This document shows, piece after piece, positions 1 through 64,000 of a stretch of 64,000 nt of DNA. The translations under genes and the position numbers were made by a program. The notes under the pieces were generated by a model. The model made no database searches. It had not been told where the DNA came from and saw nothing but the letters and a program-made list of their open reading frames with translations. The stretch spans positions 8,875 through 72,874 of the forward strand of contig CAYFQP010000003.1 in assembly GCA_964345375.1 (NCBI GenBank), in the 5' to 3' direction. This DNA is from an uncultured Gammaproteobacteria bacterium (GTDB lineage: Bacteria; Patescibacteriota; Microgenomatia; CAYFQP01). How positions within the stretch are numbered: the first letter of the stretch is position 1; the number at the start of each line of letters is the position of its first letter.

Positions 1-240
1 AATCATAGTCATGCAGGAAATATCAGGCGGATCCGATTGCGGAATCTGTAACCACCATGTTCTTCCGGTTTCTTTATTAATGGCCAACAATGCTACTGCC
101 GTAATCCATGCCTCACGCTCTTTTTTATACTTATTAGATTTAATAGAAACTTTACCCACTTTGCGGGCAATATCCCAGAAATAATTTATAGCGTATCTGG
201 GAGAAAACCAAACGTTTTTATTCCAACCAACAGTTTCCAT
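1..240 (-). CDS. hypothetical protein (N-terminal part, gene continues beyond window start)
   Basis: Minus-strand ORF starting ATG at 240 (METVGWNKNVWFSPRY...) running off the window; no recognisable domain. Confidence 0.3.
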   Translation of the reverse strand, partial: METVGWNKNVWFSPRYAINYFWDIARKVGKVSIKSNKYKKEREAWITAVALLAINKETGRTWWLQIPQSDPPDISCMTMI

Positions 241-262
241 TTAAATTAACTTTCTCTCAACT

Positions 263-335
263 AAAAAAGCCCCTCTCGGGGCCTTGCTGGATTGAGGGCC
301 TTCGGCCCCTTTTAAAAAGCCCAGTCAGACTGGGC
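263..335. terminator. cluster of three GC hairpins with flanking A/T runs (two minus-strand, one plus-strand intrinsic terminators)
   Basis: GCCCCtctcGGGGC (269-282) preceded by A6; GGGCCttcGGCCC (296-308) followed by CTTTT; GCCCAGtcagaCTGGGC (319-335) preceded by A5. Confidence 0.45.
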
Positions 336-449
336 AGGTTAGGTCAATTTTAGCATTTTTGCCAACTTACAACAAGGGTCAAATTAAGCAACATATAGCC
401 CTATAACACTTGACTTTTAGCATTTTACCAGCTAGAATTCGTTTCTAAA

Positions 450-845
450 ATGGCAGAAGCCTTGAAAAAAGCTCAACTCCTCGAAAAACTCTGGCCGTTT
501 GAACAAGTTGGGGTTGTGTCTAGACAAGACCGCAAACAGTTACCCGAAACCCCTCTAAACGCAAATGATCTTACTCCTGGAAGTAAATACCGGATTAAAG
601 ATGGCTCATCCGGGAGAAAGTTTGGTATCCAATATCACGGCCAAGATCCAGATAATGAGGAACGGGCACAGTTCACTAGGTTAGATGAAGCAGGTAACCC
701 CGTTTTTGATCTTTATCGTTTTGCCGAAGAACCTCGAAATTACGGACCAAAATATTGTAAAGCTGGACTCAAAACATTAGGGCTAACACCACTAGACAAT
801 GGACAATTCAGTTCTGTCTATGTAACTCCCTACCAAGGGGCCTAA
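450..845 (+). CDS. hypothetical protein
   Basis: 131-aa ORF; TTGACT-17-TAGAAT promoter at 409-438 ends only 11 nt before the ATG; terminator follows. Confidence 0.5.
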   Translation: MAEALKKAQLLEKLWPFEQVGVVSRQDRKQLPETPLNANDLTPGSKYRIKDGSSGRKFGIQYHGQDPDNEERAQFTRLDEAGNPVFDLYRFAEEPRNYGPKYCKAGLKTLGLTPLDNGQFSSVYVTPYQGA

Positions 846-908
846 CTACACAACTTCTCTAATTAAAAAAGCCAAGATTTATCACTCTAACAAATTCACT
901 GCTAAAAA

Positions 909-947
909 ACAAGGGGAAATTTGCCCCTTGTTGTTATATTTTTTTTA
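909..947 (+). terminator. rho-independent terminator
   Basis: CAAGGGGaaatttGCCCCTTG stem-loop followed by T-rich run. Confidence 0.6.
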
Positions 948-966
948 TTTGCTATAATCGGGAGCT

Positions 967-1881
967 ATGCCTGAAAAAAGAGAAAGAACTATTGGTCCAG
1001 AGATTTTAGCTCATTACCGCCAATTCAGCTCTTTTACCTATCCTGGCTTCTACCAGAAGGAGTTAATGAGTTTACCAGACAATGTTCAAGAGATTGGCAA
1101 GCTGGTAAGGGTACAGCTTATTCCTTTGGCTGTCTTGAATATGGGAAACGCTCTTTCCAATGAAGACCAGAGGTATGGGGATATGACCAAGGTTCCTCAA
1201 TATCGCCAGCGCGAAGACGACAACCTTCCTACAGCAGCAGCCATGCTAGCAGAGCTTTATAGAAGAGACAAAAAAGGCTTGGTTTTTAACCGAAAAGAAA
1301 AAGATCGCCTGGTGGTAACCTGTAGGAATACATCATTGCTCATGGCTTCTATTCTAAAATCCAAAGGAATTCCTGCTCGGGTGCGCTCAGGTTTTGCTCC
1401 TTATTTTGAGATCTATGGCGACGATATAAGCGTTGATCACTGGCTAAATCAGTATTGGGACGAAAAGAAAGGCAAATGGGTAACAATCGATGTTGATGGG
1501 AGCATCGAGCCTTATTTAGAACTTGATCCCTATGATATGCCAAAAAACGCTTTTGACTTCCCGGCTGATGTTTGGCTGGCAGTCCGGCAAGACGAGGCTG
1601 ATGAGGAAAGATTTCATAATCAGGCTGGGTGGAGTGGTCTAGCAGCCATTTCTGAAGCTCTTTTTTATGACTTCCATTCCCTTATGGGCAATGAGATCGT
1701 TTATCTCCATTATCCCCAATATGCTTATGGACGTTTCGATCAATTAACAGATGCGCAGCTTGGAGAGCTCGACAACCTAGCCAGATTGATGCAGAAACCA
1801 GACCAAAACTTCTCCAGGTTAAAAAATCATTGGGAAACCCAAAAAGAGTTTAGAATTTTGAAAGGTGGAACCATTCAATAG
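967..1881 (+). CDS. transglutaminase-like cysteine protease domain protein
   Basis: CRNTSLLMASILKSKGIPARVRSGF (Cys core), downstream HW...D (VDHWLNQYWDE, TIDVDG) consistent with Cys-His-Asp transglutaminase-like fold; TATAAT 953-958 is 8 nt before ATG. Confidence 0.55.
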   Translation: MPEKRERTIGPEILAHYRQFSSFTYPGFYQKELMSLPDNVQEIGKLVRVQLIPLAVLNMGNALSNEDQRYGDMTKVPQYRQREDDNLPTAAAMLAELYRRDKKGLVFNRKEKDRLVVTCRNTSLLMASILKSKGIPARVRSGFAPYFEIYGDDISVDHWLNQYWDEKKGKWVTIDVDGSIEPYLELDPYDMPKNAFDFPADVWLAVRQDEADEERFHNQAGWSGLAAISEALFYDFHSLMGNEIVYLHYPQYAYGRFDQLTDAQLGELDNLARLMQKPDQNFSRLKNHWETQKEFRILKGGTIQ

Positions 1882-1945
1882 GAGCAGGCTAGTCCAAAGA
1901 CTGTTAAAAAGTAAGGGAAAATAAATCTGGTATACTCAGTTTCAG

Positions 1946-2353
1946 ATGAGCAAACTTTATCAAGACACAAAAAGGTGGGTAGAAGAAAATTGCTTTAACG
2001 CCAAACATCTAGTCCGGAGTGCTTATTGGGTTAAAAAACTTGAGCCTAAAGCTAACAAGGCCGTTCTCATTGCTGCTCTCACCCATGATGTTGACCGAGG
2101 TCTTTCCAGGCTAGAAAATCATGAATTTGGGGGCACTTATGAGCAAGATTTAGTTAGAGACGCTGACAGCATTTCTTTTCTAGAAGTTGCTCCTCCAGCC
2201 TTCATTAAATTTATTCCCCAGAAAAGAACCAAAGACGAAGTCCGAATAAAGTTCAAGTTCATGTACGAAAGAATTACTCTTCCTAAGGCTAAAAAACTAG
2301 CCAAGTCTTTCCTTAAAAAGGCCATGGCTGAGCTTGAGAAAGTTAAGGAATAA
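1946..2353 (+). CDS. hypothetical protein
   Basis: 135-aa ORF, no confident domain (weak HD-like ALTHDVDR). Confidence 0.4.
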   Translation: MSKLYQDTKRWVEENCFNAKHLVRSAYWVKKLEPKANKAVLIAALTHDVDRGLSRLENHEFGGTYEQDLVRDADSISFLEVAPPAFIKFIPQKRTKDEVRIKFKFMYERITLPKAKKLAKSFLKKAMAELEKVKE

Positions 2354-2445
2354 AGAAAGCTCCCGAGGTGATTCTCAAAATAAGAAGATTGTCACCTTAC
2401 GATGTGTTCTGACTTACATCTTTATAGATTGATATAGCAGTCCTT

Positions 2446-3204
2446 TTAACTGGCGAGCCAGCCGCCGTCAACATAAAGAACCGCGCCGGTAATATAGTCT
2501 GCCTCATCAGAAGCCAAGAAAGCAGCCGCCGCCCCAATATCTTCAGGTTTCCCCACTCGACCTTTGGGAATTCTTGCCATTAAGCCTTGCTTTGTTTGCT
2601 CATCACTAAGCATGTCTTTGGTCATGTCAGTATCAATTACTCCAGGAGCAATGGCATTAACATTAATACCTTTCTTACCCAAGTCTAGAGCCAAATTCTC
2701 AGTCAAAGCCACCACACCACCTTTTGAAGCCGTATAATGAGAAACTCTCGAAAAACCTATACCCACTCCACCAGAAGCAATTGAGGCAATATTAATAATT
2801 TTAGCACCCGAACCCATTAGCTTCACTGCCTGCTGAGAACATAAAAACTGGCCTTTAAGATTAACATCTATCACCTGATCCCATTGCTCTTCAGCTAATT
2901 GCTCAAAATCAGCAAACTGGACAATACCAGCATTATTGACGAGAATGTCCAGCTTCCCCCACTGATTTTTAACATATTCGAACATCTTGGCTACTTGTTG
3001 CGAATTAGAAACATCCGCGGCCACGGCCACGGACTGCCTCCCCATTTTCTTGATTTCTTCGACCACTTTATCTGCCTCTGCTTTATTCGAGCGGTAATTA
3101 ATAATCACATCTGCTCCCTGAAGAGCTAAGGCTAAGGCAATCCCCCGGCCAATCCCCCTTGAAGCACCGGTGACCAAGGCTTTTTTACCTTCTAAAGAAA
3201 ACAT
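2446..3204 (-). CDS. SDR family oxidoreductase (FabG-like 3-oxoacyl-ACP reductase / glucose dehydrogenase type)
   Basis: TGASRGIGRGIA Rossmann motif, NNAG, YTASKGG catalytic Tyr-x3-Lys. Confidence 0.85.
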   Translation of the reverse strand: MFSLEGKKALVTGASRGIGRGIALALALQGADVIINYRSNKAEADKVVEEIKKMGRQSVAVAADVSNSQQVAKMFEYVKNQWGKLDILVNNAGIVQFADFEQLAEEQWDQVIDVNLKGQFLCSQQAVKLMGSGAKIINIASIASGGVGIGFSRVSHYTASKGGVVALTENLALDLGKKGINVNAIAPGVIDTDMTKDMLSDEQTKQGLMARIPKGRVGKPEDIGAAAAFLASDEADYITGAVLYVDGGWLAS

Positions 3205-3270
3205 TTCTTCACCCCCTTTCGAAACTGATTCTATACTACCAGATTATTAAATAAGAAGCCAAGAAGTAAA

Positions 3271-5496
3271 TTATAAAGAAGTCCGCTTTAGCCTTAATGA
3301 ATTTAGAACTACCGAAAGCGAAGAAAAGGCCATTGCTCCTGAAGCAAAGATCGGGCTTAAGAGAATTCCGAAAAAAGGATAAAGAATGCCGGCGGCAACA
3401 GGAATCAAGGCAGAATTATAGAAAAAAGCCCAAAACAGATTCTGTCTGATCGTCCGCATCGTCAACTTAGAAAGTTTAATCGCTTCAACTAAATCCATCA
3501 AATCTGACTTCATTAAAGTAATCCCGGCTGACTCCATCGCCACATCAGTGCCTGCCCCCATAGCAATACCCACATTAGAGGCTGCCAAAGCGGGAGCATC
3601 ATTGATGCCATCACCGACCATAGAAACAATTTTCCCTTGTTTTTTGAGCTCTTTAACCTTCCCCTCTTTCGCAGCCGGAACCACCTCAGCCATAATTCTT
3701 TCCTTGCTAATCCTAACCTTCTTACCAATTGCCTCAGCTGTTCGAGGATTGTCTCCTGTTATGAGCCAAACATCAAGTCCCATTTTTTGTAAAACTCTGA
3801 CTGCTTTCTTAGAATTTTTCTTAAGAGTGTCCGCCACTCCAATGAGGCCAATAACTTTTTTATTGAGAGTCATTAAGATGGCTGTTTTACCCTCATCTTC
3901 TAGTCTCCTCATCCCCATTTCTGCCTCCTTAGAAATCTTAATCTTAAACTGACTCATTAAGGCCCGGTTGCCCTTAATAATCACCTCTTTACCTATATTT
4001 GCTCTAATTCCCTTACCAATTATGGCCTGAAAGTTTTTAGGCTCAATTAATTTAAGTTTTAATTTCTTGGCTTGCTCAACCACTGCCTGGCCTAAAGGAT
4101 GTTCGCTTCTTAGTTCAGCACTGGCTGCCAATCTTAGCAGCTCATTCTTGCTTTCATCTCCCAAACTAATAACGTCTGTCACCTCAGGCTCACCCTTGGT
4201 TAAAGTCCCGGTTTTATCTAAAACAATTGCTTCTATTTTATGAGTAGTCTCTAAGGCAGCCGCGTCTTTGACCAAAATACCTCGCTCAGCTCCCTTACCT
4301 GTGCCCACCATGATTGCTGTTGGCGTTGCCAAGCCCAAAGCACAAGGGCAGGCCACAATTAAAACCGCCACAAAAACAACCAGAGCAAAAGTTAAGCTCT
4401 GGCCACCAAGCAACAACCAAAAACCAGCCGATAAAACAGCAATAAAAATCACTGCCGGAACAAAATAGGAAGCCACCAGATCGGCCAAACGTTGGATTGG
4501 CGCTTTTGAACCCTGAGCTTCTTCAACTAACTTAATAATTTGGGCCAAAACCGTCTCTTTGCCTACTTTAGTAGCTTTGAACTTAAATGAGCCAGATTTA
4601 TTAATCGTTGCTCCAATTACCTGATCGCCCTTCCTCTTCTCCACCGGCATACTTTCCCCTGTCACTAATGACTCGTCAACCGCAGACTGACCCTCAATAA
4701 TCACGCCATCTACTGGAATTTTCTCACCTGGTCGAACAATAATAATCTCGCTAACCTTAACCTGGTCTATGGGAATATCCTTTTCCTTACCATTTCGAAC
4801 CACTCGGGCTGTTTTCGGGCTTAAACCCATTAACTTTTTGATCGCCTCAGAGGCTTGCCCCTTTGCCCTTGCCTCTAAAAGCCTGCCTAACAATATTAGG
4901 GCAATAATGATAGCGGCGGTTTCAAAATAAACTTCAGGCTGGATACCAGTCGGAGTTAAAATTGCAGGGAAAAATGTAGCTATGGTTGAATATAAGTAAG
5001 CCGCTGAGGTGCCGACGGCAATCAAAGTATCCATGTTGGCGGAAAGATTTTTTAAACCCCGCCAGGTACCCTGGAAAAACTCTTTTCCTGCCCAAAAAAG
5101 GACTGGGGTTGTTAGGACAAACTGGGCTTCTGGAATCATTAATTTGCTCATCCCTCCAACCAGAACGATCGCGGCTAAAAGACCACTAATAAAGACTTTT
5201 CTCTTTAACTCTTTTATCTCTGCCTCTTTCATCATTACCGCATGATCATGATTTCCTATTTTCTCCATATTTTCTTCAGGTTTTTGGGTAGCAACAAGCT
5301 CGTACCCTACTTTTTTAACAATCTCCGCCAGCTTCTCTACATTTATTTTTTTCTCATTAAACTCAATTGTCACTTTTTCAGCGGCAAAATTAACTAGCGC
5401 TGACTTAACGCCATCTATTTCCCTCAACGCTTTCTCGATTGTGGCCGCACAGGTGACACAATGCATCCCTCTGAGAATAAAATTTTGCTTTTTCAT
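3271..5496 (-). CDS. copA: copper-translocating P1B-type ATPase
   Basis: N-terminal [18 protein letters not shown] transmembrane motif, [15 protein letters not shown]. Confidence 0.9.
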
Positions 5497-5506
5497 TGTT
5501 CTTCGA

Positions 5507-7063
5507 TTACCTTACATAGGGACAATTAGGGCGACCACAGCCTCCGCCACAGCCTCCGCCACAACTACATCCCCTTGCCCCTGAAGGTATCTCTTCACCA
5601 CTAGGAATAATCACTTCTCTCGCAGAACCTGATTCATCAACCACCTCAATTACTCCAGAAATCATCCCCATCCAACAACTGAACTTATATCGGCCAGGCT
5701 TTTGAGGAATAAACTCCTTGACGGCCAACTCTTGGTTTAAATCAATTTGGCCTGAAAATAGACCCTTAGAGACAATTGCGTTGGTGCAACCACTAACTCC
5801 TTTATTAGTTATCTCCCATCTTGCTGGTACGCCTGCCCGAATTTTAAATTCATTGGGTTCATAACCGTAAGCCAGAGCATCCATCTTTAGTACTTGTTTG
5901 CCGTTAATAACAGGGATAAGTCCATCTGTACGGATTTGGGTGCCTAAGAGGCTGGGCCTGAAATCGTTTAGGCTTGGCAGACCCAAAACATTCAACTGGG
6001 AATTAAAAGTATAAAGACCAAAAAATAAAACTAAAATTCCTGCAACTTTAAGGAATTTCTCTGACAAATGGGGTTTTGTTGTCAGTTTCAAACTGGAAAA
6101 ACCAATTGTCACTAACATTGGCAAGGTTCCTAAGGCAAAAAAGAATAAAATCAACATCCCTCTCACACTACTTCCTGAAGCTAAGGCTAATCCTTGGGCA
6201 GTAATCGCAAACCCACAAGGCAAAAAAAAGGTCAAGGCACCAATGGTAAATGGCATATAGCGACCCTTAAGATTTCTCTCATCAGCGACAAAGCGAGAGA
6301 TAGATTTAGGCATGATTATCTGGAATCTTTGGAAGCGCCTGATGCCTAGCATCTGAAGAGCGAGTAAAACCATCATCACCGAAACTCCAATCGCTAAAAG
6401 AGAAGTGCCCATTAAGGAAACTCTAAAAAGTGAGCCAATCGCTCCAAGAAATGCTCCCAAAACAGCAAAAGAGACTAGCCGACCAAGATTAAATAAAAGA
6501 TGAGGCTGGAATCTTATCAGATTAGGAGTACCGTGTTCGAAAATTTCTGCCCATTGTTTAGACATTGATAAAACAATTCCTCCTACTAAAGCTGCACAAC
6601 TAGAAATTCCAGCAATCAAGCCAAATAAAAAGAAGGCAGGAAGTGGAGAAATTGAGCTCACCACCACTCTTGAAGCAATTCCTGTCTGATTAAGGAAAAT
6701 AAAGCCGAAAAGCAATAATAAGGCAATCCCAAAGATCTGAAGATAGCGGAAAAAAAGAACTTTATTAATCATCAGTCCTCCCTCATCAAAAGAAAAAAGC
6801 GGCACTCTTTTCCCTTCCTTAACTTGTTTTTCAAAAAAGGTATAGCCTTCTTTCTGAAATTGCTTATTAAGTTCACTTATAGCTGGTTTTTCTCCTTCAT
6901 AATAAATAGATACCTGCTCTTTGCCCAGAGATGCTTCAACTGCTTCTATGCCCTTCCCCTTAAGAAGTCCTTTTTCAATTATCAGCTCACAGGAAGAGCA
7001 ATGCATTCCTTTTACATAATAAGTGATCTCTTTGAGGGAGGGTTTTTTATTTCTGTCAACCAT
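5507..7063 (-). CDS. heavy-metal-associated (HMA) domain fused to a polytopic permease (TauE/SafE or CcdA-like) with C-terminal cupredoxin-like domain and Cys/Gly-rich tail
   Basis: N-terminal [15 protein letters not shown]; about 8 TM helices; C-terminal beta-rich domain ([17 protein letters not shown]...[12 protein letters not shown]) and tail [16 protein letters not shown]. Confidence 0.45.
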
Positions 7064-7074
7064 TAATCAATAAG

Positions 7075-7620
7075 TTAAAAAAGATCAGCGGTCGCCTCAA
7101 CATCAGCCAGACCTATCACCAATCTTCCATTAGTTACTTCGACGTCTTTATCGATTGGTCGAGGATTACAACCACCTTTTTGGAGAGCAATCTGATCCTT
7201 AGAATACATCACTCGACAGTTTTCGCAACGAATTTGATCGCCAATCTGTTTAAACCCCTTTTGAGATTCGAAACAGACTTCGCAAGCATTAGCCGCCGCC
7301 CTATAAGTTCCATCCGAGGCCTTAACAATAAAAAGATAGATCGTCTTTCCTAGTCTTTCTGAATAATAATTAAAGGGGTGCAAATCGCCATCATTAACTT
7401 TTGATTCCTCTATATAGACTCTTTCCCCTTCTGCCTGAATCGTCTCTCCTTTTTCGCCCAAAAACTTCTCATTTTTTATTGGAGCAGCTGTCTGTCCTTT
7501 TTTACTACCAGTATTCATGTTAATCAGAACTAAACCAAAAACTCCGATGATCACTATTAAAAGGCCAATCGGAATAGCTGCCAACCATTTTTTATCAATT
7601 CGTAATTCATCTTTGCTCAT
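7075..7620 (-). CDS. membrane-anchored CxxC-pair protein (DUF2318-like)
   Basis: N-terminal TM helix; CEVCFES...CENC plus GGC; same operon as copA. Confidence 0.35.
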   Translation of the reverse strand: MSKDELRIDKKWLAAIPIGLLIVIIGVFGLVLINMNTGSKKGQTAAPIKNEKFLGEKGETIQAEGERVYIEESKVNDGDLHPFNYYSERLGKTIYLFIVKASDGTYRAAANACEVCFESQKGFKQIGDQIRCENCRVMYSKDQIALQKGGCNPRPIDKDVEVTNGRLVIGLADVEATADLF

Positions 7621-7973
7621 GGCAATTCTCCTCCATTACAAGCAGCCTTGCCTTGGCATAACCCTCTCTCACACTGTGGGCAAGGCTCTTTCCCTTGAAC
7701 AATCAAGTCGTCACAAGCACAAGTTCCAGCCTGATAATGATTCCATTGATTAGCTTCCATATAGCACATCGTGCAAGGAGGTTCAATACAACATTTATAG
7801 ACTCCCTCTCTCACTACCTCAGCTATTGCTTCGTCCCTTTCTTGGATAATTCTCTGCCATTTTTCGTTTGAGCTTAATTCATTAAAGTTCGGAGTTTTCT
7901 GGTATCGGAAAAATAAAAAACTAGCAAACCCGCCCATAAATAATAGAAGAATGGCAATGATTATTTTTTTCAT
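7617..7973 (-). CDS. cysteine-rich (13 Cys) membrane-anchored small protein, putative metal binding
   Basis: N-terminal TM; CCIEPPCTMCY, GTCACDD, PCPQCERGLCQGKAAC. Confidence 0.4.
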   Translation of the reverse strand: MKKIIIAILLLFMGGFASFLFFRYQKTPNFNELSSNEKWQRIIQERDEAIAEVVREGVYKCCIEPPCTMCYMEANQWNHYQAGTCACDDLIVQGKEPCPQCERGLCQGKAACNGGELP

Positions 7974-8236
7974 TAACTTTTCTCCTTAAAAACTTCGACA
8001 ATTTCCTGATAAACCCTTTTTCTTTCTTTTTTGTTTTTATTTGTTGCAACCCGGGCAACACAAGTATCTAAGTGATTTTTTAAAATCAGTTCATTAACTT
8101 TTTTAAGAGCGGCAATGACCGCCTGATTTTGACGAATAATATCAATGCAGTATTTCCCATCTTCAACCATTTTTAGGTTGGCTTTGAGGTGGCCAAGAAG
8201 ATAATTCATCCGGTTGATAACTTTTCTGTCAGCCAT
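7973..8236 (-). CDS. csoR: CsoR/RcnR-family metal-sensing transcriptional repressor (copper)
   Basis: DUF156-like helical protein with Cys (YCIDI) and His/Cys (HLDTC) ligand positions; start moved to MADRK ATG at 8236 because the upstream part of the track ORF is the promoter/operator. Confidence 0.7.
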   Translation of the reverse strand: MADRKVINRMNYLLGHLKANLKMVEDGKYCIDIIRQNQAVIAALKKVNELILKNHLDTCVARVATNKNKKERKRVYQEIVEVFKEKS

Positions 8237-8243
8237 GAGAAAA

Positions 8244-8272
8244 ATTCTAACCCCCCTAGGGGGGGTTGTCAA
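8244..8272 (-). promoter_or_regulatory. csoR promoter with operator: TTGACA-[ACCCCCCCTAGGGGGGT]-TAGAAT, transcript start ~7 nt before ATG
   Basis: Minus strand reads TTGACA, 17-nt spacer consisting of a C7-TA-G6 palindrome, TAGAAT, 7 nt, ATG. Confidence 0.65.
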
Positions 8273-8281
8273 GAGGTAATT

Positions 8282-8836
8282 TTAGACTAAAAATAAACTA
8301 AAAACAAAGAGGATTATAAACATTAAAAGCAAATAAAGAGCTTGAAAATTATCCGGAAGATGAATATTTACTTGCCAAAGCCAAGAATCCATCCCGCCTG
8401 TTTTGAGAAACTCGTCAAATTGACTAATTAAGGTCTGTAAGAATAAAACCAAGACTAAACCTTTCCCTAGTAAGCCTGCCGAAGAAGTCAAAACAAAGAA
8501 AACCGCGACCAAAAGGACAACCTGGAAGAGAACAGAATGGAAAATTAATCTTTTTCTTTCACCTTGCGTTTCAAAAAGGAGAGCTAAACTATAACGATAT
8601 TGTCCCTGCTGAAGATAGCGCTGTAAACGCTGAGGCGTGAATTCATGAGGATTTTGAAAAAAACAGTAAACCAAATGGTCTAAATCTAAAAGGAAGGCAC
8701 CGATAAAGCCTCCTGCCCAGAAACCTATCAATTGAAGTTTCTCTTGCCAATGAAGCAGGCTGAAAATTCCTAGAAAGATAACAGTGGGTATCAAACGCTT
8801 GAGAATCTCCCTCCTCATGCTTTTATAATAGCACAA
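8282..8836 (-). CDS. hypothetical polytopic membrane protein
   Basis: 184-aa ORF with about 5 TM segments. Confidence 0.45.
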   Translation of the reverse strand: MCYYKSMRREILKRLIPTVIFLGIFSLLHWQEKLQLIGFWAGGFIGAFLLDLDHLVYCFFQNPHEFTPQRLQRYLQQGQYRYSLALLFETQGERKRLIFHSVLFQVVLLVAVFFVLTSSAGLLGKGLVLVLFLQTLISQFDEFLKTGGMDSWLWQVNIHLPDNFQALYLLLMFIILFVFSLFLV

Positions 8837-8851
8837 CCCTTGTTCTATGTT

Positions 8852-9583
8852 CTACGCCCTATGCACTAACTCTTTTAGAGTCTCCGCATTCTCCACTGCG
8901 TGGCCCAAGGCATCATTATTAAAGTAGGCATAAACATCTAAGTCTCTTTTTAGCCATCTATTTATCTTCCTCCCCCATTTTTTTAATTCTTTATCTGAAT
9001 AATTTGAGGTATAAAGACGAGCTCGGCCATGAAATCTTAAATAGACAAAATCAGCCGTCACCTCCTCTGTCATCGGCCAGTCAGGAAAATCCTGAAAAAC
9101 AATGGCGGAATTATATTTTTTAAGAATCTTAAATATCTCTTTGTCTAACCAACTTTCCTGCCTGAATTCAAAAGCGTGCCTGAATGAAGAAGGTAAAATC
9201 TTTAGGAAATCTTCCAAACGCTCAGGATTTACCTGCATCCGAGGTGGCAGCTGCCAAAGAACAACATCTCTGTCATTTCTGATCGCGTCCGCCGCTTCAA
9301 AGAATCTTCCTACTGCTTCTTGACAGTCTTTCAACCTCTTAATATGGGTAATATAGCGACTGCCTTTAATAGAAAAAGTGAAGCTTTTGCCAGCTGTTTT
9401 TCTCCATTTCTCAAAAGTCTCTTTCTTGGGCAAGCGATAAAAAGAAACATTTAATTCAACTGTATCGAACTGTTTAGTATAGTATCTAAACCAGTCTTTT
9501 TGAGACAAGCCTTTAGGATAAAAAACTCCCTTTCCCCAATGAGGATAGGAAAAGCCAGAAGTGCCAATATAAACTCGTTTCAT
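8852..9583 (-). CDS. DUF72 family protein (YecE-like)
   Basis: IGTSGFSYPHW...FYP N-terminal signature. Confidence 0.8.
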   Translation of the reverse strand: MKRVYIGTSGFSYPHWGKGVFYPKGLSQKDWFRYYTKQFDTVELNVSFYRLPKKETFEKWRKTAGKSFTFSIKGSRYITHIKRLKDCQEAVGRFFEAADAIRNDRDVVLWQLPPRMQVNPERLEDFLKILPSSFRHAFEFRQESWLDKEIFKILKKYNSAIVFQDFPDWPMTEEVTADFVYLRFHGRARLYTSNYSDKELKKWGRKINRWLKRDLDVYAYFNNDALGHAVENAETLKELVHRA

Positions 9584-9861
9584 TTCCTTATCTCAAACCC
9601 AGAAAATTCCTTGCTTGCTTTTTTCCATTCAGCTCTGATCTCATTATTTCCTGTCCAGGCAGGGCCTTGCTTAGATTTCTCGATCATCTCTTCTACTTTT
9701 TTCTTTTGTCCTTCAAAAACTGCTTCTACCCGACCATCAGGTAAATTCTTTACCCAGCCAGTTAAACCAAGTTTAGAAGCCATCCTTCTTGTCCAATAAC
9801 GAAAACCTACTCCCTGAACCCAACCAGAAATAAAGACGTGAGCTTGAACTAAACCTGGCAT
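9580..9861 (-). CDS. acyP: acylphosphatase
   Basis: VxGxVQGVGFRYWT signature; overlaps neighbours (operon). Confidence 0.85.
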   Translation of the reverse strand: MPGLVQAHVFISGWVQGVGFRYWTRRMASKLGLTGWVKNLPDGRVEAVFEGQKKKVEEMIEKSKQGPAWTGNNEIRAEWKKASKEFSGFEIRK

Positions 9862-10154
9862 TTTTTTAAATCAACCTGTTTTTTATCTTTAAACCTCACT
9901 CCTTCTTTTAAAAGTCTTCTTTTATGCTCTCTCCAACTTTTCCCAGCAAAATTTAGGGCTAACCTTCCTTCTTGATTGACTACCCGATGACAAGGAATTA
10001 TTTTTAGATCAGGATTGTGATGAGGGGCATTGCCAACTGCTCTGGCTGCCTTAGGCTCGCCTAGCTTCTTGGCAATCTGTCCGTAAGTAGCGACTTTACC
10101 AGGAGGGATTTGTCTTATGGTCTGATAAACCTCTTCGGAGAAAGTTTTACCCAT
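9849..10154 (-). CDS. ogt: methylated-DNA-protein-cysteine methyltransferase DNA-binding domain protein (MGMT family)
   Basis: PCHRVV active-site motif, YGQIAKKLG. Confidence 0.85.
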   Translation of the reverse strand: MGKTFSEEVYQTIRQIPPGKVATYGQIAKKLGEPKAARAVGNAPHHNPDLKIIPCHRVVNQEGRLALNFAGKSWREHKRRLLKEGVRFKDKKQVDLKKCQV

Positions 10155-10274
10155 CCTAAAGCTATCTTACCACAAAAAGAGACCAACTTTATAATCAGTC
10201 GGTCTTCAATAATTGCCCTTGCTCGGGATAAACTTATTCTTAATCCCGATTTCCTCTGGACTCTTGTCTTAAGA

Positions 10275-11234
10275 CTATCTTAGTTGATAAAATTCTCCTG
10301 GACTTCCAACTCTTTTAAGAATTTCTTGCTCAAAATCACGCATTATTTCAACCAGTGGTTTATCTTCACTAACATGTGGGCCCAATAAGTGAGAGCCTAT
10401 TACACAAGCAAGTGATGAATCACGATTCGATCTGTAGTGTCTTGACAAAATAGCAAAGATGTCAGCAGCTTTATATGATGGATACTCGGTTTCATCTGCT
10501 TCTAATTGTCTTTTGCTATTGAATATTCCCCATGCCTCCTTACTCGCAAAATACATTTCGGATACCAATGGTGGCTGACTTGGCAACCTGCTGCAGAAAT
10601 TCCTCACTGCCCTACCGAAATTACTTAATTGTTGCGAATATAAATCTCCATTTTGATATGCTAATGGTGAGGACAGATCTACTTGTAACGAAACTCTTAA
10701 TTCAGTTTGTGACGTCTGGTCGAAAAAAGCATCAGCTTGCTCGCGATCAATTGGTTCTGGAGGAAAACTGGGGAGAGTAATTCTTAAAATCCTATAGTTC
10801 TCAGCTCCTATTGGCCTTTCCCAACGATTGGAGAGAAGTTGTATTTGTAGCTCTCTTAGAGCTTCACTTTCTATGAGACCAGACTCTAGCGCGTCAGGAG
10901 GGGTAGGCATCTCCTCTATAGCTAATCGGACTGGGATTAATTTTCTGCTGACACACTCTTGTCGAAGAGAGTTAAATACATAACGAGATAGTGTAGTACA
11001 ACCATGTCCAGGTTTAAAGAATATAACATTTGAAGGTCCTGAAACCCTATCAAAGATTTCTTCCACCACCTCCTCATGCATAGGCCCTATATAAAGCTTG
11101 GATTCAGGATCAAGTTCATGACCGGTTAAGGGGTTAAGGTGAGGAAAACCTTCTGGTAAGCCAACTGTGTGTTTCCAGCACGCAAGGGCATGTTCGGGTG
11201 TACCTTTATGAACTTCAACCCTCCTGTCAACCAT
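10275..11234 (-). CDS. hypothetical protein with degenerate P-loop-like motif
   Basis: 319 aa; FFKPGHGCTTL resembles GPPGTGKTT with Lys replaced by Cys; RLAIEEM Walker-B-like; own TTGACA-17-TATACT promoter 9 nt before ATG. Confidence 0.4.
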   Translation of the reverse strand: MVDRRVEVHKGTPEHALACWKHTVGLPEGFPHLNPLTGHELDPESKLYIGPMHEEVVEEIFDRVSGPSNVIFFKPGHGCTTLSRYVFNSLRQECVSRKLIPVRLAIEEMPTPPDALESGLIESEALRELQIQLLSNRWERPIGAENYRILRITLPSFPPEPIDREQADAFFDQTSQTELRVSLQVDLSSPLAYQNGDLYSQQLSNFGRAVRNFCSRLPSQPPLVSEMYFASKEAWGIFNSKRQLEADETEYPSYKAADIFAILSRHYRSNRDSSLACVIGSHLLGPHVSEDKPLVEIMRDFEQEILKRVGSPGEFYQLR

Positions 11235-11322
11235 GGCTTTGCAAGTATATTAAACTATAGGACTCTTGTCAAGCAGAGGGCATGTTTTCTTCTCTTTGGT
11301 CTCAACCTACTCAGAAGGTGAA

Positions 11323-11637
11323 TTAGGCTGGCACTTTCGGTCTCTTTTTTTTCTTCCACTCTTTTTTCAACTCCCCTAGCTTCCACATAAATAGCCTTGC
11401 CTTACTCCTGACTTTACCAGCATCTTTAACAAAATTCCTTGCCTCTTCTAAAAGGGCTCTCGGAGTTTCTTTGGCTAGTTTAATATAAAGAGCCTTGTGT
11501 TTTAAATCATTAAGTTCTTTGGCCAAATCATAGCCATATTTCTGAAATTCCCGGGAAATATACTTATCTTCATCAGGTTTAAAATCTTTTAAGATATCAC
11601 CAATTGATTGCATTCCTTTTTTATTCTTAACTTTCAT
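11323..11637 (-). CDS. hypothetical small basic protein
   Basis: 104 aa, Lys-rich C-terminus (KKEWKKKKRPK). Confidence 0.35.
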   Translation of the reverse strand: MKVKNKKGMQSIGDILKDFKPDEDKYISREFQKYGYDLAKELNDLKHKALYIKLAKETPRALLEEARNFVKDAGKVRSKARLFMWKLGELKKEWKKKKRPKVPA

Positions 11638-12814
11638 TTTTTTTGGGTCTAATTATTAGAATCGGTAAAAGGCTGGACAAAGCGCCAATCGAAAAAACCC
11701 ATTGTAGTTCAAGACCTAACCAAACCCAAATTAAAAGTAAGGCACAGGTTAATATACCACCAATCGTAATTGCCTGCTCTCGGAAAAGGATTGCCCTGCC
11801 AGTTGAGTGATCTTCAATTGCTTTCTCATAGGACATCACGCTCAAAGGAATGGCTACCATTCCTCCAGTCACCCGGTCAGCAACGTCAAGAACAAACAAA
11901 ACACTAATTGCCCGGGTAAGTAGCCTACCCGACCAGACTAAAGCTTGAAGAATTGAACCATAGACAATTAAGCCTTTTTTGCCTTTAACGTCTGTCCAAC
12001 GGCCAACAAAAAGATTAATTGCCGCCACGATTGCCATTGACAAAGAAAGAAATTCTCCTAAGGAAAGTTCTTTTTTCAAAATTAGGTATAAATAAAGAGG
12101 AATGACAATTGCGTAAATGACTGCTCCTATTGTATCACCTACATAGGCTAAAAAAGCTCTTTTATGGACTTTGAAAAGCTGGAAAACCTCGGCCATGCAA
12201 GTATCATGGCGGGTCTTTTCTTCTTTCAAACCTCTGATACTCAAAGCCGAAAGGCCTAAAAAGAACAAAGAAGCAAGAAAAAGGGCCTGATAGCCTGCCA
12301 GACCAATCAGCAAGCCACCAAAAAAGGGCACGCCTAATAAGAAAAACGTGCTTATCACTTCAACCAGGCCGATTTCTTTACCAAAAGCGCCTTCTTGGCC
12401 AACCTTTACCCTCATCCCATGGCAACCAAACCAATAAAATCCAGTTGATAGACCCCAAAAAGGAGAAGCCAAAAAGAGCAAAAGTGGCCATTTTTGAGAG
12501 GTAAACAAAATTATTAAGCAAATCGCTGCAAAGAGCTGCCCCAAGTACATTTGTCTCTTAAGGCCGATTTTCAAGGAAAGCTCTTCAGCAAAAAGATTGG
12601 AAATAAATTTAAAACCGTAAATTGAAAGAAAATAAATAAAAACCGCTAGGAGGGCAACCCTTTCTTGATCTGTCAATTCGAATAAGGTTTTGTAAATATA
12701 AATTGAAGAAAATAAAGAAAGAAGAGTAACTGATACAGCCCGAAAGGATTGGCTAAGAAAAAAAGGTAGTAATTTAACTTCTCCTCTAATCCGAAAATCT
12801 AAGAATCTTTCCAT
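11627..12814 (-). CDS. MFS-like polytopic transporter
   Basis: 395 aa, about 10-12 TM helices. Confidence 0.5.
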   Translation of the reverse strand: MERFLDFRIRGEVKLLPFFLSQSFRAVSVTLLSLFSSIYIYKTLFELTDQERVALLAVFIYFLSIYGFKFISNLFAEELSLKIGLKRQMYLGQLFAAICLIILFTSQKWPLLLFLASPFWGLSTGFYWFGCHGMRVKVGQEGAFGKEIGLVEVISTFFLLGVPFFGGLLIGLAGYQALFLASLFFLGLSALSIRGLKEEKTRHDTCMAEVFQLFKVHKRAFLAYVGDTIGAVIYAIVIPLYLYLILKKELSLGEFLSLSMAIVAAINLFVGRWTDVKGKKGLIVYGSILQALVWSGRLLTRAISVLFVLDVADRVTGGMVAIPLSVMSYEKAIEDHSTGRAILFREQAITIGGILTCALLLIWVWLGLELQWVFSIGALSSLLPILIIRPKKNES

Positions 12815-12815
12815 T

Positions 12816-13403
12816 TTACTGATTAAAGCGGTTCATTACCTTTTCTAAACCTTTTTCTAGGGCAATTTCAATCGCCTGAATGGTTTTTTTGATCATCTGT
12901 TTGGCCTCACTCGCCTCGTTCACATCAAATTCCTTTAAGACATAATCATCCACCTCTCTCTCACTTTTAATCTCTACTTTTCCTTTTTTCCGGGGATGAC
13001 CAATACCCAATCGAAATCTAACAAACTGATCTGTCCCTAGCTTGTCAATCACTGACTCAACTCCATGATGACCAGCCGCCGCTCCCCCTAATCTAATTTT
13101 AATTTTTCCTAAAGGTAAATCAAGATCATCATGAACTATCCAAATATCTTCAGGCTTGATTTTATAAAAACTAACTAGCTTAGAAACACTGTAGCCTGAG
13201 GCATTCATCATTGTTTGAGGCTTAGCCAAGATCAAATCACTGATCTTGGCAATTAAGCTATTAGCTCTTTTATCTTCCTTCCAGGTGGTTCTTTCAACCT
13301 CAGTTAGTTCCTGAAGCAAGCCATCAAGAACAACAAAACCTAAATTATGCCTTGTTCTCTCGTATTTTTCGCCTGGATTACCTAAACCAACAATGAGTTT
13401 CAT
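12816..13403 (-). CDS. pth: peptidyl-tRNA hydrolase
   Basis: LIVGLGNPGEKYERTRHNLGF N-terminal signature. Confidence 0.9.
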   Translation of the reverse strand: MKLIVGLGNPGEKYERTRHNLGFVVLDGLLQELTEVERTTWKEDKRANSLIAKISDLILAKPQTMMNASGYSVSKLVSFYKIKPEDIWIVHDDLDLPLGKIKIRLGGAAAGHHGVESVIDKLGTDQFVRFRLGIGHPRKKGKVEIKSEREVDDYVLKEFDVNEASEAKQMIKKTIQAIEIALEKGLEKVMNRFNQ

Positions 13404-14038
13404 TTTAAAAGCTCCTTAACCTCTTCATCCGTAGTTTGGGGAAAATCTTCGTAAAATTGGCCAACAGCAAAGAACATCAACGGCGCTTCAAGATAGATAA
13501 CCGCATCCGCTTGTCTCTCGATTTTTTTGAGAGTATCCCGGGCAATTACCGGCACGGCCACAATAATCTTTTTGGGATTATCTTGCCGCAGGACTTCAAT
13601 AGCCGCCAACATAGTCGCCCCAGTGGCTACACCATCATCAGTTAAAATAATTATTTTGTCTTTAAATTTAGGCTGAGCCCTGTCTCCCCGAAGCCCTTTT
13701 TCTCTTCTCTTAATCTCGGCTTCAATCTCTTTTTTTTGCTCTTGAATATATTTTTCATCTGCTCCCACTCTTCCGGCTAACTGTTCGTCAATTACCTCTT
13801 CTCCGCCTGGTCCGACCGCACCAATGGCTAATTCTGGATTACCAGGAGCCCCGATTTTTTTGGTAATAATAATATCTAGCGCTGCTTTTAATTTCTTGGC
13901 GATCTCCTTGCCCGTAACCACCCCACCTCTAGGAATAGCTAAAACTATTTTTTTTCCTTTTACCTGATCAGCTTCAAGCTCTCTTAAAATCTTTTCCGCT
14001 AGTTTTTCTCCGGCTTCTTCCCTGTTCTCAAACATCAA
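13400..14038 (-). CDS. phosphoribosyltransferase family protein
   Basis: PRPP-binding motif IIILTDDGVATGATM. Confidence 0.7.
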   Translation of the reverse strand: MMFENREEAGEKLAEKILRELEADQVKGKKIVLAIPRGGVVTGKEIAKKLKAALDIIITKKIGAPGNPELAIGAVGPGGEEVIDEQLAGRVGADEKYIQEQKKEIEAEIKRREKGLRGDRAQPKFKDKIIILTDDGVATGATMLAAIEVLRQDNPKKIIVAVPVIARDTLKKIERQADAVIYLEAPLMFFAVGQFYEDFPQTTDEEVKELLK

Positions 14039-14134
14039 TTCTCATTTTACCTTTTTAATAATAAATTGCCAACAAAAACCCACCCCTAACTTGAATCTTA
14101 TTAAAGTTAAGATCTTAACCAATCGGGATGGGTT

Positions 14135-14461
14135 TTAAAGTCTTGCCGCTTGCTTCTCGGCAAAATCACCAATTACTGGTAGTTTGAATTTCTCTCCTTG
14201 ATAAGCCTTAAAGATTAACACCAGCCAGAGAACAAAACCAATAATCATTAAAATCGGCGAGAGCATCCAACCAATAACCGGGACAAAAGAAAGAAGAGTG
14301 ATTATCCCAAAGGTGATAATTGATTGCATCGCATGGAAGCGAACAAAGCTATTATCTTTCTCAATGAGGAGGAAAACGATGCCTGTCAACCAACCTAGAA
14401 CATAAGTTAAAGCGGCGGTAGTATTGTTAGGAAGACCAAGTCCACTCTTGCCTTCAGACAT
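14135..14461 (-). CDS. DUF4870 family small membrane protein
   Basis: YVLGWLTGIVFLLIEKDNSFVRFHAMQS signature. Confidence 0.6.
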   Translation of the reverse strand: MSEGKSGLGLPNNTTAALTYVLGWLTGIVFLLIEKDNSFVRFHAMQSIITFGIITLLSFVPVIGWMLSPILMIIGFVLWLVLIFKAYQGEKFKLPVIGDFAEKQAARL

Positions 14462-14523
14462 AGATTTTTGTCACCTCCCTCCTATTTTCATCGTAACACC
14501 AAAAAAGAATTGATGTCAATAGT

Positions 14524-15825
14524 CTAAAATAGAGCCAGTTGCTCTTTGTTTTCCTCTGTCTTGACCACATCTTCTCCTTCAGGCCAGATTTTAACTGTTC
14601 CAAAAACTCCATCATAGCCCGGCTCAATTACCAAATCTCCACTTCTTACTTTTTTAATTCCTTCAGCAATTTTTGGTCCAGAGATTTTCCTGATTTCATC
14701 GGTCTTAGTCACTAATAAAACTCCGAATTCTCCCCCAAAATTACTTGTTAATTTTTTATACTCATTTAAAGATTTTTGGCTGGAAACACTTGAGCTTAAT
14801 TCTTCAGCTATTATCTCGATTAAGGGCACTAACATTAAATAAGGCGGTCTTTTTTGCCAGCTGATTTTTTTAACCCCGAAATCGTCAATTTCTTCTTTTA
14901 ATTCTTCTATTTTCCGACTACTTAATTTGTCTACCCGGTGCATGACGCCAACAGTTAGGGGACGACCACAAACTGGACAAGTCGCTCCCAATTTTTTCGT
15001 TTCCTCAGGAGATTGTTTCACGCCGCAATTTCGATGACCTGTCCAATGATATTTCCCCTCTTCTGGATAGAACTCAATTGTTTTAGCTACCTGGTTTTCA
15101 ATAATTGCCTTTCTGATATCTTGATAGTCAAATTTTTTGGAGTTTCTAATCTCAAAAACAGTTGCCTCTCGGCCCATTTTGATAGCCGAGTGAGCATCAG
15201 AAAAAGAAAGGATTGTTCGAGGATCAAGCTCTTTAACTTGCCAATTCATTCTAGGATCGCTCGACAAACCAGTTTCAATTGCTTTAATCTCCTTGCTTAA
15301 ATCACCAAAACATTCTTCGATTGAATCAAAGCCAGAAAGAGAACCATAGAGAGAAAAATGAGGTGTCCAAACATGGGCAGGGACAATCAAAGCCTGAGGT
15401 GAAATGTTTAAAACCAGCTCAGCCATTTCTCGAGCACTTAGACCAAAAATCGGCCGGCCATCACTAATTAAATTTCCTTTTCGGCCTAAAACTTCATTAA
15501 TTTTGTCCACCACCCCAAAGTCAGGAGCAAAAATAATCAGATGAATCCGGCGAAGACGGCCTGCCTGACGATAAATACTTGATAATTCAGTTGTTAAAAG
15601 AAATTTGGTTTTGTTTTTTGAATCTTTTAGTTGGTAAACCCCTTTCCCAGCCTCCTCTAGATTCGCTTTTAACTCCCGAATCCATAAAGGATGAGTAAAA
15701 TCAGCAGTGCTTACCAAACCAAGCCCCTTAATCTCTGCCCATTGGGCGATTTCTGGTAAGACCATCTTCGGCGAAACCGCCCGAGAGTACTTACTATGAA
15801 AGTGCAAATCAGCAATTATTTCCAT
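14524..15825 (-). CDS. PHP-domain nuclease, endonuclease Q (EndoQ)-like
   Basis: Starts MEIIADLHFHSKYSRAVS (PHP His motif at extreme N-terminus as in EndoQ), C-terminal CPVCGRP zinc ribbon; start moved to internal Met. Confidence 0.5.
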   Translation of the reverse strand: MEIIADLHFHSKYSRAVSPKMVLPEIAQWAEIKGLGLVSTADFTHPLWIRELKANLEEAGKGVYQLKDSKNKTKFLLTTELSSIYRQAGRLRRIHLIIFAPDFGVVDKINEVLGRKGNLISDGRPIFGLSAREMAELVLNISPQALIVPAHVWTPHFSLYGSLSGFDSIEECFGDLSKEIKAIETGLSSDPRMNWQVKELDPRTILSFSDAHSAIKMGREATVFEIRNSKKFDYQDIRKAIIENQVAKTIEFYPEEGKYHWTGHRNCGVKQSPEETKKLGATCPVCGRPLTVGVMHRVDKLSSRKIEELKEEIDDFGVKKISWQKRPPYLMLVPLIEIIAEELSSSVSSQKSLNEYKKLTSNFGGEFGVLLVTKTDEIRKISGPKIAEGIKKVRSGDLVIEPGYDGVFGTVKIWPEGEDVVKTEENKEQLALF

Positions 15826-15835
15826 ATCTCCTATC

Positions 15836-16579
15836 CTATAAAAAACGCTTAGAAAAGCAAAAGCCAACCCCATCCAGATAAGTCTTAGTGTTAATCCATA
15901 ATGCTTGCCAGAATTTTCTTTTTTTTATCAATTCCCCTATTGACTCGTAATGAGAGTGTCTCACCATTGACCTGGGGGCATAGACAGTTTTATAGCCCCT
16001 TTTAGCCACCGCTAATGCCCAAACTGGGTCTTCGGTTTGCTTTATTTTCTCATCAAAAGGTATCGTTTGCCAGACTTTTTTTCTTATACCACAACTAGAA
16101 GCCCAAAACAGAGTATAACAGGCAAATTTTTCGAAAAACCAATGGAAGCGGGAAAAACCAATAAACCAAAGAAGTTTATGATATAAACCCGACTTTGGGC
16201 TATGGATCTGGCGGGAATAAGTACCAGCAACTAACGGGTCAAAAAATGGCCCTAAAAGTTCACCTAACCAATTTCGATTATAAGGGAGGGTGTGGGCACT
16301 TAAGCGAACGAGAAATTCTCCTTTAGCTTCTTGGGCTCCAAGATTCAAAGCCCGAGCATAATTAAATCTGTTCCCAACTGGCCCTTTATAATGAATAACC
16401 CTGGCTGGATATTTCTTCAGTAATTCAAGCGTGCCGTCAGTTGACCCAGAATCAACCACAATCACTTCGAAATCTTGATATTTCTGGTTGAAGATTAAGG
16501 CTAAGTTTTTCTCTAAAGCTTTTCTCTCGTTCCAAGACAAAATTATTATTGAAACTTCAGGCTTTCTTTTAATCTTCAT
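15836..16579 (-). CDS. family 2 glycosyltransferase
   Basis: IIILSWNE...VIVVDSGSTDGT; start set to MKIKRK to avoid overlap with upstream gene. Confidence 0.75.
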   Translation of the reverse strand: MKIKRKPEVSIIILSWNERKALEKNLALIFNQKYQDFEVIVVDSGSTDGTLELLKKYPARVIHYKGPVGNRFNYARALNLGAQEAKGEFLVRLSAHTLPYNRNWLGELLGPFFDPLVAGTYSRQIHSPKSGLYHKLLWFIGFSRFHWFFEKFACYTLFWASSCGIRKKVWQTIPFDEKIKQTEDPVWALAVAKRGYKTVYAPRSMVRHSHYESIGELIKKRKFWQALWINTKTYLDGVGFCFSKRFL

Positions 16580-16584
16580 AAAAG

Positions 16585-17559
16585 CTAAGGATGAATAAAG
16601 GCAGTTAATAAAAAGGCAAGATAGAAGCCAATCAAAAAAGCTCCTTCCCAACGTTCTAGTTTTTGTTTAGTCCGAATGAAAAAGTAGAAAATCAGGAAGA
16701 TAACTACATAGGTAATTGTTGCCAAAAGATACTCTTCAAAAGCCCTGATAACAATTGGTCTAATAAAGGCAGTTAAACCAATGATTAGGGTTCCATTGGC
16801 CACAATTGAACCTAATAAATCACCGAAAAACATTTTAGGTTCTTTTTCTCTTAAGCTCTTTATTTCAAAAGCAAGTTCAGGTAAACTCGTACCAATCGCC
16901 ACTAGGAATAAGCCAATCAAGAGGAGAGGAATATTTAGACCAAAAGCAACTTTTCTGGCCATCCGAACCAACATGTCAGCCGAAAAAAGCAACAAAGCTA
17001 CTCCAAGGAAAATCCAGCCTATTTCCCTGCCTGCTTCCTTATGGTTTAAGCGTCGGATGAGTTGATGAATAACACCCTCTTTTGCCTCTCTGCCTTTAGC
17101 CAAATGGCGCCTGCGCTCAGCCAAGATTAAAAAATTATAGAAACCATAAAGAAATAAAAGAATCAGCCCATCTAGACGAGAGAGAGAGTGATCCAAAAGT
17201 AAGATAATCGGTGCTAAGCCTGCCAAAAAGGCATAAGCTAAATCGGTCTTAAGGAAACTCCCCCTGACCCTTAAAGTGCCGCCAATTAAGGCAGCTCCAC
17301 CGACTACTAAAGAGAGATCAGCAATATTAGAGCCGATTACATTCCCCAAGGCCAGGTTGGGTAAACCTTCATAGGCTGAGGTAATACCGACAAAAAGTTC
17401 AGGTAAGGAAGTGGCTAAGGCTAAAACAATCGTCGTTACCGCAAACCTTCCCATTCTCGTCCGCTTGGCTAATGACCGAAGATTAATTACCAAGATTTCA
17501 GTCGCCTTAATGAGTAAAATCGAAAAAGCAACGGCTAAAACTAGATAATAAGCAATCAT
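16585..17559 (-). CDS. Ca2+/Na+ antiporter (CaCA family, YrbG-like)
   Basis: Two alpha repeats: ATSLPELFVGI and GTSLPELAFEI, GNVIGSNIADL. Confidence 0.85.
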   Translation of the reverse strand: MIAYYLVLAVAFSILLIKATEILVINLRSLAKRTRMGRFAVTTIVLALATSLPELFVGITSAYEGLPNLALGNVIGSNIADLSLVVGGAALIGGTLRVRGSFLKTDLAYAFLAGLAPIILLLDHSLSRLDGLILLFLYGFYNFLILAERRRHLAKGREAKEGVIHQLIRRLNHKEAGREIGWIFLGVALLLFSADMLVRMARKVAFGLNIPLLLIGLFLVAIGTSLPELAFEIKSLREKEPKMFFGDLLGSIVANGTLIIGLTAFIRPIVIRAFEEYLLATITYVVIFLIFYFFIRTKQKLERWEGAFLIGFYLAFLLTAFIHP

Positions 17560-17568
17560 CTTTCTAAT

Positions 17569-20040
17569 CTACTTTCTTTTAATAATAAAAATCCATTTTG
17601 CTCCTTCAATCGCTAAAAGCTCAATTCCGCCTAGAACAAGCAAAACTAACCATTCTCTCCAGCCTAGAGAGTGGGTATTTAATAATACCTGAAAAGGTGG
17701 AAGATAGATGGCCACTAATAACATCAAGATACCTATTCCAACGGAGATAAGCAACAGTTTATTGGCCCAGAAGTCAATCTGAAAAATTGTTTTCCGAATA
17801 CTTCGGCAAGCAAAAACATAGGCTAAGGAATCAACTCCTAAAGCAACAAAAATTACTGTCTGAATGTAATGGAGATGAAGAAAACCCTGATTAAGCCAAA
17901 CAAAAAGAGTCAGAAGAAACAAATCAGTCAGAATACCAATAATAAAAATCAAAACCTTAAGTTCGAAATCAAGAATTGGTGCCTCTCTTGGCCTAGGCGG
18001 GTCATTCATAACCTCTTTTTCTTCAGGCTCAAAGGCGAGAGCAATACCCGGAAAAGTATCCTCAACTAAATTCACCCAAAGGATCTGGGCAGCAGTCACT
18101 GGTAGAGGCAAACCTAAGAGAATTGAGCCGGCAATCAAGATCACTTCAGTAAAAGAATCAGAAAGAAGATACAAAGTCACCTTTTTAATGTTCTCAAAAA
18201 TCGCTCTTCCCTCCTCAATAGCATGGATAATTGTTCCAAATCTTGAATTAAGTAAAACCATGTCAGCTGTCTCTTTAGCCACATCTGAAGCTTCACCAAC
18301 AACAATGCCAATATCTGCCTGTTTTAAAGCCGGCGCATCATTAACACCGTCTCCCATCATGGCGACTACTTCACCATTCTCTTTTAAAGCATTAACGATC
18401 TTTAGTTTTTGCTCTGGATCAGTTCGAGCAAAGAGAAGAATCTCACCTACCTTTTTCTTTAATTCTCCTTGAGAAATTTTTTCCAGTTCATTTCCCTCCA
18501 TAACTTGAGTTTTTTGATCGAGTTTAAGATCAAGCTGCTCTAAAACCGCCAGGGCGGTAGAGACATAATCACCAGTGACCACTTTGACTTTTATCCCAGC
18601 TTGTTGACACTCTTTTAAGGCTGTCTTTACTCCTTTTCTAACCGGATCTTCATAGACCAAAATTCCTAGCCAAGTTAATCCTTTTAAGTCTGAATCCTTT
18701 ATCTCTTTCTGTTTACCAGTCATCTTTTTAAAGGCAAAGCCTACGATTCTATATCCTTTTTCTCCGGATTGATTAAATTTCTTTGCCCATGTTTTCCTAC
18801 TTGTTTGAGGTAAATCACATTTACTAAGGACTACTTCTGGAGCACCAGAAACAATTAGAAGTCCGGGGTGTAGAGTGGCAATGATCTTTTTTTGAGGCGA
18901 AAAAGGGACCTCATCCAATCTCGGATTTTTTTCCTGAATAGTTTTTGACTTAGTCTTAGATTTCTTTTCTGCCCAATCCATCATCGCTACTTCTAAAGGG
19001 TCACGCATGTCATTACAAAGAATGGCTGACTTAATCCCTAGGTCTTTATTAGTAAAATCGTCTTTAACTACTTGAAGTTCACCTAAAGTCAGGGTCCCGG
19101 TTTTATCAGCACAAATGACAGAAACCGAACCTAAGGTCTCGGCCGCTAAGAGCTTACGGACTAAGGCCTTTCTTTTTAAAATCCGCTGCATTCCTAAAGC
19201 TAAAATCACTGTTAGAGTCACAATTAAGCCCTCGGGAATAGCAGCCACGGCTACAGCTACACTAGTAGTAAAAATTTCAATGATTTCATAGCCAAGAAGG
19301 CTACCAAGAACAAAAATCAAAAGAGCAACACCGCCAACTAATAAAGCCAGGATTCTGGCTAGCTTAATAATCTGTTCTTGAAGAGGTGTCTTTTCTTCTT
19401 CAACTTCGCCTAATTGCCTACCAATCTTACCCATCTCAGTTTCCATGCCTGTCTGGGTTACCAACATCTTAGCAATGCCAGTGACCACGGTCGTGCCCAT
19501 AAAAGCCTGATTTTCTTTTATTGTCTGCTTTTCATTTTTAGCTTTCTGTTTCTTCACCGGCATGCTTTCACCAGTTAAAATCGCCTCGTTAACCGAGAAA
19601 TCAGTTGCTTCCAACAAAATTCCGTCAGCCGGAATCCTTGTCCCAATGGTTAGAACCACTAAATCGCCGGGGACAACCTTTGAAGCCTCAATCTCCTGTT
19701 GTTGGCCATCACGAATGACCTTAGCTTTAGGCGTAAGCAAAGAACGGAGAGCAATCAAGGCTGTTTGGGCTTTTCTCTCTTGCCAAAAACCTAAGAGAGT
19801 ATTAATTAAAACCGCGGCAAAAATGACAATTGTATCTGTCAATTCATGAAGGATAAGAGTAACTATTCCCGCAAAAAGAAGAACGTAGACTAGAGGAGAT
19901 TTAAGTTGAGCAAGAATCAGCTTAAGATTAGAAAGCCCAGGGGGTTTGGCCAGTTCATTAGGTCCAAATTTCTCTAGACGCTCATGAGCTTCTTTAGAGG
20001 ACAAGCCTTTCTTCAAGAAATCTTCTTTCTTCTCCCCCAT
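17569..20040 (-). CDS. cation-transporting P-type ATPase (type II, Ca2+/Mg2+-like)
   Basis: CADKTGTLT, TGDYVSTA, MGDGVNDAPALKQADIG; 10 TM. Confidence 0.85.
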   Translation of the reverse strand: MGEKKEDFLKKGLSSKEAHERLEKFGPNELAKPPGLSNLKLILAQLKSPLVYVLLFAGIVTLILHELTDTIVIFAAVLINTLLGFWQERKAQTALIALRSLLTPKAKVIRDGQQQEIEASKVVPGDLVVLTIGTRIPADGILLEATDFSVNEAILTGESMPVKKQKAKNEKQTIKENQAFMGTTVVTGIAKMLVTQTGMETEMGKIGRQLGEVEEEKTPLQEQIIKLARILALLVGGVALLIFVLGSLLGYEIIEIFTTSVAVAVAAIPEGLIVTLTVILALGMQRILKRKALVRKLLAAETLGSVSVICADKTGTLTLGELQVVKDDFTNKDLGIKSAILCNDMRDPLEVAMMDWAEKKSKTKSKTIQEKNPRLDEVPFSPQKKIIATLHPGLLIVSGAPEVVLSKCDLPQTSRKTWAKKFNQSGEKGYRIVGFAFKKMTGKQKEIKDSDLKGLTWLGILVYEDPVRKGVKTALKECQQAGIKVKVVTGDYVSTALAVLEQLDLKLDQKTQVMEGNELEKISQGELKKKVGEILLFARTDPEQKLKIVNALKENGEVVAMMGDGVNDAPALKQADIGIVVGEASDVAKETADMVLLNSRFGTIIHAIEEGRAIFENIKKVTLYLLSDSFTEVILIAGSILLGLPLPVTAAQILWVNLVEDTFPGIALAFEPEEKEVMNDPPRPREAPILDFELKVLIFIIGILTDLFLLTLFVWLNQGFLHLHYIQTVIFVALGVDSLAYVFACRSIRKTIFQIDFWANKLLLISVGIGILMLLVAIYLPPFQVLLNTHSLGWREWLVLLVLGGIELLAIEGAKWIFIIKRK

Positions 20041-20080
20041 ACCTCCATGCTATCATAACTGGCTTATTTTATAAAAGAGG

Positions 20081-21841
20081 TTACTTCTGAAGTTTATACA
20101 ACTTTTCTGCTTCCTTGAGGGTCGTCGCCTGAGAAGGCGACTTATCGTCCCGGAAACGGACTAGGCGAGGAAATCTTAAAGCATATTCAGCCGTATGGGT
20201 CGGAGATTTGGTAATATTATCTGCCTCGATTTCAACGACAATCTTGGGTGAACACCAAGTATCTGGAATCAAGTTTTTATCAACCTGATATTCTTTTGGT
20301 TTTTCTTTGGTCTTAACCTTCCCACATCTCTGATACATCTCTTTCCACTGCTCATCCGAAAGACCAGTCCCTATCTTAGAGATGGTTAAGAATTTATTTT
20401 TTTCTCTTACCCCAACTAAAAACGCTCCTAGCCCGAAAGCAGCTCTCTTACCTCTTCCTTTATAGTAACCCATAACGACACAATCTAAAGTGTCAGCCAA
20501 GCCTGCTCCTTTTTTACCCTTCTCTGTTTTAAATTTCACCCAGGTATAACCTCTTTTCCCTGGATCATAAGGAGCTTTCCATTTCTTGATCACCACTCCC
20601 TCAAGGCCTTTTTTCAATTGTTCGTCATGATATTTACGTAATTCGACTGGGCTCTCGGTGACAATCTGGGGTGAAAGAATGATCACCTTATTCTTTGAAG
20701 AAAGAATCTTGCCTAAAATCTCCCGTCTTTTATTAAAAGGCTCTTTAATCAAATCTTTACCATCCTTATACAAAATATCAAAGCAGAAGAATTTGAGAGG
20801 AATCTCTTTAGCCTTTTTGCCAATTTCGTACTTTCTTTTTCTTTTAATCGTCTCCTGAAAAGGTAAGAACTTGCCTGTTTTCGGGTCATAGCCAATTGCC
20901 TCACAGTCTAAAATTGCTTCTTGGGCCTTAACCTCCTTAAAAACTGCTTGGGCTAAATCCGGAAACATGTGGGTCGTATTTTCTAGATTACGGGTAAAGG
21001 TCCGGACAAAACCTTTAGGCCGAAAACCAAGCTCAAGCTGGTCCTCTCTTTCTTCCCATTTTCTTTTTTTACTAAAATGAACCTGGAGTCGGGTACCATC
21101 AAATTTAGGTTCAGCTCCTACTTTACCCATCTTTTTAATCATTTCCTCAGCTGTTGGTAGCCGTTGACAAAGAGCCGGCATAATCGGCACACCTAAACCA
21201 ACCTTGATTCCTTTGAGTCCTCTGATTCCTTTCTTTTTAATAATCTGGGCAATCTGACCAACATCAGCCCGAGCGTTGAAAGCCTCTTCAATTTCTCCTC
21301 TTTTACTCTTATCACCAGCAATCATCCAAGAAAGAGCGTCGAGAATGGTTAGGTCCGAGAAACCTAGTCTTAATTTGCCCAATGGAACTCGGGTGACGTA
21401 TCTTGCCGAGAGAGAATCCAAATCATCCAGAAGGGCCTTCATTTTCTCAATCTTTCTTTCTACTGAACCCTCACCTGATTCAGCCGCGATTTCATAAAGC
21501 CGCTTGTAAGTTTGGCTCACACTCATCGGTTTAGCCTTTGCTTTTTTGTCAAAAAAGGCAGCGGCGTCACCTAAGTCACCCAGGCTTTTATACTTTTTTC
21601 TAATTTCTTTTTCCTCTTTTCCATAAGCCTGGGCAAGAACCTTAATCATCATTTTTTCGGCCAAGTTAAACTCAATCCCCGCATAAAGAGGCGCCAATTG
21701 ACCCAGAGAAAGATAGCAAATTTTATCTATTTCATCAGCACCAGACTCTTTTAACAACTGGGCTAAAATCTCGGTCATTTTATTCCGAGAGGCAGTTTCT
21801 TCGAGTTTCTGGAAGTAATTAGCTAGTTTTTGAAAGGTCAT
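20081..21841 (-). CDS. lig: ATP-dependent DNA ligase
   Basis: KFDGTRLQVH (KxDG adenylation motif), EGVVIK. Confidence 0.85.
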   Translation of the reverse strand: MTFQKLANYFQKLEETASRNKMTEILAQLLKESGADEIDKICYLSLGQLAPLYAGIEFNLAEKMMIKVLAQAYGKEEKEIRKKYKSLGDLGDAAAFFDKKAKAKPMSVSQTYKRLYEIAAESGEGSVERKIEKMKALLDDLDSLSARYVTRVPLGKLRLGFSDLTILDALSWMIAGDKSKRGEIEEAFNARADVGQIAQIIKKKGIRGLKGIKVGLGVPIMPALCQRLPTAEEMIKKMGKVGAEPKFDGTRLQVHFSKKRKWEEREDQLELGFRPKGFVRTFTRNLENTTHMFPDLAQAVFKEVKAQEAILDCEAIGYDPKTGKFLPFQETIKRKRKYEIGKKAKEIPLKFFCFDILYKDGKDLIKEPFNKRREILGKILSSKNKVIILSPQIVTESPVELRKYHDEQLKKGLEGVVIKKWKAPYDPGKRGYTWVKFKTEKGKKGAGLADTLDCVVMGYYKGRGKRAAFGLGAFLVGVREKNKFLTISKIGTGLSDEQWKEMYQRCGKVKTKEKPKEYQVDKNLIPDTWCSPKIVVEIEADNITKSPTHTAEYALRFPRLVRFRDDKSPSQATTLKEAEKLYKLQK

Positions 21842-21844
21842 TGT

Positions 21845-22042
21845 TCAACCTCCAAGGACCTGAGAAAAGAAAAAAAAGGCAAAAATAACTACACCAATAA
21901 AAAGAACCCCAAAAAGAATTGAAAGCCAGCCAGCCGTTTCATTCTTAAGAACTTTATTTAACCCCTCACCGACTAAGGTCAGACCAAAAAGAGTTGGTAA
22001 AACTAAAATCATATATAAAAATTGAGGGTCTGTTGGTCTCAC
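21845..22042 (-). CDS. hypothetical small membrane protein
   Basis: 65 aa, two TM helices, couples ligase and Fic ORFs by 4-nt overlaps. Confidence 0.35.
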   Translation of the reverse strand: MRPTDPQFLYMILVLPTLFGLTLVGEGLNKVLKNETAGWLSILFGVLFIGVVIFAFFFFSQVLGG

Positions 22043-23091
22043 TTCATTAAATACTTCGCTGCCTTGGTTTTGCCTTCTTTCTTCACTATACCCTTTTTAA
22101 TTAGGTCTTTCAAATCCCTTAAAATCGTGTCATCAGAGACCATGGATAGGACTTTTCTTGCCTCTGAAGTGGTGATCTCTTGATTCTCTTCAAGATATTC
22201 AACCAGTCTCATTTGCCTTTCTGATAAAGCTACTTGTTTACCAATCCTTCTTCTTAATTTAGAGTCAACCGACAATTTCCTCACTCTTTCCTTAATCCGA
22301 TTAAGCTCAATGGCAAGGATATCAGTAAAATATTCTAACCAGCCAGTAAGATCTCTTTTATCCAAGTCCGAACCCTGACTCGAAGTGGCGATCAAAGCCC
22401 CAAAATAAGAAGCTGAGTCTTTGTCAAAGTTTTCCTCTAAAGAAAAAAACCTCTTAATATCAAATCCTTCTAGAAAGAGAATTAAAGTGGCAAAGGCTCG
22501 AGCTGTCCGGCCATTGCCTTCAACAAAAGGATGAATAGCTACCAAAATATAATGAGCAATTCCTGCTCGTAAAACCGGATGAAGTTCTTTTGCCTTTGAA
22601 TCATTAAGCCAGGTTAGAAAATCTTTAATTAGGTAAGGCACCTCAACCGCTGGTGGCGGCCGAAAGGCGATCTCCCCAGTCTGACTGTTTCTTAAAACAA
22701 CTTGGCTCTGGCGGTATTTCCCTTGATTTTTCTTCTCAACGATCCGGGCACAAGTCAGATGGTGAATCTTTTTTAGTTGTTCTTCTGTATATTTCTTCCC
22801 TTTCAAACTACCAATGTATTTCATCACCTGGCGATAATTAATTATCTCTTGAATGTCTCGATCCTTAGCCAGGATTTTCTCTCCTTCGAGAACTTTAACT
22901 GCTTCCTGAAAAGAAAGTTCATTGCCCTCTAAATGAGTTCCATAATGGACTGTTCTTTGAATCGCCTCCTCCCGAAACTTCTTTTCCCAATAAGGCACCA
23001 AAGGAGCGTTATCGATCACTTCTCGACAGGCTTCAACAATGCCAATATTCCTGAGGATTTTATTGGTAATTCTGAATTTAGGTTGATACAC
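22039..23091 (-). CDS. Fic family protein (class II, N-terminal inhibitory helix, C-terminal wHTH)
   Basis: HPFVEGNGRTARAF Fic motif; THLEGNE matches [ST]xxxE[GN] inhibitory motif. Confidence 0.85.
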   Translation of the reverse strand: MYQPKFRITNKILRNIGIVEACREVIDNAPLVPYWEKKFREEAIQRTVHYGTHLEGNELSFQEAVKVLEGEKILAKDRDIQEIINYRQVMKYIGSLKGKKYTEEQLKKIHHLTCARIVEKKNQGKYRQSQVVLRNSQTGEIAFRPPPAVEVPYLIKDFLTWLNDSKAKELHPVLRAGIAHYILVAIHPFVEGNGRTARAFATLILFLEGFDIKRFFSLEENFDKDSASYFGALIATSSQGSDLDKRDLTGWLEYFTDILAIELNRIKERVRKLSVDSKLRRRIGKQVALSERQMRLVEYLEENQEITTSEARKVLSMVSDDTILRDLKDLIKKGIVKKEGKTKAAKYLMK

Positions 23092-23178
23092 AACCTAATT
23101 CTCGCATTTTTTGCGGGAAAAAACAAGGAGAATTTATCGCCAGCATTTTAAAAAAATTAGAAGATTTAGCAACCGGTG

Positions 23179-23616
23179 TTACGACCTATTCGTCTCCAAT
23201 TCTAAAACCTTTTCTTTTTCCTTAAAAATCACTTCTTTGAATTTATCAAAAAATCCATTTCTTCCAAGAAGTGGCACTTCATGATCATAGGAGAAATCAA
23301 CCTGAGACTTAAAACTTAAAGTATCTATATGGAGTGTCACGTTGTGGGTAAAACCTTTTATTTTGATTCCACCTATACCTAATATTACTTTGGGGTTCCC
23401 TTTTTTGATTTTAATCCTTAACTGCTCTCCGTAAAAGGCGGGAAACAAATTTCTTTCCGCCCCTGAGTCAACCAAACAAAATATTGGATTTCGGGAAAGC
23501 TGATGCCTATAAACCAACCTCACAGGAATGAAGGGGTAATGGACTTGGCCAATAATCTCTCCGGTTTTTGGATCTTTCTTGGGAATAGGCAAGTAAGGAA
23601 AAACTAGTGAGGCCAT
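23179..23616 (-). CDS. retropepsin-like (clan AA) aspartic protease
   Basis: CLVDSGAERN catalytic D[ST]GA motif, ILGIGG flap-like motif. Confidence 0.6.
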   Translation of the reverse strand: MASLVFPYLPIPKKDPKTGEIIGQVHYPFIPVRLVYRHQLSRNPIFCLVDSGAERNLFPAFYGEQLRIKIKKGNPKVILGIGGIKIKGFTHNVTLHIDTLSFKSQVDFSYDHEVPLLGRNGFFDKFKEVIFKEKEKVLELETNRS

Positions 23617-23849
23617 TAAGGTGAAAATACCTGATCAAAGGGTAAAACTTTTGTAAGAATAGCTTCCCTGTCTTTAAGTTTAGATAATTTCTTATCCAAT
23701 TTCTCGATTGTTGTCCCAGAAGCAATCACTGTTCTTCTATCAGGAGTCAACGCCACCCATTTATTTTCAAACGGAATTAGTGGATTAACGATTTTTTTTC
23801 TTTTTGCCATTGGTTTTTCAATTATAGCACTAAAGAGGGGGTGTTTCAA
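23616..23849 (-). CDS. hypothetical small protein, translationally coupled to retropepsin-like protease
   Basis: 77 aa (alt start MAKRKK); ENKWVALTPDRRTVIASGTTIE. Confidence 0.35.
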   Translation of the reverse strand: MKHPLFSAIIEKPMAKRKKIVNPLIPFENKWVALTPDRRTVIASGTTIEKLDKKLSKLKDREAILTKVLPFDQVFSP

Positions 23850-23876
23850 AGATTTTTTAAAATTAAAGCCCTTTGT

Positions 23877-24719
23877 TTATTTCCAAAAACTGCCTAAAAT
23901 GCGAGGAATTTCTTCGGCTAAGTCATCAGCATTATAGCTAAAACCAACCTTTTGATGAAGTCTTTCAGCTGCTTTCTTGGTTAAATAGGCACCAGCACAG
24001 GCAGCCAGAAAAGGTGGGTTTTTAGCAACAAAGGCAGTGATTAAACCAGCTAAAACATCGCCTGTGCCGCCTTTAGTCATCCCAGGATTACCACCTTTAA
24101 TAACCATTGATTCTCTGGCCGAACAAACCAAAGTCTCGATATTTTTGGCAACAATAATGCACTTAAACTTTTTTGCCATTTGGGGAATAGTTTTTGAACT
24201 TGCGTTAATCCCAAAAAGCATTTCAAATTCTCTTTCATTAGGAGTTAAAATTGCTCTCTCTGAAATAAATTTTGCCTCCATCACCTGTAAACTACCCGCG
24301 TCAATCACCCATTGTTTTTTAGGAAACCTTTTAAGGAATGACTCAGTAATTTTCTTGCTCTCTTGACCCACACTATGGTCTTGTTCCTTTCCCTCTTTTC
24401 GATATCTCATCAACCCTGGACCGATGAGGATGGCATCAGATTTCCTAATATATTCCTCTACTTCCTCAAAGGGCACCCAGATAAAAGAGTTAAGTTTACT
24501 TTTGATCTTTTCAGCCACTTTTCCAACTGAAGAGTCAGGTGAAGTGAAAAAAACCATGTCGACTATTCTTGAAGCCACTTTTAAACTAAGAATTGGCGCT
24601 CCGTGGAATAATTTTGAACCACCAATAATTACTATCTGACCATTATCTGCTTTCTTTGAATCTTCTTGGGGTTTAGCAAGTCTTTTTAAGTCCTCCTCTT
24701 TAAACTCTCTCATCCTCAT
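23877..24719 (-). CDS. nnr: ADP-dependent NAD(P)H-hydrate dehydratase (YjeF C-terminal / Nnr2)
   Basis: IVIIGGSKLFHGAPILS, GGNPGMTKGGTGDVLAG. Confidence 0.8.
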   Translation of the reverse strand: MRMREFKEEDLKRLAKPQEDSKKADNGQIVIIGGSKLFHGAPILSLKVASRIVDMVFFTSPDSSVGKVAEKIKSKLNSFIWVPFEEVEEYIRKSDAILIGPGLMRYRKEGKEQDHSVGQESKKITESFLKRFPKKQWVIDAGSLQVMEAKFISERAILTPNEREFEMLFGINASSKTIPQMAKKFKCIIVAKNIETLVCSARESMVIKGGNPGMTKGGTGDVLAGLITAFVAKNPPFLAACAGAYLTKKAAERLHQKVGFSYNADDLAEEIPRILGSFWK

Positions 24720-24756
24720 GCTATCATTATATCGAGTTAAGCTTAATAATACAAAG

Positions 24757-25032
24757 ATGAAGCCAGTCGAAAAAACTAAAAAAGAAATCAGGAAATACCG
24801 CTTGGCAATTGTTAAACAAATGCTTCAATTGGCGACGGCTGGTTTTGGCTTAGTCGCCGCCCTTGCCTGGAATGAACTCATCCAGGCTTTTATTGAAGAA
24901 TATATCAAACCTCGCGTAGGAGTTGGCTCAGGAATTATCTCTCTCGCTCTCTACGCCTTGCTTGTCACCGCTCTAGCTGTTTTTGTCACTCTTCAACTCA
25001 GTAAGTTAGCCGAGAAATTAGAAAAGGATTAA
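24757..25032 (+). CDS. hypothetical small membrane protein
   Basis: Two TM helices; start set at MKPVEK. Confidence 0.4.
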   Translation: MKPVEKTKKEIRKYRLAIVKQMLQLATAGFGLVAALAWNELIQAFIEEYIKPRVGVGSGIISLALYALLVTALAVFVTLQLSKLAEKLEKD

Positions 25033-25034
25033 AA

Positions 25035-26081
25035 CTATTTCAACTCAATTTTCTTCACTTTCTTTCTATAAGCTGGTTCAACCAAGTGAATATCAGTAGT
25101 AGTAATAATCGTCTGTTGTTTGGGAATAACTTCTAAAAGTCTTTTTCTTCGTTCGTGATCAAGTTCTGAGAAAATATCATCAAGAAGTAAAACTGGTCTT
25201 TCTCCTGTTTTTTCAGCGACGTACTCAAGCTCGGCTAATTTTAAACTAAAGACCGCGGTTCTCTGCTCGCCTCTTGAGCCAAAGGTGTGAAGGTTTCTTT
25301 TCTTCGTCATCACTTTGAAGTCGTCTCGATGAGGCCCAACTAAAGTCATTCCCGCCGCTATCTCTTCCTCAGTATATTTTTCTAATCTTGCTGGAGAAAT
25401 AATGCTCTTATCATAAACTAGGTTCAAATCACCAAAATAATCTGGTTGCTGATTGATAAACTCAATAAATTCCTCTCTCTTCCGGCTAATAATTTCCCCA
25501 TTTTCAAGTAAGAGCTTGTTCCAGAAAAAAAGGACTGATCTTGGCTTACCTTGGTCTCTAATCTGCTCTAATAATTTATTTCTCTGCCTTAAACCTTTTT
25601 GGTAAGAAAGATTAGCCCGGCGATATTCCCGATCAATCTGCTCTAAAACACTATCTAAATAATCTCTCCGGGTTGAAGGGCTGTCAACAACAATCCCTAA
25701 ATCTTCGGGGCCAAACAAGACACAAGCCAGCTTGCCAACAAAATCCATCATCCGTTTACTCACCTTATTGACAAAGTATTTCTTTTTGGCTACTTTCTTC
25801 CCTCTCACCTGGCCAGGAGTCAAAACAATTTCTAAATTTTCTAGACCTTCTTGGCTCTTAATCTTCCCTCCAGCCCTGGCAATCTCCTTACCATAAGTAA
25901 TCATTTCTTTTTCCACGCCTGCCCGGAAACTTTTACCAGTAGCGAGAAGATAGATTGCTTCTAATAAATTGGTTTTCCCTGAAGTATTCGGACCAATCAA
26001 TAAAGTGGTTCCTAAAGCAAACTTAAACTCTTGCTTGGAATAATTTCGGAAATTCTGAAGTTGAAGAGAGTTTATGGTCAC
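25035..26081 (-). CDS. recF: DNA replication and repair protein RecF
   Basis: LQLQNFRNY, GPNTSGKTNLLEAI Walker A, LLLDDIFSELD. Confidence 0.9.
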   Translation of the reverse strand: MTINSLQLQNFRNYSKQEFKFALGTTLLIGPNTSGKTNLLEAIYLLATGKSFRAGVEKEMITYGKEIARAGGKIKSQEGLENLEIVLTPGQVRGKKVAKKKYFVNKVSKRMMDFVGKLACVLFGPEDLGIVVDSPSTRRDYLDSVLEQIDREYRRANLSYQKGLRQRNKLLEQIRDQGKPRSVLFFWNKLLLENGEIISRKREEFIEFINQQPDYFGDLNLVYDKSIISPARLEKYTEEEIAAGMTLVGPHRDDFKVMTKKRNLHTFGSRGEQRTAVFSLKLAELEYVAEKTGERPVLLLDDIFSELDHERRKRLLEVIPKQQTIITTTDIHLVEPAYRKKVKKIELK

Positions 26082-26104
26082 TGCCTAATTATATCAGGCT
26101 AAGG

Positions 26105-26920
26105 CTATTTTTGACAGCTCGGACAATAGAAGGTGCCCCGACCACCAAGTTTAATTTTCCTAATTTTTCCTTGACAATCGAGACAGGCCTTGCCTTCTCT
26201 CTGATAAACTAAAAAATGGTCTTGATAGGAGCCTTTTCTGCCCAAGGCATCAAGATAGTACTGATCAGAAGCGCCCCGATATTTAATGCCTGCTTTAAGA
26301 ACTTTTTCGATCTTTTCAAGAAGCTTCTTTGCCTCTTTTTTTGTTACCTTCTTAGCCGGTCGGCGAGGGTCAATTTTGGCTAAAAATAAGGCGTCATTAG
26401 CATAAATATTGCCCAGACCAGCAATCTTCTTCTGATCCATTAAAACAATCTTGATTGGTCGACTGGTTGAACCCAGAATCTTTTTAAAGGTCTTTAAATC
26501 AAGACCCTCTAAAGGCTCAGGACCAAATTCAGAAACAAGCTTTTTCAGTTCTTTACTATCTTTAATCAATCTTACCCAGCCAAATTTCCTTAGATCAGCA
26601 AAGCGGAGTTCTTTATTATCACTTAAGGTAATGGTTACATGCTGCCAATCATCTTTAGGAGCACCTTTTTTTCTGACCAAAAGGCGACCAGTAAGTTTAA
26701 GATGAATAACTAAAATCTGATTATTGGAAAGAAAAAGTTGAAGCAATTTCGCTCTTCTCTCTATTTTCTTAATCATTATTCCGACGATTGCCTTTTTAAC
26801 TTTAGCTAGTGAAGGTTTCACTTGTTTGGGAGAATCAGTCGTAATATCTAGAATCTTCTTGCTAACAATTAGTCTTGAAAGGTCTTTCTTGATTGTCTCT
26901 ACTTCTGGTAGCTCAGGCAT
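26105..26920 (-). CDS. mutM: formamidopyrimidine-DNA glycosylase
   Basis: MPELPEVE N-terminus, C-terminal zinc finger CxxC-x16-CPSC. Confidence 0.9.
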   Translation of the reverse strand: MPELPEVETIKKDLSRLIVSKKILDITTDSPKQVKPSLAKVKKAIVGIMIKKIERRAKLLQLFLSNNQILVIHLKLTGRLLVRKKGAPKDDWQHVTITLSDNKELRFADLRKFGWVRLIKDSKELKKLVSEFGPEPLEGLDLKTFKKILGSTSRPIKIVLMDQKKIAGLGNIYANDALFLAKIDPRRPAKKVTKKEAKKLLEKIEKVLKAGIKYRGASDQYYLDALGRKGSYQDHFLVYQREGKACLDCQGKIRKIKLGGRGTFYCPSCQK

Positions 26921-28034
26921 TTTTCTTCACAAACTCTTTTATTTCCCTTTTAAATCTCTCTTTAGAAAACTTCTTTGCCTGTTTAAAACAATCTTCTTTT
27001 TTATATTTCTCAGGATTAAATTTTTTCAAGACCTTAACTAATGAATCAACTATTGGCTTATCAAAAAACTCACCTGTTTTCCCCTCAATAACTGACTCGA
27101 TTAATCCTCCTTGGCGCAGGGAAATTACTGGCCGGCCACAAGCCTGAACTTCAACTGGCATAATTCCAAAATCTTCTTCTAAATTACAAAAGATAAAAGC
27201 CTGACAGCCCCCCATTAATTCTGCTTTTTTCTCCTCGGTTACCTCTCCCAGAAAGTCGACTGTTGGCCCGGCCATCTTTTTTAATTCTTCTCCATAGCCA
27301 GCAAAAGCCCGGCCGAAAACTTTTAAAGGTAATTTTAGCTCATTACAGGCTTTGATGGCTAAATCAACCCTCCTTGCCCTGGCTAATCTTCCTCCCGCTA
27401 GATAATATTGAGATTGCCTAGTTGGATAATCTCCGAAGTTGGATCCTGTCTGAATCTCGGGAGTGTCAACAGGCGGATAAATAACAGTTGCTTCCTTACG
27501 ATAGAATTTCTTGATTCTTTGAGCCGTATTTCTTGAATTGGCAATAAAATAGTCAACTCTTTGAGCGGCTGAATAATCAACTGGCCGAAGAAAATGATTG
27601 ATTGTTTCTCCTAACACCCTTCCCCACCAGTGCTTACGCCATTCTCGAGCCGTTGGGTAGCCATAAAGATAACGAGGGGGTGTGTGACAATAACAAATAT
27701 GAGTTGTTTTAGGATTAGTTTTAATTAAATTAGGACAATAAGCACCGGTGGCGGAAACAATAACGACATCAAAATCCGAAAAATCAAAATTGTTAAAGAC
27801 GACTGGTGCTAGAAGTCGAAAAGGACTGATCAACTTAGCCTTAAAAGGAATCTTTTGTAACCAAGAGGGTTTTACTTTCCATTTTTTAAGTCTTTCTTTA
27901 TGGGGGCCAAAAAAACCAGGCAGATAGACTGAAGTATAGACTGGCGCCTCGGGCCAGATTTCATGGAGAGCTTCCAGAACTCTTTCCGCCCCTCCATACT
28001 CTTTTAAATAATCATGTACCAAAGCAATCTTCAT
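26913..28034 (-). CDS. GT4-family glycosyltransferase
   Basis: MKIALVHDYL start, GT-B fold with E-x7-E-like C-terminal half. Confidence 0.7.
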   Translation of the reverse strand: MKIALVHDYLKEYGGAERVLEALHEIWPEAPVYTSVYLPGFFGPHKERLKKWKVKPSWLQKIPFKAKLISPFRLLAPVVFNNFDFSDFDVVIVSATGAYCPNLIKTNPKTTHICYCHTPPRYLYGYPTAREWRKHWWGRVLGETINHFLRPVDYSAAQRVDYFIANSRNTAQRIKKFYRKEATVIYPPVDTPEIQTGSNFGDYPTRQSQYYLAGGRLARARRVDLAIKACNELKLPLKVFGRAFAGYGEELKKMAGPTVDFLGEVTEEKKAELMGGCQAFIFCNLEEDFGIMPVEVQACGRPVISLRQGGLIESVIEGKTGEFFDKPIVDSLVKVLKKFNPEKYKKEDCFKQAKKFSKERFKREIKEFVKKNA

Positions 28035-28077
28035 TTTCCTTAGTATAACAAAAGCCTGCAAAAACTTGACAAAAAAC

Positions 28078-28106
28078 TTGACTTCCTAGCCTCCTTGTGC
28101 TATAAT
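28078..28106 (+). promoter_or_regulatory. sigma70-type promoter TTGACT-17-TATAAT driving the hairpin-array ncRNA
   Basis: TTGACT 28078-28083, TATAAT 28101-28106, first hairpin begins at 28113. Confidence 0.7.
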
Positions 28107-28112
28107 CCCTTT

Positions 28113-28299
28113 TGCTGGTGGAGCAATCCATCAGCATTCTGGTCTTATCGCAAGATAAGACCACCAAGGCCTGCCCTCGGGCAGGCCACTAAGGAGAAAT
28201 CGCAAGATTTCTCCACCAAGCTCCGAGCTTGCTCGGAGCACCAAGTCCCGATAGCAATATCGGGACATCAAGGGCCTCCGCAAGGAGGCCCATTTTTTT
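28113..28299 (+). ncRNA. novel structured sRNA: seven consecutive stem-loops (four GCAA tetraloops) with ACCAA(G) linkers
   Basis: Hairpins at 28113-136, 141-162, 169-186, 193-214, 220-239, 245-266, 272-291 (stems 7-9 bp, all different sequences); T7 run after last hairpin. Confidence 0.6.
28272..28299 (+). terminator. rho-independent terminator of the ncRNA
   Basis: GGGCCTCCgcaaGGAGGCCC followed by TTTTTTT. Confidence 0.7.
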
Positions 28300-28311
28300 G
28301 TTTATTTTTAT

Positions 28312-29232
28312 CTAAAAAAGTTTTGTTTGAGAACCTGTTTTCTTCTTCTTGGGTTTAGACTTTTGATCCCCTTTTATTCTCTCAATTAAGCTTCTAAAAC
28401 CCAAAATTTTAAATTCTTTAATCGCGTTTTCTTTTTCTTCATCAGTCAAGATGAACTGGGCTTTTTTTAAGTCTAATTCAACTGGCACATCAGTAACAAT
28501 CCTCGCTAATTTCCGCGAAAGCTCGGCCATCTCGGCTCCTTCAACCAACTTCCTGGCTTGAGATTCAGGTAACTTATCTAGGTGTTTGTAGATCTTATCA
28601 ACTGTGCCATATTGCTCCAGAAGTTGGGCAGCTGTTTTTGGTCCTATTCCTGGTACACCCGGATAATTATCAGAAGGGTCGCCGACTAATCCTTTGTAGT
28701 CAATTATTTGTCTGGGTTTGATCCCCATCTTTTTCTTGACTTTTTTCTGATCAAATATCTGAGCCTCACTCATCCCTCTCACTGGTGCATAAATCTTAAC
28801 TCTTGGTCCAACCAATTGAAACATGTCTCGATCTCCAGTAACAATCATTGCCTCTAGTTTTCGCTTTGCCGCTTGTTTTGCCAAAGTACCAATAATGTCA
28901 TCAGCCTCATAACCTTCAATCGCAAAAAAAGGAATCCCTAGGGCTCTTAAAATCCGACGGACATTCTCTAACTGACTAGCTAGTTCTGTTTCCATCTTCG
29001 GTCTTTGGGCTTGATAACCCACAAATTCAGTGTGGCGAAAGGTTGGTTTAGGGGTATCAAAGGCAACAATCAAGTATTTTGGTTTTAAATCATCAATCAC
29101 CTTAAGGAGCATCGTCGTAAAGCCATAAACCGCATTGGTCAACTCACCTTTTTTATTTCTCATTGTCTGAGGTAAGGCATGATAAGCCCGATGAAGAATG
29201 GCGTGGCCATCAATAAGAACAAGACGTTTCAT
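28312..29232 (-). CDS. 5'-3' exonuclease (FEN / Pol I N-terminal domain family)
   Basis: LVLIDGHAILHRAYHALP, PIN-like and H3TH motifs (GIPGIGPKTA). Confidence 0.85.
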   Translation of the reverse strand: MKRLVLIDGHAILHRAYHALPQTMRNKKGELTNAVYGFTTMLLKVIDDLKPKYLIVAFDTPKPTFRHTEFVGYQAQRPKMETELASQLENVRRILRALGIPFFAIEGYEADDIIGTLAKQAAKRKLEAMIVTGDRDMFQLVGPRVKIYAPVRGMSEAQIFDQKKVKKKMGIKPRQIIDYKGLVGDPSDNYPGVPGIGPKTAAQLLEQYGTVDKIYKHLDKLPESQARKLVEGAEMAELSRKLARIVTDVPVELDLKKAQFILTDEEKENAIKEFKILGFRSLIERIKGDQKSKPKKKKTGSQTKLF

Positions 29233-29241
29233 GGAGTTATT

Positions 29242-29628
29242 TTACCAAGTTACTCTCATTGGTTTTCTCCTTCTATCAAATACATTAAATAATTGCTCTT
29301 TAACAAACTCTATTCCTTCAAGTTCTGTCTTAAGGCACAAGTTAGGTCCTTCTGTACAAGAAGGGAGTAACTCTTTCTCCTCTGTGGTATAAGACCCTGT
29401 AAACCCAAGCTTCCTTCTCAACCTCTTGAAGGCCTTTATTCCCTCGTTAGTTGGAACACTAGTATCGGGAAGAAAGATAATTTTCATTTTACCAGAATAT
29501 GGATCTTGACCAACAACTAGAATATCGAGTCTTGCCCTGTCTCCTTCTAGAACAGGCTTAATGACTTCTCGAAGATGGGCGAAAATTTTTTCAATACTTT
29601 CCTGATTCTTCGGTTCTTGCTCAATCAT
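29242..29628 (-). CDS. hypothetical small protein with UDG-like GQDPY motif
   Basis: LDILVVGQDPYSG resembles uracil-DNA glycosylase motif A, but protein is only 128 aa. Confidence 0.3.
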   Translation of the reverse strand: MIEQEPKNQESIEKIFAHLREVIKPVLEGDRARLDILVVGQDPYSGKMKIIFLPDTSVPTNEGIKAFKRLRRKLGFTGSYTTEEKELLPSCTEGPNLCLKTELEGIEFVKEQLFNVFDRRRKPMRVTW

Positions 29629-29640
29629 TCTTTAATTTTC

Positions 29641-30198
29641 CTAAGCAGCCCCTGATTGATTACGGCTTGTTTCGTCAACTTTTCTCCTTATTAGAACCTG
29701 CCATTCTCTTTTATCTTGAACGACTTCTTTTCCAATTAAGACTAACTCGAATTTAATTCCGTTTGCTGATTCAGCTAATTTATGAAGTTCTCCACTTAGG
29801 TTATCTTTCTCAATTGACAGGGGTATCTCCCGAGCTCCTCTTTCTCCCGCACTTTCTAGGTCTTCCTTGTATTGTTCATATAAAAATTCAAAATTATGAC
29901 CCATCCTAGATAGTATCACTCCTGCAGCTACGGTCCATTGTGCTTCGGAGACCGTAATAGTCTCTTTGCTAGTCCGGCCTCTCTCCTCGGTTACAACCTC
30001 AATCTCCTGGGGCATTAAACAACACCAATTACCATCTTCTAAATTAACCCTATACGAAACAATCATTGCTTCACTCTCTTCACCGCGTAGAACTTTTTTA
30101 AATTCCTCGAGAAGATAAGCCTGGACTTGTTCAGGCCTTGCTATGAGGCTTAACGAACAGTTTTCTTTAACTATCGGCCCTTTCTCGGCTACTACCAT
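29641..30198 (-). CDS. hypothetical protein
   Basis: 185-aa ORF, no recognised domain. Confidence 0.35.
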   Translation of the reverse strand: MVVAEKGPIVKENCSLSLIARPEQVQAYLLEEFKKVLRGEESEAMIVSYRVNLEDGNWCCLMPQEIEVVTEERGRTSKETITVSEAQWTVAAGVILSRMGHNFEFLYEQYKEDLESAGERGAREIPLSIEKDNLSGELHKLAESANGIKFELVLIGKEVVQDKREWQVLIRRKVDETSRNQSGAA

Positions 30199-30210
30199 TT
30201 CTTCTCCTTA

Positions 30211-30235
30211 AATCAAAAACTGCCTCTGAGGGCAG
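30211..30235 (-). terminator. rho-independent terminator downstream of ftsH
   Basis: CTGCCctcagaGGCAG hairpin followed by T5 on minus strand. Confidence 0.5.
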
Positions 30236-30265
30236 CTTTAAAATCTATTTCTTATTTTACCAGAA

Positions 30266-32158
30266 TTAGTCTTTTTTTTCCTCTTTTTCAACCCTCTTTC
30301 CGACTAGGTTTTCAAACTCTTCCTGTTCTAAGGTCTCTTTCTCCATTAAAGCCTCAGCTACTTTATCAAGTTTTTTTCTTGATTTTTTTAAGATCTCAGT
30401 TGCTTTTCGATAGGTCTTCTCAATAATCTGGTTAACTTCTTTATCTACTTTAGCCGCCATTTCCGGAGAAAGTTTGCTTGGCTCCATCCACATCGCTCGA
30501 CCCATGTCTGAGTATTCAACCTGAGGCCCTAGGTTAATTGGTCCTAAAGCACTCATCCCAAAATCAATCACCATTTTTCGGGCCACTTTAGTTGCCTGAG
30601 AAATATCGTTGGCTGCACCGGTAGTCATTTCCTTAAAAATCAAGTCTTCGGCTGCCCGACCACCTAGTATCGCTGTTATCTGCTCTAGGAGTTCGGATTT
30701 GGTCTTATGAACCCTCTCTCTTAAGGGCGGAATTAAGGTGTGGCCTAAAGAGACTCCCCGGGCAACAATCGAAATTCGAGAAACTGGATCCATGTGGGGT
30801 AAAAAGTGAGTCACTAAAGCATGGCCTGACTCATGATAGGCAGTCATCTTTCGATCCTCTTCGGTCTGGAGTTTTCTCTTGGCTGGCCCAAGCTTAACCT
30901 TAAGGGCCGCTTCATTAATATCAGTCATTTCAATTGATTTTTTATTATTTCTTGCTGCGCCAATGGCAGCTTCATTAAGCATATTTTCTAAATCAGCTCC
31001 AGAAAAACCAACTGTCCTTTTGGCTACTTTTGACCAAGAAACGTCTGGACCAAACGGCTTTCCTCGAGCATGAATTTTTAGAATTGCTTCTCTTTCTTGA
31101 ATATCTGGCATGTCTAAAACTATTCTTCGATCAAATCTTCCTGGTCTTAAGAGGGCCGGGTCAAGGAGATCACCGCGATTTGTAGCTGAAATCACTATCA
31201 CGTTATCATTCGGAGTAAATCCATCCATCTCTACCAAAATCTGATTTAAGGTCTGTTCTCTTTCATCATGACCGCCCATTGCCCCCATCCCTCTCATCCG
31301 ACCAATTGCATCAATTTCATCAATAAAAATAATGGAGGGGGCTGCCTTTTTGGCATTATTGAACAAGTCTCTCACCCGGGCGGCCCCTACTCCAACTAGC
31401 ATCTCCATAAACTCTGAGCCAGCCATTGAGAAAAAAGGAACGGCTGCTTCACCAGCAACTGCTTTAGCCAAGAGGGTCTTACCACAACCAGACGGTCCAA
31501 CTAAGAGAACACCTTTAGGCGTTCGGGCTCCTAGAGCTCGATATTTAGCCGGATGTTTCAAGAAATCAACCACTTCCTCAAGCTCTTTTTTCGCCTCAAC
31601 AATACCGGCAACGTCTTTAAAAGTAATATCCTGCTTGCCTTTAGCAAAAAGTTTGGCCCGAGAACGGCCAAAAGAGAAAATCGAGTCTTGGGCTCCTCTC
31701 GCCTGGCGAATAATGAAGAAAAAGAAAACAGCCATCAAAACCAAAGGTAAAAATGTTCCTAAAATGTCCACCCAGAGGCGGGAAAGTGATTGGTCTTTAA
31801 TGGTCACTTTAACCCTAGTCGGGTCTATCTCCGCGTTCTCAAAAACCTCGGTCATTGATTGACCTGGTTCTTTCCGAGAAACAGCTATTTTATCCTCTTC
31901 TTTATAATTTAAGGTTAAACGGTCGCCCCCAACAACAATTTCATCAACCTTATCTTCTTTAACATCAATTAGAGCCTGAGACAAAGAGATTTCTTCTGTC
32001 TCAGGAGGAAGACCCCCGATTAAAGAGAAGAGAAAAGAAAAACCGATTAAAGAAATAAGAAGCCAGATAATAATATTTTTCGGACTAAAGTTTAGCTTAA
32101 ATTCAAATTTGCGCATTTTACGCTTAGGAGGACTTTTCCTGAGATTAATTCTGGCCAT
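30266..32158 (-). CDS. ftsH: ATP-dependent zinc metalloprotease FtsH
   Basis: GPSGCGKT Walker A, AAA SRH, HESGHAL zinc site; extended -10 TGGTATAAT 12 nt upstream. Confidence 0.92.
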
Positions 32159-32189
32159 TTTTCAACCTAAATTATACCAGAAAGAGGTA

Positions 32190-32270
32190 GATTTTGGAAG
32201 ACAATTAAATCAGCCCCATTGCTTTTTTTGCTTCTCGAAGTGTTTTCTTAGCAATCTTAGAGTAATATTC
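32190..32270 (-). repeat. diverged (~85% identity) duplicate of the trpS 3' end plus 3' flank (gene remnant)
   Basis: Encodes EYYSKIAKKTLREAKKAMGLI* vs trpS C-terminus YCSKIAKETLREAKKAMGLI*; matches 33278-33360. Confidence 0.7.
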
Positions 32271-32721
32271 AGCCCAAAATTTCTAGAGTCGCATCTAAAA
32301 ATTTCTTCGCTCCCTCGACTGCTTGTTTAGCTCCTTTCGCTGAATAGATACTTTCGTAATTAGCCGCTTCTCTTAAGCCCATCGCTTCGTCGAAATAATC
32401 GAGCATCCCAGAATCAAGTAATTTTTCTTTGACAAACAACTCTTTAATCGCTACCCCCAGACAATAATGGCCTCTTTCGCGATAGCCCCGTGAGTAAAGA
32501 AGAGCCCTAGCTGAATGGAAAAGAGAATAATAACCGGCGATGGTTGCATATTTAAAGTTTTTACTTCTCAAGAAATTGTTAGCGTTTTTTAAATCCCCTT
32601 TAGCAGCTTTAAGTTCAACCCTCATTTTATTCCTGGCCTTGGGAAACTTGATAATTTTTCTATTTTTCAAGCAATTTTCAAAATCTTTACTCATGTTGCT
32701 CCTCCCAAAGCACTTTACCAT
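32269..32721 (-). CDS. HEPN domain protein (toxin-like component of HEPN-MNT pair)
   Basis: R-x4-H HEPN motif (RERGHY), helical 150-aa protein overlapping MNT gene. Confidence 0.7.
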   Translation of the reverse strand: MVKCFGRSNMSKDFENCLKNRKIIKFPKARNKMRVELKAAKGDLKNANNFLRSKNFKYATIAGYYSLFHSARALLYSRGYRERGHYCLGVAIKELFVKEKLLDSGMLDYFDEAMGLREAANYESIYSAKGAKQAVEGAKKFLDATLEILG

Positions 32722-33232
32722 TGTTTATCTCTTCGTAAAAGACTGGATCTTTCTTCTTAAGTTCCATTAACTCTAGAAAGTTTTTAATCACTGGTTGAAT
32801 TTTTTGACCTATTTTGCTTTCTTTAATCATCTGCTGGACTTGTCTTTTCTCATTAGTGAGAATAAAGAGATCGAAGTCACTCTCGGCTGAATCTTTTCCC
32901 TGAGCGGCACTACCAAAAAGAATAACCTTCTGACTAACTTTCTGAAGTTTAGTAAGGAGAGGTCTTAACAATTCAATGGTGCGGACAACCTTCATTTGAG
33001 AAACCACGGGATCGTTTTGATCTAAAAAATAAACACTCAGGTTCCCCACCTTCACTTTCTCTATCTCCCTGTCAGCCACCTTTTTTTCTAGTATCTGATG
33101 ACAGGTAGAGATACTCGCACCTGAAGTTTGAGCAATTTGAGAAAGATACATCTTTTCACCCCCCACATTGTCTAAAAGAACATTCATTATCTTTTTTTCT
33201 GACCGCATGTTTCTTTTCATAGTTACATCCAC
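32687..33232 (-). CDS. minimal nucleotidyltransferase (MNT) with N-terminal wHTH (antitoxin-like partner of HEPN)
   Basis: LFGSAAQGKDSAESDFDLFILT (GS-x9-DxD), N-terminal HTH-like extension. Confidence 0.75.
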   Translation of the reverse strand: MDVTMKRNMRSEKKIMNVLLDNVGGEKMYLSQIAQTSGASISTCHQILEKKVADREIEKVKVGNLSVYFLDQNDPVVSQMKVVRTIELLRPLLTKLQKVSQKVILFGSAAQGKDSAESDFDLFILTNEKRQVQQMIKESKIGQKIQPVIKNFLELMELKKKDPVFYEEINNGKVLWEEQHE

Positions 33233-33235
33233 TCT

Positions 33236-33276
33236 AAAAGTATTTTCATTATAACGGAAATACTTTTGTGAGTCAA
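33236..33276 (-). promoter_or_regulatory. HEPN-MNT promoter TTGACT-17-TATAAT overlapped by a 10-bp inverted repeat (putative autoregulatory operator)
   Basis: Minus strand CCCCTTGACTcacAAAAGTATTTccgtTATAATgAAAATACTTTT. Confidence 0.55.
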
Positions 33277-33295
33277 GGGGGTGGTTTTGGAAGGA

Positions 33296-34279
33296 TTAAA
33301 TCAGCCCCATCGCTTTTTTGGCTTCTCGAAGAGTTTCTTTAGCGATCTTTGAACAGTACTTTCTCCCCTCCTCTAAAATTCTATCGACTTCTTGAGGGTG
33401 CTCTTCATAGTATTTTCCTCTCTTCTGAATTGGCTCTAATTCTTTATAAATCGCCTGGGCTAATTTCTCTTTGAGTTCAGAATACTTTATCCCTTTACCT
33501 AGATATTGCTTTTCGTAATCTTCCCGTCTTTCTTTGCTAATAAAAAGATCGACTAAAAGAAGCAAATTAGCCACCCCGCCTTCTTTGGGAATACTCTTTC
33601 CATGGCCAACATCAGTCGGCACCTTAGCTAGTTTTTCTTTGATGGTTTTCAAATCATCAGTTAAAAGAATATAGCTTCCTTTAACTGTTTTACTCATTTT
33701 GCCTTTTCCAGTTAAAGAAGGAATATTCTCTCCTTTAGTAGCAAATCTTTTAGTTTCAGGAAAAACAGGTTTAAACATCCGATTAAATCTTCGAGCGATT
33801 TCTCTAGTTACCTCAAGATGGGGCTCTTGGTCTATACCTACTGGCACTAATTCGGCTTTATAGATAAGAATGTCAGCCGCCATTAAGACTGGATAATATA
33901 AAAGGCCTAAATTAATGTATTTAGGAAATTGAGTTTTTCTATCTTTGTAAGTAGGTAATTGTTCTAACCGAGAAACCGGATAAATGGTACTGAAAAGATA
34001 GGCAAGTTCTAAATGTTCAGGGACTTGAGACTGGATCATTAAATGACATTTTTTGGGGTCTAAACCAGCGGCTAAATAATCCAAGACTACCTCCCGAATA
34101 TCTTGTTGAAGAGTCTTGGGTTCATAAGGAGTGGTAATCCCATGAAGATCGACCACGCCATAAATACAATCTAAATCCTTTCTTTCCTGAAGAGCAATAT
34201 AGCCTTTAACTCCACCTAAATAATTGCCGAGATGAAGTCGGCCTGTTGGTCTTGAACCTGAATAAACTCGTTTTTTCAT
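33296..34279 (-). CDS. trpS: tryptophan--tRNA ligase
   Basis: HLGNY (HIGH) and KMSKT class I motifs; ATG 4 nt after tRNA-Trp 3' end. Confidence 0.92.
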   Translation of the reverse strand: MKKRVYSGSRPTGRLHLGNYLGGVKGYIALQERKDLDCIYGVVDLHGITTPYEPKTLQQDIREVVLDYLAAGLDPKKCHLMIQSQVPEHLELAYLFSTIYPVSRLEQLPTYKDRKTQFPKYINLGLLYYPVLMAADILIYKAELVPVGIDQEPHLEVTREIARRFNRMFKPVFPETKRFATKGENIPSLTGKGKMSKTVKGSYILLTDDLKTIKEKLAKVPTDVGHGKSIPKEGGVANLLLLVDLFISKERREDYEKQYLGKGIKYSELKEKLAQAIYKELEPIQKRGKYYEEHPQEVDRILEEGRKYCSKIAKETLREAKKAMGLI

Positions 34280-34283
34280 TCTG

Positions 34284-34354
34284 CAGGGGCGGAGGGAATC
34301 GAACCCCCGATTAGTGTTTTGGAGACACTCGGTATACCACTTACCTACGCCCCT
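34284..34354 (-). tRNA. tRNA-Trp (anticodon CCA)
   Basis: Cloverleaf: acceptor AGGGGCG/CGCCCCT, anticodon loop CUCCAAA, T-loop TTCGATT; CCA not encoded. Confidence 0.8.
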
Positions 34355-34362
34355 TTGCCACC

Positions 34363-34388
34363 AAAAAACTCGCCCGCTCGGCGAGTTT
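34363..34388 (-). terminator. intrinsic terminator (attenuator terminator) upstream of tRNA-Trp
   Basis: Minus strand CUCGCCgagcgGGCGAG followed by U6 (plus-strand A363-368). Confidence 0.65.
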
Positions 34389-34514
34389 AACCAATCACAA
34401 AAACAAACTCCCGGCGGTTACCTGCCGTTAAGTTTGCGCCACCAAGCCTGAACCGTTGCTTTGATTTTAGCTATCATTAGCCTTATTTTAATACTTTCAA
34501 ATTAAACTTGTCAA
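34389..34514 (-). promoter_or_regulatory. promoter (TTGACA 34514-34509) plus leader with alternative antiterminator/terminator structures controlling tRNA-Trp-trpS
   Basis: TTGACA then A/T-rich -10 (TATTAA/TAAAAT); hairpin 34412-34427; segment 34405-34413 can pair with 34379-34388 (terminator 5' arm). Confidence 0.5.
34418..34477 (-). CDS. putative 19-aa leader peptide with tandem Trp codons (MIAKIKATVQAWWRKLNGR)
   Basis: ATG 34477, UGG UGG at 34444-34439, UAA at 34420-34418 inside hairpin; leaderless start right after -10. Confidence 0.5.
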   Translation of the reverse strand: MIAKIKATVQAWWRKLNGR

Positions 34515-34516
34515 GT

Positions 34517-34587
34517 GGCAGGGGTGGGAGTTGAACCCACGACCACTTGTTTATGAATCAAGCGCTCTACCGCTGAGCTACCCTGCC
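34517..34587 (-). tRNA. tRNA-Met elongator type (anticodon CAT; could alternatively be tRNA-Ile2 with lysidine)
   Basis: Cloverleaf with D-loop AGCGGTA, anticodon loop TTCATAA, fully paired G1-C72. Confidence 0.7.
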
Positions 34588-34660
34588 TGGTTGCGGGGCC
34601 AGGAGTTGAACCTGGTCTGTGAGATTATGAGCCTCACGTGCTACCCTACACTACCCCGCT
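34588..34660 (-). tRNA. initiator tRNA-fMet (anticodon CAT)
   Basis: Anticodon loop CUCAUAA; 3' end CCCCGCAACCA identical to E. coli tRNAfMet; position 1 (A) unpaired with A72. Confidence 0.65.
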
Positions 34661-34716
34661 TGTCTGAAGCTAATTCTAACAAATTTACCTTAAGATAGCA
34701 AACAAAAATAAGGGCC

Positions 34717-35073
34717 TTAATTAAACCCAAATAATCCCAACCACTGTTTCCAATTAGGTGTCTCTTCAGTCTCAACTCCTTTCTGACTTAACTCGATCAT
34801 CTCCTGAAAACCCTCTGGTAAAATTACGACTGTTTCTCCTTCTTTTGTTAGCCCTAGTTTTTCCCGCGCCTCTTTTTCTACAAATTCTTCTGATCGAACA
34901 TAATCTAGTTGCTCTTTTAAGGTTTGGGTTTCAACTTTTAATTTTTCAAGTTTAAGCTGTTCCTGTCCAATAATTTTTTCCTTCTGAATTAAATAAATTA
35001 TTCCTCTTGAGAGAGAAACTATAAGATAGAGACTAATAAAAATAACCAGCCCAGAAATAATTTTTTTTCTCAT
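34717..35073 (-). CDS. septum formation initiator family protein (FtsB/DivIC-like)
   Basis: N-terminal TM followed by coiled coil (LKLEKLKVETQTLKEQL). Confidence 0.55.
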   Translation of the reverse strand: MRKKIISGLVIFISLYLIVSLSRGIIYLIQKEKIIGQEQLKLEKLKVETQTLKEQLDYVRSEEFVEKEAREKLGLTKEGETVVILPEGFQEMIELSQKGVETEETPNWKQWLGLFGFN

Positions 35074-35093
35074 CTTTCAGCCTCAATCATTGG

Positions 35094-36002
35094 TTGACAA
35101 CTATCCCCTTCAATGATATTATAGACCCCATCATGGCAGGCGAATTAACCTCTTTTTCTCTTGCTCGAGACAAATTCATTAACCACCTTAAGAATGAAAA
35201 TCGGTCAATCTCCACCATTTTAGCATACGGCAAAGATGTCGAACAGCTGGCCGAATTTCTTAACCAAAAGAAAATCACCCAAGTCACCTCAGTTCAACCA
35301 GAACACATTGAAACTTTTAAAAAAGAGCTTAATAAGAAAGGCTATACGGCCAAGTCCGTCTCCCGAAAACTTAATTCCATCAAAACCTTCTATCGCTTTC
35401 TTAAAAGTGAAGGAGTGGTTGAAAACGACCCGGCCGCCTCAGTCAGCCATCCTAAGTATGAGGTTAAACCTCCTCGAATTCTTTCTAAAATGGAATACCG
35501 GGCTCTTCGCGACGCCTGCCGAGACGATCTCCGCATCGCCACCATTGTTGAGTTAATGCTTCAGACAGGCATCAGAATCGGCGAGGTTTCTCGCCTAGAG
35601 TTAGAGGATATTAAGAACGATGAGCTAGTAATCAGGGCCTATCAATCTCAACCAAACCGAACTCTTCCCTTAAATAAAGCCGCCAAAAGTTCCCTTGACC
35701 GCTATCTTCAAGAGAGACCAAAAACAAGAACTAAATCAGTCTTTGTGACAAAAACTGGTCGGCCTTTACTTGTCCGTAATATTCGAACAGCAATTGACCG
35801 CTATTTTCGAATTGCCGGGATTGAAGATGCTAAAGTCAATGATCTCCGTAATACCTGGATTGCTCATCATCTCAAAGCCGGGACCTCGGTTGTTATCCTC
35901 TCCAAATTAGCTGGCCACAAACGACTTTCGACGACCGAAAAATACCTTCAATTCGCTAAAGAAAAGCCTGAAGGAAAGAAAATCAAACTCGAAGAACTCT
36001 GA
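35094..36002 (+). CDS. tyrosine-type site-specific recombinase (XerC/XerD-like integrase)
   Basis: N-terminal SAM-like core-binding domain, catalytic region with R...HxxR...Y (AHHLKAGTS...LAGHKRLSTTEKY). Confidence 0.75.
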   Translation: MTTIPFNDIIDPIMAGELTSFSLARDKFINHLKNENRSISTILAYGKDVEQLAEFLNQKKITQVTSVQPEHIETFKKELNKKGYTAKSVSRKLNSIKTFYRFLKSEGVVENDPAASVSHPKYEVKPPRILSKMEYRALRDACRDDLRIATIVELMLQTGIRIGEVSRLELEDIKNDELVIRAYQSQPNRTLPLNKAAKSSLDRYLQERPKTRTKSVFVTKTGRPLLVRNIRTAIDRYFRIAGIEDAKVNDLRNTWIAHHLKAGTSVVILSKLAGHKRLSTTEKYLQFAKEKPEGKKIKLEEL

Positions 36003-36881
36003 TCATTGGACTTCGTTTCCGGAAGATCTTTGAAACTGCCCCAAAACTTCCCCAAAATCATATCCATATCTTTCTTCAGCAATTACCTGAAATTTTTCCA
36101 GATCTTCCTCAGATAGTCTTCCAAAAATGGCTCGGAATGAAGAACTAATTTCCTGTTCTACTCTTTCCCTCAACTCAAATTGTCTAAAGTTCTGATTTGT
36201 GACTAAGAAGCGCATATACTCACCAAAGTATTTAGGAAGAAGATGAATCTTAGGACTCTTTAAATAATAATCCAAGTGGTCCGCATATTCGCCAACATTA
36301 CAGCTCAAATCAGCGCACTTAACGGCAAGCGTCTCTTCTTCTTGGCTGATGGATTGGTAATACTTCTCTGTTCTTCCCGAATAAGTCCCCGAGGGAGTTT
36401 CTCGATTCAACCTAGCCAAAAGAGAAATCATCCGATCCGCGTCAATTCCTTGATAATCATGACTATTTTCTCTAAGATAACTTCTTAATTCTTCTTCTGT
36501 CATATGCTTATCTTCTATAAGATCGTGCCAGAGAGCCAGCAGAATGGGTGTTGGCTCTTCGATACCAAACTCTCTTGCTTTTGAAGCAACACTGGTTAGG
36601 TGATAGCCATAAGGGACTCCCTTTTCAATTGGATAAACCTGATCCTTGTGTTTTTCTATGGCTAAGAAAAATCCTTTTAAAATTACTCCTCTCTGTTGCT
36701 CAGGTAAAGATTGGACACTATCCAGAAACCCCCTATATATTTTTGCTACTTTTTCATTTTTAGTTTGCTCTCTTAATGTGGCCAGCGCTCTTTCTTCTTG
36801 AAGTTCTGGAGGAAGATATTCCTCCCATTTAATCTCTTCTATCTTTGAAGGTAATTCGGCTATCTCTATTCCTTCTTCCAT
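36003..36881 (-). CDS. HD-domain phosphohydrolase (RelA/SpoT-type (p)ppGpp hydrolase-like)
   Basis: GYHLTSVA...ILLALWHDLIEDKHM matches HD motif of alarmone hydrolases. Confidence 0.55.
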   Translation of the reverse strand: MEEGIEIAELPSKIEEIKWEEYLPPELQEERALATLREQTKNEKVAKIYRGFLDSVQSLPEQQRGVILKGFFLAIEKHKDQVYPIEKGVPYGYHLTSVASKAREFGIEEPTPILLALWHDLIEDKHMTEEELRSYLRENSHDYQGIDADRMISLLARLNRETPSGTYSGRTEKYYQSISQEEETLAVKCADLSCNVGEYADHLDYYLKSPKIHLLPKYFGEYMRFLVTNQNFRQFELRERVEQEISSSFRAIFGRLSEEDLEKFQVIAEERYGYDFGEVLGQFQRSSGNEVQ

Positions 36882-36911
36882 CGATCAATTCCAATATAAG
36901 TTATAAGAAAG

Positions 36912-36983
36912 TGGGCCCGGAAGGAGTCGAACCTTCGTCTGGACTTTATAAGAATCCCATTCTCACCGTTGAACTACGGGCCC
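36912..36983 (-). tRNA. tRNA-Ile with anticodon UAU
   Basis: Acceptor GGGCCCG/CGGGCCC, anticodon stem GGATT/AGTCC, loop CTTATAA (34-36 = TAT), T-loop TTCGACT. Confidence 0.65.
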
Positions 36984-37022
36984 AACTGTATTATATCAGA
37001 ATTCAGCCTCAATTGTTAGTCA

Positions 37023-39368
37023 TTAAAGCCTGGCCCGACGGGCGATTTCATTCTCCACTTCTTGTCGAGGAGCACCGTATTTCAACCGCGACATCTCCTT
37101 AATAATCTCGGCTACTCTTTCGCTTGCCTGAGCTTCTTCCTTTTTAAGGTCTTTAGTCGTATCCAAGGAAAAAGGCGTCACTGGCTGGCCTTCAACCACG
37201 GTCTTAACATAAGCATGGAAGCGCTCAATATTCAATAAGTCTGGTTCAGAGAAAGTCGGGCTGAATTCATGTTGGAGAAAAGAGGCATCAGCCACCCCTA
37301 CTTGGAAAGCAACCACGGTGCCGACATTGCCGAAAACCGCATTTTTAACCTCTTCTTCAACCTGACCAATAAATTGATTAGCAACTGTTAAATTAAGATG
37401 GTACTTCCGCGCCTCAGAAAGAATGGTGGCAAAATCAGGGGTAGCAAAATTCTGAAACTCATCAACATAGAGATAAAAGTCCCGGCGTTGTTTCTCGGGA
37501 ACATCGGTTCGGCTCATAGCCGCCATTAGAATCTTGGGAACTAAGACTAGACCTAAAAAGTTTGAATTCTCCTCTCCCAATTTACCTTTGGCGAGATTGA
37601 TAATCAAAATTTTACCTTCATCCATAACTTTTCGGAAATCAAAAGCTGACTCTGACTGGCCAATGATATTCCGCATGGTTTTATTGGTAACAAACCGGCC
37701 GAATTTAGAAACAGTGTAATCTAAAACCTCAGATTTATGGAAATCAGCTGTCTGGGCAATCTGGTCGGTCCAGTAGCGTTTGACCATTTGGTCAGTTACT
37801 TTAGGCAATAAGGCTTTAACAAAAGATGAATCTGTTAACGCCCGGACAACCTCGACAAAAGTATTGCCTGGTTCAGACATTACTGTCAGCATCGCATTCC
37901 GAATGGCGTGCTCAAAACGAGGGCCAATAATTCCGGTTTTATAAGGGTCATAGAGCTTGTACATCAAATTGATAATTGCCGTGGTGACAAAATGTTTCTC
38001 GTCTTCATTCCTTGCTTCTAGCAAATTCAGTCCCATTGGTCTTTCTGTATCTGAGGGATCAAAATAAATCACTTCTTCGGCTCTCTCGGGAGGAATGTAA
38101 GCCAATAGCTCTTCGGCTAAATCATGAGGGTCAATTAAACAAACTCCTTTCCCAGCCTTAAGGTCTTGAAGAATCATCGTCTTCATTAATTCCGTCTTCC
38201 CGGTTCCTGTTTTACCAATAATATAAACATGGCGGAGTCTGTCTTTATCAGTCAGGTGAACACTTCTTTCCACGCCTCGATAAGTACTTCGGCCAGCAAA
38301 TAAGCCAGTGGTCGCAATTTCAGCTGGTGCGGGGGCAGCTTTAGCCGCTAACCAATAAATATGAGGAGTTTCAACAGTTTTATTAGGCAGATGAAAAATG
38401 GTCGCCAATTCTTCAGAATTAAGAATTGTCTGGTTTCCAAAGAGTCTAATCATTGGTTGATAACGATAAATAAAATCATTCATAAAAGCGATCTTAAATC
38501 TGATTTTTTTACTCGAAAAACTATTATGACCTGAAGAAAATTGCTCAAAGGCAGATTTGATATTGCTCAAATGGGCTTTAGCTGATTCTTGAGTATTCGA
38601 GCAAACAACAATTCTGACTGTTGTTTCAAAGCCAGGTTTAGAACATTTGTTTTCAATTGCTTCTAGAGTCTTAGCATCAACCTTATACTTAGCTTTTTCC
38701 GGATCAGCCTCTTCTTTCTTTGTCTTGGTAACAAAACTTTTTCCGGCTGAACGCCACTTTTTTCCAGCCGGACTAATTAAAATCTGAATTGCTGCTCCTT
38801 CTCCCTCCTGCATTTTGGCTAGGGCGGCAGTAATCGAAGAAAGAGGGTCAGTCGGCAATTCCCGGTAGACCTTAATCGGATAAAATGGAGCCTGTTTAAG
38901 ACCCAAACTGGCAAAGGCGACTTTGCCTTCCTTGGAAAAAATATTGTATTCTTTAACTTCTTTAATTTCTGCCTCAGGATAGGCACCGTTGATTTGTTTC
39001 TCGATCAAATCACGGAGTCTGCGGGGACAAGAAACATAGAAACGGATGTCTTCAGGTAAAGCAACAATTTCAAAGGTAAAGTGGTCCTGGGCTTTAAGAA
39101 AGGAAAGCTTGCCACCCTTTTTAATGGCGTACAAGCTGGCAAACATTTGTTCGGCAACATCAATTTTAATTTCATTATCTCGAGGAAGAGCTAGTTGTAA
39201 AAGGACAAAGTCAAGAGATCTCTTTTCTCTGCCGCGATAGTATTTAAAAAAAATAAAAAAGAGATAGCCTAGACCAACTAAAACTAGACCAGTTATTATC
39301 AGAACGACAACCAGGATTATCGTCAACTGAAAAAGATAATTAAAATCAGGTAGTGGGTTCATGACCAA
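37023..39368 (-). CDS. membrane-anchored P-loop ATPase, type IV secretion coupling-protein-like (VirD4/TraG/TraD or HerA/DUF87 family)
   Basis: N-terminal TM helix, Walker A IIGKTGTGKTE, Walker B LYVDEFQNF. Confidence 0.5.
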   Translation of the reverse strand: MVMNPLPDFNYLFQLTIILVVVLIITGLVLVGLGYLFFIFFKYYRGREKRSLDFVLLQLALPRDNEIKIDVAEQMFASLYAIKKGGKLSFLKAQDHFTFEIVALPEDIRFYVSCPRRLRDLIEKQINGAYPEAEIKEVKEYNIFSKEGKVAFASLGLKQAPFYPIKVYRELPTDPLSSITAALAKMQEGEGAAIQILISPAGKKWRSAGKSFVTKTKKEEADPEKAKYKVDAKTLEAIENKCSKPGFETTVRIVVCSNTQESAKAHLSNIKSAFEQFSSGHNSFSSKKIRFKIAFMNDFIYRYQPMIRLFGNQTILNSEELATIFHLPNKTVETPHIYWLAAKAAPAPAEIATTGLFAGRSTYRGVERSVHLTDKDRLRHVYIIGKTGTGKTELMKTMILQDLKAGKGVCLIDPHDLAEELLAYIPPERAEEVIYFDPSDTERPMGLNLLEARNEDEKHFVTTAIINLMYKLYDPYKTGIIGPRFEHAIRNAMLTVMSEPGNTFVEVVRALTDSSFVKALLPKVTDQMVKRYWTDQIAQTADFHKSEVLDYTVSKFGRFVTNKTMRNIIGQSESAFDFRKVMDEGKILIINLAKGKLGEENSNFLGLVLVPKILMAAMSRTDVPEKQRRDFYLYVDEFQNFATPDFATILSEARKYHLNLTVANQFIGQVEEEVKNAVFGNVGTVVAFQVGVADASFLQHEFSPTFSEPDLLNIERFHAYVKTVVEGQPVTPFSLDTTKDLKKEEAQASERVAEIIKEMSRLKYGAPRQEVENEIARRARL

Positions 39369-39738
39369 AAATTACTCTTCCTGGATACATTTTAATAATC
39401 CTCTTAGCCCAAGTTAAGAGCCAGCGCAAAGCAGTTGTCACTGGCAGATGCCAATTTTTAGGATCAAGATAAGTTCGTTTAGCGACAGGCAAAACAATTT
39501 TTGGGGGTTGAGCCGAAGGCGCGGTCACCAAAACCTTACCCTTATGGACCACCGGTTTTCTTAACTCAGCCTCTTTCTCTACCCTTTCAAGATAGCCTTC
39601 CTCTCTGGCTTTTTTTTCTTCAAGAATTTCTGGTACTTTTCCGGCTTCAACAACCGGCACCATTCTCGAGACTTCTTCTCGAGGAAGAGCCTTTTCCTTT
39701 TCTTTATCAATTACTGGGGCCTGGGGCAGGTCAACCAT
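39346..39738 (-). CDS. hypothetical protein, overlaps start of VirD4-like ATPase gene by 23 nt
   Basis: 130-aa ORF, Glu/Lys-rich, no known domain. Confidence 0.35.
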   Translation of the reverse strand: MVDLPQAPVIDKEKEKALPREEVSRMVPVVEAGKVPEILEEKKAREEGYLERVEKEAELRKPVVHKGKVLVTAPSAQPPKIVLPVAKRTYLDPKNWHLPVTTALRWLLTWAKRIIKMYPGRVIFGHEPTT

Positions 39739-39747
39739 ATGGAGTAA

Positions 39748-40248
39748 TTATACCATCGACACTTTCTCTTTCTCAATTTCTCCTGAATGTTCAGGAAGCG
39801 TCTTTTGAGGATAGCCTAAGGGCATGAGGCAAAGAATTCTAACTCCTTCTCCAATTCCAAGAAGTTTTTTAACGTATTCCTCGCTCCCTTCTCTTTCTTT
39901 AGTTCTCATCCTTCTTACTTGGACCCAACAAGTGCCCAAGCCTTGATTAGTGGCTTCCAAATAAACTAAGGTAGCGACCACCGAACAATTTTCCACCCAA
40001 CGTTTGTCCTCATCTGAACCAATAACTAAAACCACTGGCGCCTGAGCCGCAAAAGAAGCCCAACGATGGACTCGAGATAATTTTTCTTTAATCTTAGGGT
40101 CTTTAACTAACCATAGTCGCCAGGGTCGACGATTGTGAGCTGAAGGAGCAGTCATTATTGCCTTCAAAATCTCTTTAAGTTTTTTTTCTTCTATCTTTTT
40201 GTCTAAATATTTCCTTAGGCTCCTTCTTTTCTGAATAGCTTTAAGCAT
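39748..40248 (-). CDS. nitroreductase family protein
   Basis: KRRSLRKY, PSAHNRRPWR signature of NADH/FMN nitroreductase fold. Confidence 0.75.
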   Translation of the reverse strand: MLKAIQKRRSLRKYLDKKIEEKKLKEILKAIMTAPSAHNRRPWRLWLVKDPKIKEKLSRVHRWASFAAQAPVVLVIGSDEDKRWVENCSVVATLVYLEATNQGLGTCWVQVRRMRTKEREGSEEYVKKLLGIGEGVRILCLMPLGYPQKTLPEHSGEIEKEKVSMV

Positions 40249-40774
40249 CTTTCCACGCCTCCTCCTTAATTCCTTTTTCCTGATTAATTTTTCTGGCTAA
40301 AACAAAGAGCCAGTCAGATAAACGGTTAAAATAAACTAATATTTTTTCATTAATCTCTTCTTTTTGATTCAAAGTAACTATCTCTTGTTCAACCTGGCGA
40401 GAGACTGTTCGGGCAAGATGAAATAAGGCAGCTAATTTGTCTCCACTTGGAAAGATAAATTTTTTTAATCTCGGCAGTTCTTTTCGCCAAGAATCAATTT
40501 CTTTTTCTAGCTTCCGGGTTTCCCTCAAAGAAAATTTCTTTTTTTGCTTTGCCTTTGCTAATTCTGTTCCGATCGAAAAAAGCTCTTTTTGTCTTTCCCG
40601 AAGAGCCTTTTCTACTTGTCTATCTTCAGCAGCAAAAGCTCTAATTAAACCAAACCAGGAATTCAACTCATCAATTGCTCCGATGGCTCGAAAACGAAGA
40701 TTATTTTTCGGCAAGCAGGTTTTGTCAGCTAACTGAGAAGTTCCTCTATCGCCTTTTCTGGTATAGACTTTCAT
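40241..40774 (-). CDS. ATP:cob(I)alamin adenosyltransferase, PduO type
   Basis: KVYTRKGDRGTS N-terminal motif. Confidence 0.8.
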   Translation of the reverse strand: MKVYTRKGDRGTSQLADKTCLPKNNLRFRAIGAIDELNSWFGLIRAFAAEDRQVEKALRERQKELFSIGTELAKAKQKKKFSLRETRKLEKEIDSWRKELPRLKKFIFPSGDKLAALFHLARTVSRQVEQEIVTLNQKEEINEKILVYFNRLSDWLFVLARKINQEKGIKEEAWKDA

Positions 40775-40780
40775 CCAATG

Positions 40781-43051
40781 TCAACATTTAGTGAAACCAC
40801 AATTAGCGCACTTCGAACAGCCTTCTTCAAAGATTAAGGTTGCCTGACCACAAGCCGGACAAAGGTCTCGACCGTTCTTGAATTTAAAAGAAGGTTGAGT
40901 CACTGCCTCTTTGATCGAACCTGAGCCATTAATCAAAAAATCTTTAAGAACCTTGGCCACGGCATCAGGCAATGACTTTACTCTATTCTGGCCAAAGCCA
41001 ATGCTATTAGCCCCACCAATTTCAGCTAACTGGTCAACTATTTGAGCAAGCATTTCCTTAGTATTGGCGTTAGCGCTTCTTAAATTAAGTGAGATCAACC
41101 GACCAATTGCCTCAGCATCAGCCGTTAGATCCGAACCTGCTTTACCCACACCAACAAAAACCTCAAATGGCTCACCCTTCTCATTTGTATTAATGGTTAC
41201 ATAAGCATTGCCGAGTGGTGTTCGGACTCGATGGGTCATTCCCTGAAGTTTTTCTGGTCTTGGCTTAACAGTCAATTTCTTTTTTTCTTTATCTTTTAGA
41301 CCCAGATGAAGAACCTGGTCTTCTTTGCAACGATCACGAAAGACAGTAATCCCCAAACAACTTGTTTTATAGGCCATTAAAAAGGCTTTTTCTATCTCTT
41401 CGGTGTTAGTCTCGTGGCGAAAATTAATTGTTTTAGAAACCGCATTATCCGTTCCTTTTTGCCAAGCAGCTTGCATCTTAATATGATAGTCCCAAGGAAT
41501 CTCGTGAGCTGTCTGAAAAATCTTCCGCATTCTGAGGGGAATCTCTTTAATCTCCCCCGCCTGACCTTTTTCTTTAACTTCTTCGACCTTAGCCTTCGCA
41601 ATTTTCGCTTTTTTGGCTGCTTCTAGGAAATAACGATTGGTGAAGTACATTTCCCGTTCATCAGTTTTGTGAAGAAAAGCGAGGGCAAAAACAGGTTCAA
41701 TTCCAGAAGAGCAATCAGCCAGAACTGAAATACTTCCAGTCGGCGCAATTGTGGTTACAGTCGCATTCCGAAGCAGTTTCTTTTTTTTATAAATTGATTT
41801 TTCAAAATTAGGAAAAGGGCCTCTCTCTTCAGCCAACTTCTGGCTCTCATCATGACCAATTTTTTGGATAAATAAAGAAAGCCTTTTACCTAAGTTAATC
41901 GCCCTCTTAGTGGCGTAAGGAACTTCTAATTGAAAAAGCATGTCTGCCCAACCCATTACTCCCAAACCAATTCTTCGATTGAGCTTAGCAGCCTCATCTG
42001 TTTCAGGGATAGGAAAAGGATTAACTTCAATGACATTATCCAAAAATCTAACTGCTAAACGGATAACCTTTTCAAGTTTTTGCCAGTCGACTTCTCTTTT
42101 TCTTTTTCCCTTAATCATCAGAGCCAGATTAATACTGCCTAAGTTACAAACCTCATTAGGGTATAAAGGCTGCTCGCCACAGGGATTGGTTGTCTCGACT
42201 GGACCCATTTCCGGAACAGGATTGGCTGAACCCTCATTAATCCTGTCTAACCAGACCATGCCCGGATCACCAGTTAACCAAGCTGATTCAACAATTTTTC
42301 TAAAAACCTCTTTGGCCGAAAGCTGGCCAGTTATCTTATTGTTATGGGGAGCGATCAGGTCGTATTTCTTACCCTCTTTGAGAGCTTTCATAAATTTCTC
42401 GGTCACGCCAACAGAGATATTAAAGTTTCTAATTCCTCCCTCTCTCTTACAATCAATGAATTCAAGAACATCTGGATGGTCAATCCGGAGAACGCCCATG
42501 TTCGCTCCTCGTCTTTTCCCTCCCTGTTTAATCTCATTAGTCGCCTTGTCAAAAACCCTCATAAAAGAAACTGGCCCAGAAGCCACTCCACCACTTCTCC
42601 TAACAACACTCCCTTTTGGCCTTAATCTTGAAAAGGAAAAACCAGTCCCCCCACCTGATTGATGAACAATGGCCGCGTATTTGACGGCATTAAAAATTTC
42701 AATAATCGAATCACCAACCGGAAGGACATAACAAGCCGAGTACTGAAGCTTAGTTTCCTTACCAGCGTTCATTAAAGTCGGTGAGTTGGGTAAAAAATCT
42801 CTCTTGACTAGTAAATCATAGAATTCTCGGGTTAACTTCTTTACCCTCTTTTTATCTTGGCCAAAGTTAAGTTCAGCAGAGGCGATTTCTTTGGCCACTC
42901 GATAGCACATCCCTTCAGGAGTCTCCATAATCCGACCTTGTTTATTTCTCCAAAGATATCTTTCTTCTAAGACCTTAATCGCCTGAGGGCTCCACTTGCC
43001 TTTAGACCAACCCCTTGGAGCTGATTTTAATCTCTTTTTCTTTTTAGCCAT
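40781..43051 (-). CDS. nrdJ: adenosylcobalamin-dependent ribonucleotide reductase (class II)
   Basis: Ten-stranded barrel motifs (SACYVLPVGDS, GGGTGFSFSRLRPKG, NPCGEQPL), C-terminal CxxC-x14-CxxC zinc ribbon. Confidence 0.85.
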   Translation of the reverse strand: MAKKKKRLKSAPRGWSKGKWSPQAIKVLEERYLWRNKQGRIMETPEGMCYRVAKEIASAELNFGQDKKRVKKLTREFYDLLVKRDFLPNSPTLMNAGKETKLQYSACYVLPVGDSIIEIFNAVKYAAIVHQSGGGTGFSFSRLRPKGSVVRRSGGVASGPVSFMRVFDKATNEIKQGGKRRGANMGVLRIDHPDVLEFIDCKREGGIRNFNISVGVTEKFMKALKEGKKYDLIAPHNNKITGQLSAKEVFRKIVESAWLTGDPGMVWLDRINEGSANPVPEMGPVETTNPCGEQPLYPNEVCNLGSINLALMIKGKRKREVDWQKLEKVIRLAVRFLDNVIEVNPFPIPETDEAAKLNRRIGLGVMGWADMLFQLEVPYATKRAINLGKRLSLFIQKIGHDESQKLAEERGPFPNFEKSIYKKKKLLRNATVTTIAPTGSISVLADCSSGIEPVFALAFLHKTDEREMYFTNRYFLEAAKKAKIAKAKVEEVKEKGQAGEIKEIPLRMRKIFQTAHEIPWDYHIKMQAAWQKGTDNAVSKTINFRHETNTEEIEKAFLMAYKTSCLGITVFRDRCKEDQVLHLGLKDKEKKKLTVKPRPEKLQGMTHRVRTPLGNAYVTINTNEKGEPFEVFVGVGKAGSDLTADAEAIGRLISLNLRSANANTKEMLAQIVDQLAEIGGANSIGFGQNRVKSLPDAVAKVLKDFLINGSGSIKEAVTQPSFKFKNGRDLCPACGQATLIFEEGCSKCANCGFTKC

Positions 43052-43139
43052 TTTTAAAAATAACCTCTTTGGTTACAATCACAGACCTCAAAATAAAAAC
43101 CTGCCTGGACAGAAGCCTCTTAATCTAAAGAAGCATTTT

Positions 43140-43203
43140 TCACTATAGCACAGTTTTCAACGAGGCTGTCAACTAGCAATTAAAATATCAAACTATAGCA
43201 GAT
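43140..43203 (-). promoter_or_regulatory. two tandem extended -10 elements (TGCTATAGT) upstream of nrdJ
   Basis: Minus strand TGCTATAGT at ~43142-43150 (with TTGACA 19 nt upstream) and again ~43190-43198. Confidence 0.35.
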
Positions 43204-43321
43204 TAAAGACCTTTACCTTTGGGGTGAAAATTAATAAAAAGCAGGAGCCGTCACCAAAATCGAACAACCTTTCCACTCAAAAAAGTCAACTTGCTTGTTC
43301 TTTGTCCTTAACTATTGTCTC

Positions 43322-43969
43322 TTAATCTTTACCCAAAACTTCGGTCACCTTCTCATAACCCTGTTGGGAATATTTTAACGCCTCTTTGATAACCGACTGG
43401 GTCTTTTCAGGCACCTTAAAAACAATTTCACTTAAAACCTCCTGATGTTTGAGAGTCGCCTTTGCCAGGGTTTCATAAAGTTCAGTTGTCTCCTTCCCCG
43501 CCTCGCTCGCTTTTTCAGCCTGGATGATTGCTTGCTCTAAATATTTCTCGCCTTTAGTCAGAGTAGAAACCCCTAAATCAGTCTTACCTCCCTCAACTAA
43601 GGCCTTTCCTGCTCCCAGTCTCTTATCAGCAAAGAGAAGAAGCCGTTTTGCCCTAGCCACTGGATCGAAAGTCAAAAATAAGAGAATCCGGTCCCGAATC
43701 ATTTTCAGAGGGTAGAATAAATGATCAGGTAAAATTCCCGGATAAACTAAATAATAATCAACTTTCGGTTCTGGACTAACCGTCGCTTCTGGTGAAGGCT
43801 CTGCATTTGGTTCGGCCGTGGTTTCTGCTGGTAGAACCCGATAAGAAGGAGATGATTGAGCAGTGGTCGTGCCAACAATAGAGGTAATTAAAACAGTAAA
43901 GGCGAAAATCAAAACCGCAGAGACAATAACTAAATTCTTAAAAGTAAGCCTTTTTTTAATCTTTTCCAC
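43322..43969 (-). CDS. hypothetical secreted/anchored protein (DUF5667-like)
   Basis: N-terminal TM/signal, Pro/Glu/Thr-rich linker, helical C-terminal domain. Confidence 0.4.
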   Translation of the reverse strand: MEKIKKRLTFKNLVIVSAVLIFAFTVLITSIVGTTTAQSSPSYRVLPAETTAEPNAEPSPEATVSPEPKVDYYLVYPGILPDHLFYPLKMIRDRILLFLTFDPVARAKRLLLFADKRLGAGKALVEGGKTDLGVSTLTKGEKYLEQAIIQAEKASEAGKETTELYETLAKATLKHQEVLSEIVFKVPEKTQSVIKEALKYSQQGYEKVTEVLGKD

Positions 43970-44026
43970 CCCCCTTCTGACAGTACTAAAATCTTAAACA
44001 ATCTCTAATCAGAATGTCAAGAAAAT

Positions 44027-44218
44027 TCACTGATGGATTTCAATGAATTTTTCAAAACTTCGGTCATAACTCTTTTCAATCTCAGCAGGAAAACAGCAAG
44101 CCGGCAGTTCATTTCTGTTCAGGTGATATTTAAGACAATCACAACACTTCCCTTTCCTATCACAGCCTGGATAGGTACAAGGGCAGTTTTTGAGATTCTC
44201 ATCAATCTGACATTTCAT
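44027..44218 (-). CDS. small cysteine-rich protein (10 Cys)
   Basis: CPCTYPGCDRKGKCCDCLKYH...PACCF. Confidence 0.4.
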   Translation of the reverse strand: MKCQIDENLKNCPCTYPGCDRKGKCCDCLKYHLNRNELPACCFPAEIEKSYDRSFEKFIEIHQ

Positions 44219-44880
44219 CTAAACAAAATTATTGGCCAAGCCCAAAAAACATGAAGTAGAATTGAGGCAGTAATTGTCTTCGTCCGAGCAAAAACTAAGG
44301 CTGAGGCAAGACCAAAAATAAAGATCAAGACTAGAAAGGCAATCATCTGCTCAAAATTATAATGGAAAACAAAATAAGTTATCGGCAGGTGAACCAGGGC
44401 CCAGCCAAAGCTAGTAATTAAATTCGCCGCCCATTCGTTTTTTAAAATTTGCCAAAGACGGTTAAAAATATAACCCCGAAAAGCCGTTTCTTCAGAAATG
44501 GCTGTCACCAAGGAAACGCCCATTGCCACCAACAGAACCGATAGACTCTGGTATTGAAGATTAACGAAAGAAAAACTGTGATATTTTAACCAATGGGTGA
44601 ATAAACCCTCAAAAGCAAATAAAAGGCCTAAGCCAATCCCCAAATAAAGACTTTTAAAAAGATTCTTCGTTGACCAACCGATTGAGTCCAAACTCTTATT
44701 CTCTCGCCAAAGTAAAAACATCACCGGTCCCAACCAAATGATTGGTTTAAGGATTAGTTCTTCAATTTCCTCAGGCAAACGGAAGAGGTAACGATAGAAG
44801 CCCCAAACCAGGAGAATAAAAACATAAAGAAGAGTGACTCGCTTGAGTTCAACTTTACTACTTATCCTTTTTGACTTCAT
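44215..44880 (-). CDS. CPBP family intramembrane metalloprotease (CAAX protease/Abi)
   Basis: EETAFRGY (EExxxR) and WALVH motifs, multiple TM. Confidence 0.75.
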   Translation of the reverse strand: MKSKRISSKVELKRVTLLYVFILLVWGFYRYLFRLPEEIEELILKPIIWLGPVMFLLWRENKSLDSIGWSTKNLFKSLYLGIGLGLLFAFEGLFTHWLKYHSFSFVNLQYQSLSVLLVAMGVSLVTAISEETAFRGYIFNRLWQILKNEWAANLITSFGWALVHLPITYFVFHYNFEQMIAFLVLIFIFGLASALVFARTKTITASILLHVFWAWPIILFR

Positions 44881-44903
44881 GACATAATTAATATATCACA
44901 AAA

Positions 44904-45047
44904 CTAGACTCCTAAAAAGCCCAAGGAGCCAAAAATTATTGACAGGATATAAAGAATTAACAAACCACCAGCGAAACTTACTACTCCAAGGATCACCATC
45001 CAAAGAATTTGATTGACGCCTCTATCTTCCCCTGTCATTAAAGTCAT
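44904..45047 (-). CDS. possible 47-aa small membrane protein
   Basis: Minus-strand ORF MTLMTGEDRGVNQILWMVILGVVSFAGGLLILYILSIIFGSLGFLGV, below ORF-track cutoff. Confidence 0.2.
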   Translation of the reverse strand: MTLMTGEDRGVNQILWMVILGVVSFAGGLLILYILSIIFGSLGFLGV

Positions 45048-45079
45048 TATATCAGTTATCTTTGATATAATACAGGGAT

Positions 45080-47341
45080 ATGAGCCGAAGAGAGACTAAG
45101 CAAAAAAATTTGAAAGGTTTGAAAAAGCGACTTACTCAAATTAGCCGCCATCAAAAAATCCTTCTTCTTTTGTTCTCTGTTTTTTGCCTTTTTTCTTTTA
45201 TTTATCTTTTCTGGGGTTTGCCCCTGCCAACTAAACTAACTAGCTGGCAATATCCTGTTTCGACTAAGATTGTTGATCGAAATGACCAACTCCTCTATGA
45301 AATCTATGCTGAGCAAAACCGAACTCCGATTAAGCTTGAAGATCTACCTGACTATATTAAATGGTCAACTATTTCTTCTGAAGATAAAGACTTCTATCGC
45401 CATCATGGTTTCTCTTGGCGGGGAATCGCGCGGGCAGCCTTTAATATTGTTTTCAAGCGCCAACTTCAAGGTGGCTCAACCATTACTCAGCAATTAGTTA
45501 AAAACGCTCTCTTAACTCCTGAACGGACTCTTCGCCGAAAAATCAGAGAGTTTGTTCTCACCTTAGCGGTTGAAGCCATTTATCCGAAAGACAAAATCTT
45601 AGAAATGTATTTTAATCATGTCCCCTATGGTGGCACGGCTTGGGGAATTGAAACTGCAAGCAAACTCTATTTTAATAAAGGTGCCAGAGATTTAAGTCTA
45701 GCTGAGGCCGCTCTTTTGGCTGGTTTACCCGCCTCGCCCACCCGTTATTCACCCTTTGGTGCTCATCCAGAACTAGCTAAAGAAAGGCAGAAATTCGTTT
45801 TAAGAAGAATGGTCGAAGACGGCTACATTGATCAGGAAGAGGCAGACCAGGCAGAAAAAGAGGAACTCGTCCTCTCTCCCCAAAAAGCAAATATTCAAGC
45901 TCCTCATTTTGTCATGTATGTTAAAGAACAGTTAGTCGAAAAATATGGCGAAAAAATGGTTGAACAAGGCGGTTTGAGAGTAATGACTAGCCTTGACCTT
46001 GAGATTCAGACTTTTGCGGAAACAACTATTGCCAGTGAAGTAGCCAAACTAGAGAACTATCAGGTCTCTAATGGCGCGGCCTTGGTCACCAAGCCCAAAA
46101 CTGGCGAGGTCCTGGCTATGGTTGGTTCTAAAGATTATTTTGACACAGAAGGCCAAGGTAATTTCAACGTTACCACTGCTCTCCGTCAACCCGGTTCAGC
46201 CATTAAACCCCTTAACTACGCCTTGGCAGTCATGACCAATAAAATCACGCCGGCCACTGTCATTAATGATGTCCCTAGTTGTTTTGCTGTTCCTGGTCAA
46301 AAACTTTATTGCCCAGTAAACTATGATGGCCAATTTCATGGACCAGTTCAAGCCCGGTTCGCCTTAGGCAGCTCGTATAATTTACCAGCCGTTAAAGTCT
46401 TAGCTCTTAATGGTTTAGAAGATTTTGTCAACTTTGCCAATAAAATGGGCCTGGTTACTTTAGAAGACCCTTCTCGTTATGGCCTTTCTTTAACCTTGGG
46501 TGGGGGTGAGGTCCGGATGATTGATATGGCAGTTGCTTTTGGAACCCTGGCTAATTTAGGGGTCAAACAGCCCTTAGTTTCGATCACTAAAGTTGAAGAC
46601 TATCAAGGCAAAGTCTATGAAGAATGGCAAGAAACTGAAGGAGGAAGAATCATTCCCATGGAAGTAGCCTATCTTGTCTCTCATATTCTTTTAGACAATA
46701 ACGCCCGGGCAGCCGCTTTTGGAACCTCTTCTTATTTAGTTGTCAGGGGTCATCCTGAGGTTTCAGTCAAAACAGGAACAACTAATGATAAACGGGATAA
46801 TTGGACGATTGGTTATAATCCCGAATTCTTAGTGGCTACTTGGGTGGGCAATAATGATAATTCACCCATGGCGGCAGTCGCTTCTGGAGTAACCGGAGCG
46901 TCACCGATTTGGAATAAGATTATTAATTATATCCTTAGCGATAAAGAACAAGTCTGGCAATTAAAACCTGATGGTATTTATGGCACTCAGGTTTGTGCTC
47001 TTTCTGGGTTTAGCCCTACTCAGGAAGGTGAGGGAGAGGGCTTACCGGCTGAAGCTTCAGCTGAAGCAGGAGGATGCCAAACTCGGTTTGAATATTTTCT
47101 TAAAGGGACTGGCCCGAGTGAAGTGGCGCCAGCAAAGCAATTTGTTGAAATCGATAAAACCACTGGTCAATTAGCAATAGATAAAACTCCACCCGAGAAT
47201 CGGGAAACGCAAGAAAAGCAGATTCTTACTGATCTCTGGGGAACTCAATATTGTCTGGATTGTATTTTCCCAACAGAAAAGGTAGTCATTAACCCGAATA
47301 CCTTAACCACGCTTCAACCTTCCCCGAGTGAACAAGAGTAA
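45080..47341 (+). CDS. class A penicillin-binding protein (transglycosylase + transpeptidase)
   Basis: GT51 motifs EDKDFYRHHG, GGSTITQQLVKN; TP SxxK/KTG-type motifs; TATAAT 8 nt before ATG. Confidence 0.88.
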   Translation: MSRRETKQKNLKGLKKRLTQISRHQKILLLLFSVFCLFSFIYLFWGLPLPTKLTSWQYPVSTKIVDRNDQLLYEIYAEQNRTPIKLEDLPDYIKWSTISSEDKDFYRHHGFSWRGIARAAFNIVFKRQLQGGSTITQQLVKNALLTPERTLRRKIREFVLTLAVEAIYPKDKILEMYFNHVPYGGTAWGIETASKLYFNKGARDLSLAEAALLAGLPASPTRYSPFGAHPELAKERQKFVLRRMVEDGYIDQEEADQAEKEELVLSPQKANIQAPHFVMYVKEQLVEKYGEKMVEQGGLRVMTSLDLEIQTFAETTIASEVAKLENYQVSNGAALVTKPKTGEVLAMVGSKDYFDTEGQGNFNVTTALRQPGSAIKPLNYALAVMTNKITPATVINDVPSCFAVPGQKLYCPVNYDGQFHGPVQARFALGSSYNLPAVKVLALNGLEDFVNFANKMGLVTLEDPSRYGLSLTLGGGEVRMIDMAVAFGTLANLGVKQPLVSITKVEDYQGKVYEEWQETEGGRIIPMEVAYLVSHILLDNNARAAAFGTSSYLVVRGHPEVSVKTGTTNDKRDNWTIGYNPEFLVATWVGNNDNSPMAAVASGVTGASPIWNKIINYILSDKEQVWQLKPDGIYGTQVCALSGFSPTQEGEGEGLPAEASAEAGGCQTRFEYFLKGTGPSEVAPAKQFVEIDKTTGQLAIDKTPPENRETQEKQILTDLWGTQYCLDCIFPTEKVVINPNTLTTLQPSPSEQE

Positions 47342-47382
47342 TTCCCCTTCAAAAAGCCCATAATTTGAGGTATAATATAGGC

Positions 47383-49818
47383 ATGATGGCGGGGAAAACA
47401 GCCAACCCCGCCAAAAGGACTAAACCTGCTCTTTTTCGTTTCATTGAGCCTTTTGGACGGGAGTCGAGTGGTAAAAAGCAAGAAAAAAGCCTGTTCGACT
47501 GGATAGGTAGTCTCTTGGCGCTCATTGGCCGACCTCTTTTCTACCTTTTTCTTTTCCTGAGCTACGGACTCTTATTCTTAGTCTCTTTTATCGGTAAAAT
47601 CACCCTCTTTCTCTTAACTCGACTGCCAGTTTTAGCCATCAGAGGGTTAAAGTTCTTGATTTCAAAATCGTTTTCTCTAATCCTCCAGGTTTTAAAACTA
47701 GTCGTTTCTTTCATTTCTAAGCTCCGTTTCCCTCGAATTGCTTTTCCCAAGATTAGAATTCCCAAACCGAGGATCAGCTGGAAAATAATTATTCCCCTAA
47801 CCATTTCTTTATTTTTAATAATTATCAGCCTATCAACTTACTGGTTCATTCTTAAGGATCTGCCCAATCCTAACCAATTAATCACCCGTGACCAAATCTT
47901 AACCACCAAGATTTATGACCGGAATGGTGAACTCCTGTATAAAATCTACCGGACTCAAAACCGGACTCTCGTTAAACTGGACGAAGTTCCCCTTTTCCTC
48001 CGCCAGGCAACCATCGCCATTGAAGACCGTGAATTTTATTTTCATCAAGGAATCTCACCTCAGGGCATTGCCCGAGCTCTTTACCGAAATCTCTTTCTAG
48101 GCAGATTAAGTGGCGGTTCGACAATTACCCAACAGCTGGTTAAAAATGCTCTCTTAACTCCTGAGCGAACTTGGCAAAGAAAAATCAAAGAAGCCATTCT
48201 TGCTCTCTGGGTTGAAACTCAGTTTACTAAAGACGAAATTCTTCAAATGTATTTAAACGAAGTCGGTTATGGTGGCGCCGCCTATGGGATTGAAGAGGCC
48301 AGTCAGCTTTATTTTGGTAAATCAGTTAAAGAAGTTGACTTGGCTGAAGGAGCCCTTTTAGCGGGCTTACCTTCTTCGCCAACTAAAAATTCGCCTTTTG
48401 GCGCTAATCCAGAACTAGCTAAGTGGCGCCAAGAACAAGTTTTAAGAGAAATGGTTGAAAACCACTATCTCACCCAAGAACAAGCTCAAAAAGCCCTTGA
48501 TCAAGAACTGGTTTTTGCTCCCCAAAAAACTGACATCCAAGCCCCTCATTTTGTCATGTATGTTAAAGATTTGTTGGTCGAAAAATACGGCCAGAAGATG
48601 GTTGAAGAAGGAGGCCTAGAGGTTAAGACTAGCCTTGATTTAAAAACTCAAAATCTGGCTCAAACAATTGTTACTCAAGAGGTAAATGGGCTTAAAAACT
48701 TGAGAATTTCTAATGGCGCGGCCTTGGTCACCAAGCCCAAAACTGGCGAGATCCTAGCCATGGTTGGTTCTAAAGATTATTTTGACACTGAAAATGATGG
48801 CAATTACAACGTCACTACCGCCCAGCGGCAGCCGGGTTCTTCGATCAAACCGGTTAACTATTCCGTCGCTCTTTCGATGGGCTTTACACCAGCAACCATT
48901 ATTCCTGATACACCAATAACTTACCGTCTTCCCGGCCAACCGCCTTATTCTCCGGTTAACTATGACGGCCGTTTCCATGGCAATATTCCCCTCCGGGTCG
49001 CCCTTGCCTCTTCTTATAATGTTCCGGCAGTCAAGGTTCTTTCCGCTATTGGTGTTTCCCGAATGATTAAACAAGGCGAGAAAATGGGAATAACTACCTG
49101 GAATGAACCTTCTCGCTTCGGCCTCTCCCTGACTCTCGGGGGTGGCGATGTCAAGATGGTCGACATGGCGGTGGTTTATGGGAGTTTGGCTAATCTTGGT
49201 ATGCGGGTTGATTTGAATCCGATTTTAGAAGTAAGAGATTATAAGGGAAATCTCCTTGAAAATTTGAGTTGTAAAGACAATCACGAGGTGAAGGCGGTGT
49301 CCGACCTCAGCCCTCCCTGTGATGGCGAAAAAGTAGTCTCGCCACAGATTGCCTACCTTTTAACCGATATTCTCTCAGATAATGACGCCCGAACACCAGC
49401 CTTTGGCTCCAATTCGCTTCTTAATATTCCTGGCCATCCTCACGTCGCCGTCAAAACCGGCACTTCAAATAACCTCAAAGACAACTGGGCGATTGGCTAC
49501 ACCCCTGAATTACTGGTTGCGAGCTGGGTAGGCAACAATGATGCGACGCCGATGTCCTATGTTGCTTCTGGAGTGACTGGCGCCTCACCAATCTGGAATA
49601 AGATTATGGCTGAGCTCCTCAAGGATAAACCGGACCAAGAATTTCCTAAGGCTGAAGATTTGGTCAAGATCGAAATTTGCTCTCTAACTAACACTCTTCC
49701 CTGTGATGGTTGCGGAGGTAAATGGGAATATTTTTTGCCAGGCACAGAACCCAAAACTCATTGTAGTTCAGAGCAAATCAAAGAAACTACCAAAGAAACA
49801 GAAAAAAGCTCCCCTTGA
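47383..49818 (+). CDS. class A penicillin-binding protein, paralogue with extended N-terminal membrane region
   Basis: Same GT51/TP motifs; start moved to ATGATG at 47383 (7 nt after TATAAT 47371-47376); track start 47365 is TTG inside the promoter. Confidence 0.85.
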   Translation: MMAGKTANPAKRTKPALFRFIEPFGRESSGKKQEKSLFDWIGSLLALIGRPLFYLFLFLSYGLLFLVSFIGKITLFLLTRLPVLAIRGLKFLISKSFSLILQVLKLVVSFISKLRFPRIAFPKIRIPKPRISWKIIIPLTISLFLIIISLSTYWFILKDLPNPNQLITRDQILTTKIYDRNGELLYKIYRTQNRTLVKLDEVPLFLRQATIAIEDREFYFHQGISPQGIARALYRNLFLGRLSGGSTITQQLVKNALLTPERTWQRKIKEAILALWVETQFTKDEILQMYLNEVGYGGAAYGIEEASQLYFGKSVKEVDLAEGALLAGLPSSPTKNSPFGANPELAKWRQEQVLREMVENHYLTQEQAQKALDQELVFAPQKTDIQAPHFVMYVKDLLVEKYGQKMVEEGGLEVKTSLDLKTQNLAQTIVTQEVNGLKNLRISNGAALVTKPKTGEILAMVGSKDYFDTENDGNYNVTTAQRQPGSSIKPVNYSVALSMGFTPATIIPDTPITYRLPGQPPYSPVNYDGRFHGNIPLRVALASSYNVPAVKVLSAIGVSRMIKQGEKMGITTWNEPSRFGLSLTLGGGDVKMVDMAVVYGSLANLGMRVDLNPILEVRDYKGNLLENLSCKDNHEVKAVSDLSPPCDGEKVVSPQIAYLLTDILSDNDARTPAFGSNSLLNIPGHPHVAVKTGTSNNLKDNWAIGYTPELLVASWVGNNDATPMSYVASGVTGASPIWNKIMAELLKDKPDQEFPKAEDLVKIEICSLTNTLPCDGCGGKWEYFLPGTEPKTHCSSEQIKETTKETEKSSP

Positions 49819-49854
49819 CTTCTAACAACCTCATTATGCTACCATTAAATCAGG

Positions 49855-50733
49855 ATGTCCATATCCCTCCTTAAGAGGTTAAAAAGAATAAGTCCAAGTG
49901 TTTCAATAATCGCTTTGGTTGCTTTCTTTTTCTCCGCCTTTATCGCCACCTTTATTAAAATAAGACCCGGGGCTGACGATACGATAAAAACCCTCTTTGG
50001 AGCAACAACATTTTTATTTGGTATTTTCCTCGCTTTCTCTATCGCTGACAGCCGATCGAGATTTAATAAAATAACTACCGCCCTTGAAATGAACAGGGCT
50101 GCCTACCTCGGAATTTATCAATTTTCTGGGGTTTTGGGGCCGAAAGTACAAATGAAGATCCAAAAATTAATCGACAATCTTTTAATTGATACCCTGGACT
50201 ATTTTCTGACTGACTATAAATACTCTAGTAAATCCTTTCTTAATCTCTCTGAATACGTCATTAATCTTGAGCCCGAAACAAAAAGCGAGCAGAACGCTTA
50301 CTCCTCAATGACGAAAATATTAATTGGAACACTGAATAATAGAAAACAGGTTGAGGCATTAGTGAGAAGGTCAATGTTAAGATTCGAATGGGCGATCATT
50401 CTTATTCTCTTATTCATTATCTTGTTCTGTCTTTTTTCTTTGAATGACGGTACTCTTGTTTCAATTGTCACCACCACTTTACTTTCGACGGCAACGATAA
50501 CCCTAGTTTTTGTTCTTAGAGATTTTAATAGTTTGCGCTGGAAAGAAGAATACGGGATTTGGGACCCACTGGGAGACTTATTCCGCGAGCTCGATCTTTT
50601 ACCTTATTACCCAAGGGCCGTTCTTAATGAAAAAAGAGTCAAATTAGAAAAAGGGCAAAAGGTGAGAATCGTTGAATATCCAAATCCATATCCTGATATG
50701 ACCGGGAAAGAAGTGAAAGTAGTCGAAGTTTAA
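49855..50733 (+). CDS. hypothetical membrane protein
   Basis: 292 aa with 4 TM segments. Confidence 0.4.
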   Translation: MSISLLKRLKRISPSVSIIALVAFFFSAFIATFIKIRPGADDTIKTLFGATTFLFGIFLAFSIADSRSRFNKITTALEMNRAAYLGIYQFSGVLGPKVQMKIQKLIDNLLIDTLDYFLTDYKYSSKSFLNLSEYVINLEPETKSEQNAYSSMTKILIGTLNNRKQVEALVRRSMLRFEWAIILILLFIILFCLFSLNDGTLVSIVTTTLLSTATITLVFVLRDFNSLRWKEEYGIWDPLGDLFRELDLLPYYPRAVLNEKRVKLEKGQKVRIVEYPNPYPDMTGKEVKVVEV

Positions 50734-50744
50734 ATTCAAAAGGC

Positions 50745-51767
50745 CTATCTGTTCTCAAACTCCCAAACAATTCTAGTGATTTCAGGAAGAGCCTCGAGGG
50801 CTTCTTTTTCTAAAGCGTCTTTGGAAAGAATCACTAAGATAAAAGGCTCTTTGCCAAAAACAATGCCCGCATCAGAAAAAGAATTGGTCTCATTGCCAAT
50901 TTTATGAGCCACTTTAATATCCTCAGGCAACCCTGCGGGAATTCGGTCTTCATAAGCCGTTTTAGTTAAATAATCTATAATTTCATCTCGATGACTTCGG
51001 GTTAATAAGCTCTGAGCATAGAACTTTCTGAAAAAGAGGCCAATGTCTGAGGGAGAGGTTTCATTTTCTCCTAATGAAGTCTTGGTCATTCCCAAATCAT
51101 CGATTATTGCCTGGATTTTTTCATCCCCCAAAAGCTGGCGGACAACATTAAAAGCAGTGTTGTCTGAATAGCGACACATGAGCTTAGCTAATTCCCGATA
51201 AGTATATTTTGTTCCAGCTGGTTTATATTGAATCACCCCGGCTCCACTCTTTTTATCTTTAGCCTCTAAAATGTATTCTTCTTCTAAATCAATCCGGCCG
51301 GCTTCGGCTTCTTGGTAGAGACCGAGAATCACCGGTAATTTAATTAAAGAAGCAGCTGGAAAAACCTCGTCTTGGTTAAGTCCATAACTATGTCGACTAG
51401 TTAGATTGTAAACATAAACGTCATAAGTTCCTTGTAAATCATCAACTTGGTCTTTGACTCTCTCCTCAATTTCCTTTGTCTCAACTTTCTTAGTGGTTAA
51501 ACCTCCTCCAGAAATCTCCCGAATGCTCTCACCAATTGGACTGATAACTCCTGATAGACTTCTCTCTCTTTTCCCCCAAGCCCAGAAACCAAGGCTAATA
51601 ATGGCGGTTACCAAAACCAGACCCAAAACCCATTTCCTTCCCTCAGCCTTTTTCTTTCTAATTTCTCTTAACTCTTTAGCAGATAATTTTTTCTTTTTTC
51701 GAGGCAAAAACTCCTTTGGCTCTTTATCCCTTCCTGCGACTCGATTAATTAAATCTCCGATTCTCAT
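50745..51767 (-). CDS. class A beta-lactamase-like serine hydrolase (membrane-anchored)
   Basis: ASLIKLPV (SxxK), YSDN, HKIGNE (KTG-like) motifs; N-terminal TM. Confidence 0.65.
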   Translation of the reverse strand: MRIGDLINRVAGRDKEPKEFLPRKKKKLSAKELREIRKKKAEGRKWVLGLVLVTAIISLGFWAWGKRERSLSGVISPIGESIREISGGGLTTKKVETKEIEERVKDQVDDLQGTYDVYVYNLTSRHSYGLNQDEVFPAASLIKLPVILGLYQEAEAGRIDLEEEYILEAKDKKSGAGVIQYKPAGTKYTYRELAKLMCRYSDNTAFNVVRQLLGDEKIQAIIDDLGMTKTSLGENETSPSDIGLFFRKFYAQSLLTRSHRDEIIDYLTKTAYEDRIPAGLPEDIKVAHKIGNETNSFSDAGIVFGKEPFILVILSKDALEKEALEALPEITRIVWEFENR

Positions 51768-51780
51768 AAATTATTCCTTC

Positions 51781-52518
51781 TTAGATAGCCCTTCTCCGTT
51801 GCGCTAAAAATTTATTAGCCTGTTTAACAGTCCAATTAACCACATTCTTTGTATTAAAGTCTGCCTCTTTTAGAACCCGTTTAATACCTTTATCTCCTCC
51901 CAGCTCCCAAGCAGCGTGAGCATCGGAACCAACAAATAATCTTACCCCCCTCGCTTTTGCCAGTCTTACCATTAATAATACTTTCGGGTAGTAAAAATCA
52001 ACGTCACGAGGAGGAACGAGGTGAGAATTGTTGATTTCTAAAGGAACTCTGAACTTAACTGCTGCTTTCACTATTCTTCTAATCTCCTGCTCTTTTGTAA
52101 CTAAATAGGGATGAGCTAAAACATCAACTAAAGGGTTCCTCATTGCGTTAATCATTCCATCTGCTGCATCAAAATGGCTCTGTTTTTCTCCCGTTTCAAG
52201 ATCAATCTTCGGATGAAAACTTGCTAAAACAAGGTCTTGCTCCTCTAGGACTTCATCTTGTGGATTTAATCTACCTTTCTTGTTTAAAATATCTACTTCT
52301 ATGCCCCAAATAACCTCCACCCCATTCAAGTTCCTTCTTTTTCTTCTAGACGTGCTTATAAAATGCAAGATTGACGGACTTCCGACTCCACCAGGACTGT
52401 GTTCACAGATTCCAATCATTTCGACACCTTTCCTTTTCGCCTCTTCTGCTAATTCATAAACAGTATTAATAGCATCATTACTTGCTAGTGTGTGGACATG
52501 GAGATCAGCCTTAAGCAT
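51781..52518 (-). CDS. PHP domain phosphoesterase (histidinol-phosphatase family)
   Basis: LKADLHVHT N-terminal His motif, further His/Asp clusters. Confidence 0.75.
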   Translation of the reverse strand: MLKADLHVHTLASNDAINTVYELAEEAKRKGVEMIGICEHSPGGVGSPSILHFISTSRRKRRNLNGVEVIWGIEVDILNKKGRLNPQDEVLEEQDLVLASFHPKIDLETGEKQSHFDAADGMINAMRNPLVDVLAHPYLVTKEQEIRRIVKAAVKFRVPLEINNSHLVPPRDVDFYYPKVLLMVRLAKARGVRLFVGSDAHAAWELGGDKGIKRVLKEADFNTKNVVNWTVKQANKFLAQRRRAI

Positions 52519-53323
52519 GATGATAAACTCCTGAATTCTTTATACCATATTTCTTAGCTAGCTTCTCAAAGTCAACGCCTATTTGACCAAGGTAATCAAG
52601 ATTCTTAAATTGGTCTTTCTTATACAAAGGAAGGAGTTCAGGATAATTTCTAGATAGAACTCTAATAAAATTCGTCCAATTTTCTCCTCGGGTATTTAAA
52701 GTTTCTCCCATTGCTCCATCAAGGTGTTGATGAGTGGCCTTAAAAATCTCTTCTAAATCCGTAAAATAAGGCAAAATCGGGCCAAGATGGATATAGGTTT
52801 TTATTCCTTGATTATGAAGTTTTTTCAAGGCCTTGATTCTTTCTTTTGGCAAAGCAGCTTGAGGTTGGAAAATCCGAGTTGCTTTTTCATCTAGGGTAAT
52901 AAAACTCATCCCTACTTCGATATCCTTAAACTTTTTAAATAAATCAATATCTCGGATAACTAGTTTTGATTGGGTAAGAATACCAACCGAGAAAGGAAGT
53001 TGGGATAAAATCTCTAAGATTCTTCTTGTCAGTTTGTATTTTGTTTCAATCGGCTGATAAGGGTCACAAACAGAGGAGAGGAAGATAACTGGGTTTCCTT
53101 TTAATCTTCTAATCTCTTTAATTAAAACCTCAGGAGCATTAATCTTGGCATCAACAAAAGAGCCCCATTCTTCATCTTCATGACCTGTATATCTTTTCAT
53201 AAATCGGGCATAACACCAAAGACAACCATGAGAACAACCAACATAGGGATTAATCACATAATCACATCCCGGCAGTTTGCTTTTGGAGAGAATTGATCGA
53301 CAAGAAACTTCTCGGACTTTCAT
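52511..53323 (-). CDS. radical SAM protein, SPL/DNA-photolyase-like (COG1533 type)
   Basis: INPYVGCSHGCLWCYA CxxxCxxC cluster motif. Confidence 0.7.
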   Translation of the reverse strand: MKVREVSCRSILSKSKLPGCDYVINPYVGCSHGCLWCYARFMKRYTGHEDEEWGSFVDAKINAPEVLIKEIRRLKGNPVIFLSSVCDPYQPIETKYKLTRRILEILSQLPFSVGILTQSKLVIRDIDLFKKFKDIEVGMSFITLDEKATRIFQPQAALPKERIKALKKLHNQGIKTYIHLGPILPYFTDLEEIFKATHQHLDGAMGETLNTRGENWTNFIRVLSRNYPELLPLYKKDQFKNLDYLGQIGVDFEKLAKKYGIKNSGVYHHA

Positions 53324-53384
53324 TAAGAAAATAATATCCTATTTTCGGGTTTTCTTCAAGAGGTTTTGGGGGTCGATATCATGT

Positions 53385-54329
53385 TTAACTTATTTGTTCA
53401 ATTTTTAAATCTCGTCCCAACCATTCCTCCATTTCTTTTTCGTCTAAAAGCCCGGGCTTGGAACCAACCTTGGTCACCACTGATGCGCCATTGGCCATTC
53501 CCATCTTCAATGATTTTTCTAGGGCAAATTCCTTAACCAAACCACTGACAAACCCGGCTGAAAAAGCATCACCCGCTCCCAATTCATCGATTGTTGGGTG
53601 TTCAAATGTTTGAGAAAATAAATGCTTTCCTTGACTAAAAAGATGGGCACCTTTTTTCCCCTGAGTGACAACTATAATTTTGGGGCCAATTTGAGAAATC
53701 TTTTGAAGAGCTTGATTTTCTTCTTTTTCTCCGGTAAAAAGAATGGCTTCTTCTAAATTAAGAATTAGGGCCTCAACTTTAGGAAAAACTGAGAGGAGTT
53801 TTTCTTTTTCTTGTAATTCTCTGCTCCCTGGATTAAGAGCGATTTTAATTCCCCTCTCAGTTGACTTTTCTATCACTTTAGTAAGAAGATCAACATTTCC
53901 CTCTAAAGAAGCAATATAAAACCACTTCGTCTCATCTAAAGAAGTCCAGGGAAAAATCGTTTCGTCAACTCGAGTCTTCCCTCGATGAACTAGGATTACT
54001 CGCGAACCGTCTTGATAAAGAATAATGGTTGAATAATCAGTTCTGTCTCCTTTTTTGGGCATAAGATATTTTTTATCAAATTTCTCCTTTCCTAGTTCTT
54101 GAGATAGAAAATCACCAAAAAGATCGTCGCCAAAACGAGCAATACAGGCGGTTTTTAAACCCAAACGGCCAAAACCAGTGGCCGTATTTGTTCCTCCACC
54201 ACCAGTGGCTAGAAATAATTCATCAATCTCTATCTTCCCTCCTACTGGTAAAGGCTCACCAGGACGTAAATTAGATGATTTTAAAATCACGTCCATGACC
54301 GCTGAGCCGATTGAAATAATGTCGTACAT
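53385..54329 (-). CDS. PfkB-family carbohydrate/nucleoside kinase
   Basis: GGGGTNTA and DELGAGDAFSAGF PfkB signatures. Confidence 0.8.
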   Translation of the reverse strand: MYDIISIGSAVMDVILKSSNLRPGEPLPVGGKIEIDELFLATGGGGTNTATGFGRLGLKTACIARFGDDLFGDFLSQELGKEKFDKKYLMPKKGDRTDYSTIILYQDGSRVILVHRGKTRVDETIFPWTSLDETKWFYIASLEGNVDLLTKVIEKSTERGIKIALNPGSRELQEKEKLLSVFPKVEALILNLEEAILFTGEKEENQALQKISQIGPKIIVVTQGKKGAHLFSQGKHLFSQTFEHPTIDELGAGDAFSAGFVSGLVKEFALEKSLKMGMANGASVVTKVGSKPGLLDEKEMEEWLGRDLKIEQIS

Positions 54330-54330
54330 C

Positions 54331-55086
54331 TTAGCCGAAAATTATTTTATTAATTTTTTCTGCCATCTTCAATGGTTCCTTGGCTCGCCAAACATTTCTA
54401 CCAACCGCTAAACCCTTGACACCAACTTCTAAAGCCTTCTTAGTCGCCTCTAAGAACTCTCCTTCATCAATCTTACTTCCTCCAGCCAGAACGACTTTTA
54501 CTTCTCCAGCTGACTTGACTACCCAGCTCAGGGTTTCTTGATTGGTGGTAAAGGGAATTTTAATTATTTCTAAACCTAATTCTAGGCCTAATCGAGCTGC
54601 GTAAGCCAAGATTTCTTTTGACTTTTCCTTACCAGCGACTGCTTTGCCCCTAGGATACATCCAACCAATGGCTGGAATTCCTTTCTCCTCTGCTTCTTCT
54701 TCGATTTCAGCCAATTCCTTCATCATCTTAGCTTCATATTGACTGCCAACATAAAGGGTGTAACCAACAGCTGAAGCACCATAATTAAGAGCCTCTTCGA
54801 CTGAGCAAACCTGGGGTGAATAAGGGTCTTCTTCAGCCAAAAGCTTTGTCTTACCATTCAGCTTAACGATTAAGGGCACTTTATTCTTGTCTTGGTCATA
54901 ATACTTCTCAGCAATTCCCTTTTGGCAGATAAAACCAGTAAAATAACCAGAATCAGCGATTTTTAAGATTTTAGCTGGATCAACTGACTCGTCATCAAAA
55001 TCAGTTGGCCCATGTTCCATGCCATGGTCATAGGCTAAAAATAAAGCCCGATTGTTTTTCGTAATTTTATCTAAATTAGCTTTCAT
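54331..55086 (-). CDS. class I fructose-bisphosphate aldolase, archaeal/DhnA type
   Basis: LAYDHGMEHGP, Schiff-base Lys region IVKLNGKT. Confidence 0.7.
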   Translation of the reverse strand: MKANLDKITKNNRALFLAYDHGMEHGPTDFDDESVDPAKILKIADSGYFTGFICQKGIAEKYYDQDKNKVPLIVKLNGKTKLLAEEDPYSPQVCSVEEALNYGASAVGYTLYVGSQYEAKMMKELAEIEEEAEEKGIPAIGWMYPRGKAVAGKEKSKEILAYAARLGLELGLEIIKIPFTTNQETLSWVVKSAGEVKVVLAGGSKIDEGEFLEATKKALEVGVKGLAVGRNVWRAKEPLKMAEKINKIIFG

Positions 55087-55751
55087 TTCTTCGTTCCCTC
55101 GATAATCTCAACTGCTTTTGAGGTGCCAATTCGATCAGCGCCTTTTTCAATAAACTCAACCGCCTTCTCATAGGTGTGGATTCCTCCAGCTACTTTGACC
55201 TTAATTTTATCTCCTACCACTTGTCTAATCAGCTCAACATCTTTTAATTCTGCTCCTCTTGGCCCAAAACCAGAATTAGTCTTGATAAAATCCGCTCTTG
55301 ATTCTAGAACCAGCTCTGAGGCTTTTTTAATCTCTTCATCAGTTAAAAAGCCAGTCTCAATGATGAATTTAACGATGGTCTTATTTCTGGCGTTCTTGGC
55401 TGCTTCGACAATGGCTTTCATTTCCTCGAGAACCTTTTTCTTCTCTCCTCCCTTGAACAAACCGATATTCATACAAACATCTAGCTCATTGGCGCCTTTT
55501 TTGATGGCATCAATTGTCGCCAGAATCTTCGTGTTTTGAGTGTCTTGACCTAAAGGAAAAGAGATCACTGTTCCCACTTTTCCTTTGATTCCTAAAACCT
55601 CTCTAACTAAAGAGAGATAGCAAGGATTAACAAAAGCACTGTTAAACCCGTACTTCTTAACATTCTGACAGAGCTTTTTGATTGCTTCAGGAGTGGCATC
55701 AGGATGATGATTGGCTAAATCAAGATGCTTCGCTAGCTTTTGGGGATTCAT
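55083..55751 (-). CDS. deoC: deoxyribose-phosphate aldolase
   Basis: FIKTNSGFG Schiff-base Lys motif, TIM barrel pattern. Confidence 0.85.
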   Translation of the reverse strand: MNPQKLAKHLDLANHHPDATPEAIKKLCQNVKKYGFNSAFVNPCYLSLVREVLGIKGKVGTVISFPLGQDTQNTKILATIDAIKKGANELDVCMNIGLFKGGEKKKVLEEMKAIVEAAKNARNKTIVKFIIETGFLTDEEIKKASELVLESRADFIKTNSGFGPRGAELKDVELIRQVVGDKIKVKVAGGIHTYEKAVEFIEKGADRIGTSKAVEIIEGTKK

Positions 55752-55773
55752 GGCTTCATGATATCATAGACTG

Positions 55774-56388
55774 ATGAGGATTGAAAAGGTAGTTGTTGGC
55801 CCCCTCCAAACTAATTGTTATCTTCTTTGGGACAAGTCTCAAACAACCATTATTGACCCTGGAGCAGAACCAGAAAAGATTTTTTCCTTGATTGCCTCAC
55901 CAGTCAAATATATTATCTGCACTCATGGCCATCCGGATCACGTTGGCGCAGTCTGGGCCATCAAACACGAATTTCCTCAAGCAAAATTCTTAATTCATCG
56001 AGCCGACTTACCCATCCTTAAAGAAGCGGTTAGTGGCGCCAAGGAGGTCCTTGACTGGGAAATTCCTGAACCACCTTTGCCTGATGAATTTCTTGAAGAA
56101 GGGAAATTGAAAATTAGCAATTGGCAATTTGAAATTCTCCATACTCCTGGCCACTCACCTGGTAGTATCTGCCTCTTGGCTAAAAACCATCTTTTTACTG
56201 GTGACACTCTTTTTGCTCGAGGTTATGGCCGGACTGATTTTCCCTTAGGTAATGAAAAAGAGATGATTCAATCACTTAAAAAATTAGCTAAATTACCACA
56301 AAAGCTAATTATCTATCCTGGCCACGGAGAATCTACTTCCCTTGGTCAAAGTCTCGAATGGCTTCAAGAACCTCTTGGGGTTTGGTAA
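55774..56388 (+). CDS. MBL-fold metallo-hydrolase
   Basis: THGHPDHVGA metal-binding motif. Confidence 0.85.
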   Translation: MRIEKVVVGPLQTNCYLLWDKSQTTIIDPGAEPEKIFSLIASPVKYIICTHGHPDHVGAVWAIKHEFPQAKFLIHRADLPILKEAVSGAKEVLDWEIPEPPLPDEFLEEGKLKISNWQFEILHTPGHSPGSICLLAKNHLFTGDTLFARGYGRTDFPLGNEKEMIQSLKKLAKLPQKLIIYPGHGESTSLGQSLEWLQEPLGVW

Positions 56389-56884
56389 CAATTTTATAAA
56401 CTCGCAAAGCCTCGGGCCGAAGAAGCATATTTTTACCAATCGCCTCGATAATTTCGTGCCAAAAACTGCCATAAAGGATAAAAGGCTTGTGTTGCCCAAA
56501 ATAAATTCTGGCAATCCCCCAAACCATGCCAAATTCAGAGATTGTTCCTGTGCCGCCAGAAAAAATAACGTAGACATCACCTAAATCAATTAGTTTCAAA
56601 GTCCGTTCAACATAATTAGCACATTTAATCTCTTCATCAATCGGATTGGAGGGATCTCGACCTTCAAAATGAGTTGCTCCCGCTGGATAGAAACTCACTC
56701 CAATTGCCTTTCCGCCTCCTTCTTTAGCCCCAAGAGTAGAAGCCTTCATAATTCCTGGACCACCACCATTTAAAACCAAATAGCCTTCCTTAGCTAAAAG
56801 CTTGGCTGTTTCCTTGGCGTCCTCAAAAACTTGGTCTCCAGGCTTGGCTTCAGAAAAGCCAAAAAAAGTTACCTTCTTAATCAT
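56333..56884 (-). CDS. LOG family protein (TIGR00730, cytokinin riboside 5'-monophosphate phosphoribohydrolase-like)
   Basis: GGGPGIM and FSGGTGT motifs. Confidence 0.85.
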   Translation of the reverse strand: MIKKVTFFGFSEAKPGDQVFEDAKETAKLLAKEGYLVLNGGGPGIMKASTLGAKEGGGKAIGVSFYPAGATHFEGRDPSNPIDEEIKCANYVERTLKLIDLGDVYVIFSGGTGTISEFGMVWGIARIYFGQHKPFILYGSFWHEIIEAIGKNMLLRPEALRVYKIVTKPQEVLEAIRDFDQGK

Positions 56885-57921
56885 TTAAACCCTCCAGCCA
56901 TGACCGCTAATTCCAGGAGGCGGCAGCTATAAGCCCACTCATTGTCATACCAAGCGAGTAATTTAACTAAATTGCCGCCAACTACTTTGGTAAGAGAGAG
57001 ATCAATAATCGCTGAAGCCGAAGAGCCAATAATATCACTGGAAACAATCGGGTCCCTGGTCACCTCGATAATGCCTTGATATTCACTTTCACCAGAGACT
57101 TGCTCAAAAAGCCGATTAACTTTTTCTCTTCTTACTGTCTGGTCTAAAAGAAAAGTAAAATCAACTAAACTACCACAACTAACTGGCACCCGAATTGCCA
57201 TCCCTTCAAATTTACCTCTGTAGAAAGGTAAAACTTTAGCTAAGGCTCTGCCCGCTCCAGTGGTGGTTGGAATGGTGTTAATGCCTGCCGCTCTCCCTCT
57301 TCTTAGATCATCATGGGAACCATCAACTAACTCTTGGTCAGCTGTATAAGCATGAATCGTCGTCATACTTGCTTTAACCACTTTGAAATTCTCCATCATC
57401 ACTTTAGCAATTGGAGCAATACAGTTGGTCGTACATGAAGCATTAGAAATCACCTCGCCTTTATATTTGTCAGCATTAACACCGATGATAAAAGTCGGTG
57501 TCTTGGGATCTCTAGCTGGAGCCGAGATAATCACCTTTTTCGCTCCTGCTTTTAGGTGTTTCTCCGCCTCTTTCTTGGTCCGGAAAACTCCAGTACATTC
57601 TAGAACTAAGTCAATCTCATATTTTTTCCAAGGGATCTTAGCCGGATTTCGCTGAGCTAGAACCGGATAACTCTTACCCTCGATTAAAAAAGCACCAATT
57701 TCATCTCTGCTTTTCTTTTTTGTTTTTTTGTCTAAAGTTATTTGTTTGGGAAATCTTCCGTAAACACTGTCATATTTAAGTAAGTTTAGCCAGCCCTCAA
57801 CTGACATTGAGCCTGAAGTATTGATCGCCCCAATCTCAACTTGATTAGAATATTCTTCTAGGGCTGCCCGAAAGGTTACTCGACCAATCCGGCCAAAACC
57901 ATTAATTGCCAATTTAATCAT
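56881..57921 (-). CDS. gap: glyceraldehyde-3-phosphate dehydrogenase
   Basis: INGFGRIGR NAD motif, SCTTNC active site. Confidence 0.92.
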   Translation of the reverse strand: MIKLAINGFGRIGRVTFRAALEEYSNQVEIGAINTSGSMSVEGWLNLLKYDSVYGRFPKQITLDKKTKKKSRDEIGAFLIEGKSYPVLAQRNPAKIPWKKYEIDLVLECTGVFRTKKEAEKHLKAGAKKVIISAPARDPKTPTFIIGVNADKYKGEVISNASCTTNCIAPIAKVMMENFKVVKASMTTIHAYTADQELVDGSHDDLRRGRAAGINTIPTTTGAGRALAKVLPFYRGKFEGMAIRVPVSCGSLVDFTFLLDQTVRREKVNRLFEQVSGESEYQGIIEVTRDPIVSSDIIGSSASAIIDLSLTKVVGGNLVKLLAWYDNEWAYSCRLLELAVMAGGFK

Positions 57922-57922
57922 C

Positions 57923-58963
57923 TTAACTTTTTCTTCTCAGGGCGGCTAAGCCTGGCAAATCGCCTTTAGCCAGAAAGGCGAGCATTGCGCCACCACCTGA
58001 AGAAACATAACCAATTTTGTCAACCACTTTAAACTTAGTCAAGATTGCTTCAGTATCACCACCGCCAACAATTGTAAAAGCCCGGCTTTCAGCCATTGCC
58101 TCAGCAAAAATTTTTGTTCCCTTTTCAAACTTAGGCTCTTCAACCTTACCTAATGGCCCGGACCAAATAATCGTCCCTGCATTTTTTACCTGGTCAACAA
58201 ATTTTTCGGCTGAATCAATCGTAATATCTTCGCCTGATTTAGTCAGAATGGCCATCTCCCGACGGTGGTCTTTTAATTTCTTTACTTCTGGATAGTCTGC
58301 CAGCTTGCCGCCAATCAAAATTAAATCAGCCCATTTCAAAAGATGATTGACTGTTTCCAGCTTGCTCTTTTTTACTCCACCTAATAAAACAATTACTGGT
58401 TTTTTAGGTTTTTCTCTGACCGAGGATAGAACCTTTATTTCTTCTAATAAATCAAGTCCGGCGGCATGAGGTAATAATCGAGGCAAATCAACAATTGAAG
58501 CGTGCTGGCGGTGAGAACTAGCAAAGGCATCATTAATGTAAAAATCGCCTAATTTAGCCAGCTTCCGAGCAAAAGCCTTTCGCGCTGTTTTTTTAGAACT
58601 CTCTTCTCTTGGATCAAAACGTAAGTTCTCCAAAACAACAATTCCTTTGGCTGGTATCTTCTCTAAATCTTTATGTTGAATTAAGGGAACTTTCTTTTTT
58701 ATAAGCTTAGAAAGAAGTTTAACGACTGGTTCTAGAGACAAGTCAGGAGCAAACTCCCCCCCAGGTCGACCTAAGTGGGCCAAAATAATCACCTTAGCTT
58801 CTCTTGTTAAGAGAAGCTTAATCGTTTTTAAAGAATCCTCGATTCTTGTCTCATCAGCCACTTCAATTTTATCCTGGACAGAACAAAGAGGAACATCATA
58901 ATCAGTTCGAAGAAGAACCTTTTTATCTTTTAAATCAAAATCGCGGACATCAGGCAGATTCAT
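57923..58963 (-). CDS. pgk: phosphoglycerate kinase
   Basis: KKVLLRTDYDVP N-terminus, hinge and C-terminal GGGA motifs. Confidence 0.88.
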   Translation of the reverse strand: MNLPDVRDFDLKDKKVLLRTDYDVPLCSVQDKIEVADETRIEDSLKTIKLLLTREAKVIILAHLGRPGGEFAPDLSLEPVVKLLSKLIKKKVPLIQHKDLEKIPAKGIVVLENLRFDPREESSKKTARKAFARKLAKLGDFYINDAFASSHRQHASIVDLPRLLPHAAGLDLLEEIKVLSSVREKPKKPVIVLLGGVKKSKLETVNHLLKWADLILIGGKLADYPEVKKLKDHRREMAILTKSGEDITIDSAEKFVDQVKNAGTIIWSGPLGKVEEPKFEKGTKIFAEAMAESRAFTIVGGGDTEAILTKFKVVDKIGYVSSGGGAMLAFLAKGDLPGLAALRRKS

Positions 58964-59607
58964 GGTTTAAAACCTTTAACTAAGTCTTCTAATTCTTTCT
59001 TGGGATTTCTAGCCAAAACCACGTCAGTGGCAACTAAAACTCCCTTGGCCCTCATTTTCAGACTAATCTCCACATCCTTCTGAGAGTGGATACCAGCCCC
59101 AACAATCAAAGGCATATCAATCATCTTTACTAGATTCCTAATTGCTTCTGGTTTTTCCGAAGCAACGGATTTCTCTCGACTGCCAATTAATTCTGGTGGT
59201 TCGTAAGCCAGAAGGTCAGGTTTAAATCTGGCTAATCTTTCTGCCTGACCAAGAGATTTGCAACAAACCAAAATTTTAAAATCTTTGGCTCTTTTTATCA
59301 CTTGCCGAACTGTTCCTGGAGAGATTCGATGTTCACTGTGATTGAGAATCGTTCCTGAAGCGCCAGCCCCTTTAACTGCCTCCAAATTAATCCAGCCTGT
59401 ATATTTCCCTTGAGGAAAAGGATCAATGTGCTGAACCCAAATCTCCAATTTCGGAAAACGATTTTTAAGCTGATACAAATCAATTATTTGAACCACTGGG
59501 ATAATCTTAATCTTTGAAGTTTTTTGAACTTTCTCACAGATTTCAGTTAATTTGACCGCTCTTTCTCCTGTTCCTTCCCGATAAGTCTTGAAGTTTATGA
59601 AGATCAT
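58960..59607 (-). CDS. tpiA: triose-phosphate isomerase (short archaeal-type)
   Basis: IFINFKTY N-terminus, 215 aa TIM barrel, NHSEHR. Confidence 0.75.
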   Translation of the reverse strand: MIFINFKTYREGTGERAVKLTEICEKVQKTSKIKIIPVVQIIDLYQLKNRFPKLEIWVQHIDPFPQGKYTGWINLEAVKGAGASGTILNHSEHRISPGTVRQVIKRAKDFKILVCCKSLGQAERLARFKPDLLAYEPPELIGSREKSVASEKPEAIRNLVKMIDMPLIVGAGIHSQKDVEISLKMRAKGVLVATDVVLARNPKKELEDLVKGFKP

Positions 59608-59627
59608 TCCTTCATTATATAATAATC

Positions 59628-60581
59628 TTGATGAAAGAAAAATTCACTCTCTTTCTTTCTTCTTCTCTATTCCTAATTATTCTTGTTTTATTATTCTTCT
59701 TGCCTCAGTCACGAAGATTAAGTTTTATTCCCCAATCTCTACCTTCTCAATTCTTTGGCCAATTCCTTGAAAAATTAGAAAAAGAGGAAACAATTACCTT
59801 AATTGCTGTTGGTGATGTTATGTTGGGCAGGAGTGTCAACGCCAAGATGCGAACTTTAAATGATTTCACCCACCCTTTTCTTAAAACCGCTGATTTCCTC
59901 AAACAGGCTGATTTAACTTTTCTTAACTTAGAGGCTCCTTTTTATAATAACTGTCCAACCACTAATACAGGCATGATTTTTTGTGCTGATCCAAGAGCGA
60001 TTGAAGGATTAATCAGGGCAGGAGTCGATATTGCTAATTTAACCAACAATCACATTAAAAATTATGGCCAAGAAGGAATCAATTTAACCCAAGGTTTGTT
60101 AAAAGAAAATAAAATCTCTTTTCTTAACCATCAGGAAAACTTCCTTATCAAAGAATTAAAAGGAACAAAACTTGGATTTTTAAGTTTTGATTTAAGCTCA
60201 GGTTATCAAGAAGAGAAAATTATTAAAGCCATCAAGGAAAAAAAGCCTCAAGTTGATCTCTTAATTGTCTCCTTCCATTGGGGGACTGAATACGCTCAAG
60301 AACCTTCTTCTCGACAAATTGATTTAGCCCATCAGGCGATTGAGGCAGGAGCAGATTTAATCTTAGGTCATCATCCTCACGTGATCCAAAGAGTTGAAGA
60401 CTACCATCAAGCTAAAATCGTCTACTCTTTAGGCAACTTTGTCTTTGACCAGCCTTGGTCTGAGGCAACGGAAAAAGGGCTCGTAGGCATTTTTACTTTC
60501 CAAGGCAAAAAACTAGTCAAATCTGAATTTAAAGAAGTCTACATTAAAGACTACTCCCAACCTGAATTAAAAGCAGAGTAA
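59628..60581 (+). CDS. CapA/PgsA family metallophosphatase-like protein
   Basis: LIAVGDVMLGRSV N-terminal signature. Confidence 0.8.
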   Translation: MMKEKFTLFLSSSLFLIILVLLFFLPQSRRLSFIPQSLPSQFFGQFLEKLEKEETITLIAVGDVMLGRSVNAKMRTLNDFTHPFLKTADFLKQADLTFLNLEAPFYNNCPTTNTGMIFCADPRAIEGLIRAGVDIANLTNNHIKNYGQEGINLTQGLLKENKISFLNHQENFLIKELKGTKLGFLSFDLSSGYQEEKIIKAIKEKKPQVDLLIVSFHWGTEYAQEPSSRQIDLAHQAIEAGADLILGHHPHVIQRVEDYHQAKIVYSLGNFVFDQPWSEATEKGLVGIFTFQGKKLVKSEFKEVYIKDYSQPELKAE

Positions 60582-60617
60582 GGCCTTATCTCGGACTCTT
60601 GTGTCATAAGTGCTTAA

Positions 60618-61253
60618 TTATTTCCTACAATTTAAATCTAAAAATAAGAAAGGGTTAACTGGCTCCGTATTTTTCCTCATCTCAAAGTGAAGATGGGGTC
60701 CTGTCGTTTGACCTGTCATCCCTACCTCACCAATTTTATCTCCTGTAAAAACTCTATTTCCTTCTTGAACCGAAAATTCTTTAAGATGACCATAGACTGT
60801 CTCAAATCCTCCATCATGAAGAATAACGACATACTGCCCTAAGCCTTCTTCTCTTCTCTCAACAATAGCCTCAACCCTATGTCTTATTTTCCCTTCCTCA
60901 TCCTTCCAAGTCATCAAGCTCTTTGTAACAATTGTTGTTATTTCGGGTGACGCAGTGGCGATTAAAACTATTCCATCGGCGGCCGCTAAAACCGGAGTCC
61001 CCTCATCGCTACGAATATCGACTGCTTTATGCTTCTCCCAAAAACCCTGGGTGATCTTAGTTGCGTAACCAATACTAGGCCCTTTTTCAGTCAGTACGCC
61101 TTTTTTAATTGGCCATATGGGCCAACAAAAATCAGGTTCTTTCTCGACCCTTTCTCCAGAGGATCTTAAAAGAAAACCAGCGGCAGTGGCACCCAATGTG
61201 GCACAAGCTAATCGGAGAAATTTCCTCCGCCCTGGATCAAACTCTATCCCCAC
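60618..61253 (-). CDS. M23 family peptidase with Tat-type signal
   Basis: RRKFLRLACATLGATAA twin-arginine signal; GTPVLAAADG...HLHFEMR zinc motifs. Confidence 0.85.
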   Translation of the reverse strand: MGIEFDPGRRKFLRLACATLGATAAGFLLRSSGERVEKEPDFCWPIWPIKKGVLTEKGPSIGYATKITQGFWEKHKAVDIRSDEGTPVLAAADGIVLIATASPEITTIVTKSLMTWKDEEGKIRHRVEAIVERREEGLGQYVVILHDGGFETVYGHLKEFSVQEGNRVFTGDKIGEVGMTGQTTGPHLHFEMRKNTEPVNPFLFLDLNCRK

Positions 61254-61264
61254 TCTCGTCCTTT

Positions 61265-61666
61265 CTATTTCTTCTTTTTCCGCCGGTAATCAGCAATTGC
61301 TTTTCTTAAAGCATCAGCGGCCAGGACTGAACAATGAACCTTAACCGGAGGTAAACCACCAAGTTCATCAGCAATCTCTTCTCGGGAAATCTTCTCTGCT
61401 TGTTTAAGAGTTTTGCCTTTGACCATGGTCGTCAACATACTTGAAGAAGCAATTGCCGCCCCACAGCCCAGAGTCTGAAATTTAATATCCGAGATTTTAT
61501 TACCTTTAACTTTAATAAAAAGCCTCATCACATCTCCACAGATAGGATTACCTTCAGTGCCTACGCCATCAGGATTTTTAATTTCGCCCATATTCCGAGG
61601 ATTCTGGATATGCTCCAACACTTTCTTTGAATAAAAACTAGGATAAAGATCACTTAAATCACTCAT
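61265..61666 (-). CDS. nifU: Fe-S cluster assembly scaffold (NifU/IscU N-terminal domain)
   Basis: PICGDVM, LGCGAAIASSS, HCSVLAADAL three conserved Cys. Confidence 0.85.
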   Translation of the reverse strand: MSDLSDLYPSFYSKKVLEHIQNPRNMGEIKNPDGVGTEGNPICGDVMRLFIKVKGNKISDIKFQTLGCGAAIASSSMLTTMVKGKTLKQAEKISREEIADELGGLPPVKVHCSVLAADALRKAIADYRRKKKK

Positions 61667-62891
61667 TGAAAACTCCTTTCGGTGCCATTTCCCTCAATTT
61701 CTTTACTATACCAGGTAAAACCTTAATCACATAATCAATTTCTTTTTCTGTCGTATCTTTTCCCAAAGAAAACCTTAAAGACCCGTGGGCTTCTTTTGGT
61801 TTATAACCCATCGCAGTCAAAACATGGCTTGGTTCCAGAAGCCCGCTCGTACAAGCTGAGCCCGATGAAGCAGCAACCCCAACCGCATCTAAATGAAGAA
61901 GCATTGCTTCACCTTCAGCACCCTTGACAATGAACGAAGCAATATGAGGAGCGCTTTGGTTCAGACGGCCAGTAAATTGGGCATCGGGAATTTTTAGAAC
62001 TCCCTCAACCAACTTTTTTCTTAATTTTCCTATCCGTTCGGCATTCTCCTTTTTGTTTCTCTCGATTAGCTCAAATGCTTTTCCCAAGCCAACAATGTAA
62101 GGCACATTTTCTGTGCCTGACCGGAGTCCAAATTCTTGGCCACCACCATCCTGCTGTCTAATAATCGATGTTCCTTCACGAACATATAAAACCCCAATTC
62201 CTTTAGGAGCATAAAATTTATGACCAGTTAAAGAAAGTAAATCGACTCCTAGTTTATCAACGTCACAATCTAGATACTGAATCGCTTGAGTAGCATCAGT
62301 ATGGAAAAAGACTTTTTCTTTCCCATTATCCACTCTTAATTTATTTATTTGCGAGATTGCTTCACCAATTCTGTCTATCGGCTCGATTGCCCCAACTTCA
62401 TTATTAACATACATTATGGAAACCAAAATCGTTGTTGGTCTAATTGCTTTTTTAACATCAGTTACCCTAACCATTCCAGATTTATCAACCGGAAGGAAAG
62501 TGACCCTGTAGCCCTGGCTTTCTAAATGTCGAGCTGATTCTATTCCGGCTTTATGCTCAATCGAAGAGGTGGTGAGATGAGGGATTTCTCCCTTCTTCTT
62601 CTTTTCCCCATTTTTGAGAAATGCCTCTAAGACTCCCTTGTGAGCAAGGTTGATTGACTCAGTAGCACAGGAAGTAAAAATAATCTCTTTTGCTTTTGCG
62701 CCTAGAGAGGAAGCCACTTGTTCTCGGGCTTTTTCAATTGCCTTTCTAGTCTCCTGTCCCCAAGAATGTGGTTCTGAAGCGTTGCCAAACTTGCCTTTAA
62801 AATAAGGTTTCATTGCCTCAAAAACCTTTGGGTCCAGGGGTGTTGTCGCCGCATAATCAAGGTATATTCTTTTCATTAAAAAATCCCGCAT
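61659..62891 (-). CDS. nifS: cysteine desulfurase (class V aminotransferase, NifS/IscS)
   Basis: SLTGHKFYAPKGIG PLP-Lys motif, SSGSACTS catalytic Cys loop. Confidence 0.9.
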   Translation of the reverse strand: MRDFLMKRIYLDYAATTPLDPKVFEAMKPYFKGKFGNASEPHSWGQETRKAIEKAREQVASSLGAKAKEIIFTSCATESINLAHKGVLEAFLKNGEKKKKGEIPHLTTSSIEHKAGIESARHLESQGYRVTFLPVDKSGMVRVTDVKKAIRPTTILVSIMYVNNEVGAIEPIDRIGEAISQINKLRVDNGKEKVFFHTDATQAIQYLDCDVDKLGVDLLSLTGHKFYAPKGIGVLYVREGTSIIRQQDGGGQEFGLRSGTENVPYIVGLGKAFELIERNKKENAERIGKLRKKLVEGVLKIPDAQFTGRLNQSAPHIASFIVKGAEGEAMLLHLDAVGVAASSGSACTSGLLEPSHVLTAMGYKPKEAHGSLRFSLGKDTTEKEIDYVIKVLPGIVKKLREMAPKGVFNE

Positions 62892-63136
62892 TCTCCTTTC
62901 TTACACTTTTCCGAAATAAAATAATAAACTTTCCTGCCTTTTTTTCTGGAATTGAGAACTCCAGTATCCTTAAGATATTTAAGGTGATGGGTAATTGTCG
63001 GCTGAGTAACCTCAAAATGCTTGGCAATCTCCATTACTGACATCTCTTTCTTTTCCTGCAAAAGACTAATTATGCCAATCCGGGTCTGGCAAGCCAGACC
63101 GGCAAAACAAGTTGCACAAGCAGAAGTTAGTTTCAT
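62876..63136 (-). CDS. ArsR/SmtB family transcriptional regulator with N-terminal Cys cluster
   Basis: wHTH MEIAKHFEVTQPTITHHLKYL; CATCFAGLAC plus C-terminal CKKGEC; 16-nt overlap with nifS; TTGACA-17-TATCAT promoter upstream. Confidence 0.65.
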   Translation of the reverse strand: MKLTSACATCFAGLACQTRIGIISLLQEKKEMSVMEIAKHFEVTQPTITHHLKYLKDTGVLNSRKKGRKVYYFISEKCKKGECGIF

Positions 63137-63216
63137 AATATATCGATGATAATCTATATATTGAATTTTGTCAAGAAGAGTTTGAATTTGAAACTATTAA
63201 AAAGTAAAATTTATTT

Positions 63217-64000
63217 GTGAGCAAGAAAATCATTATCCTCTTTATCCTTCTTGCCTTTGCTATCCGCCTCTTTCCTGGCCCTGATAGGTTTATTTTTAGT
63301 TATGACCAAGCCCGGGATGCTTTTGTCTCTCGAGGTATTATTGAAAACCGGGATTTAAAAATCCTTGGTCCGCCAGCCGCTGTTGATTTAGAAGTCACTG
63401 GTGCCTTCCATGGCCCTTTTTATTATTATTTAATCAGCCCTTTTTATGTTTTCAGTAGGAGTAATCCCAATTCAGTTCTTCTTCTAACCATCTTGATCAA
63501 TGTTTTAACCTTAATTCCTCTTGCCTTTTTAGCCCAAAAACTCTTTAACAATAAAGCTGTTACTTTTATTTCTCTTCTTCTTTTTACCATTTCTTTTGAA
63601 CAACACTCCTATGCTCGCTGGCTTTCTAATCCCTCGCCAGCGATCTTTTTTCTGGCTCTTTTCCAACTTGGATTCTGGTTAATTATTACTAAGCCTAAAA
63701 ACCTTTGGGGCTGGTTTCTTGCTCCTCTTGGATTAAGCCTTGCCATTCAACACCAGCTTTTTCTTTTATCTTATCTACCTGTCTCAATTCTCACCATCCT
63801 TCTCTTGGGTAAATTCCCCAACAAGATTAAACCATATCTAATTGCCATTATTACCTTAACCATTGGTCTCTCTTCTTTTATCCTGGCTGAATTAAAATTT
63901 GGCTTTCAGATGACTAAAGGCCTTCTTTGGGGTCTTTTAACTGGCTTAACCTCTTCTCCTAAAACGGCTACTGATTTTATGATTAATTTTCTAAATCGAT
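63217..64000 (+). CDS. GT-C/ArnT-like (family 39-type) membrane glycosyltransferase, partial (runs off window end)
   Basis: GTG start 63217; frame-1 translation is a continuous polytopic membrane protein (…FPGPDRFIFSYDQARDAF…) with no stop before 64000. Confidence 0.45.
   Translation, partial: MSKKIIILFILLAFAIRLFPGPDRFIFSYDQARDAFVSRGIIENRDLKILGPPAAVDLEVTGAFHGPFYYYLISPFYVFSRSNPNSVLLLTILINVLTLIPLAFLAQKLFNNKAVTFISLLLFTISFEQHSYARWLSNPSPAIFFLALFQLGFWLIITKPKNLWGWFLAPLGLSLAIQHQLFLLSYLPVSILTILLLGKFPNKIKPYLIAIITLTIGLSSFILAELKFGFQMTKGLLWGLLTGLTSSPKTATDFMINFLNR

Follow-up and report, generated by a model that had tools for sequence, protein, structure and literature searches.

The locus described here lies on the minus strand of a stretch of DNA of 64 kb, which is the part of the genome that the analysis covered and is hereafter called the window. 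It consists of a csoR gene that heads a tightly packed five-gene operon, with the gene of a copper P1B-1 ATPase in the last place, and of a promoter directly in front of csoR. In the order of transcription, the genes are the following.

7973..8236, minus strand: csoR, 87 aa, a CsoR-family repressor predicted to sense Cu(I), with C30, H55 and C59 as ligands (PF02583, alignments).
7617..7973, minus strand: a 118-aa protein that has 10 Cys and, near its N-terminus, a single membrane helix (homologues in the comparison loci L002, L138 and L139).
7075..7620, minus strand: an FtrD-like membrane protein (PF10080, formerly DUF2318), found in the same operon slot in relatives.
5507..7063, minus strand: a 518-aa protein in which HMA, DsbD_2 and cupredoxin-like domains are fused; many relatives have it behind csoR as well.
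3271..5496, minus strand: copA, a predicted copper-translocating P1B-1 ATPase (TIGR01511, 614 bits against a cutoff of 397).

The stop codon of csoR at 7973 overlaps the start of the gene for the 118-aa protein (TAATG), this gene shares 4 nt with the FtrD-like gene, and the last three genes are separated by gaps of 11 and 10 nt. Shine-Dalgarno motifs are found before the starts at 7973 (AAGGAG) and 7620 (GGAGGAG). CopA has an N-terminal HMA domain (CxxC) and, as read in its translation, the motifs CPC, YN-x4-P and M-x2-SS, which are the transmembrane motifs that define the P1B-1 copper ATPases in the P1B classification. The cupredoxin match of the 518-aa fusion scores 25.9 bits, slightly under the Pfam cutoff of 27, and the C-terminal tail of this protein is rich in Cys and Gly. 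No match to the 118-aa protein was found in Pfam or NCBIfam. Its cysteines follow the pattern CC..C..C, C.C, C..C....C......C, and a gene of this kind stands after csoR only in the window and in the three loci named above; to judge by its sequence, the protein may be an undescribed copper-binding protein. Taken gene by gene, the domain matches agree with the operon content that an earlier note on this DNA had proposed (csoR, a Cys-rich protein, a DUF2318-like protein, an HMA-permease and copA).

Across the loci compared, copA follows csoR in most cases. Many relatives share a syntenic backbone of a DUF72 gene, a ydjM-like gene, the csoR cassette and an SDR gene, within which the cargo varies. 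CopA may be accompanied or not by the FtrD-like, Cys-rich and HMA-DsbD_2 genes, and two loci (L005:6266-7911 and L010:6311-7938) encode a Cys-motif membrane protein of 204-212 aa together with an ArsP_1 permease (PF03773; Pfam was run on the L005 copy) and no CopA. By their spacing, L100, L125, L132 and L140 were grouped with these two variants. The slot behind the csoR promoter looks like a swappable metal-resistance cassette.

Homologues of this CsoR occur in the Microgenomates group of the Patescibacteria, including Shapirobacteria, Gottesmanbacteria and Roizmanbacteria, and the host genome is that of an uncultured member of the Patescibacteria (Microgenomates). Two records titled “uncultured Gammaproteobacteria,” L001 (CAYFXA010000008.1) and L005 (CAYGWK010000004.1), have csoR loci syntenic with that of the window and CsoR proteins 66-73% identical to the one described here; they are probably mislabelled bins. 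The window also has four tRNA genes on the minus strand between 34284 and 36983, three of them at 34284-34660 and one at 36912-36983.

The assignment of the first gene to the CsoR family, made in the earlier note, is borne out by a PF02583 match of 69.4 bits (cutoff 22.8) over residues 4-84. In the PDB, the protein matches the CsoR proteins of Mycobacterium tuberculosis, Geobacillus and Thermus, and among solved structures that of M. tuberculosis CsoR (2hh7, E = 2.4e-11) is nearest to it in sequence.

In front of csoR, the minus strand from 8272 to 8234 reads TTGACA, ACCCCCCCTAGGGGGGT (17 nt), TAGAAT, TTTTCTC and ATG, exactly the promoter layout, with the start at 8236 and the N-terminus MADRK, that the earlier note had described. 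The following features were distinguished.

8267..8272, minus strand: -35 hexamer TTGACA (sequence and promoter scan).
8250..8266, minus strand: 17-nt spacer ACCCCCCCTAGGGGGGT, candidate CsoR operator (sequence and comparative loci).
8251-8264: perfect palindromic core C6TAG6, 14 bp.
8244..8249, minus strand: -10 hexamer TAGAAT (sequence and promoter scan; relatives have TAnnnT at the same position).
8237..8243, minus strand: 7-nt gap TTTTCTC, pyrimidines only, between the -10 box and the start codon.

In a consensus scan, this promoter is the top sigma-70-like site between 2300 and 10300; it matches at 11 of 12 positions and has a spacer of 17 nt. The sigma-70 consensus is here assumed to be valid for Patescibacteria, an assumption that rests on conservation. 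The spacer had been described as a perfect C7-TA-G6 palindrome. A palindrome it is, but the self-complementary core is C6-TA-G6 (14 bp), as the seventh C of the C7 tract has no partner in the G6 arm, and because of this one unpaired C the 17-mer is not self-complementary in register. The palindrome contains the only plus-strand run of at least six G, and its AAC...GTT flanks extend into the final A of the -35 box.

Type-2 CsoR operators consist of two G/C tracts, with 2-4 bases between them and AT-rich flanks (PMC3902906). The site in the window, AA-C7-TA-G6-TT, has the tracts, the spacing and the AT-rich outer repeat of this published class, in line with the previous suggestion that such GC-tract pseudo-palindromes are CsoR-type sites. 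The CsoR of Streptomyces lividans strictly requires, in addition, a TAC-N9-GTA dyad (PMC3902906). The window has AAC-N13-GTT instead and most of the relatives have AAC...GTA, whose right-hand TA is at the same time the TA that opens the -10 box. The site is therefore placed in the general type-2 class, outside the TAC-N9-GTA subgroup, which comprises operators of Streptomyces, Bacillus, Listeria and Staphylococcus.

Further boxes were sought across the 64-kb window, and none was found in a promoter. The sole other C4-N4-G4 match (270-281) belongs to an intergenic hairpin cluster, not to a promoter. This cluster (262-335, plus strand) stands 5' of an ORF at 450-845 and is made up of three adjacent GC-rich hairpins, GCCCCTCTCGGGGC, GGGCCTTCGGCCCC followed by TTTT, and GCCCAGTCAGACTGGGC, possibly a stack of terminators or a small RNA.

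For comparison, 80 loci were chosen from reference genomes by protein similarity alone, and the region upstream of csoR was read in 48 of them. A box of a C-tract and a G-tract is present in every case, that is, in 15 of 15 loci from Patescibacteria and in 33 of 33 other loci, mostly from Chloroflexi. The box lies within a spacer of 16-18 nt in 10 of the 15 Patescibacteria loci, the closest relatives included, so that its position between the -35 and -10 boxes, another point of the earlier note, is conserved in the clade of the window. The -35 box is TTGACA in all 15 except L002 (TTGACG). In the other five Patescibacteria loci and in Chloroflexi, the box is found just 3' of the -10 box, in a leader that has a Shine-Dalgarno motif; the boxes of this kind in the Chloroflexi/Anaerolineae loci (L015-L079) are similar in sequence and often longer (e.g., ATACCCCACCCCCCTGGGGGGGGTAT). 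The position of the operator, in the leader or in the spacer, thus differs between phyla for closely related CsoR proteins.

A blind scan of metagenome contigs was made with a DNA-only pattern, TTGACAAMCCCNCNNNNGGNGGKTA, which holds no coding information and leaves the length of the leader unspecified. Among the 74 sites that it returned, 38 have a CsoR homologue within 900 nt downstream, and two further sites are truncated by contig ends. The other matches precede hrcA, metK, tRNA genes, a 16S rRNA operon and other genes, and come from other, mostly GC-richer organisms. No copper-related gene was found behind the matches that have no csoR, which can for this reason be taken as background; since these matches precede unrelated genes and belong to other organisms, the promoter-embedded box is essentially csoR's alone in this lineage. 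One promoter-like site, TTGACA AACCCCCTCTAGGGGGT TACACT, is identical in L086, L104, L118, L121, L137 and L141. It comes from an unrelated organism, whose 16S rRNA gene (L137:529-2037) follows ~340 nt downstream. A promoter spacer can hold a GC palindrome without any CsoR.

From these sequence comparisons, we consider it very probable that the palindrome is the operator of the CsoR encoded downstream of it, placed inside the spacer of the promoter of its own copper-export operon. Several other explanations were weighed against this one. A ydjM-like membrane gene (8282-8836) is located directly upstream on the same strand, as it is in most clade members, and a lax scan flags AACCCCCCCTAGGGGGGTT together with AGAATTTTTC as terminator-like. 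Given such a hairpin and a co-directional, syntenic neighbor, a role in stopping read-through was considered, in which the hairpin would be an intrinsic terminator or insulator for the ydjM-like gene instead of, or besides, an operator. The RNA hairpin is indeed stable (~-14.5 kcal/mol), but a T-rich tail accompanies just 9 of 37 distinct csoR promoter hairpins, and 13 of the 37, those with GGGGAGGG, have an uncompensated A in the G arm, with the stem down to -7.5 kcal/mol. The fold of 76 nt around it is unexceptional (z = -0.94). Furthermore, L010 and L011 keep the promoter, the box and the leaderless spacing although their upstream neighbor is divergent, and transcription of the operon would be cut short by a terminator at the box in the Chloroflexi loci, L009, L012-L014 and L018, where the box is itself part of the csoR transcript. 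On account of the scarce T-tails, the weakened stems and the module kept beside divergent neighbors, termination was rejected as the main role. We regard this explanation as unlikely, and a terminator effect is possible as a minor side-effect in some copies.

The palindrome might also be the operator of this protein while the ligand sensed is not Cu(I) but Ni/Co, persulfide, formaldehyde or Zn/Cd. The CsoR/RcnR family includes RcnR, InrS, FrmR and CstR, the CsoR of Bradyrhizobium responds to Zn and Cd too (PMC5057107), and in L005 and L010 an ArsP_1-type permease takes the place of CopA after csoR. In the protein of the window, however, Y29, C30, H55 and C59 align to Tyr35, Cys36, His61 and Cys65 of M. 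tuberculosis CsoR at a constant offset of 6, and the C, H and C ligands are unchanged across 35 clade members. Cu(I)-sensing CsoR proteins are tetrameric helical bundles with a Cu(I) affinity of at least 1e18 per M and Cu(I)-dependent DNA release, and in them a second-shell Tyr and Glu couple the binding of Cu(I) to the release of DNA. The second-shell Tyr corresponds to Tyr29, which is invariant; an invariant Glu (E78) is present in helix 3, and the alignment to M. tuberculosis CsoR stops at residue 70, before Glu81 could be matched. The N-terminus MADRK has no His and no Cys, so there is no N-terminal “W” ligand, and an x-C-H-C motif with no such ligand marks the Cu(I)-sensing CsoR proteins (PMC11672702). 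Consistently, the best NCBIfam and PDB matches are RicR and CsoR, both of them copper sensors, and a copper ATPase (TIGR01511) and two HMA domains are encoded in the operon. A ligand other than Cu(I) is, in our estimate, decidedly unlikely.

Residues that contact DNA can be compared in the same alignment. Roles in DNA binding are described for the Arg of the N-terminal RLxR motif and for a conserved Gln past the ligand Cys (PMC3902906). R9 aligns to the DNA-binding Arg15 of M. tuberculosis CsoR, and Q36 stands at Cys+6, the position that the Gln has in Geobacillus CsoR. RLxR lacks its second Arg both here (RMNY) and in M. tuberculosis (RLKT).

The start of translation bears on both the leader and the DNA-binding end of the protein. 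A mechanical ORF call extends csoR to a TTG at 8272, an extension that the earlier note attributed to translation of the palindrome, with ATG 8236 as the true start; this has held up. Most of the homologues are 86-88 aa long and begin at the alignment column of ATG 8236. Over codons 2-11, the entropies summed at codon positions 1, 2 and 3 are 6.5, 4.5 and 10.6, and Asn8 and Arg9 are nearly invariant although Arg9 is encoded by all six Arg codons. The TTG start was rejected on this coding signature and on the starts of the homologues, and it is taken as a product of reading the palindrome as codons, which also explains the PPxG in extended database calls of relatives. By the same coding signature, translation begins at ATG 8236.

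A start further downstream, at the internal ATG 8209 (MNYL...), would shorten the protein and leave a leader of 27 nt. Three NCBI-derived copies (P0001, P0006 and P0116) are annotated in this way, with 77-78 aa, and are nine codons short; they are without the Arg aligned to Arg15 of M. tuberculosis CsoR. Against this start, the third-position variability and the nearly invariant Asn8 and Arg9 indicate that the sequence upstream of 8209 is translated, Arg9 is aligned to a residue that binds DNA, the start column of most 86-88 aa homologues is ATG 8236, and no Shine-Dalgarno motif precedes 8209. Initiation at 8209 is therefore very unlikely.

With the start at ATG 8236, the csoR transcript is predicted to be leaderless, as had been proposed before. 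No Shine-Dalgarno motif was found before this ATG, whereas the internal genes of the operon have such motifs. Among 42 distinct spacer-embedded promoters, the -10 box ends 6-8 nt before an in-frame ATG in 32, with a mode of 7 nt (in three of the 32, an in-frame ATG within the -10 box was judged spurious on inspection and the gap was corrected accordingly). The composition of the gap over 22 aligned relatives is T65 C50 A32 G7, and in such a pyrimidine-rich gap the A of the ATG is the natural purine for transcription to start with; the A of ATG 8236 is thus the predicted transcription start site. L004, L007, L008 and L119 combine this promoter and operator with leaders of 10-38 nt, so members of the clade need not be leaderless.

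A similar spacing was observed at other genes of the window. Of 35 hits of a hexamer like the -10 box (TAnnnT, at least 5 of 6 matches), 14 fall 6-9 nt before the start codon (binomial P = 1.7e-4), for example before the starts at 967(+), 24719(-), 26081(-), 29232(-), 39738(-), 45080(+), 55751(-), 55774(+) and 59607(-). Leaderless mRNAs seem to be common for the first genes of operons in this genome, while internal genes keep Shine-Dalgarno motifs.

The possibility that the palindrome arose by chance, or is a GC-rich spacer with no repressor function, carries next to no weight. As a class, perfect palindromes of 14 bp are unremarkable in number (7 in the window against 4.8 expected), and GC palindromes also occupy the spacers of unrelated promoters, such as those of rRNA (L137) and tRNA genes. 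However, this exact sequence is expected ~2e-5 times per window and occurs once, and the box goes together with csoR both in 48 of the 48 relatives read, from two phyla, and after 38 of the 74 blind pattern matches. The comparative evidence is the decisive argument against chance, which it effectively refutes. A site for a MerR-type activator was also rejected, as such sites have over-long spacers of 19-20 bp, whereas the spacer here has the optimal length of 17 bp and those of relatives measure 16-18 bp, and the adjacent regulator is of the CsoR family.

If the palindrome is the operator of the adjacent csoR, regulation would work as follows. Copper-free CsoR would bind the palindrome in the spacer, probably as two tetramers as in S. 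lividans, and would recognize the two G/C tracts together with the AAC/GTT flanks. Because these flanks have 13 bases between them, unlike TAC-N9-GTA, the details of recognition may differ. The bound protein would cover the -35 and -10 boxes and exclude RNA polymerase. We infer that Cu(I), bound at Cys30, His55' and Cys59', would lower the affinity for DNA and free the promoter. From the A of ATG 8236, or from a base next to it, transcription would then yield a leaderless mRNA for csoR, the Cys-rich membrane protein, the FtrD-like protein, the HMA-DsbD_2-cupredoxin protein and the CopA exporter, of which the downstream genes would be translated from their own Shine-Dalgarno sites or by translational coupling. 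As csoR is the first gene, the circuit would be self-repressing.

How the box came to lie in the spacer can be discussed with more reserve. The position in the leader, as seen in Chloroflexi and in some other Patescibacteria, served as the comparator. It is conceivable, though we would sooner doubt than assert it, that in this Microgenomates lineage the box shifted out of a 5' leader to its place between the -35 and -10 boxes and that the leader was lost, which would leave a control region of 39 bp in an intergenic gap of 45 bp. The hairpin might then dampen read-through from upstream in some copies, and the whole would be one case of a genome-wide leaderless habit. If true, the locus would be a visible case of leaderless expression in a streamlined, uncultured lineage.

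The locus is a well-conserved but ordinary case of a known regulatory design. CsoR boxes, occlusion from within the spacer and leaderless transcripts of csoR-family genes have already been shown experimentally in other bacteria, and what the locus offers is no new mechanism but an unusually clear comparative footprint. To our knowledge, there is almost no experimental study of transcriptional regulation in Patescibacteria/CPR, for which the locus provides a concrete, testable promoter and operator. The predicted circuit can be tested directly in E. coli, since the promoter is near the sigma-70 consensus. The analysis further yields a corrected start codon for the public annotations of this csoR family.

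Among known systems, the site resembles the operators of S. lividans (csoR, copZA1 and copZA2), of Bacillus subtilis copZA, and of Listeria and Staphylococcus, all of which have G/C tracts flanked by A/T (e.g., ATACCCCCTAGGGGTA). The B. subtilis copZA operator reportedly overlaps the core promoter as well. Type-2 operators of the S. lividans kind are located in the promoter of a copper-export operon or of csoR, and are bound by apo-CsoR and released with Cu(I). At the S. lividans site, two CsoR tetramers read the A-like shape of the G-tracts and the flanking dyad (PMC3902906). Compared with these operators, the window has longer tracts (C7/G6 against C4-5/G4-5) and, in place of TAC-N9-GTA, the flanks AAC...GTT with 13 bases between them.

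In its layout, the locus is close to that of NreA in Mesorhizobium, where the operator lies in the -35/-10 spacer and 5'-RACE has revealed a leaderless nreAXY mRNA (PMC12724321). In both cases, a repressor of the CsoR/RcnR family comes first in its own efflux operon, with a dyad in the spacer and a control region of ~39 bp. NreA differs in that it senses Ni, belongs to another clade, has the operator TCC-N9-GGA and the cargo nreXY, and comes from a proteobacterial host. The csoR gene of Bradyrhizobium liaoningense is transcribed from the A of its ATG, and its box overlaps the -10 box (PMC5057107). The csoR-cueA locus of this species is similar to the present one in that a Cu-responsive, autoregulated CsoR is expressed leaderless from a core promoter overlapped by its box; it differs in being divergent, with one box, TATACCC-N5-GGGTATA, placed over two overlapping -10 boxes and outside the spacer.

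A last comparison is with the cso operon of M. tuberculosis, csoR-Rv0968-ctpV, in which csoR reportedly comes first and is autoregulated and a copper P-type ATPase comes last. The CsoR of that species has a C-terminal tail of ~30 residues, which is missing here, and its operator has the inverted GTA/TAC orientation and a span of ~22 bp. The order of the genes, from csoR to the copper P-type ATPase, is shared with the operon in the window, and the long C/G-tract pseudo-palindrome of M. tuberculosis resembles the boxes of the Chloroflexi.

Follow-up and report, generated by a model that had tools for sequence, protein, structure and literature searches.

A non-coding RNA gene with a conserved hairpin structure lies on the + strand at positions 28113-28299 of the window, by which we mean the whole 64-kb stretch of DNA that was analysed, and we are highly confident that the gene is real. 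It is flanked by the genes for a GT4 glycosyltransferase and a 5'-3' exonuclease. The glycosyltransferase gene, for which an earlier note on this DNA had proposed a TTG start at 28061, starts at an ATG at 28034 instead. The exonuclease gene is convergent with the hairpin array, its stop codon lies 12 nt from the U-tract, and the terminator scan found no - strand terminator after it. The RNA is of a type without an earlier description, and its carriers are a small group of uncultured Patescibacteria (CPR), namely a narrow clade of Microgenomates-like organisms. A search of the literature for RNAs of the tandem-hairpin kind yielded no description. The features of the locus are collected in Table 1.

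The promoter (TTGACT-17-TATAAT) and the strong intrinsic terminator (T7) that had been proposed in the earlier note were both confirmed, the former by its agreement with the consensus and its extended -10 TG, the latter by the terminator scan. The tandem 12-mers supply two -35-like boxes, of which the second (28078-28083) is the -35 box of the sRNA promoter, and the same 12-mer duplication is present in L084, L085 and L086. A TTGAC-(17)-TGCTAYAMT promoter was kept in 10 of the 10 loci at which the gene was found, and in the window transcription would start about 7 nt past the -10 box. Only the last hairpin, in which seven of the eight stem pairs are G-C and the stem is followed by T7, has the make-up of an intrinsic (rho-independent) terminator. 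Six or seven consecutive T close 7/10 arrays; the others end in ATTCTTTT (L086), GCTTTTTT (L209) and, weakly, ACTTTATT (L081). Variants of the hairpin 7 cassette form the array ends in L081, L084 and L209. The description of the gene as an independent orphan transcription unit holds, as a promoter and a terminator of its own were seen at all 10 loci.

Table 1. Features of the RNA gene and its transcription signals (positions in the window).
Feature	Position	Strand	Remarks
Tandem 12-mers AAAAACTTGACA / AAAAACTTGACT	28060..28083	+	TRF: period 12, 1.9 copies, 100% match
Sigma-70-type promoter, TTGACT, 17-nt spacer, TGc-TATAAT	28078..28106	+	11/12 consensus positions, extended -10 TG
Predicted transcript, ~187 nt, seven hairpins and U7 tail	28113..28299	+	RNAfold, terminator scan
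Hairpin 1, constant 5' domain, UGCUGGUGGA-GCAA-UCCAUCAGCA	28113..28136	+	One G-U pair; in 10/10 arrays
Hairpin 2, constant 5' domain, UGGUCUUAUC-GCAA-GAUAAGACCA	28140..28163	+	In 10/10 arrays
Cassette hairpin 3, GGCCUGCC-CUCG-GGCAGGCC	28168..28187	+	Window only
Cassette hairpin 4, GGAGAAAUC-GCAA-GAUUUCUCC	28193..28214	+	Identical copy at position 4 of L082 and position 3 of L085
Cassette hairpin 5, GCUCCGAG-CUUG-CUCGGAGC	28220..28239	+	L084 counterpart GCUCCAAG-CUUG-CUUGGAGC
Cassette hairpin 6, GUCCCGAUA-GCAA-UAUCGGGAC	28245..28266	+	Internal in window, L082 and L086; terminator hairpin in L085
Hairpin 7 and U7, intrinsic terminator, GGGCCUCC-GCAA-GGAGGCCC-AUUUUUUU	28272..28299 (hairpin to 28291)	+	Scan reading GGGCCTCC-GCAA-GGAGGCCC, then T7

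RNAfold predicted exactly seven hairpins for 28113-28299, with a minimum free energy of -114.5 kcal/mol compared to a mean of -55.2 for shuffled sequences (z = -13.8, with 0/200 shuffles as stable; a repeat run gave z = -15.5). The antisense strand was less stable (-104.4 kcal/mol) than the sense strand. The seven stem-loops reported earlier were recovered, with coordinates that agree within 1-2 nt and stems of 8-10 bp, all of them perfect. Four GCAA loops had been counted previously; there are five, since the supposed AGCAAU loop closes by an A-U pair to give GCAA, and the remaining two loops are CUCG and CUUG. The linkers are A/C-rich and 3-5 nt long (UUC, CCAA, ACUAA, ACCAA, ACCAA and AUCAA). 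At the sequence level TRF found no tandem repeat inside 28113-28299. The array sequence had no match of at least 13 nt elsewhere in the 64-kb window, and no second cluster of at least three such hairpins was found there on either strand.

Homologous genes were found at nine further metagenomic loci, always in the same place and convergent with the 5'-3' exonuclease gene. The complete set consists of the window, L081, L082, L084, L085, L086, L207, L208, L209 and L211 (10 loci from one clade). The contigs derive from SRR20755635, SRR35816793, ERR12076137, SRR22388041/40, SRR9617867, JGI 3300056905, 3300031566 and 3300032020, and ENA ERZ23486233 and ERZ27247683. At eight of the nine further loci the exonuclease is 67-83% identical to that of the window, and the ninth was reached via a neighbouring open reading frame, ORF-X. 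A covariance model of hairpins 1 and 2 (R1) scored 72-89 bits on these 10 loci only. Exonuclease relatives at 66% identity or less occur without the RNA gene: no array was detected by the hairpin-cluster scan or by R1 at 80 species-representative loci around exonuclease homologues of 40-66% identity. One of these 80, L033, gave a weak R1 match of 18 bits, in a different multi-hairpin region. A metagenome scan with the pattern ACCAAG-N15-22-CACCAAG-N15-22-CACCAAG gave unrelated tandem or coding repeats, with a GCAA hairpin array in 0/120 stretches among the matches listed, and viral contigs scanned with cassette and hairpin 1-2 patterns gave chance matches without hairpins.

The 10 arrays together contain 54 hairpins (3, 4, 4, 4, 5, 6, 7, 7, 7 and 7 per array) with 488 base pairs and not one mismatch or bulge. 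Array length ranges from 85 to 193 nt, and the interval from promoter to terminator is fully tiled by hairpins. The z-scores of the fold lie between -9 and -15.5, the sense strand is the more stable one in 10/10 arrays, and a count over nine arrays gave 19 G-U pairs, all of which pair on the + strand only. The retention of 488/488 pairs, together with these strand-specific G-U pairs, shows selection on the folded + strand RNA. Compensatory substitutions across homologues, the mark of a structured non-coding RNA, were found. In hairpins 1 and 2 all cells (178/178) were paired and double changes had occurred at 10/20 pairs (6/10 in hairpin 1 and 4/10 in hairpin 2), a degree of covariation that was matched by 0/500 shuffles; when the 3' partners were slid by 1-3 columns, pairing dropped to 29-49%. 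The conservation and covariation of the hairpins in related genomes, which the earlier note had put forward as a check on its proposal, thus came out positive. Among related cassettes we counted 17 stem positions with at least two Watson-Crick pair types and none that was disrupted. For example, GGGGAGAUC is a compensated variant of cassette hairpin 4, GUCCCGACA/UGUCGGGAC one of cassette hairpin 6, and between the window and L084 a G-C pair of cassette hairpin 5 is replaced by a compensated A-U pair.

The arrays are built from a constant and a variable part. Hairpins 1 and 2 form a constant 5' domain in which the helix bases and the AUUYU junction do not vary; the base of hairpin 2 (UGGUC/GACCA) is nearly invariant. 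After hairpin 2 follow 1-5 cassette hairpins, of which the last is the terminator. A cassette consists of a GC-rich stem of 8-9 bp, in most cases capped by a C(GCAA)G tetraloop, and a single-stranded A-Y-C-A-A/C linker leads to the G that opens the next stem. One cassette type has a 7-bp stem and a UCA triloop. The loops tallied (n = 50) were GCAA (40), GAAA (5), CUUG (2), UCA (2) and CUCG (1), and the cassette linkers (n = 32) were ACCAA (20), AUCAA (4), AUCAC (2), GCCAA (2) and others. From genome to genome cassettes have been duplicated, lost and put in another order, one has been duplicated within L082, and one that is internal in one genome is the terminator in another. The structure, its strand, the compensatory conservation of pairing and the gain, loss and reordering of cassettes are direct observations on these loci.

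We compared the gene with known RNA and array families. With Rfam, the whole window gave only four tRNAs at the gathering threshold, all away from the array, and in a cmscan of 27950-28450 (501 nt, E <= 10) the best hits, most of which fell on the terminator, scored 13-24 bits, where the thresholds are 37-229 bits. As no Rfam family was assigned to the array, the mismatch with SRP RNA, 6S, tmRNA and RNase P that had been noted before was upheld. The Csr/Rsm sponge RNAs are characterised by many GGA or ANGGA motifs in hairpin loops and between hairpins. Like CsrB/CsrC/RsmX/Y/Z, the present sRNA gene is an orphan that has a promoter and a terminator to itself, it consists of serial hairpins with a repeated short motif and a unit number that varies between species, and its proposed action would likewise be multivalent titration. 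Unlike in those RNAs, the loops are GCAA, the linkers are AYCAA, and the stems are long, perfect and GC-rich. Membership of the CsrB/RsmZ group was rejected on the grounds that the loops contain no GGA motifs and that there is no Rfam match; no CsrA domain was found among the 27 window ORFs scanned (64 kb of genome). The ToxI antitoxin RNAs of type III systems are direct repeats of 34-36 nt, almost identical to one another, which fold into pseudoknots and are cut by an adjacent toxin endoribonuclease. The array resembles them in its order of promoter, tandem RNA units and terminator, and its units, too, could be bound singly by a protein. It differs from ToxI in having neither a tandem repeat at the sequence level nor an adjacent toxin gene, and a ToxIN-like system was rejected as TRF found no repeats and the neighbours tested gave no PADLOC or Pfam toxin match.

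Several other explanations of the locus were weighed. The function could lie in transcription itself, with a strong promoter that fires against the exonuclease gene and blocks read-through into the glycosyltransferase gene, in which case the hairpins would be duplicated terminator stems with replaced U-tracts and the RNA would have no role in trans. This would fit with L001 and L002, which are without the RNA gene and where the glycosyltransferase gene directly adjoins the exonuclease gene as an operon, and with the array-bearing loci, where the glycosyltransferase gene has a separate promoter of its own (TGTTATACT). It would also fit with the ability of any cassette to be the terminator, the U-poor linkers and the lack of a - strand terminator of the exonuclease gene. 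However, one terminator would be enough, so that 3-7 perfect hairpins are not needed, and compensatory changes preserve hairpins 1 and 2, a long way from the terminator. Complete pairing with G-U pairs on the + strand only is also difficult to reconcile with it, and the RNA is retained in L081, L082, L207 and L211 although ORF-X already parts the two genes there. We therefore regard a purely transcriptional role as unlikely. The convergent layout, with the exonuclease stop codon so close to the U-tract and no - strand terminator beyond it, is also what would be seen if - strand read-through from the exonuclease gene paired perfectly with the abundant + strand RNA and the duplex was cut, for instance by RNase III, so that the exonuclease mRNA would receive its 3' end there or the downstream genes would be uncoupled. 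Such a cis-antisense role would require complementarity and not internal hairpins, and strong self-structure on both strands would slow the pairing; as it also leaves the uniformity of loops and linkers and the turnover of cassettes unexplained, we consider it even less likely.

An array of tRNA-acceptor-like microhelices, released by RNase P cleavage 5' of each G as hairpins that end in CCA and imitate the termini of uncharged tRNA, is suggested by the resemblance of the stem G...C followed by A-CCA-A to an acceptor stem that carries the discriminator A73 and CCA. Every stem opens with G, NCCAA is present in 22/32 cassette linkers (ACCAA 20, GCCAA 2), and ACCA joins the window's pair of tRNA-Met genes. 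However, CCA is not family-wide: NCCA is lost in L207, L208, L209 and L211, which have AUCAA, AUCAC, ACUCAA and AUUCAA instead. Moreover, ARAGORN finds no gene at the array and the tRNA genes of the host genome do not encode CCA, and we rejected a tRNA-like minihelix as quite improbable. A cluster of DNA palindromes that form cruciforms or bind a protein, or a translated 87-aa ORF (28095-28358), would both be highly improbable. REP/BIME and BOX-type elements are one sequence family dispersed in tens to hundreds of copies, and the array shares with their clusters the serial GC-rich intergenic palindromes and the modular copy number. In contrast to these, it is a single fixed locus, the same in all relatives, with different stems, a dedicated promoter and strand-specific G-U pairs, the 19 G-T pairs of which would read as A-C mismatches on the other strand; with no other cluster and no match of at least 13 nt in the 64-kb window, a REP/BIME origin was rejected. 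The ORF is mechanical only: its start falls inside the promoter, between the -35 and -10 boxes, and it has no Pfam match. Arrays of 85-193 nt that vary by units which are not multiples of 3, with cassettes of 17-24 nt and linkers of 4-6 nt, cannot hold a frame, so that a coding function is unsupported and the earlier statement that the region has no plausible ORF was borne out. CRISPR arrays have identical direct repeats of 25-36 nt with unique spacers between them; the array has no TRF tandem repeat and its constant elements are only 4-6 nt, and it was not classified as such. TIGR arrays, which include a stem-loop type, occur in phages and CPR bacteria and have ~9-nt spacers, CCA/UG box motifs and a terminator at the end (PMC12045711). 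They are similar to the array in their tandem short units in CPR, serial palindromic hairpins, CCA-containing element and rho-independent terminator, and GCAA and ACCAAG could be read as repeats with the 8-10-nt stem arms as spacers. However, the two arms of a unit are fully complementary and co-evolve to stay paired, so that no unpaired spacer is left. The only unpaired stretches are the 4-nt loops and the 3-6-nt linkers, the units are 25-27 nt and not 36 nt, the same cassettes are common to several genomes, and neither a Nop-domain (Tas) nor a Cas protein is encoded nearby. A guide array of the TIGR or CRISPR kind was thus rejected and is hardly credible.

The explanation that we favour is a stable cassette sRNA of this CPR clade that acts as a multivalent platform, to which we assign a probability of about 0.45. 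The promoter is strong and appears constitutive, and would drive a transcript of about 85-190 nt. This RNA should be stable because both of its ends are sequestered, the start inside hairpin 1 and the end in the hairpin and U-tract of the terminator. Each cassette would be an independent, additive unit, the number of which is free to vary (3-7), and for this reason a multivalent platform is the most likely function. Judged from the architecture, the likeliest role of the RNA is that of a multivalent decoy or scaffold, which we hold tentatively and at clearly less than even odds. It would bind several copies of one partner, and what that partner reads may be either the GNAA loop or a helix end combined with the AYCA linker; the constant 5' domain may serve as a second site of binding or supply a specific address. 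The titrator of CsrB/RsmZ type, or decoy for a GNRA-binding factor, that the earlier note had suggested would be compatible with this architecture. The GCAA loop and the AYCAA linker could be binding motifs. The C(GCAA)G loop is of extra stability. The uniformity of loops and linkers could equally come from descent by duplication, from loop stability and from the need for U-poor linkers, as these A/C linkers would let RNA polymerase pass the GC-rich hairpins without terminating.

A more specific form of the decoy, which we consider improbable, is that the cassettes are interchangeable copies of one unit that mimics the 16S rRNA 3' minor domain and titrates a factor of small-subunit assembly, such as the KH-domain GTPase Era, or another protein that binds a helix end plus AYCA. 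In these bacteria of reduced genome size this would be an RNA-level brake on ribosome biogenesis with a strength set by the number of cassettes. Helix 45 of 16S rRNA with its 3' tail GAUCA is the binding site of the Era KH domain, and the two adenines of GAUCA matter most for Era (PMC10582724). The cassettes share with it a helix of ~10 bp, a GNAA tetraloop and a following single-stranded A-U-C-A, and the AYCA linkers have the same adenine spacing as GAUCA. However, the resemblance comprises only 4 nt and the shape, most linkers are ACCA and not AUCA, and they have neither the G of GAUCA nor the CCUCC that follows it. The cmscan of the 501-nt region (E <= 10) found no rRNA family at the array, and no Era gene was present among the 27 window ORFs scanned.

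Patescibacteria (CPR) are a huge and uncultured share of bacterial diversity with minimal genomes, and to our knowledge very few non-coding RNAs are known from them. The present gene is a clean CPR case with clear transcription signals and a structure backed by covariation. Its evolution is unusual in that a constant 5' domain is combined with cassettes that are shuffled and reused as terminator without the loss of a single base pair. Should the RNA act as a decoy with several binding sites, Patescibacteria would have their first such RNA, and it would point to an RNA-binding partner; if not, it would be a natural example of how independent hairpins that do not interfere with each other are selected for as a string, and of interest to RNA design. 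As the family is small, with 10 loci in a single clade, and its function is a proposal, our claim is kept modest.

The surroundings of the gene were also searched for further functional links. GC skew is uniformly negative over the window and gave no replication origin or terminus signal, and the array was accordingly rejected as an origin or terminus. Candidate trans-targets within the window, sought by complementarity, were matched no better than chance. ORF-X was rejected as a partner protein, as searches with Pfam, PHROG and PADLOC gave no match to it and it is absent from the 64-kb window. Only three homologues of ORF-X were found. One of five AF2 models reached a pLDDT of 74, and a Foldseek search of the model against PDB gave nothing significant, the SRPBCC-like matches being non-significant. 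ORF-X (173-178 aa), seen in 4-5/10 loci, is the sole gene that at times accompanies the RNA.

Based on folding with RNAfold, we found that window 28108-28300 (+) forms exactly seven hairpins and nothing else, as the earlier note had proposed, with a minimum free energy of -114.5 kcal/mol compared to -55.2 +/- 4.3 kcal/mol in dinucleotide shuffles (z = -13.8); none of the 200 shuffles folded as well. The stems are 8-10 bp long and the repeated GCAA tetraloop described earlier was present, but in five loops instead of four, the other two being CTCG and CTTG. The promoter and the hairpin-T7 terminator bracketing the region read as described, and the promoter scan gave no second match of equal quality within 26.5-30 kb. 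The divergent and convergent arrangement of the flanking genes was also as reported; the divergent gene encodes a GT4 glycosyltransferase, whose start is corrected here to ATG 28034, and the convergent one a 5'-3' exonuclease. Scanning both strands of the 64-kb window revealed no second cluster of such hairpins.

In the two nearest species-representative genomes (exonuclease identity 66% and 62%), the exonuclease and glycosyltransferase genes abut and the array is lacking; neither a hairpin-cluster scan nor a covariance model detected it in any of 80 representative loci. All closer metagenomic relatives carried it, with place and orientation unchanged, and the promoter TTGAC-(17)-TGCTAYAMT is common to all array-bearing loci. 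The RNA gene was therefore gained, or is retained, in one narrow clade only; such a narrow distribution, with ten loci, is a main weakness of the case. In L086, the glycosyltransferase 5' end, the sRNA promoter and the opening bases of hairpin 1 occur a second time, at 3610-3990 beside an N run, which reflects either local duplication or an artefact of scaffolding. In the more distant L033 (exonuclease 45% identical), the same relative position (4960-5140, -), with the exonuclease on one side and a tgt-like gene on the other, is occupied by another intergenic stretch of several hairpins, which differs from the array and is without a match in Rfam; its segment ...CUCAGCAUUUUGUCUUGC... bears a weak resemblance to the junction of hairpins 1 and 2 (18 bits, E about 0.04, with R1, the covariance model of those two hairpins).

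Features of the RNA gene, its neighbours and related loci (L numbers; positions are in the window unless a locus is named)
Feature	Position	Strand	Remarks
Promoter	28078-28106	+	TTGACT-17-TATAAT, TG extended -10; 11/12 consensus positions matched
Hairpin 1	28113-28136	+	own hairpin scan
Hairpin 2	28140-28163	+	own hairpin scan
Hairpin 3	28168-28187	+	own hairpin scan
Hairpin 4	28193-28214	+	own hairpin scan
Hairpin 5	28220-28239	+	own hairpin scan
Hairpin 6	28245-28266	+	own hairpin scan
Hairpin 7	28272-28291	+	own hairpin scan
Terminator	28272-28299	+	8-bp GC hairpin, then T7; terminator scan
GT4 glycosyltransferase	26913-28034	-	divergent from RNA gene
5'-3' exonuclease	28312-29232	-	convergent with RNA gene
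Array, L081			exonuclease 83% identical; 4 hairpins
Array, L082 (L083 identical)			exonuclease 79% identical; 7 hairpins
Array, L085			exonuclease 78% identical; 7 hairpins
Array, L086			exonuclease 78% identical; 6 hairpins
Array, L207			exonuclease 76% identical; 3 hairpins
Array, L084			exonuclease 74% identical; 7 hairpins
Array, L208			exonuclease 71% identical; 5 hairpins
Array, L209 (L210 identical)			exonuclease 67% identical; 4 hairpins
Array, L211 (L212 identical)			found via ORF-X; 4 hairpins
ORF-X	L081 3671-4192	-
ORF-X	L082 3710-4243	-
ORF-X	L207 1365-1901	-
ORF-X	L211 2501-3037	+

In all ten arrays the stretch from promoter to terminator is tiled entirely by perfect hairpins, 54 in total with 32 distinct sequences, and their 488 base pairs include no mismatch and no bulge. 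Conservation with covariation, a check proposed in the earlier note, was found. In the alignment of the two universal hairpins from nine loci (A1), 178 of 178 cells were paired (100%), both sides had changed in 10 of 20 pairs, no column shuffle (0/500) reached the observed values, and pairing fell to 29-49% when the 3' partners were slid by 1-3 columns. The stem of hairpin 1 exists in three versions (GCUGGUGGA, GCUGAUAGA and GCUUGAGUC). Among related cassettes, the hairpins that follow the first two, 17 stem positions show at least two Watson-Crick pair types, six differ by G-U only and none is disrupted; variants that still pair are GCUCCGAG/CUCGGAGC vs GCUCCAAG/CUUGGAGC, GCCCCGCC/GGCGGGGC vs GCCCAGCC/GGCUGGGC and GUCCCGAUA/UAUCGGGAC vs GUCCCGACA/UGUCGGGAC. 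The array structure is thus under selection, and we place the probability of an RNA gene with this structure at about 0.9.

Invariant positions are concentrated in three spots, namely the bases of hairpins 1 (UGCU/AGCA) and 2 (UGGUC/GACCA) and the AUUYU junction, and this region is a constant 5' domain. Behind it stand one to five hairpins, the last bearing the U-tract, which are modular cassettes. An identical cassette can be found at differing positions in different genomes: GGUUUCGCC is present twice in L082, and GUCCCGAUA is internal in the window and serves as the terminator in L085. Every stem opens with G, and 40 of the 50 loops tallied are GCAA and five GAAA. The cassette linkers (consensus A-Y-C-A-A/C) are ACCAA (20 times), AUCAA (four), GCCAA and AUCAC (two each), and ACUAA, ACCAG, ACUCAA and AUUCAA once each. 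This cassette-type evolution is the unusual feature of the RNA.

The lack of a match to known RNA architectures, stated earlier for SRP RNA, 6S, tmRNA and RNase P, held for all families in Rfam 15, where gathering thresholds gave four tRNAs in the window, all away from the array, and a permissive scan of 27950-28450 gave sub-threshold noise only, mainly on the terminator. ARAGORN gave no hit at the array, and TRF saw no tandem repetition there at the sequence level. A DNA element or an ORF is hardly credible. The 87-aa ORF, mentioned already in the earlier note, begins within the promoter, between its -35 and -10 boxes, and is without family match; array lengths of 85-193 nt, made of 17-24-nt hairpins and 4-6-nt linkers, leave no conservable reading frame, and stem substitutions are compensatory, not synonymous. 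Strand-specific G-T pairs, together with the single fixed locus, contradict a function as DNA palindrome. The + strand carries both promoter and terminator, the antisense fold is weaker (-104.4 kcal/mol), and the G-U pair of hairpin 1 becomes an A-C mismatch if read on the other strand; the sense strand was more stable in 10/10 arrays, and in nine arrays, with 452 pairs in total, all 19 G-U pairs lie on the RNA's strand. Tandem stem-loop arrays are also part of the TIGR-Tas systems of phages and CPR bacteria, in which units contain two unpaired 8-12-nt spacers flanked by box C (CCA) and box D (UG), processing yields 36-nt guides, and a Nop-domain protein is encoded adjacently (PMC12045711). 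In the units of our array, however, both variable arms pair mutually and co-evolve to keep pairing, the units measure 25-27 nt and no Nop-domain protein is encoded nearby, which excludes identity with a TIGR array and leaves a guide array of any kind close to negligible. On the membership tests for named families the RNA fell outside every one, and no description of such an RNA was found in Rfam 15 or the searchable literature. The RNA is real and conserved, an orphan multi-hairpin sRNA, and its mode of working would be most like that of multi-hairpin sponge RNAs.

The mechanism that we propose starts from a strongly signalled, independently transcribed RNA with both ends buried in helices, and from independent hairpins kept by selection as a constant 5' domain with a variable number of units. 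As each unit stands by itself and the unit count can vary freely (3-7), the function would probably be additive per unit, which would make the RNA a multivalent decoy or scaffold whose partner reads either the GNAA loop or the helix end together with the AYCA linker. This is tentative, and essentially the idea of the earlier note. Loop and linker uniformity may owe nothing to a partner, since the cassettes are paralogous and the C(GCAA)G loop is extra-stable, and since the polymerase needs precisely such U-poor A/C linkers if it is not to terminate at a GC hairpin. A transcriptional insulator or terminator stack is rather unlikely, and a cis-antisense RNA acting against exonuclease read-through more so. 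Cleavage of a precursor into CCA-ended microhelices is very unlikely, as AUCA-type linkers occur in four lineages and the genome's tRNA genes are without encoded CCA. For the decoy or scaffold, a speculative lead is the binding site of Era, whose KH domain binds GAUCA directly after 16S rRNA helix 45, with two adenines critical, the helix bearing a GNAA tetraloop (PMC10582724). The 'helix + A-Y-C-A' unit of the array has the same layout and adenine spacing, although the resemblance spans four nucleotides only; no Era gene was found among the window ORFs scanned.

Four loci (L081, L082, L207 and L211), and probably L208, carry an orphan ORF of 173-178 aa (ORF-X) directly upstream of the RNA gene and on its strand; the window lacks this ORF. 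ORF-X evolves fast, with 26-38% identity between loci whose exonucleases are 76-83% identical to that of the window. It had no match in Pfam, PHROG or PADLOC, a search of 5.8 billion proteins gave three homologues only, and its single acceptable AF2 model (pLDDT 74) gave no significant PDB match; ORF-X yields no functional clue to the RNA. The reading frame of ORF-X in L208 seems to continue through the sRNA promoter into hairpin 1.

Named exonuclease relatives belong to Levyibacteriota, Collierbacteria, 'Microgenomates bacterium' and 'Patescibacteria group' MAGs, which makes the host a Microgenomates-like CPR bacterium. GC content of the window is 40%, and GC skew is negative in every 4-kb bin (1-64000). 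Because approximately 85% of its ORFs of at least 110 aa lie on the - strand, the sRNA gene is one of few + strand transcription units, and it may be head-on to replication. The glycosyltransferase has an apparent extended -10 promoter of its own just upstream of its ATG (28042-28050, - strand, TGTTATACT), kept in the array-bearing L081 and L084 and missing in L001. Beside it, a 12-nt tandem duplication of AAAAACTTGACA (28060-28083), found only in loci without ORF-X, creates two -35 boxes.

Genes for Fpg, a RecF-like ATPase, FtsH and a class I Trp/Tyr-type tRNA synthetase lie farther out, along with a HEPN/MNT pair. This pair, overlapping genes for a HEPN-domain protein (150 aa) and a nucleotidyltransferase/MNT (181 aa) at 32269-33232 (-), is probably a HEPN-MNT toxin-antitoxin. 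A tandem tRNA-Met (CAT) pair at 34515-34659 (-) has a 4-base spacer, ACCA (34591-34588), and no inspected tRNA gene has a 3' CCA encoded right behind its discriminator base. Additionally, we observed genes for a three-domain ATP-dependent DNA ligase of archaeal/eukaryotic type (20081-21841, -), a Fic-domain protein (22039-23091, -) and a XerC/D-like tyrosine recombinase (35094-36002, +). FtsH of the window (30266-32158) has 630 aa and no intein; that of L084 (1-2496) has 1070 aa and contains an intein with a LAGLIDADG-type homing endonuclease.

Follow-up and report, generated by a model that had tools for sequence, protein, structure and literature searches.

How is a synthetase gene expressed when a tRNA gene ends almost on its start codon? 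In the stretch of 64,000 nt that was analysed here as a whole (the window), trpS, the gene of tryptophanyl-tRNA synthetase (TrpRS), directly follows a tRNA-Trp gene on the minus strand. An earlier note on this DNA had claimed that the tRNA ends 4 nt from the trpS ATG, that its CCA is not encoded, that trpS has no Shine-Dalgarno (SD) sequence, and that processing of a common transcript, which would have to be RNase Z-like, ties the synthetase to its cognate tRNA. We examined the junction, the region upstream of it and the corresponding loci of related genomes. The features of the window are collected in Table 1.

Table 1. Predicted and observed features of the tRNA-Trp-trpS locus, in the order of transcription (positions are those of the window).
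Feature	Position	Strand	Basis
Two tRNA(CAT) genes directly upstream	34516..34660	-	ARAGORN, Rfam
Predicted sigma-70-type promoter of the leader	34485..34514	-	Promoter scan, 11/12 match
Putative leader ORF, 19 codons and stop, MIAKIKATVQAWWRKLNGR*	34418..34477	-	Sequence, comparison with relatives
Tandem Trp codons UGG UGG (codons 12-13)	34439..34444	-	Conservation, Rfam Trp_leader alignment
Predicted hairpin 1:2 (anti-antiterminator)	34403..34437	-	Folding, -15.8 kcal/mol
Predicted antiterminator 2:3	34379..34413	-	Folding, -10.9 kcal/mol
Predicted intrinsic terminator 3:4, AAACUCGCC-GAGCG-GGCGAGUUU and U6	34363..34388	-	Promoter/terminator scan; folding, -14.3 kcal/mol
tRNA-Trp (anticodon CCA, A1-U72, discriminator G73)	34284..34354	-	Rfam and ARAGORN
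4-nt spacer CAGA, discriminator to trpS ATG	34280..34283	-	Sequence read
trpS (tryptophanyl-tRNA synthetase, 327 aa), without SD or promoter of its own	33296..34279	-	ORF, homology, alignment

The geometry of the junction was as the earlier note had described it. The Rfam covariance model (66.1 bits) placed the discriminator of tRNA-Trp at G34284; ARAGORN ended it at 34283, counting in the next C. On the minus strand, the junction reads ...CCGCCCCTG-CAGA-ATGAAAAAACGA (in a second rendering, ...CCGCCCCUG-CAGA-AUGAAAAAACGA), with exactly 4 nt (34283-34280) before the ATG at 34279-34277. C74 is present in the DNA, C75 and A76 are absent, and CCA is therefore not encoded. Neither an SD-like 4-mer nor a -10 hexamer was found in the 12 nt before the trpS ATG, a stretch that consists of the G+C-rich acceptor strand CGCCCCTGCAGA and CAGA; positions -12 to -7 relative to the ATG (CGCCCC) are a part of the acceptor stem. 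The earlier note had named a promoter inside the tRNA as a finding that would speak against it; our promoter scan across tRNA-Trp revealed no sigma-70-like site in 34354-34280. Since no promoter or SD lies between or inside them, tRNA-Trp and trpS are all but bound to be co-transcribed, and transcription of both from the promoter of the upstream leader appears well supported by the sequence.

The ATG at 34279 is the first start codon after a stop codon, with no earlier in-frame start upstream. Residue 3 of the encoded TrpRS aligns with residue 2 of solved TrpRS chains (for example, 2EL7 and 1D2R), hence the start does not lie downstream of 34279; the HIGH motif begins at residue 16. Homology thus fixes the start at 34279 and not at a downstream ATG with an SD, the other finding that the earlier note had named as speaking against it. 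The protein is a normal TrpRS. Its homologues number in the thousands, and the nearest with a named source belong to Patescibacteria, Microgenomates and Shapirobacteria; by these names, the host was placed among the Microgenomates (CPR/Patescibacteria). In several database entries, the homologue is longer than 327 aa; possibly, the ORF was extended upstream into a tRNA. A weak hairpin over the trpS AUG was dropped, as it did not appear conserved when the start regions of the relatives were compared by eye.

For comparison, we used loci from GTDB species genomes (at least 80, at least 12 of them close) and 80 further loci from metagenomes with TrpRS 64-86% identical, which made up the informative set. 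Discriminators in the relatives were located by acceptor-stem pairing, and distinct loci were counted. Among the loci listed, 18 distinct ones had a tRNA discriminator 3-5 nt from the trpS ATG, the tRNA being tRNA-Trp in 12 and tRNA-Met in 6. The spacers were 3 nt (n = 3), 4 nt (n = 11) or 5 nt (n = 4) long; spacers of 0-2 or 6-7 nt were absent from the loci listed, and the next values were 8, 13, 18, 23, and 31 nt. At the junctions with tRNA-Trp, the spacer was 3 nt in one locus, 4 nt in eight, as in the window, and 5 nt in three (examples are CAT, CAAA, CTAG, CCAA, CCAG, CCGA, CTAA, CCAAA, and CCAAG). Those with tRNA-Met (L008, L105, L116, L117, L122, and L123) had spacers of 3-5 nt such as CCG, CTC, CTTC, CTTT, and CCCAT; one of them, L008, belongs to a Woesebacteria genome with a TrpRS 56% identical. 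By these counts, the recurrence of the tight junction exceeds chance.

Two claims of the earlier note appear unsupported or overstated in this comparison. Processing had been said to be necessarily RNase Z-like since CCA is missing; the full CCA is encoded in 6 of the 12 distinct relatives in which tRNA-Trp abuts trpS (G-CCA-A, -AA, -AG or -G before ATG), at the same spacing. It is therefore the spacing that is conserved, not the lack of CCA. Nor does the link between a synthetase and its cognate tRNA explain the junction, as tRNA-Met abuts trpS alike in six sister loci. A charging-dependent tie of expression would come from the leader and its attenuator described below rather than from the cognate link at the junction.

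None of the 18 tight junctions had an SD-like 4-mer, nor did any have a -10-like hexamer within 5-12 nt of the ATG on its upstream side, against 38 of the 55 other distinct trpS contexts with at least one of the two. Among these 55, an SD was present in 21 (strong in 18, e.g. GAAAGGAGGTGAnnnnATG), a -10 box in 20, and both in 3. Where trpS of the relatives is driven by a promoter, the -10 box lies 9-11 nt before the ATG, as in the order tRNA-Met, terminator, TGTTAGAAT, 10 nt, ATG. In some relatives, tRNA-Gly lies 13-18 nt or tRNA-Trp 8 nt before trpS and there is neither SD nor promoter, so translation in this clade may also start without an SD on a short 5' end that is not leaderless. The 3' halves of the abutting tRNAs differ between loci, leaving no conserved non-tRNA motif. 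Initiation of trpS in this clade thus has three layouts: SD, leaderless-type promoter, and abutting tRNA. These three would be expected if the 3' end of a tRNA can replace the transcription start site (TSS) in setting a very short 5' end.

The capacity of the host for leaderless translation was assessed from promoter spacing. A hexamer counted as -10-like if it had at least 5 of 6 matches, A2 and T6 among them, and its end had to lie 5-12 nt ahead of the first ATG. Such a box precedes 23 of the 63 long ORFs of the window, compared to 4.7% of all ATGs, which bears out the view of the earlier note that -10 boxes close to ATGs are a general pattern here. In the positional histogram, 6-9 and 11 nt stand out from an otherwise flat distribution. 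For other genes of the window, many of which closely follow the preceding gene, SD-like 4-mers peak at 7-10 nt. Assuming that transcription starts 7 nt past the -10 box, the spacings would correspond to leaders of about 0-5 nt, and initiation appears to be leaderless for about one-third of the genes of this genome. Judged by this promoter spacing, a leader of 4 nt, or of 3 nt if the cut falls after C74, would lie within the apparent working range.

Upstream of tRNA-Trp, 161 nt separate it from the end of the second tRNA(CAT) gene (34516). This region holds a promoter, a leader ORF, and a terminator. The earlier note did not mention it, and the leader peptide and attenuator had been overlooked there. 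The tRNA(CAT) genes occupy 34660-34591 (CCA encoded) and 34587-34516 on the minus strand; their transcripts would enter the leader and halt at the attenuator terminator. The promoter of the leader is near-consensus, with the -35 element TTGACA (34514-34509), an 18-nt spacer, and the -10 element TAAAAT (34490-34485). Its predicted TSS (about 34478/34477) coincides with the leader ATG, which at 34477 lies 7 nt past the -10 box, and the leader ORF is probably translated as a leaderless mRNA. The tandem Trp codons are the predicted sensing codons, and the Rfam Trp_leader alignment matches them to the WW codons of the E. coli type.

Three helices can be drawn downstream of these codons. Hairpin 1:2 has its 5' arm immediately behind the WW codons and the leader stop UAA (34420-34418) in its loop region. 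The antiterminator joins segment 2 (34413-34404, CGGGAGUUUG) to segment 3 (34389-34379), which is also the 5' arm of the terminator. The terminator itself has a 9-bp G+C-rich stem followed by U6 and ends 8 nt before tRNA-Trp. The helices 1:2, 2:3, and 3:4 are mutually exclusive and arranged as in textbook attenuators. The region thus has the leader ORF, the clustered cognate codons, and the terminator before the regulated gene that define leader-peptide attenuators; the alternative helices are present as pairing potential, with weak covariation. In silico, the attenuator appears well supported, and it is very probable that it senses tryptophan.

The leader was found in 24 related loci among those listed, in addition to the window. 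Its length is kept: 19 codons (18 in L130), with the ATG exactly 33 nt before TGGTGG and the stop 18 nt after it. UGG-UGG is invariant in all 24 relatives and in the window, at codons 12-13 (11-12 in L130), with the stop six codons on. In each of the 14 aligned leaders, a -10 box lies 7-10 nt before the leader ATG, and the leader mRNA would therefore be leaderless or nearly so; where the upstream sequence of relatives was read, the corresponding positions carry the hexamers TTGACA and TAAAAT or TAGAAT. The 11 N-terminal codons diverge freely (431 non-synonymous vs. 137 synonymous pairwise codon differences), and these differences show no purifying selection on the peptide in its N-terminal half. 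A kept frame, length, set of regulatory codons, and stop combined with a diverging N-terminus are typical of sensor peptides, and the pattern fits such a peptide rather than a functional protein.

All 14 aligned leaders are able to form the three helices, with 88-94% of the cells paired as opposed to 22-56% in slid registers. The energies in these loci range from -12 to -22 kcal/mol for helix 1:2 (88% of cells paired vs. 25-47% when slid) and from -9 to -14 kcal/mol for helix 2:3 (89% vs. 22-56%). For the terminator 3:4, the paired share of cells is 94%, and its core does not vary. Covariation, which is weak, amounts to three pairs changed on both sides, all in helix 1:2; there were none in 2:3 and 3:4, where the 14 leaders vary too little to be informative. 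Because the RNA 3' of the WW codons is highly conserved, the case for the helices rests on pairing potential and canonical placement.

The leader always precedes tRNA-Trp; except where a few loci have insertions, the distance from the leader stop to the start of the tRNA is 60-75 nt. The distance from the leader to trpS varies from 136 to 1847 nt, and trpS is not always downstream: in L085, L092, L097/98, and L113, other genes come after tRNA-Trp, and L128 has a separate promoter and a T-box-like leader for trpS. Since tRNA-Trp is the only invariant downstream partner and the distance of trpS varies, the attenuator would primarily regulate the tRNA-Trp gene. It would co-regulate trpS where trpS abuts tRNA-Trp, as in the window.

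Taken together, we consider it fairly probable that the attenuator controls the tRNA-Trp gene with trpS attached to it, and that formation of the tRNA 3' end frees a trpS mRNA with a leader of at most 5 nt. The proposed operon would consist of the promoter, the leaderless 19-codon leader ORF with its tandem Trp codons, the three-segment attenuator, tRNA-Trp, 4 nt, and trpS. Transcription would begin at the leader AUG or beside it, with direct loading of a ribosome. With plentiful Trp-tRNA-Trp, the ribosome would reach the UAA inside hairpin 1:2 and mask segment 2, so that terminator 3:4 would form and transcription would end 8 nt before the tRNA. With scarce charged tRNA-Trp, the ribosome would stall on UGG-UGG and cover segment 1; segment 2 would then pair with the 5' arm of the terminator, and RNA polymerase would read into tRNA-Trp and trpS. 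As trpS has no promoter or SD of its own, it would be made only from this read-through transcript. RNase P would act at the 5' end of the tRNA and an endonuclease at its 3' end, cutting at or just after the discriminator, C74 or CCA. The two products would thereby separate, and the trpS mRNA, for which the spacer CAGA is the proposed leader, would be translated by the leaderless pathway. The architecture behind these steps, up to the production of trpS from the read-through transcript, is supported by the sequence or by comparison; what we infer is that Trp charging regulates the unit, where the cut falls, and that trpS is translated as a leaderless mRNA.

A functional tRNA needs its 3' end within 0-3 nt of 34284, and tRNA-Trp therefore has to be severed from trpS. 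Judged from the structure of the ribosome, the 30S subunit should not be able to bind where a folded tRNA lies 4 nt from the P-site codon, which favours translation that depends on processing. A scan of the window for the HxHxDH motif of RNase Z yielded only a generic 204-aa MBL protein (Lactamase_B). In systems of the B. subtilis type, CCA blocks RNase Z; as CCA is encoded at half of the tRNA-Trp junctions, the nuclease involved may be a different or atypical one.

The close spacing may alternatively reflect nothing but genome compaction. The 4-nt spacer would then be mere streamlining: tRNA-Trp and trpS would be co-transcribed, and trpS would be initiated internally and independently of an SD on its A-rich start region (AUGAAAAAACG), whether or not the tRNA is removed. 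The compactness of CPR genomes agrees with this, as do the A-rich trpS start region of all relatives and the relatives mentioned above with tRNA-Gly or tRNA-Trp at 13-18 or 8 nt and no SD or -10 box at trpS. However, in 18 distinct loci, which involve two different tRNAs, the spacers fall at 3-5 nt, with none at 0-2 or 6-7 nt among the loci listed; at larger spacing, trpS nearly always has a strong SD or a leaderless-type promoter; and a folded tRNA so near the P-site codon should clash with the mRNA exit path of the 30S subunit as inferred from ribosome structures. We regard compaction as an unlikely explanation. Less likely again is that each read-through transcript gives either a mature tRNA-Trp or a translatable trpS mRNA but not both, the tRNA being formed by an endonucleolytic cut downstream and 3'-to-5' exonucleolytic trimming that destroys the 5' end of trpS. 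Exonucleolytic maturation is the main route for CCA-encoding tRNAs in systems of the E. coli type, which speaks for such a fate, as does the CCA encoded at 6 of the 12 tRNA-Trp junctions of relatives. It accounts, however, neither for the spacer of 3-5 nt nor for the absence of SD and promoter in the abutted loci only, and a transcript under attenuator control would be wasted.

Both remaining explanations appear highly improbable to us. According to one, trpS is transcribed from a TSS of its own, which lies within the tRNA gene or at its end and is served by an internal promoter or an alternative sigma factor, and the primary transcript is leaderless and independent of the attenuator. Leaderless primary transcripts do appear common in this genome, but the tRNA gene of the window has no sigma-70-like site, with acceptor stem where a -10 box would be needed; a -10-like hexamer is missing from all 18 tight junctions, and the differing tRNA 3' halves share no other motif. 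According to the other, the leader ORF is a coincidence and the hairpin merely the terminator of the tRNA-Met operon. A terminator at this place would indeed also halt tRNA-Met read-through, and the weak covariation of the helices and an Rfam Trp_leader score below the gathering threshold are in line with chance. Against it, the positions of start, WW, and stop and the length are kept in 24 loci in spite of divergent N-terminal codons, the unit is also present without a preceding tRNA-Met (e.g., in L095, L099, and L128), and the layout of the three mutually exclusive helices is that of textbook attenuators.

We return to the reading in which the attenuator controls tRNA-Trp and tRNA 3'-end formation frees trpS. 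If it is true, one compact unit probably senses charged tRNA-Trp, makes more of this tRNA, and frees a leaderless trpS mRNA by excision of the tRNA, closing a homeostatic loop on charged tRNA-Trp. CPR/Patescibacteria are ultra-small bacteria and probably Trp auxotrophs, for which the capture of scarce Trp matters. To our knowledge, they are almost uncharacterised at the RNA level, and the attenuators, T-box-like leaders, and widespread leaderless promoters suggested here would add regulatory biology to this group. The locus also provides gene callers with a concrete rule, which bears on the homologues annotated as longer than 327 aa. The whole system is small, spanning about 1.2 kb, and lends itself to direct tests in vitro.

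In our literature search, we came across no account of bacterial tRNA punctuation with a leaderless mRNA as its product, none of leaderless mRNAs in CPR, and none of a tRNA gene under attenuator control, and such absence is not proof. There is a substantial chance that two aspects, the autoregulated tRNA gene and the leaderless mRNA generated by processing, are new in bacteria. If the proposed reading holds, the locus would be the first case found of classical attenuation directly targeting a tRNA gene, and the first case found of a bacterial counterpart to mitochondrial tRNA punctuation that yields a leaderless mRNA. That both apply in full, with mitochondria-like punctuation of an essential gene in a bacterium and a tRNA-Trp gene autoregulated by a leader-peptide attenuator with the synthetase as its passenger, is in our judgement slightly short of probable.

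One of the closest known systems is the E. coli-type trpL leader (Rfam RF00513, Trp_leader). The model aligns at full length to 34450-34360 with 30.8 bits (E = 3e-4, search of 701 nt), below the gathering threshold of 41 bits, and three relatives (L093, L095, and L096) scored 26.4-27.3 bits; membership in this family was therefore rejected. In both leaders, CGC comes directly after UGG-UGG, the stop lies a few codons on, and the terminator has a U-run. The peptide of the window has 19 codons, in contrast to 14 in trpL, and its leader precedes a tRNA and a synthetase whereas trpL controls biosynthetic genes. The resemblance is most likely convergent. With T-box control of trpS in Firmicutes (RF00230), the locus shares that charging of tRNA-Trp would be sensed to control trpS; unlike the T-box, the proposed sensor is a translating ribosome, with no direct binding of tRNA. 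A T-box in the window was rejected, as 34100-34800 gave no match to RF00230 at E ≤ 10. T-box-like leaders lie between tRNA-Trp and trpS in the sister loci L107 (64.9 bits) and L128 (56.9 bits), both scores being below the threshold.

Classical ribosome-mediated attenuation of aminoacyl-tRNA synthetase genes is represented by pheM-pheST of E. coli. In Streptomyces, trpS and leuS are each preceded by a predicted attenuator (Seliverstov et al., 2005, PMC1262725). The window resembles these systems in its short leader ORF with tandem cognate codons, in the alternative helices 1:2, 2:3, and 3:4 ending in an intrinsic terminator, and in having a synthetase as a regulated gene. It differs from them in that a tRNA-Trp gene, the only invariant partner, comes directly after the terminator, that the leader ORF looks leaderless, that the host belongs to the CPR, and that trpS, lacking an SD, relies on the tRNA junction.

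The junction itself can be compared with the tRNA punctuation of animal mitochondria, where excision of tRNAs by RNase P and RNase Z frees leaderless mRNAs (cited in PMC4633059, refs 24-25; PMC11112386). As there, a tRNA lies a few nucleotides from a start codon with neither promoter nor SD between them, in the window and in 18 relatives. Mitochondrial translation accepts leaderless mRNAs, and that of the host, judged from promoter spacing, may do so too. In contrast to mitochondria, the arrangement is found on a bacterial chromosome with ordinary promoters elsewhere, the processing is predicted from the sequence, and some genes only are concerned, with trpS as the consistent case in the sampled loci.

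In the window, a -10-like box lies 5–12 nt before the first ATG of 23 of the 63 long ORFs (positions 1-64000), compared to 4.7% of all ATGs. For the promoter-proximal genes of this genome, a leaderless mRNA seems to be the rule. GGAGG-type Shine-Dalgarno sequences were found on other genes of the window, many of them close behind the preceding gene.

Taking the window and all CPR loci together, 111 of the 116 distinct tRNA genes have a C directly after the discriminator (tRNA base 73), so that C74, the first base of the CCA end, is almost always templated. In the remaining five genes the discriminator was probably mis-set, in the tRNA with a 1:72 mismatch. The full CCA is encoded right after the assigned discriminator in only 25 of these 116 genes. 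The near-universal templated C74 hints at a clade-specific rule of 3' processing or CCA completion.

In the window, the leader is preceded by two tRNA(CAT) genes (see the table). The encoded CCA of the first tRNA(CAT) adjoins the second tRNA(CAT) with zero spacer, and the leader promoter has its -35 box starting 1 nt past the discriminator of the latter. A tRNA-Ile gene with anticodon UAU (gene TAT; 36912-36983, minus strand) is also present in the related trpS loci L008 and L110; AUA decoding by tRNA-Ile(UAU) is uncommon in bacteria. A 292-aa ORF located 30 nt downstream of the window copy had no Pfam match. Among the related loci, tRNA-Leu is followed at 8 nt by a 559-aa ORF (L012), and tRNA-Pro(CGG) at 9–11 nt by a 575-aa ORF (L137 and L144), distances being counted from the discriminator; therefore, short tRNA-ORF junctions are not restricted to trpS. 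One of these ORFs has an RNase J-like N-terminus (IIPLGGLEEVGRN).

Features near tRNA genes and trpS in the window and in related trpS loci (L numbers)
Feature	Location	Strand	Position	Details
First tRNA(CAT) gene	window 34591-34660	-	upstream of leader	A1/A72 mismatch; CCA encoded
Second tRNA(CAT) gene	window 34516-34587	-	upstream of leader	
Nucleotidyltransferase (Polbeta/NTP_transf_2) + HEPN gene pair	window 32269-33232	-	directly downstream of trpS	
HTH ORF, about 220-235 aa	L116:1744-2427			N-terminal HTH; Pfam HTH_7 + HTH_23
HTH ORF, about 220-235 aa	L123:1750-2454			N-terminal HTH
HTH ORF, about 220-235 aa	L155:1731-2390			N-terminal HTH
Small GIY-YIG-like ORF	L094:2161-2473			by-eye likeness, MYY(A/V)YILQS...
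Small GIY-YIG-like ORF	L135:1989-2423			by-eye likeness, MYY(A/V)YILQS...
Small GIY-YIG-like ORF	L135:1670-1890	-		by-eye likeness, MYY(A/V)YILQS...
T-box-like leader	L128:1103-1304		between tRNA-Trp and trpS	Rfam RF00230, 56.9 bits, E 1e-10
T-box-like leader	L107:1633-1833		between tRNA-Trp and trpS	Rfam RF00230, 64.9 bits, E 1e-12
Structured leader + terminator, distinct type	L152-L154, about 450-680		upstream of tRNA-Trp	
Structured leader + terminator, distinct type	L133, about 780-1005		upstream of tRNA-Trp	

The nucleotidyltransferase/HEPN pair, a module of toxin-antitoxin-like type, consists of overlapping ORFs with their own promoter (TTGACT-17-TATAAT, 33276-33248). In the related loci, the HTH ORFs end within or just upstream of the 5' end of a tRNA that abuts trpS or sits 31 nt away, resulting in the order ORF-tRNA-trpS without spacers, and could be mobile or homing-type genes tied to tRNAs. 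ORFs resembling GIY-YIG by eye are inserted between tRNA-Trp and trpS (L094) and, for one of the two in L135, downstream of the attenuator terminator and ahead of tRNA-Trp. L135 also has a group I intron match (74.8 bits) near its ORFs. Otherwise conserved spacers are broken up by short insertions of repeat-like sequence (GAACCTTGCC...GGCAAGAACCTT and the like), which have the look of a miniature mobile element: in the L088 leader they lie past the stop codon and ahead of segment 2, and in L137 and L144 they separate tRNA-Gly from trpS.

The T-box-like leaders of the sister loci L128 and L107, both scoring below the RF00230 gathering score of 93 bits, have a promoter and a terminator. Their stem I is very short and carries a UGG-A loop, and they contain the motif AAAGGUGGCACCGCG, whose UGGC bulge is complementary to the GCCA terminus of tRNA-Trp. 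In L128, with the T-box-like leader preceding trpS, the putative WW attenuator (a leader-peptide attenuator with tandem Trp codons) would act on the tRNA alone. The structured leader of L152-L154 and L133 lacks a T-box motif and matched nothing in Rfam at E≤1; its 5' portion is similar to the stem I found in the T-box-like leader of L128 (GAUCCGGUAGGUUGGAGCCGGGGAG), and it may be another regulator of the tRNA-Trp gene.
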